A stretch of 8,114 nucleotides of DNA from a virus (Duplodnaviria; Heunggongvirae; Uroviricota; Caudoviricetes). The notes beneath the pieces were generated by a model. That model did no database searches. It was not told where the DNA came from and was given only the letters and a program-made list of their open reading frames with translations. Below are positions 1 to 8,114 of this stretch, in pieces. Each line of letters starts with the position of its first letter. Within the stretch, counting starts at the first letter, position 1. The stretch is taken from the IMG/VR virus record IMGVR_UViG_2548876863_000018, one strand, 5' to 3'. Both the position numbers and the translations under genes were made by a program.

Positions 1-354
1 GTTATAGTGCCGCAGTTTAAGGATCGGTCAACCGATCCTTAACTGATCGGCATTGCACATCTGTGGGCTTTCATGTTACCAGGAGCCGCGGCTCCTTTGC
101 GTATCCTTTTATGTCTCCTCACCGTCTGGTCGGTGTTTTGCTGAGACTTCTAACTTCCTGTTTTTGTTGGTGTTGTCCTTACACCGTCCAATCATGATTG
201 GGCTGGCGGAGTTTGAATAAATATTGTATTGCTTTGATTTTTAATGATTTTGTTTAATTCATTTTTTGTGCGTATACCTAATCGTATACCAATGGCTGTA
301 AGTTAATGTGAAATGAAAACGCATTTTTACTTGGATTGATGCTATATCGTACAG

Positions 355-657
355 GAAAAAAATTTTTTTTCGAAAGAACTGTTCACACTGTTCACCTTTC
401 TGTTTTCTCCTTTTATTTCAGTTGGATAGGTGGTGAATAATGGGTGAAGGGTGAACATTCGATTCTTCACCTCCGGCATTCTGCCGGTGTGACTCATACC
501 GGTGATTAATCCCCCGTACTGAAAATCACACAGGGAGAAAAAAGTTTTTTTTGATTTGATTGTTCACACTGTTCACCTTTCGTTTTTCTCTTTTAATTTC
601 AGTGTGATAACGGGTGAATATACGGTGAAGGGTGAACAGTGGATTGTTCACCTTCGG
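355..657. repeat. crr: crr-like cis replication region: two direct repeats of about 120 bp (about 355-475 and 536-657), each carrying TGTTCACC-type octamer iterons in both orientations
   Basis: Seen in sequence: tgttcacactgttcacc at 380-396 and 561-577; ggtgaa(t/g/c) copies at 432-457 and 612-638; tgttcacc at 645-652. P4 crr is known to lie just downstream of alpha and to contain duplicated iteron blocks bound by alpha. Confidence 0.75.
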
Positions 658-670
658 GGAATTCAGGGAT

Positions 671-695
671 AAAAAAAGACCGGCAGATGCCGGTC
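671..695 (-). terminator. Rho-independent terminator downstream of alpha (hairpin gaccggc-agat-gccggtc followed by a T7 run on the minus strand)
   Basis: Perfect 7-bp stem at 678-684 / 689-695 with 4-nt loop; plus-strand A7 at 671-677 is a U-run on the minus transcript, about 17 nt after the alpha stop codon (712-714). Confidence 0.65.
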
Positions 696-711
696 AGATG
701 AGTCATGATGG

Positions 712-3045
712 TCAGGTTGTTGCAGGGTCGTCACATTTTGGCAGCCAGTCGCCGTAGCTTTCCTCTTTCAGCGTCAGGTTGGTCTGTATCCCCTGTTTGG
801 TATGGCGCTTCTCGTAATTCAGTCCGTATTCCTTCAGCATCACCGGCAGCCCCAGCCCGAACATTTTCAGACTGAGTACATTCCGGTAGCCGTTTGCCTC
901 CATGTAGGCCAGATAGGCGTGATAGAGGTATTTACGGTAATTACGCGGGATGATACTGGCGTTCCCCATATACATGCCGCTGGTCTGCGGCAGGGTTTCC
1001 AGATAGCCGATAAAATCAAACGTCGGGTCGGCATCCCGTTTGATGTTCAGTGCCTCGTCTGAGTTCTGCTGGGACTGAAGCAGTGACCGGGCGAGCATCG
1101 GGTCGCTGAATTTCTGCATCAGGTGACGCACGATGACCGCCAGCTCGCGGGTGATTTTGTCCTTAAGCTGCGGGTCGCGCTCCTGCGGGGTTATCTGTTC
1201 CGGGAAGTGAATAATCACCCGCCGGCGTGACACGCCGCCGCTGCGGTCGGTGAAGCGCATCGGGTTATTGTTCACGGCCAGAATCACCGCCGGGATATGC
1301 GTGGAGTACGCATCCCGGTATTTCGGGTCCACGGACACCGCATCGCCGCCGGTGATGGCCTTGAGTCCGGCACCGTCGCCGCTCCATTTTTCCTGGTCCG
1401 GCAGGCGTATCAGTGAGAAGCCAGTTAACGCGGCACGTTCACGCGGGGATTCCAGCGTCTCGATGGTGGCCGACGTGGCGTTATCCTCCCCGGCCAGCAG
1501 GGTGGCTATTTCGGCCATGATACTTTTGCCGCTGCCGCCGGGACCGGTCACCTCCAGAAAGAGCTGCCAGTCGTAGCGGTTCGCCAGCACCATAAACAGT
1601 GCGGCCAGAATCACGTCGCGTTTTTCCGCACGGCCACCGGCGGCACGGTCAAGCCAGCGCCAGAACGCGGGGGCGTGGGTCTCCAGCGTTTCACCGTCCA
1701 CCGGCGGGGTGAAATCCACATCGCACAGGGTGCGCATCCAGTGTGACGGACTGTGCGGGTGGAACGTGCCGTTCTGCGTGTCGAGCACGCCGTTACGAAA
1801 GCCAATCAGGCGGCGGGAGGGGGCTTCCTGCTGCGGAATAATCAGCTTCAGGGTGTCCACCACGGAGGCCACCTTCCCGGAGGAGAACGGCGCGCGCAGA
1901 CGCTGAAACAGCCCGGCCACATCCCGGGCAAAGTCCTGTGGCGGCAGCACCTTCCAGACACCATTTTCATAGCGGGACAGAAGCTGGCCGTTGGCATCGA
2001 CCGCGAGCGCCTCGCCGTAATGCTCATAGATACGCATGGCCTTTTCGCTGGTACTCATGGCGGAAAACTCCGCTTCGCTCATGGTGTCGAACGGGCTTTC
2101 AGCCGGTGGCCGGATGGCATCGTAAATGGCCTTACGGGTGGCCTCCCCGCCGTACTGCGTGAAGGCATCATTCCAGTCACCGAAGACCGGCGGCAGGGCA
2201 ACAACGCCCTCACACGCATCTGCGGCTGCGGCGGCTTTTGTCTGGCCGTCACCGCTGAGGTCACGGTCTGCGGCAAGGACAATCTGACAGGCCGGATACT
2301 TCTGCCGGGCAAGGCTGGCCAGAGAAAGGAGGTTCACGGAAGAAAGCGCCACCATCACCGTTTCACCGGTCAGGTGATGCACGGTAAGTGCGGTCGCGTA
2401 TCCCTCCGCTATCCACAGACGTTTTCCGGCCTGATTCTGTCCTTCAAAGGTGTGACAGGTGCCCCTGACCTGTCCGCCTTTCAGAGTGCGCTTACGGCCG
2501 TCAGCACTGATTAACTGAAGGTTAACCAGTTCGCCGCTGTCGTCATACAGTGGCACCACAAGGTCACCGGCGCGCCAGCTCACGCCACCGGCTCTGTGTG
2601 TGCCGGTCAGCATCCGGCATTCCCGGCCGGGAAAGCCCTTGCGGGTCAGGTAGGCGTTACCGGTTCCGGGACAGGTTTTCGCCATCAGGGTTTGTGCCAG
2701 TGCGGCGGCGTTCTTCCGGGCAGCGTCTGTTTCAGCACCAGCGGCAGCCCTCACTGCCGGGTCAGCCGGTGGCAGACTGCCGGTCACGGCAGCCACCTTT
2801 GCGGCCGCGTCGGACGGGGAAACACCAAACACCTTTTCAACCAGTTTCAGACCGTCACCGGCACCACACTGATTGCAGTACCAGGTGCCGCGCCCCTCCT
2901 TGTCATCAAAACGGAAGCGGTCACTCCCGCCACAGACCGGACAGGGCTGATGACGGTTTTTCAGCACCTGAATCCCCAGCGCCGGGAGAATACGCGGCCA
3001 GTGGCCGAGCGCATGGCTGACGGTGGCGGTTACGTTCATTTTCAT
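712..3045 (-). CDS. alpha: P4 alpha-type bifunctional primase / SF3 helicase / origin-binding replication protein (777 aa)
   Basis: 777-aa ORF, the length I recall for P4 alpha; N-terminal zinc-ribbon CPVCGGSDRF...YCNQCG; Walker A GPGGSGKS in the central helicase part; AAGGAGA Shine-Dalgarno 8 nt before the ATG; flanked by TGTTCACC iteron clusters (ori upstream, crr downstream). Confidence 0.95.
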   Translation of the reverse strand: MKMNVTATVSHALGHWPRILPALGIQVLKNRHQPCPVCGGSDRFRFDDKEGRGTWYCNQCGAGDGLKLVEKVFGVSPSDAAAKVAAVTGSLPPADPAVRAAAGAETDAARKNAAALAQTLMAKTCPGTGNAYLTRKGFPGRECRMLTGTHRAGGVSWRAGDLVVPLYDDSGELVNLQLISADGRKRTLKGGQVRGTCHTFEGQNQAGKRLWIAEGYATALTVHHLTGETVMVALSSVNLLSLASLARQKYPACQIVLAADRDLSGDGQTKAAAAADACEGVVALPPVFGDWNDAFTQYGGEATRKAIYDAIRPPAESPFDTMSEAEFSAMSTSEKAMRIYEHYGEALAVDANGQLLSRYENGVWKVLPPQDFARDVAGLFQRLRAPFSSGKVASVVDTLKLIIPQQEAPSRRLIGFRNGVLDTQNGTFHPHSPSHWMRTLCDVDFTPPVDGETLETHAPAFWRWLDRAAGGRAEKRDVILAALFMVLANRYDWQLFLEVTGPGGSGKSIMAEIATLLAGEDNATSATIETLESPRERAALTGFSLIRLPDQEKWSGDGAGLKAITGGDAVSVDPKYRDAYSTHIPAVILAVNNNPMRFTDRSGGVSRRRVIIHFPEQITPQERDPQLKDKITRELAVIVRHLMQKFSDPMLARSLLQSQQNSDEALNIKRDADPTFDFIGYLETLPQTSGMYMGNASIIPRNYRKYLYHAYLAYMEANGYRNVLSLKMFGLGLPVMLKEYGLNYEKRHTKQGIQTNLTLKEESYGDWLPKCDDPATT

Positions 3046-3059
3046 GGTGTTGTTCTCCT

Positions 3060-3380
3060 TCAGTGCAGTACCGGCGCTTTTATGTGACGGGCACAGAGTT
3101 CATCCATCACAACCAGCCCGAGAAAGGACAGCGACGGCGCGGCCTTCAGGGGGCCGGATTCCATTAAATCTTCCAGCAGGGCACAGGCTATCTGACGCCC
3201 TTTTTCCTCACCGTGCTGGCGCAGATAAAAGCCTTCCAGCTCAGCGGCGATGGCCGCCTCCAGTGATTCAAGGGTGAGATGCGGGTAGCGGTGCTGACGT
3301 TCGCACACGGTCAGCCAGGCACAGGCGACAGCACGACGGTAAAGGGCTGCGCGTAAGACGGGCGGTAAGGGTGTTTTCAT
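3060..3380 (-). CDS. Small left-operon protein, P4 orf106-like (106 aa), function unknown
   Basis: 106-aa ORF directly upstream of alpha with a 14-nt gap that contains the alpha RBS; GGGAGG SD before its own ATG; position and size match the P4 orf106 I recall. Confidence 0.7.
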
Positions 3381-3515
3381 TTGCTTTCCTCCCTGTGACA
3401 GATGACTGCATTCCGTGCCGGTTGCATTAACTGATAAGGCATATCTGCGTCTCCTGAAGACGTGCGTATCCCTGCGCGAATACGCACATTTAATTTTTCG
3501 GGTGTCGTTTTTTAA

Positions 3516-3971
3516 TTACAGATAATTGCGGTAACTGTTATCCGGTGTGATTTCCGGGTCAGGCTCCGTGCGGGGGATTTCCCGCCATTCCCGCGCCACC
3601 GGTGCCGCCCGGCTGACCGGAACAGTGTCCTGCGGGTAAATATCCAGATATTTCTCCCGCCATTTCTGTAATTCCGGGTCTCCGGCCATTTCTTTCAGTA
3701 CCGCATGCCGGTTTACGGGGCTGCGTCTGAACAGGTCAGGACAGTCACAGGTAAATTCCCGCAGAAAACGCCCCAGCGGGATGTCTGTGGTGCGCCCGTC
3801 ACCAAGGATACGCACAAGGATACTGAATTTACGGCGGTACGGGTTCCAGACAATTTCCGGGCAGCGGTACGGCATTTCCCACGGAATACCGTCTTCCAGA
3901 ATGCCGACCACGGCCACATCGGGAAAACCGGCAGAACGGTAAATCTCACCGGGCTGGGGAAAATCAAACAT
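3516..3971 (-). CDS. Left-operon protein, P4 orf151-like (151 aa), function unknown
   Basis: 151-aa ORF whose ATG (3971-3969) overlaps the stop of the upstream ORF (ATGTTTGA, out of frame), implying translational coupling; size matches P4 orf151. Confidence 0.7.
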   Translation of the reverse strand: MFDFPQPGEIYRSAGFPDVAVVGILEDGIPWEMPYRCPEIVWNPYRRKFSILVRILGDGRTTDIPLGRFLREFTCDCPDLFRRSPVNRHAVLKEMAGDPELQKWREKYLDIYPQDTVPVSRAAPVAREWREIPRTEPDPEITPDNSYRNYL

Positions 3972-4251
3972 GCGTCCTGTCTCCCCGGTCTTTCTGCTGG
4001 GCGAGAAAATCGCGGCACAGGCCTTTGGCTTTCAGCTCATTCAGCACAAAATCAATATCTTCATTCAGGTAGCTGAAAATATGCGGAATGTAGAGCTGAT
4101 GCAGGCCGGAGAGTTCACGGTGAATCAAATCACCCCCAACAAACTGGGATACGGCGCTGGCGCGGTTGAGCTTATGGTAAGCCTCAATGCTGAGGTGTTC
4201 ACGGGCGTCATGACGCGCTGAGACGGTCTGAGGGGCTTTTTTATTACGCAC
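3964..4251 (-). CDS. epsilon: Epsilon-like small protein (95 aa, GTG start); candidate P2-repressor antagonist (derepression protein)
   Basis: GTG at 4251-4249 preceded by GGAGG with a 6-nt spacer; the GTG overlaps the kil/eta TAA stop (GTGCGTAA). The track's longer 147-aa version starts at a TTG and has a low-complexity N-terminus. Assignment to epsilon is by position and size only. Confidence 0.5.
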
Positions 4252-4441
4252 GGGACACCTCCACCACCGGCAGACGGGCAGCAAGGGAGAGCACATAGTC
4301 ACGGACAAGGGAACGGCGGGCGCTGCGTTCATCACCGGCGACGGTGCGAAGCATGCAGATACGGGGATGACGGTCTGCGCGACGGACAGCCGCAAACACA
4401 AAGACAAATTCAGGGTGTGAGGGGGTAAGGGTTGTAGCCAT
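4244..4441 (-). CDS. kil: Kil-like 65-aa polypeptide, first translated gene downstream of the PLE-like promoter; nested in-frame within eta
   Basis: ATG at 4441-4439 with strong AAGGAGA SD (plus 4449-4455) 7 nt upstream; 65 codons; about 318 nt downstream of the predicted PLE start site; the SD overlaps the seqC-like element. Matches my recollection of P4 kil (65 aa, nested in eta). Confidence 0.55.
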
Positions 4442-4834
4442 AAGGCAGTCTCCTTCGAGTAGCAAATAACTGCTATCGCCGGAGTTCCTACGCTCGATGG
4501 CGATAGCCCAGACGGGGGTAGGAATACCGGCCTCGAAGAATACCGGCCAGCCCGGAGGCTGCCCCGCCTGAGCTACCATTGACTCAGTGGCATAACATGC
4601 GATTGCGAACAGGATCATACCTGCACGGCAAACCACACGCCACACCATAATCTGGCGCTCTGTGGCGTTGATTGCGACACAAAAAAAGACGCATGGCGCG
4701 TCATATGTCGCCTTCGAGTTACACGGGTTCCTACGCCCGGCTGCCGATTTTGCGACAGCGGAAAAACTATATCCGCAAATGCCGGAAAAAGGCAAGCCAG
4801 AAAAAGGGACTTTTTGCAGAGCGGGCATCATCAT
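4244..4834 (-). CDS. eta: Eta-like long ORF (196 aa) whose C-terminal 65 codons are kil; would be translated only from PLL read-through transcripts
   Basis: ATG at 4834-4832 overlaps the vis stop (ATGA); the ORF runs across the PLE promoter, seqA, the cI region and seqC. Composition is odd for a globular protein, so the N-terminal part may be an overprinted or regulatory reading frame. Confidence 0.4.
4452..4493 (-). promoter_or_regulatory. seqC-like antisense target (cttcgag ... gttcctac) overlapping the kil ribosome-binding site
   Basis: ccttcgagt at 4452-4460 and gttcctacgc at 4484-4493; both are reverse complements of the seqB-like motifs at 4517-4538. Confidence 0.45.
4500..4575 (-). 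ncRNA. cI: cI-like immunity RNA region containing the seqB-like element; boundaries approximate
   Basis: ggtaggaa (4517-4524) and ctcgaag (4532-4538) are complementary to both flanking elements; tandem gaataccggcc repeats and GC-rich palindromic segments suggest a structured RNA. Location between PLE and kil matches the P4 immunity leader. Exact ends cannot be set from sequence. Confidence 0.4.
4711..4736 (-). promoter_or_regulatory. seqA-like antisense target in the PLE leader
   Basis: ccttcgagt at 4711-4719 and gttcctacgc at 4727-4736, about 20-50 nt downstream of the predicted PLE start; complementary to the seqB-like motifs. Confidence 0.45.
4766..4795 (-). promoter_or_regulatory. PLE-like sigma70 promoter (minus strand -35 TTGCCT, 18-bp spacer, -10 TATAGT)
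   Basis: Plus-strand aggcaa at 4790-4795 and actata at 4766-4771 read on the minus strand as TTGCCT and TATAGT; predicted start near 4759, just upstream of the seqA-like element. Confidence 0.4.
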
Positions 4835-5097
4835 GCGTCATACCCCCGTTTGCGTCCGGCAATGCGGCCGGCCATCCATGCGGTGACTTCAGAGTGCAGC
4901 CAGGCCACATTTTTACCGCCAAGACTCACCTGCGGCGGAAATTCCCCCTTACGGATGAGTTCATAGATGGTCGAGCGTGACAGGCCGCACAGGTGCATCA
5001 CTTCCGGCAGACGTAAAAAACGCTCCTGCGTGATGTCCGGCAGCGGCATCAGTGGCGTCACAGGGGCGGGAGACGGGGAAGAAAAAACAGCTTGCAT
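4831..5097 (-). CDS. vis: Vis / AlpA-family helix-turn-helix DNA-binding protein (88 aa), late-promoter regulator and excision factor
   Basis: 88-aa ORF with AlpA-type HTH signature ([27 protein letters not shown]); GAGG SD; first gene downstream of the PLL-like dyad; size matches P4 orf88/vis. Confidence 0.8.
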
Positions 5098-5200
5098 CGG
5101 GCTACCTCGTTAATGTCCATACAGCACCGGATAAGTCCGTCCGGCTTCGGGTAGCGCTTTATTTTGTGAATATTTTCAGCAGACGCAACAGGGGGGGATT

Positions 5201-5218
5201 TGTTCCGGCAGCCTTACA
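5201..5218 (-). promoter_or_regulatory. Ogr/Delta-type activator site TGT-N12-ACA of a PLL-like late promoter driving vis and the left operon
   Basis: tgt-tccggcagcctt-aca, an exact TGT-N12-ACA dyad about 110 bp upstream of the vis ATG (5097), consistent with a -55-centred activator site. Confidence 0.45.
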
Positions 5219-5377
5219 ATGCTTGTGTGTTTTTTGTTCATCTCCACTTAAAGTCATTTAAAGCCACTTAAAGCAATTCGTAATTTTTATAGTGAAATAC
5301 AAATCGTTTTTTCTTATTCATTTCCGGCAAATTAATAAAAACAAACAGTAGTAAACAGCACAAAAAGCCCATCAACG

Positions 5378-5481
5378 GGTGAACAGTGGTGAACAGACGG
5401 TGAACAGTCATTACTGCGATTGTTCACCCTTTAACTTACTGTATTACTTATCTTTTTTCTTATGATGAACAGAGGTGAACA
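5378..5481. repeat. ori: ori-like iteron cluster (GGTGAACA / TGTTCACC octamers)
   Basis: ggtgaaca at 5378-5385, 5388-5395, 5399-5406 (about 10-bp phasing), tgttcacc at 5421-5428, gatgaaca at 5463-5470, ggtgaaca at 5474-5481; about 4.8 kb from crr and between divergent late promoters. Confidence 0.7.
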
Positions 5482-5560
5482 GTAAAATATAAAAAAACAA
5501 ACAGTAAGCCGGTTTTTCCTGCGACCTTTTCCTGGCTTGCCGGTCTGAGGATGAGTCTCC

Positions 5561-5578
5561 TGTGTCAGGGCTGGCACA
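5561..5578 (+). promoter_or_regulatory. Ogr/Delta-type activator site TGT-N12-ACA of a Psid-like late promoter
   Basis: tgt-gtcagggctggc-aca at 5561-5578, about 80 bp upstream of the sid ATG at 5651. Confidence 0.5.
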
Positions 5579-5650
5579 TCTGCAATGCGTCGTGTTGTTG
5601 TCCGGTGTACGTCACAATTTTCTTAACCTGAAGTGACGAGGAGCCGGAAA

Positions 5651-6385
5651 ATGTCTGACAACACCATCCCTGAATATCTGCAACCCGCACTGGCACAACT
5701 GGAAAAGGCCAGAGCCGCCCACCTTGAGAACGCCCGCCTGATGGATGAGACCGTCACGGCCATTGAACGGGCAGAGCAGGAAAAAAATGCGCTGGCGCAG
5801 GCCGACGGAAACGACGCTGACGACTGGCGCACGGCCTTTCGTGCAGCCGGTGGTGTCCTGAGCGACGAGCTGAAACAGCGCCACATTGAGCGCGTGGCAC
5901 GCCGGGAGCTGGTACAGGAATATGACAATCTGGCCGTGGTGCTGAATTTCGAACGTGAACGCCTGAAAGGGGCGTGTGACAGCACGGCCACCGCCTACCG
6001 GAAGGCACATCATCACCTTCTGAGTCTGTATGCAGAGCATGAGCTGGAACACGCCCTGAATGAAACCTGTGAGGCGCTTGTCCGGGCAATGCATCTGAGT
6101 ATCCTGGTACAGGAAAATCCGCTCGCCAACACCACCGGCCATCAGGGCTACGTCGCACCCGATAAAGCTGTCATGCAGCAGGTGAAATCATCGCTGGAAC
6201 AGAAAATTAAACAGATGCAAATCAGCCTCACCGGCGAGCCGGTTCTCCGGCTGACCGGACTGTCAGCGGCAACACTCCCGCACATGGATTATGAGGTGGC
6301 AGGCACACCGGCACAGCGCAAGGTGTGGCAGGACAAAATAGACCAGCAGGGTGCAGAGCTTAAGGCCAGAGGACTGCTGTCATGA
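5651..6385 (+). CDS. sid: Sid capsid size-determination external scaffold protein (244 aa)
   Basis: Begins MSDNTIPEYLQ from the ATG at 5651 with GAGGAG SD 7 nt upstream (the track's 250-aa version begins at an upstream GTG, 5633); coiled-coil-like sequence; followed by delta and psu in the canonical order. Confidence 0.9.
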   Translation: MSDNTIPEYLQPALAQLEKARAAHLENARLMDETVTAIERAEQEKNALAQADGNDADDWRTAFRAAGGVLSDELKQRHIERVARRELVQEYDNLAVVLNFERERLKGACDSTATAYRKAHHHLLSLYAEHELEHALNETCEALVRAMHLSILVQENPLANTTGHQGYVAPDKAVMQQVKSSLEQKIKQMQISLTGEPVLRLTGLSAATLPHMDYEVAGTPAQRKVWQDKIDQQGAELKARGLLS

Positions 6386-6882
6386 TTTACTGCCCGTCGT
6401 GTGGACATGTTGCTCACACCCGCCGCGCACATTTCATGGACGATGGCACCAAGATAATGATTGCACAGTGCCGGAATATTTATTGCTCTGCGACATTTGA
6501 AGCGAGTGAAAGCTTTTTCTCTGACAGTAAAGATTCAGGAATGGAATACATTTCAGGCAAACAGAGATACCGCGATTCACTGACTTCTGCCTCCGGCAGT
6601 ATGAAACGCCCGAAAAGAATGCTTGTTACCGGATATTGTTGTCGGAGATGTAAAGGCCTTGCACTGTCAAGAACATCGCGGCGTCTGTCTCAGGAAGTCA
6701 CCGAACGTTTTTATGTGTGCACGGATCCGGGCTGTGGTCTGGTGTTTAAAACGCTTCAGACCATCAACCGCTTCATTGTCCGCCCGGTCACACCGGACGA
6801 ACTGGCAGAACGCCTGCATGAAAAACAGGAACTGCCGCCAGTACGGTTAAAAACACAATCATATTCGCTGCGTCTGGAATGA
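6382..6882 (+). CDS. delta: Delta late transcriptional activator, tandem Ogr-type zinc-finger protein (166 aa)
   Basis: Two Ogr-like cysteine motifs (CPSCGH...CRNIYC and CRRCKG...CTDPGC); ATG overlaps the sid stop (ATGA); 166 aa as recalled for P4 delta. Confidence 0.9.
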   Translation: MIYCPSCGHVAHTRRAHFMDDGTKIMIAQCRNIYCSATFEASESFFSDSKDSGMEYISGKQRYRDSLTSASGSMKRPKRMLVTGYCCRRCKGLALSRTSRRLSQEVTERFYVCTDPGCGLVFKTLQTINRFIVRPVTPDELAERLHEKQELPPVRLKTQSYSLRLE

Positions 6883-6955
6883 GGGCTGCCGGTTAACCCC
6901 GGCCGTCGCCGCACACCGTATTTTTATTCTTCAGCATGATGAGAAAGAGATAACG

Positions 6956-7528
6956 ATGGAAAGCACAGCCTTACAGCAGGCCTTTGACACCTGTCAGAAT
7001 AACAAAGCAGCATGGCTGCAACGCAAAAATGAGCTGGCAGCGGCCGAACAGGAATATCTGCGGCTTCAGTCAGGAGAAGGCAGAAACGTCAGTCGCCTGG
7101 ACGAATTACGCAATATTATCGAAGTCAGAAAATGGCAGGTGAATCAGGCCGCCGGTCGTTATATTCGTTCGCATGAAGCCGTTCAGCACATCAGCATCCG
7201 CGACCGGCTGAATGATTTTATGCAGCAGCACGGCACAGCACTGGCGGCGGCACTGGCACCGGAGCTGATGGGCTACAGTGAGCTGACGGCCATTGCCCGA
7301 AACTGTGCCATACAGCGTGCCACAGATGCCCTGCGTGAAGCCCTCCTGTCCTGGCTTGCGAAGGGTGAAAAAATTAATTATTCCGCACAGGATAGCGACA
7401 TTTTAACGACCATCGGATTCAGGCCTGACGCGGCTTCGGTGGATGACAGCCGTGAAAAATTCACCCCTGCGCAGAACATGATTTTTTCGCGTAAAAGTGC
7501 GCAACTGGCATCACATCAGTCTGTGTAA
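6956..7528 (+). CDS. psu: Psu polarity-suppression protein (Rho antagonist and capsid decoration), 190 aa
   Basis: 190-aa ORF third in the sid-delta-psu operon; begins MESTALQQAFDTCQNNKAAWLQRKNELAAAEQEY; size and position match P4 psu. Confidence 0.9.
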   Translation: MESTALQQAFDTCQNNKAAWLQRKNELAAAEQEYLRLQSGEGRNVSRLDELRNIIEVRKWQVNQAAGRYIRSHEAVQHISIRDRLNDFMQQHGTALAAALAPELMGYSELTAIARNCAIQRATDALREALLSWLAKGEKINYSAQDSDILTTIGFRPDAASVDDSREKFTPAQNMIFSRKSAQLASHQSV

Positions 7529-7563
7529 AATTCCCCGAAAATCCGCCCGTTTTTACTGAAAAA

Positions 7564-7604
7564 AGCCATGCATCGATAAGGTGCATGGCTTTGCATGCGT
7601 TTTC
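7564..7604 (+). terminator. Hairpin downstream of psu (agccatgca / tgcatggct stem), possible late-operon terminator
   Basis: 9-bp perfect stem at 7564-7572 / 7582-7590 with a 9-nt loop; the T-tract after it is interrupted (ttgcatgcgttttcc), so terminator function is uncertain. Confidence 0.35.
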
Positions 7605-7692
7605 CTGCCTCATTTTCTGCAGACCGCACCATTCCCGGCGCGGTCTGAGCGTGTCAGTGCAACTGCATTAAAACCGCCCCGCAAAGCGGGCG

Positions 7693-7711
7693 GGCGAGGC
7701 GGGGAAAGCAC
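7693..7711. other. cos: cos cohesive-end sequence of P2/P4 type (GGCGAGGCGGGGAAAGCAC)
   Basis: Exact 19-nt match to the P2/P4 cohesive-end sequence as I recall it, in the expected place after psu; GC-rich hairpin (7620-7647) immediately upstream. Confidence 0.8.
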
Positions 7712-7817
7712 TGCGCGCGATGTATCATAAAAATGTCTTTTAGAATTATCACAAATCTCATTCAGCTTTAAAATTCATTTTCAAGATGTAGATCTGTGCT
7801 TTATATGAACGTAATAT

Positions 7818-8090
7818 ATGAACATTAACGACTTATTTTTCCACATGGAGCAAAGTGAAGTGGCGATTGTTGAATTGCATTTTGATGGCGATATTGCACC
7901 TGATCACCAAGTATCCCTGAGAACTCTTTCTAAAAGCCTAGGCCATTTGCAAAGTGCCTTAGATCGGGCTTATCTTGACATCAGACATGGTAATCTTTGG
8001 AAATATGCAAAGATGCATCATGACTACTATAAAGATGTTGAACTGTTGGTACAGCCCCCTAGGGAAGGTGCGAACAAGTTCCTGATATGA
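7818..8090 (+). CDS. Hypothetical 90-aa protein, first gene of the AT-rich cargo after cos; function unknown
   Basis: Complete ORF in a region whose base composition is visibly more AT-rich than the rest of the window; no clear Shine-Dalgarno; its stop overlaps a downstream ATG (ATGA at 8087-8090) that opens a reading frame continuing past the window end. Confidence 0.55.
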   Translation: MNINDLFFHMEQSEVAIVELHFDGDIAPDHQVSLRTLSKSLGHLQSALDRAYLDIRHGNLWKYAKMHHDYYKDVELLVQPPREGANKFLI

Positions 8091-8114
8091 GATCATCATA
8101 TTCATCCGGAGCGC

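Follow-up and report, generated by a model that had tools for sequence, protein, structure and literature searches.

Genes and features of the immunity region

The window, by which we mean the whole 8,114-nucleotide stretch of DNA analyzed here, carries the P4-like gene set of alpha primase, epsilon, vis/orf88, sid, delta, and psu. Positions 4291 to 11624 of satellite phage P4 align with window positions 357 to 7692 at 97.6% identity, from alpha through psu and cos and in the P4 gene order, while the immunity region (4200 to 5100) is only 93.5% identical to that of P4. The Pfam families Derepression and Phage_AlpA both match in the window, a RefSeq-annotated relative is 99.9% identical, and a prophage in E. 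coli OkiPb01684 shows 100% identity across window positions 38 to 8070. Judged by these sequence matches, the window is a P4-like satellite prophage of E. coli, and its allele is present at an identity of at least 99% in 142 complete E. coli genome records. The promoter, the terminator, CI, all six boxes, kil, eta, vis, epsilon, and the 777-amino-acid alpha primase are intact in it, and the features of the immunity region are collected in Table 1.

The orf88/vis homologue lies directly upstream of eta and overlaps its start. The eta frame, which fits eta of P4, matches the Pfam family Phage_ASH at residues 22 to 143 and is labeled “host cell division inhibitor Icd-like protein” in the RefSeq annotation of the relative; eta and kil of P4 have been described previously (PMC10111431).

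Table 1. Features of the immunity region, in the order of the leftward transcript (all on the minus strand)
Feature	Coordinates	Strand	Basis or remark
orf88/vis homologue, AlpA-family helix-turn-helix protein	4831..5097	-	Pfam Phage_AlpA, E 7.3e-21; corresponds to P4 ORF88
eta reading frame, 196 codons	4244..4834	-	ORF list; spans the whole RNA leader; kil is its last 65 codons
Predicted PLE-type constitutive promoter	4766..4795	-	-35 TTGCCT, 18-nt spacer, -10 TATAGT; same as P4
seqA leader RNA, IsrK-like: two hairpins, linker, terminator	4682..4759	-	Rfam RF01394 isrK
seqA box 1 GUAGGAA, in the loop of the second leader hairpin	4728..4734	-	pairs with 4518-4524
seqA box 2 CUCGAAGG, 3' of the box 1 hairpin	4711..4718	-	pairs with 4532-4539
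Weak intrinsic terminator, P4 t1 equivalent: hairpin GACGCGCCAUGCGUC, then U7	4681..4702	-	terminator scan and terminator stem of the isrK model
CI antisense RNA gene	4496..4583	-	Rfam RF01695 C4
seqB box 2 (CUUCGAG) in the 10-nt loop of CI hairpin 2 (AUUCUUCGAG)	4532..4541	-	ensemble cost of the unpaired state 1.0 kcal/mol
seqB box 1 UUCCUAC, single-stranded CI junction	4518..4524	-	ensemble cost of the unpaired state 0.02 kcal/mol
Alternative hairpin: 4507..4499 (CI 3' arm plus GCC) with 4480..4472 (seqC spacer)	4472..4507	-	9-nt perfect inverted repeat I4
seqC box 1 GUAGGAA	4485..4491	-	complementary to seqB box 1
seqC box 2 CUCGAAGGA, overlapping the kil Shine-Dalgarno	4451..4459	-	complementary to seqB box 2
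kil, 65 codons	4244..4441	-	ATG 4441..4439; translation; few substitutions versus P4 in the aligned region

Both ends of the window reach past the alignment with P4. Positions 1 to 356 are without a P4 match; within them, 81 to 201 are approximately 90% identical to a “tmRNA pseudogene” of phage LLS, and in a close relative ypjA adjoins this side. No intact tRNA or tmRNA was found by ARAGORN at the left end of the window. This segment is probably an attachment-site remnant of the ssrA locus. On the right, positions 7693 to 8114 lie beyond the P4 right end (cos), again without a P4 match, and the closest E. coli relatives match up to 8070 only; this is probably where the variable cargo of P4-like satellites begins.

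A two-part motif repeated at three sites of the leader

The preliminary description reported two same-strand copies of a two-part motif flanking a center that carries the reverse complements, and direct reading of the sequence bears this out, with positions that agree to within 1 to 2 nt. On the plus strand, the upstream copy (seqA) consists of cttcgag at 4712-4718 and gttcctac at 4727-4734, spaced by 8 nt, and the downstream copy (seqC) has the same half-motifs at 4453-4459 and 4484-4491 with a spacing of 24 nt. The central copy (seqB) comprises gtaggaa at 4518-4524 and ctcgaag at 4532-4538, 7 nt apart, and all three spacings are those given before. The pattern CTTCGAG-N(5-30)-GTTCCTAC matches twice in the window and in none of 200 dinucleotide-preserving shuffles, and an independent repeat search recovers the direct repeats (D2 and D3) as well as the inverted repeats (I1, I2, I3, and I7).

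Against both seqA and seqC, seqB offers exact 7 + 7 nt complements. The predicted duplex is bipartite, as had been suggested, with two separate boxes per target, and the center is predicted to pair with either flank, at -18.9 kcal/mol for seqA and -20.3 kcal/mol for seqC. These energies are sums of short duplexes calculated per box, plus opening costs, and not a full interaction model. The same pairings covary across 34 alleles (see below). In addition, folding of the 330-nt leader yields a minimum free energy (MFE) structure in which seqA is paired with seqB (z-score, -5.78).

Folds of the leader, the CI RNA, and the start of kil

The layout had been likened to that of P4 immunity, and this comparison holds along its whole length: the region aligns end to end with P4 (X51522), the Rfam model for CI/C4 falls on the central copy, and that for IsrK/seqA falls on the upstream copy. 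The promoter listed in Table 1 is the sole promoter-like site found within 4200-5150, and the isrK match begins 7 nt downstream of it, at 4759. This match (RF01394) scores 69.4 bits against a gathering score of 50 and covers model positions 1 to 77 of 77, terminator included. Opening seqA box 1 costs 0.08 kcal/mol.

In the alignment, the positions of the promoter and the terminator match those of P4, and the terminator is one that we take to be the counterpart of P4 t1, a name that, together with the dependence of this terminator on CI, is reportedly established for P4. At equilibrium, the t1 hairpin of the window has a probability of 0.98 when the leader is free and 0.94 when seqA is masked, while the mean over 34 alleles rises from 0.69 to 0.95 upon masking. 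The idea that free seqA acts as an antiterminator that CI removes is unsupported as a general mechanism, since masking does not raise the probability in the window or in several other alleles. The spacer between t1 and CI (4586-4639) is the most variable part of the leader, in substitutions as well as in length, with a 9-nt deletion relative to P4 and larger length differences among other relatives; these length changes nearly always keep the eta frame.

The match to the C4 family (RF01695) reaches 74.4 bits against a gathering score of 45 (E 1.5e-13) and extends over model positions 1 to 87 of 87. The CI core, bounded by a long stem, runs from 4577 to 4502 and is followed by GCCA. We observe an MFE of -48.0 kcal/mol for the ViennaRNA fold of CI (z-score, -4.69), with none of 200 shuffles equally stable, and this fold agrees with the Rfam model: a closing stem of 16 to 17 bp, two inner hairpins, and a single-stranded junction. 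The GCCA tail lies 3' of the acceptor-like stem, and its CC is invariant in 34 alleles; a tRNA-like stem followed by GCCA has reportedly been linked to RNase P processing. An exact 11-nt direct repeat, GAATACCGGCC, is found at 4522-4532 and 4538-4548 (repeat D4). In the RNA, the same GGCCGGUAUUC context precedes both seqB boxes, which gives the two boxes similar local settings.

The downstream target was also said to overlap the kil Shine-Dalgarno, and it does so. The sequence AAGGAG (4455..4450, minus strand) has 3 nt in common with the 7-nt seqC motif CUCGAAG (4459..4453), and pairing of the extended box 2, CUCGAAGGA (4459..4451), covers 5 of the 6 Shine-Dalgarno bases.

Between the CI stem and the seqC spacer, we identified an alternative hairpin. 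Of its cells in the 34 alleles, 99.3% are paired, compared with 22 to 64% in slid controls, and 4 of its 9 pairs are compensatory. At equilibrium, this hairpin, a competitor of the basal 6 bp of the CI stem, has a probability of 0.31 in the window versus 0.75 for the basal stem. When formed, it has seqC box 1 as part of its loop, a position like that of seqA box 1 in the second leader hairpin. The unequal spacings of the two targets can be understood in this way: each target appears to have box 1 within the loop of a hairpin, followed by box 2 past the 3' arm, and the spacing in seqC is 24 nt instead of the 8 nt of seqA because the alternative hairpin loops out seqC box 1. This hairpin could take part in target presentation, in the access of RNase P to the GCCA tail, or in a terminator.

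Allele diversity and covariation among related leaders

Relatives were taken from nine E. coli loci across the identity range and from 120 IMG/VR contigs among the matches listed in a pattern search for the conserved CI core, giving at least 124 complete leaders in total. Among the matches listed, these leaders contain at least 34 seqB combinations, made up of at least 25 loop (box 2) alleles and at least 3 box 1 alleles. The three box 1 alleles among these matches, CCU, CUC, and UCC, are all the permutations of two C and one U. Alleles are matched at all three sites (seqA, seqB, and seqC), and the boxes reassort among otherwise near-identical leaders; one locus (L004), for example, combines box 2 of the window with box 1 of P4.

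For the analysis of covariation, one leader per combination (34 in total) was aligned with MAFFT (alignment A2), in which the boxes occupy columns 28-51, 239-260, and 290-330. In the helices between seqA and seqB, 99.6% of cells are paired and 10 of 15 pairs are compensatory, with a covariation score of 0.665 versus 0.218 in shuffles and 41 to 52% of cells paired in slid controls. Split by box, pairing with seqB amounts to 100% of cells for seqA box 1 (3 of 7 pairs compensatory) and 99.3% for seqA box 2 (7 of 8 compensatory). For the helices between seqB and seqC, 97.4% of cells are paired and 9 of 15 pairs are compensatory: seqC box 1 is paired in 100% of cells (3 of 7 compensatory), and seqC box 2 in 95.1% (6 of 8 compensatory), a value to be read with an alignment that is one column off-register in three or four sequences. 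Slid controls for both interactions together span 33 to 53% of cells paired, and none of 500 shuffles attained either the observed pairing or the observed covariation score. Covariation across the 34 aligned alleles thus supports both predicted interactions, seqA with seqB and seqB with seqC.

In 120 of 124 relatives among the matches listed, the eta frame can be read without a stop from a point upstream of seqA through to kil, and the distance from seqA to the ATG equals 2 modulo 3 in 32 of the 34 alleles. The possibility that the Phage_ASH or “Icd-like” gene is a spurious translation of an RNA gene is ruled out by these 120 open frames and by the indels that keep the frame. Since the frame is kept through the leader, the region encodes RNA structure as well as protein, and the box alleles are under three constraints, namely, two sets of base pairs and a reading frame.

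A wider reading, which we put forward tentatively and regard as possible rather than probable, is that P4-like satellites use a modular two-box code of immunity types, a large natural orthogonal antisense-target set that would have diversified in escaping the immunity of resident satellites while the eta frame and the third helix (the alternative hairpin, 4507..4499/4480..4472) were kept. We found no survey of CI/seqA/seqC alleles in the literature searched, part of which ground may be covered by older literature on P4 and phiR73. What might be new to specialists is limited to the modular diversity of the boxes and this third helix.

Predicted immunity specificity in comparison with P4

The immunity region of P4, a PLE leader with seqA, t1, cI/seqB, seqC, and kil/eta, and that of the window are homologous from end to end, and their parts follow one another in the same order. 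Little or no difference is seen in the promoter, in the terminator, in kil, or in the CI scaffold once the boxes are set aside, and the flanking genes are the same. In contrast, both boxes differ at all three sites: box 1 reads GUAGGAA:UUCCUAC in the window and GUGAGAA:UUCUCAC in P4, and box 2 reads CUCGAAG:CUUCGAG in the window and UUCACAG:CUGUGAA in P4. Further differences fall in the spacer between t1 and CI, with the 9-nt deletion and clustered substitutions, and directly before kil, with +1/-1 indels. In the end-to-end alignment, all box differences keep pairing. Within the leader as transcribed, the window and P4 differ at 16 of 45 box positions, compared with 27 of 273 other positions (Fisher p = 3e-5).

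In short-duplex sums, CI of the window reaches the energies given above on its own targets and has only -1.9 kcal/mol on P4 seqA and -5.5 kcal/mol on P4 seqC, and CI of P4 has -6.2 and -8.4 kcal/mol on the seqA and seqC of the window, respectively. Over all alleles, the means are -18.3 (seqA) and -20.2 kcal/mol (seqC) for cognate pairs and -7.8 and -10.1 kcal/mol for non-cognate pairs. Alleles with one box in common lie at -24 to -28 kcal/mol for seqA and seqC summed, compared with -38.5 kcal/mol for cognate pairs, and these intermediate energies make partial cross-immunity between some types possible. RNAcofold of CI with its target was rejected for this purpose, as it gives similarly small energies for cognate and non-cognate pairs; it keeps the RNAs folded and cannot draw loop-loop contacts, for which reason energies per box with opening costs were used instead. 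Duplex prediction on 36-nt seqB segments opens the hairpin stems of CI unrealistically and provides only a rough contrast between cognate and cross pairs.

Because both boxes are changed relative to P4 at three sites in a compensatory manner, the element would have an immunity specificity of its own and no mutual immunity with P4. From the mismatches in both boxes and at both targets, we predict that it probably represents an immunity type different from P4, i.e., that the two are heteroimmune.

Proposed immunity circuit and alternative readings

We consider it highly likely that the window contains a P4-type antisense-RNA immunity module with a specificity of its own, a reading in which the homology, RNA families, box exposure, complementarity, covariation, and frame conservation observed here come together. 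The processing of CI, its pairing with seqA and seqC, and the control of t1 and kil are known from work on P4, and it is from experiments on P4 that CI processing, termination, and the block to kil translation are carried over to the window. In the proposed circuit, the constitutive PLE-type promoter would give rise to a leftward transcript that contains, one after another, seqA, the weak t1, the CI domain, seqC, and the first part of kil. Within it, CI would fold into its long stem and two inner hairpins and, by homology with P4 CI and P1 C4, would be excised as a stable small RNA, presenting CUUCGAG in the loop of hairpin 2 and UUCCUAC in the unpaired junction. For a module of the P4 type, RNase P and PNPase would be expected to carry out this processing and to leave an RNA of about 69 nt. 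These boxes would then pair with seqA and seqC on nascent PLE transcripts, either of the prophage itself or of a superinfecting satellite of the same type. Pairing with seqA would raise termination at t1, as in P4, and also limit the production of CI, and pairing with seqC would cover the ribosome-binding site of kil; the untranslated kil RNA would lead to termination ahead of the replication genes epsilon and alpha. Transcripts from an upstream late promoter, translated through the leader as eta, would escape control by CI. Summaries of the P4 mechanism are available (PMC3632133, PMC4825925, and PMC10111431).

An intact architecture could also belong to a cryptic prophage, and the module would then have ceased to act as an immunity switch in its host. 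Defects are frequent among P4-like elements, one close relative (L003) has an IS3 insertion between orf151 and epsilon, and the window is without the integrase end and, by ARAGORN, without an intact tRNA or tmRNA at its left end. We nevertheless regard decay as improbable, given that every part of the module is intact in the window, that the allele recurs at an identity of at least 99% in 142 E. coli records, and that the complementarity is perfect, which decay would not preserve. Lower still is the probability we assign to complementarity that works in cis only, with seqA, seqB, and seqC forming an attenuator within one transcript and no processed RNA acting in trans. Although the MFE fold of the 330-nt leader does pair seqA with seqB in the same molecule, the family that CI matches across the entire model, tRNA-like stem and GCCA included, is one of processed RNAs that act in trans, and one seqB cannot pair with seqA and seqC simultaneously, yet both covary with it. 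Genetic experiments in P4 reportedly showed the immunity RNA acting in trans. This trans action likewise argues against a cis-only arrangement and is covered by summaries of P4 immunity (PMC3632133 and PMC4825925).

The repeats might finally be read as repeated peptide motifs of Eta that have no function as RNA, and the whole leader does stay open in a conserved frame that matches a Pfam family (Phage_ASH). To this we give hardly any credence: the variation keeps base pairs in approximately 97 to 100% of cells, transversion pairs included, the covariance model match depends on structure, and the central copy, being the reverse complement of the flanks, encodes a different peptide.

Related RNA systems and significance

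IsrK and C4 are structural homologues of P4 seqA RNA and CI RNA, respectively (PMC3632133 and PMC4825925). The C4 RNA of phages P1 and P7, which goes together with icd and ant, belongs to the same family (RF01695) as CI of the window and, as in P4-type CI, is a small RNA cut from the transcript under its control. C4 exposes two short elements for pairing with repeated targets, and one of these targets extends over the ribosome-binding site of an Icd-like gene. The two systems differ in output. In P1 and P7, this is mainly a block to icd translation, coupled to antirepressor synthesis, inside an immunity based on a protein repressor, whereas in the P4 type, and by analogy in the window, the RNA would be the primary immunity factor and the output premature termination ahead of the replication genes. 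Differences in the C4 elements set the heteroimmunity between P1 and P7 (PMC12197685).

The seqA leader and terminator of the window match the full-length model (69.4 bits) of IsrK (RF01394), known from Salmonella Gifsy-1. In this lambdoid prophage, IsrK is a dual-function small/messenger RNA that activates the translation of orf45 and anrP, binds Hfq, and trans-activates a downstream inactive mRNA isoform; a processed RNA, STnc1160, lies downstream of IsrK and is complementary to it (PMC3632133 and PMC4825925). Unlike IsrK of Gifsy-1, the IsrK-like fold of the window would, by analogy with P4, serve a satellite immunity circuit as its target site and attenuator.

The mechanism itself is already known and is unchanged by these results, and the window holds a specificity allele that is one among many and is common in sequenced E. 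coli. For annotation, a stretch labeled “Icd-like protein” in RefSeq becomes a complete P4-type RNA immunity switch with its own predicted specificity. At related loci, the immunity type of P4-like satellites would be set by two short, exchangeable boxes, which could serve in satellite typing, in predicting mutual exclusion, and as a source of orthogonal antisense regulators. More than 30% of Enterobacterales genomes contain P4-like elements (PMC8628076).

Finally, CI-like sequences also occur on plasmids, with 891 such places in E. coli genomes. On IncI-type plasmids, the same module of three parts precedes a gene for a helix-turn-helix regulator and one of the NusG family. On the IncI-type plasmid p2 of L133 (NZ_CP059919.1, approximately 1480-1760, minus strand), near the repZ pseudoknot, a C4/CI RNA of 77.5 bits is accompanied by seqA and seqC boxes of its own that match it; this seqC and the ribosome-binding site of the helix-turn-helix regulator gene overlap, and the NusG-family gene comes next.

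What the first reader, a model, noticed from the sequence alone, without database searches (positions are those of the whole stretch)
7712..8114. AT-rich cargo begins right after cos: 90-aa unknown gene plus a coupled ORF running off the window
Everything from crr to cos is GC-rich canonical P4 machinery. From about 7720 the composition turns AT-rich and encodes a 90-aa protein (7818-8090) with no motif I recognise. Its stop overlaps an ATG at 8087 (ATGA) whose frame (MRSSYSSGA...) continues beyond the window, suggesting a small operon. The psu-cos-int interval of P4-like satellites is a known hotspot for variable anti-phage cargo (gop-beta-cII in P4 itself). If this is not P4's own cargo it could be an uncharacterised defense or toxin-antitoxin module, but only its first roughly 400 bp are visible.
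Basis: partly seen in the sequence, partly recalled or inferred. Interest (0 to 1): 0.65.

Follow-up and report, generated by a model that had tools for sequence, protein, structure and literature searches.

The report
IS-broken cargo gene in P4 satellite
The "90-aa gene plus coupled ORF" after cos is the first quarter of a longer, already catalogued P4-hotspot gene that an ISKpn26 insertion sequence has cut in two, so it is a broken copy of a known candidate defence cassette and not a new small operon.

Summary
The sequence facts hold. GC drops after cos, a 90-codon ORF lies at 7818-8090, and an ATG at 8087 overlaps its stop. The reading as a small coupled operon does not hold.

In 24 complete E. 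coli genomes the same DNA (99.7%) continues as a 299-aa gene (A), followed by an overlapping 219-aa four-transmembrane gene (B), then int and ssrA. In the window this homology stops at a CTAG (8059-8062). From 8063 to the end, the sequence is the left end of the IS5-family element ISKpn26. The last 6 codons and the stop of the "90-aa protein" are IS sequence. The "coupled ORF" is a 15-codon reading frame in the IS leader. The window ends there because the draft contig breaks at the repeat.

The cargo is not P4's gop-beta-cII. It is system no. 30, "HP + 4TMs", in Rousset et al. 2022. That study cloned it and did not list it among its validated defence systems. DefensePredictor (2026) scores gene A as a predicted novel defence gene.

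The A+B pair is conserved from enterobacteria to a cyanobacterium. A has a C-terminal OB-like barrel and B is a helical membrane protein. A sensor plus membrane-effector abortive-infection module is plausible but unproven. Interest is low.

The parts
6956..7528 (+). psu (polarity suppression protein), the last conserved P4 gene before the hotspot
   Evidence: 190-aa ORF. 99% identical to reference P4 psu. Annotated as Psu in relatives.
7693..7711 (.). P4 cos cohesive-end sequence GGCGAGGCGGGGAAAGCAC. Conserved P4 DNA runs on to about 7718-7720.
   Evidence: The P4 record ends at window 7692. P4 bases 1-26 align to 7693-7718.
7746..7774 (+). Sigma-70-like promoter candidate for the cargo operon (TTATCA-17-TAAAAT)
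   Evidence: Consensus scan only, 9 of 12 matches. Rousset et al. cloned the cassette with this upstream DNA as its native promoter. Function not shown.
7818..8062 (+). 5' fragment of cargo gene A (WP_024238668 family): residues 1-82 of 299 counted from the annotated ATG. The real start is probably GTG 7860, preceded by GGAG at 7847-7850.
   Evidence: 99.7% identical to 24 complete E. coli genomes, where the ORF continues to 299 aa. Most homologues start 5-6 residues before the HFDGD motif. Buttiauxella has a 2-nt indel just upstream that changes the frame but keeps GGAG-N9-GTG.
8059..8062 (.). CTAG target site of the IS5-family insertion (left copy of the expected 4-bp duplication)
   Evidence: Junction alignment A1. 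An ISKpn26 copy in crfC is flanked by CTAG on both sides.
8063..8114 (+). Left terminal inverted repeat and leader of ISKpn26 (IS5 family), with its transposase in the same orientation as gene A. It supplies codons 83-90 and the stop of the 90-aa ORF, of which only 85-90 differ from native A, and the ATG-8087 mini-ORF.
   Evidence: Identical to annotated ISKpn26 copies. The query window 8050-8114, mostly this IS segment, matches 5,511 places in 1,828 E. coli genomes. The transposase ATG lies 19 nt past the window end.
8087..8114 (+).
   Evidence: Translation of the same IS stretch in L002. The source-like contig L035 continues ...GGGACATCATGAG.

Best explanation
Window 7712-8114 is the start of the variable cargo slot of a P4-like satellite integrated at ssrA. 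It holds the promoter region and the first 245 nt of gene A of a two-gene cassette. In intact form, A is a 299-aa annotated soluble protein (probably 285 aa) and B is a 219-aa four-transmembrane protein, with overlapping stop and start.

An ISKpn26 element (IS5 family, 1,196 bp) has inserted at a CTAG inside gene A. This creates a chimeric 90-codon ORF: 82 native codons, 2 codons that happen to match the native ones, then 6 IS-encoded codons and an IS stop. It also places a 15-codon IS leader frame over that stop. The window and its draft contig end in the IS because the repeat breaks the assembly. All of this is shown directly.

Inferred: the insertion destroys A, since it cuts inside the N-terminal module and removes the helical bundle and the OB-like barrel. 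It also separates B from its promoter, so this copy is a dead allele.

For the intact cassette my best guess, at about 35-40%, is an anti-phage abortive-infection module. The cytosolic A protein would sense a phage-derived ligand, possibly nucleic acid through its C-terminal OB-like barrel. It would then release or activate the B protein, which would damage the inner membrane. No step of that mechanism has been demonstrated.
For: Junction: homology to intact genomes ends at 8062-8070, with the single mismatch at 8063. From 8063 the window is identical to annotated ISKpn26 ends. ISKpn26 in crfC is 1,196 bp with CTAG on both sides. The mini-ORF stops after 15 codons.

The exact 90-aa product is on 5 public contigs. 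One of them, of 8,157 nt, ends 21 nt past the window inside the IS.

Intact cassette: A, B, int and ssrA in NZ_CP024127. A+B adjacency is conserved in Salmonella, Serratia, Xanthomonas, Pseudomonas, Phormidium and others. A B-profile hit lies immediately downstream in 14 of 23 loci, with a gap of -34 to +2 nt.

Literature: Rousset 2022 Table S1 lists it as system 30 with 51 occurrences, and names NZ_CP024127 itself with WP_024238668 + WP_024238669. Table S2B lists the clone pFR87 'HP + 4TMs'. DefensePredictor Table S10 gives WP_024238668.1 a mean log-odds of 4.90, above the cut-off of 4, as a 'Predicted novel defense gene'.

Defence-like contexts: the P4 hotspot, and a position next to AIPR and SIR2 genes in Xanthomonas.
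Against: Against the structural reading: nothing found. The right-hand IS junction and the rest of the cassette are outside the window and were not recovered, so a larger rearrangement instead of a simple insertion cannot be excluded.

Against the defence mechanism: the cloned cassette is in Table S2B ('additional tested systems'), not among the seven P4-encoded systems that protected E. coli MG1655 against a panel of eight coliphages. Only the TIR-NLR system protected against P2-like phages. There is no significant hit to any PADLOC, Pfam or NCBIfam family. OB-like barrels also bind metals and sugars, and the top hit, SilF, is a metal chaperone. B's fold matches are generic helical hairpins. 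Several homologues sit in non-defence neighbourhoods, such as a nif cluster and a site next to glmS.
Confidence: 0.93

Rival explanations
1. One reading: an intact small operon made of a complete 90-aa protein translationally coupled (ATGA) to a downstream partner, forming a toxin-antitoxin or defence module.
For: The ORF and the ATGA overlap exist in the sequence. The location is the P4 defence hotspot.
Against: The ORF's last 28 nt and the whole 'partner' are ISKpn26 sequence, present in thousands of unrelated places. The partner frame stops after 15 codons. All full-length relatives are about 285-299 aa.
Confidence: 0.02
2. The intact A+B cassette is not an anti-phage system. It would instead be a selfish or addiction-type module, or a satellite accessory such as superinfection exclusion, helper manipulation or a membrane function, that merely rides in the hotspot.
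For: It is not listed among the systems that protected against 8 coliphages or P2-like phages. It occurs as an isolated two-gene insert in unrelated neighbourhoods. It carries recurrent inactivating lesions at one spot, as expected for a costly or toxic module.
Against: Most untested or 'negative' P4 hotspot loci later proved defensive when induced or tested on larger panels: 6 of 8 unknown loci in the NAR 2026 study. DefensePredictor scores A above its strict cut-off. The Xanthomonas copy lies beside AIPR and SIR2 genes.
Confidence: 0.35
3. The truncated N-terminal fragment (68-82 native residues) is itself functional, for example as a decoy or dominant-negative regulator, and the IS insertion is adaptive.
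For: The same allele is on 5 contigs. Three different truncations fall within about 8 nt. The fragment keeps the most conserved motif, HFDGDIAxxH.
Against: The cut falls inside the predicted N-terminal module, before strand 86-92. CTAG is the preferred IS5-family target and lies next to a C5 run, so a mutational hotspot explains the clustering. The 5 contigs may be clonal. No standalone short form is conserved in other lineages. Short hits could not be told apart from fragments cut at contig ends: most are on contigs under 2 kb, but some (P0204, P0247, P0262) are on longer ones.
Confidence: 0.03
4. The IS junction is an assembly chimera, and gene A is intact in the real genome.
For: The window comes from a short-read-type contig that ends in a repeat.
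Against: The junction has the exact ISKpn26 terminus abutting its canonical CTAG target. It is found on 5 contigs, including an NCBI assembly and a separate Logan assembly of a sequencing run. Assemblers break at repeats and do not fuse precisely at IS termini.
Confidence: 0.02

Closest known systems
P4-hotspot system no. 30, 'HP + 4TMs' (Rousset et al. 2022, Cell Host Microbe, PMC9122126; clone pFR87 from Escherichia marmotae E1118)
   Same: The cos-proximal DNA (...GCACTGCGCGCGATGTATCATAAAAATG...) matches as far as the stored entry shows it. Protein 1 is identical through residue 84. The position between psu-cos and int is the same.
   Different: Here the gene is cut after codon 82 by ISKpn26, and protein 2 (4TM) is not in the window. 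The published cassette is intact, but it was not among that study's validated defence systems.
ISKpn26 / IS5 (IS5 family insertion sequences)
   Same: The terminal repeat GGAAGGTGCGAACAAG... and leader are identical to annotated ISKpn26 copies, and it is inserted at CTAG, the 4-bp target seen duplicated in other copies.
   Different: Only the first 52 nt are in the window. The transposase gene, the right end and the second CTAG copy are not visible.
P4 reference cargo gop-beta-cII
   Same: It occupies the same slot after cos and before int, and is a hotspot system validated as anti-phage.
   Different: There is no DNA or protein similarity, and the gene number and architecture differ.
Two-gene sensor plus transmembrane-effector abortive-infection systems (for example RexAB, and the HAD-like hydrolase + TM and RT-nitrilase + TM systems of the same hotspot)
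   Same: A soluble protein is followed by a small multi-pass membrane protein in one operon, carried by a prophage or satellite.
   Different: There is no sequence or whole-fold similarity to any of them, and no defence phenotype has been shown. This is a resemblance of architecture only.
Pfam DUF7946 (PF25678), NCBIfam LAPAL_fam and phrog_3243
   Same: There is weak N-terminal similarity over residues about 19-110. 21 of 51 family members hit DUF7946 at E<=0.01, best 3.2e-6.
   Different: The score is below the curated threshold (15.5-15.8 bits against 27). The match covers only the first third of the profile, and those families also have no known function.

Membership tests
P4-like satellite psu-cos-int variable hotspot cargo | Lies directly after psu and cos of a P4-like element | tested here: met
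   psu at 6956-7528 and cos at 7693-7711, 99% identical to reference P4.
P4-like satellite psu-cos-int variable hotspot cargo | Bounded on the other side by the P4 integrase and the attachment site | not testable with these tools
   This lies outside the window. In the near-identical element of NZ_CP024127 the cassette is followed by int and ssrA.
P4-like satellite psu-cos-int variable hotspot cargo | Content differs between otherwise near-identical elements | tested here: met
   955 E. coli genomes cover at least 80% of the window, but only 24 carry this cargo. Reference P4 diverges at about 7719.
Rousset 2022 system 30 'HP + 4TMs' | Protein 1 is the 299-aa WP_024238668-type protein | tested here: met
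   Window residues 1-84 are identical to the published protein 1. It is truncated thereafter.
Rousset 2022 system 30 'HP + 4TMs' | Protein 2 is the 219-aa 4TM protein immediately downstream | not testable with these tools
   The window and its source-like contig end in the IS. Protein 2 is present in all intact relatives.
IS5-family element ISKpn26 | Terminal inverted repeat GGAAGGTGCGAA... and leader identical to the named element | tested here: met
   8063-8114 is identical to two PGAP-annotated ISKpn26 copies.
IS5-family element ISKpn26 | Insertion at a 4-bp CTAG (YTAR) target that is duplicated | tested here: inconclusive
   The left CTAG is present at 8059-8062 and is part of the uninterrupted gene. 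The right copy is beyond the window. Duplication is seen in another copy.
IS5-family element ISKpn26 | DDE transposase gene | not testable with these tools
   It starts 19 nt beyond the window. Contig L035 ends at ...CATCATGAG, the transposase start.
Pfam DUF7946 | Score at or above the gathering threshold (27 bits) | tested here: not met
   15.8 bits for the 90-aa ORF and 15.5 bits for the full protein. Relatives reach at best E 3.2e-6.
Known anti-phage defence systems (PADLOC-DB v2) | Significant match of A or B to any model | tested here: not met
   No family for the fragment, for full A or for B. Across 51 relatives there are only scattered single hits at E>=0.001.
P4 gop-beta-cII | Homology to gop, beta or cII | tested here: not met
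   BLASTP of A gives E 48 against gop and E 6.4 against beta. cII was not compared at protein level. No P4 left-end DNA match.
Validated anti-phage system (functional definition) | Reduces phage plaquing when expressed in a naive host | not testable with these tools
   Published test: pFR87 is listed under 'additional tested systems', not among the validated ones. It is not among the TUs screened by DefensePredictor.

The most novel reading that the evidence does not exclude
The intact A+B cassette, of which this window holds a dead copy, is a real and mechanistically new abortive-infection system. A small family of about 285-aa proteins, with a private N-terminal HFDGD module and a C-terminal OB-like barrel, would sense a phage nucleic acid or protein and gate a 4TM membrane-disrupting partner. 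Recurrent knock-outs at one CTAG/C5 site (ISKpn26, IS5 and a frameshift) would reflect its fitness cost.
Probability: 0.35. Interest if true: 0.5.

Novelty: already known. Interest (0 to 1): 0.2.

Why it matters
As written, the finding does not open a new question: it is an IS-truncated pseudogene of a cassette already listed, cloned and tested in the P4-hotspot literature.

It has practical value in three ways:
- It shows how a contig that ends in a multicopy IS can look like a short gene with a coupled partner.
- It is an example of a pseudogenised defence-hotspot locus, which a recent survey reports as rare.
- It points back to a compact, widely scattered two-gene cassette (OB-like soluble protein plus 4TM protein) whose function is still unknown. 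Machine learning predicts it is defensive, but a small phage panel did not support that, so it is a reasonable candidate for re-testing on a broad panel.

Tried and rejected
- Profile searches of the 90-aa ORF, full-length A and B against Pfam, PADLOC, NCBIfam and PHROGs gave only sub-threshold hits or function-unknown PHROGs.
- A PDB sequence search with the A profile gave only weak coiled-coil-like hits to haemagglutinin HA2 (E 0.011), which I judged compositional.
- An exact search for the IS junction in the GTDB representative genomes found nothing. No complete E. coli genome has this junction, so the downstream half could not be recovered.
- A profile search with the N-terminal module alone, meant to find relatives with other C-terminal domains, returned only short proteins of the same family. 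It did reveal two further truncated alleles.
- I considered whether the A family is a true DUF7946 member and rejected it on the score threshold.
- I considered a toxin-antitoxin reading. Nothing supports it beyond the two-gene layout.
- Text searches for DUF7946 and for the WP accessions in paper main texts gave nothing.
- The NAR 2026 P4 paper names six newly validated systems, and none is described as this architecture. Its supplements are not held.

Full report
**1. What is in the sequence**

The window is a P4-like satellite. It holds a P4-family primase (712-3045, minus strand), the Ash/Icd/AlpA-type genes, sid/delta-like genes and psu (6956-7528). Reference P4 (X51522/NC_001609) matches window 6900-7692 at 99%, and the match stops at the last base of the linear P4 genome. 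P4 bases 1-26, which are the cohesive end GGCGAGGCGGGGAAAGCAC plus a few bases, align to window 7693-7718. After that the two sequences are unrelated. GC content falls from about 0.55 to about 0.40 over this boundary. The 90-codon ORF at 7818-8090 and the ATGA overlap at 8087-8090 are also really there.

**2. The ORF is a truncated gene and the 'partner' is an insertion sequence**

I searched window 7700-8114 against 5,426 complete E. coli genomes.
- Twenty-four genomes match positions 7700-8070 at 99.7%, and none matches further.
- Positions 8038-8114 independently match thousands of places, up to 43 per genome, on chromosomes and plasmids.

In the intact relatives, such as NZ_CP024127 (locus L001), the ORF continues to 299 codons (WP_024238668). 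A 219-codon gene (WP_024238669) follows, with its ATG overlapping the stop (TAATG). Then come the P4 integrase and ssrA.

The multicopy segment is annotated as the IS5-family element ISKpn26 in two unrelated loci. A four-way alignment fixes the junction.
- Window and intact gene are identical up to CCCCCTAG (CTAG = 8059-8062).
- From 8063 the window reads GGAAGGTGCGAACAAGTTCCTGATATGAGATCATCATATTCATCCGGAGCGC, identical to the ISKpn26 left end.
- The native sequence after CTAG (AGAAGGTGG...) happens to resemble the IS terminus (GGAAGGTGC...). This is why BLAST ran on to 8070 with a single mismatch.

A complete ISKpn26 in crfC is 1,196 bp and is flanked by CTAG on both sides.

So codons 1-82 of the 90-aa ORF are native. 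Codons 83-84 (E, G) coincide by chance. Codons 85-90 (ANKFLI) and the TGA are IS sequence. The frame opened by ATG 8087 reads MRSSYSSGAHPRGTS and stops. It lies in the IS leader, and the transposase ATG comes 19 nt beyond the window.

The exact 90-aa product is on five public contigs. One of them (GCA_027978995.1, 8,157 nt) spans the whole window and ends 21 nt later, still in the IS leader. The window runs off because short-read assembly breaks at the repeat. No complete E. coli genome and no GTDB representative genome carries this junction. The closest complete genome, NZ_AP042519, is about 100% identical over 38-8070 with an intact gene.

**3. The likely true start**

Most homologues begin 5-6 residues before the invariant HFDGD motif. 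That corresponds to GTG 7860 in the window, preceded by GGAG at 7847-7850. In Buttiauxella a 2-nt indel just upstream changes the upstream frame but preserves GGAG-N9-GTG. One gene call in a public assembly also starts at MAIVEL (P0279). I infer that the real protein is about 285 aa and that the native part of the truncated product is about 68 residues.

**4. What the intact cassette is**

Gene A belongs to a small, uniform family.
- It has 95 clusters at 90% identity.
- It has 173 representatives at 50% identity among 1.84 billion proteins. The full-length ones are all about 280-300 aa with no domain fusions; the shorter hits look like fragments or truncated alleles.
- Members come from Enterobacterales, Vibrio, Shewanella, Pseudomonas, Xanthomonas, Burkholderiales, Desulfobacterota and a cyanobacterium.

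A gene for a 217-224-aa protein with four hydrophobic segments at matching positions follows immediately, with a gap of -34 to +2 nt. A profile built from B homologues recognises it in 14 of 23 loci examined, including Phormidium, Pseudomonas, Variovorax and Xanthomonas.

The pair appears as a self-contained insert in varied settings:
- P4-type remnants after psu or ogr/delta in Salmonella and Serratia
- beside AIPR and SIR2 genes in Xanthomonas
- next to glmS in Shewanella
- inside a nif cluster

No Pfam, NCBIfam or PADLOC model matches either protein significantly. PHROGs has both as function-unknown families. There is a reproducible but sub-threshold relationship of the N-terminal ~90 residues to DUF7946 (21 of 51 members, best E 3.2e-6).

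The AlphaFold model of A is confident (pLDDT 90.7). It has three parts:
- an N-terminal alpha/beta module carrying the HFDGD motif
- a helical bundle
- a C-terminal five-to-six-stranded barrel

**5. What the literature already says**

Rousset et al. 2022 (PMC9122126) list this cassette as P4-hotspot system 30, with 51 occurrences, as 'hypothetical + hypothetical, 4 TM in protein 2'. They name NZ_CP024127 with WP_024238668 + WP_024238669. They cloned it as pFR87 'HP + 4TMs' from E. marmotae E1118, with its native upstream DNA, which is the same sequence as in this window.

That clone is in Table S2B, 'additional tested systems', not in Table S2A, 'validated defense systems'. The main text says seven P4-encoded systems protected against a panel of eight coliphages, and that only the TIR-NLR system protected against P2-like phages.

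DefensePredictor (PMC13092281), Table S10, lists WP_024238668.1 with a mean log-odds of 4.90 (range 4.04-5.77, strict cut-off 4). It is labelled a 'Predicted novel defense gene' with no homology to known systems. It is absent from the table of units they screened.

The 2026 NAR survey of P4/P2 hotspots reports that 6 of 8 randomly chosen unknown P4 loci protected when induced and tested on 28 phages, and that pseudogenes are rare in these loci. None of its named new systems is described with this architecture.

**6. How it most likely works**

For the window itself, the allele is dead. A is cut inside its first module, and B is displaced 1.2 kb from its promoter. This is an inference from the anatomy. 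The structural facts are shown directly.

For the intact cassette I commit, at roughly 35-40%, to an abortive-infection scheme. Soluble A would be the sensor, with its OB-like barrel binding a phage-derived nucleic acid or protein. The 4TM protein B would be the membrane-damaging effector. The supports for this are:
- the architecture
- the tight co-inheritance of A and B
- the hotspot and defence-island contexts
- the machine-learning score

No experiment shows it, and the one published test did not detect protection. The main rival, at about 35%, is a non-defence selfish or accessory module.

**7. Seen in passing**

Two further truncated alleles of A map to the same few nucleotides.
- P0250, from E. 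coli, is A residues 1-84 followed by the translated end of canonical IS5, inserted at the same CTAG in the opposite orientation.
- P0279 is a -1 frameshift in the adjacent C5 run.

Whether this reflects the IS5-family target preference plus a slippery homopolymer, or selection against a costly cassette, is unresolved.

**8. Verdict**

The object is an ISKpn26-disrupted copy of an already catalogued, already tested two-gene hotspot cassette of unknown function. Novelty: already known. Interest: low (0.2). The residual interest lies in the intact cassette, not in this window.

Noticed in passing
window 8055-8063; proteins P0250 and P0279: Three different truncating lesions of gene A fall within about 8 nt: ISKpn26 at CTAG (this window), canonical IS5 in the opposite orientation at the same CTAG (P0250, E. 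coli), and a -1 frameshift in the adjacent CCCCC run (P0279). This could be a mutational hotspot or counter-selection of the cassette.
   Followed up: partly
window 7845-7862: The annotated ATG 7818 is probably not the real start. Homologues start at the position of GTG 7860, which has a GGAG 9 nt upstream. Buttiauxella has a frame-changing 2-nt indel just upstream but keeps GGAG-N9-GTG.
   Followed up: yes
window 1-37; L035 1-59: The first 37 nt of the window do not match the otherwise ~100% identical element in NZ_AP042519. They contain a perfect hairpin (TTAAGGATCGGT/ACCGATCCTTAA). The draft contig extends only 22 nt further left, so this end may also abut a repeat or a different integration context.
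   Followed up: no
window 340-660: There are two ~110-nt direct repeats rich in TGTTCACC-type motifs (about 362-470 and 545-655) upstream of the primase gene.
   Followed up: no
L001 4004-5217; hits H67/H68: Sister copies of this same P4 element carry other insertion sequences: an IS3-family element between the 151-aa ORF and the derepression gene in NZ_CP024127, and ISEc12 in two chicken isolates. So this satellite lineage repeatedly accumulates IS elements.
   Followed up: no
L008 7691-10660 (Xanthomonas sp. WHRI 10064A): The Xanthomonas A+B pair is followed directly by an AIPR-domain gene and a SIR2-domain gene, a defence-island-like neighbourhood.
   Followed up: partly
L030 5671-9415 (Shewanella sp. 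4t3-1-2LB): The A+B pair sits immediately downstream of glmS, the classic Tn7-type attachment region, at the end of a contig.
   Followed up: no
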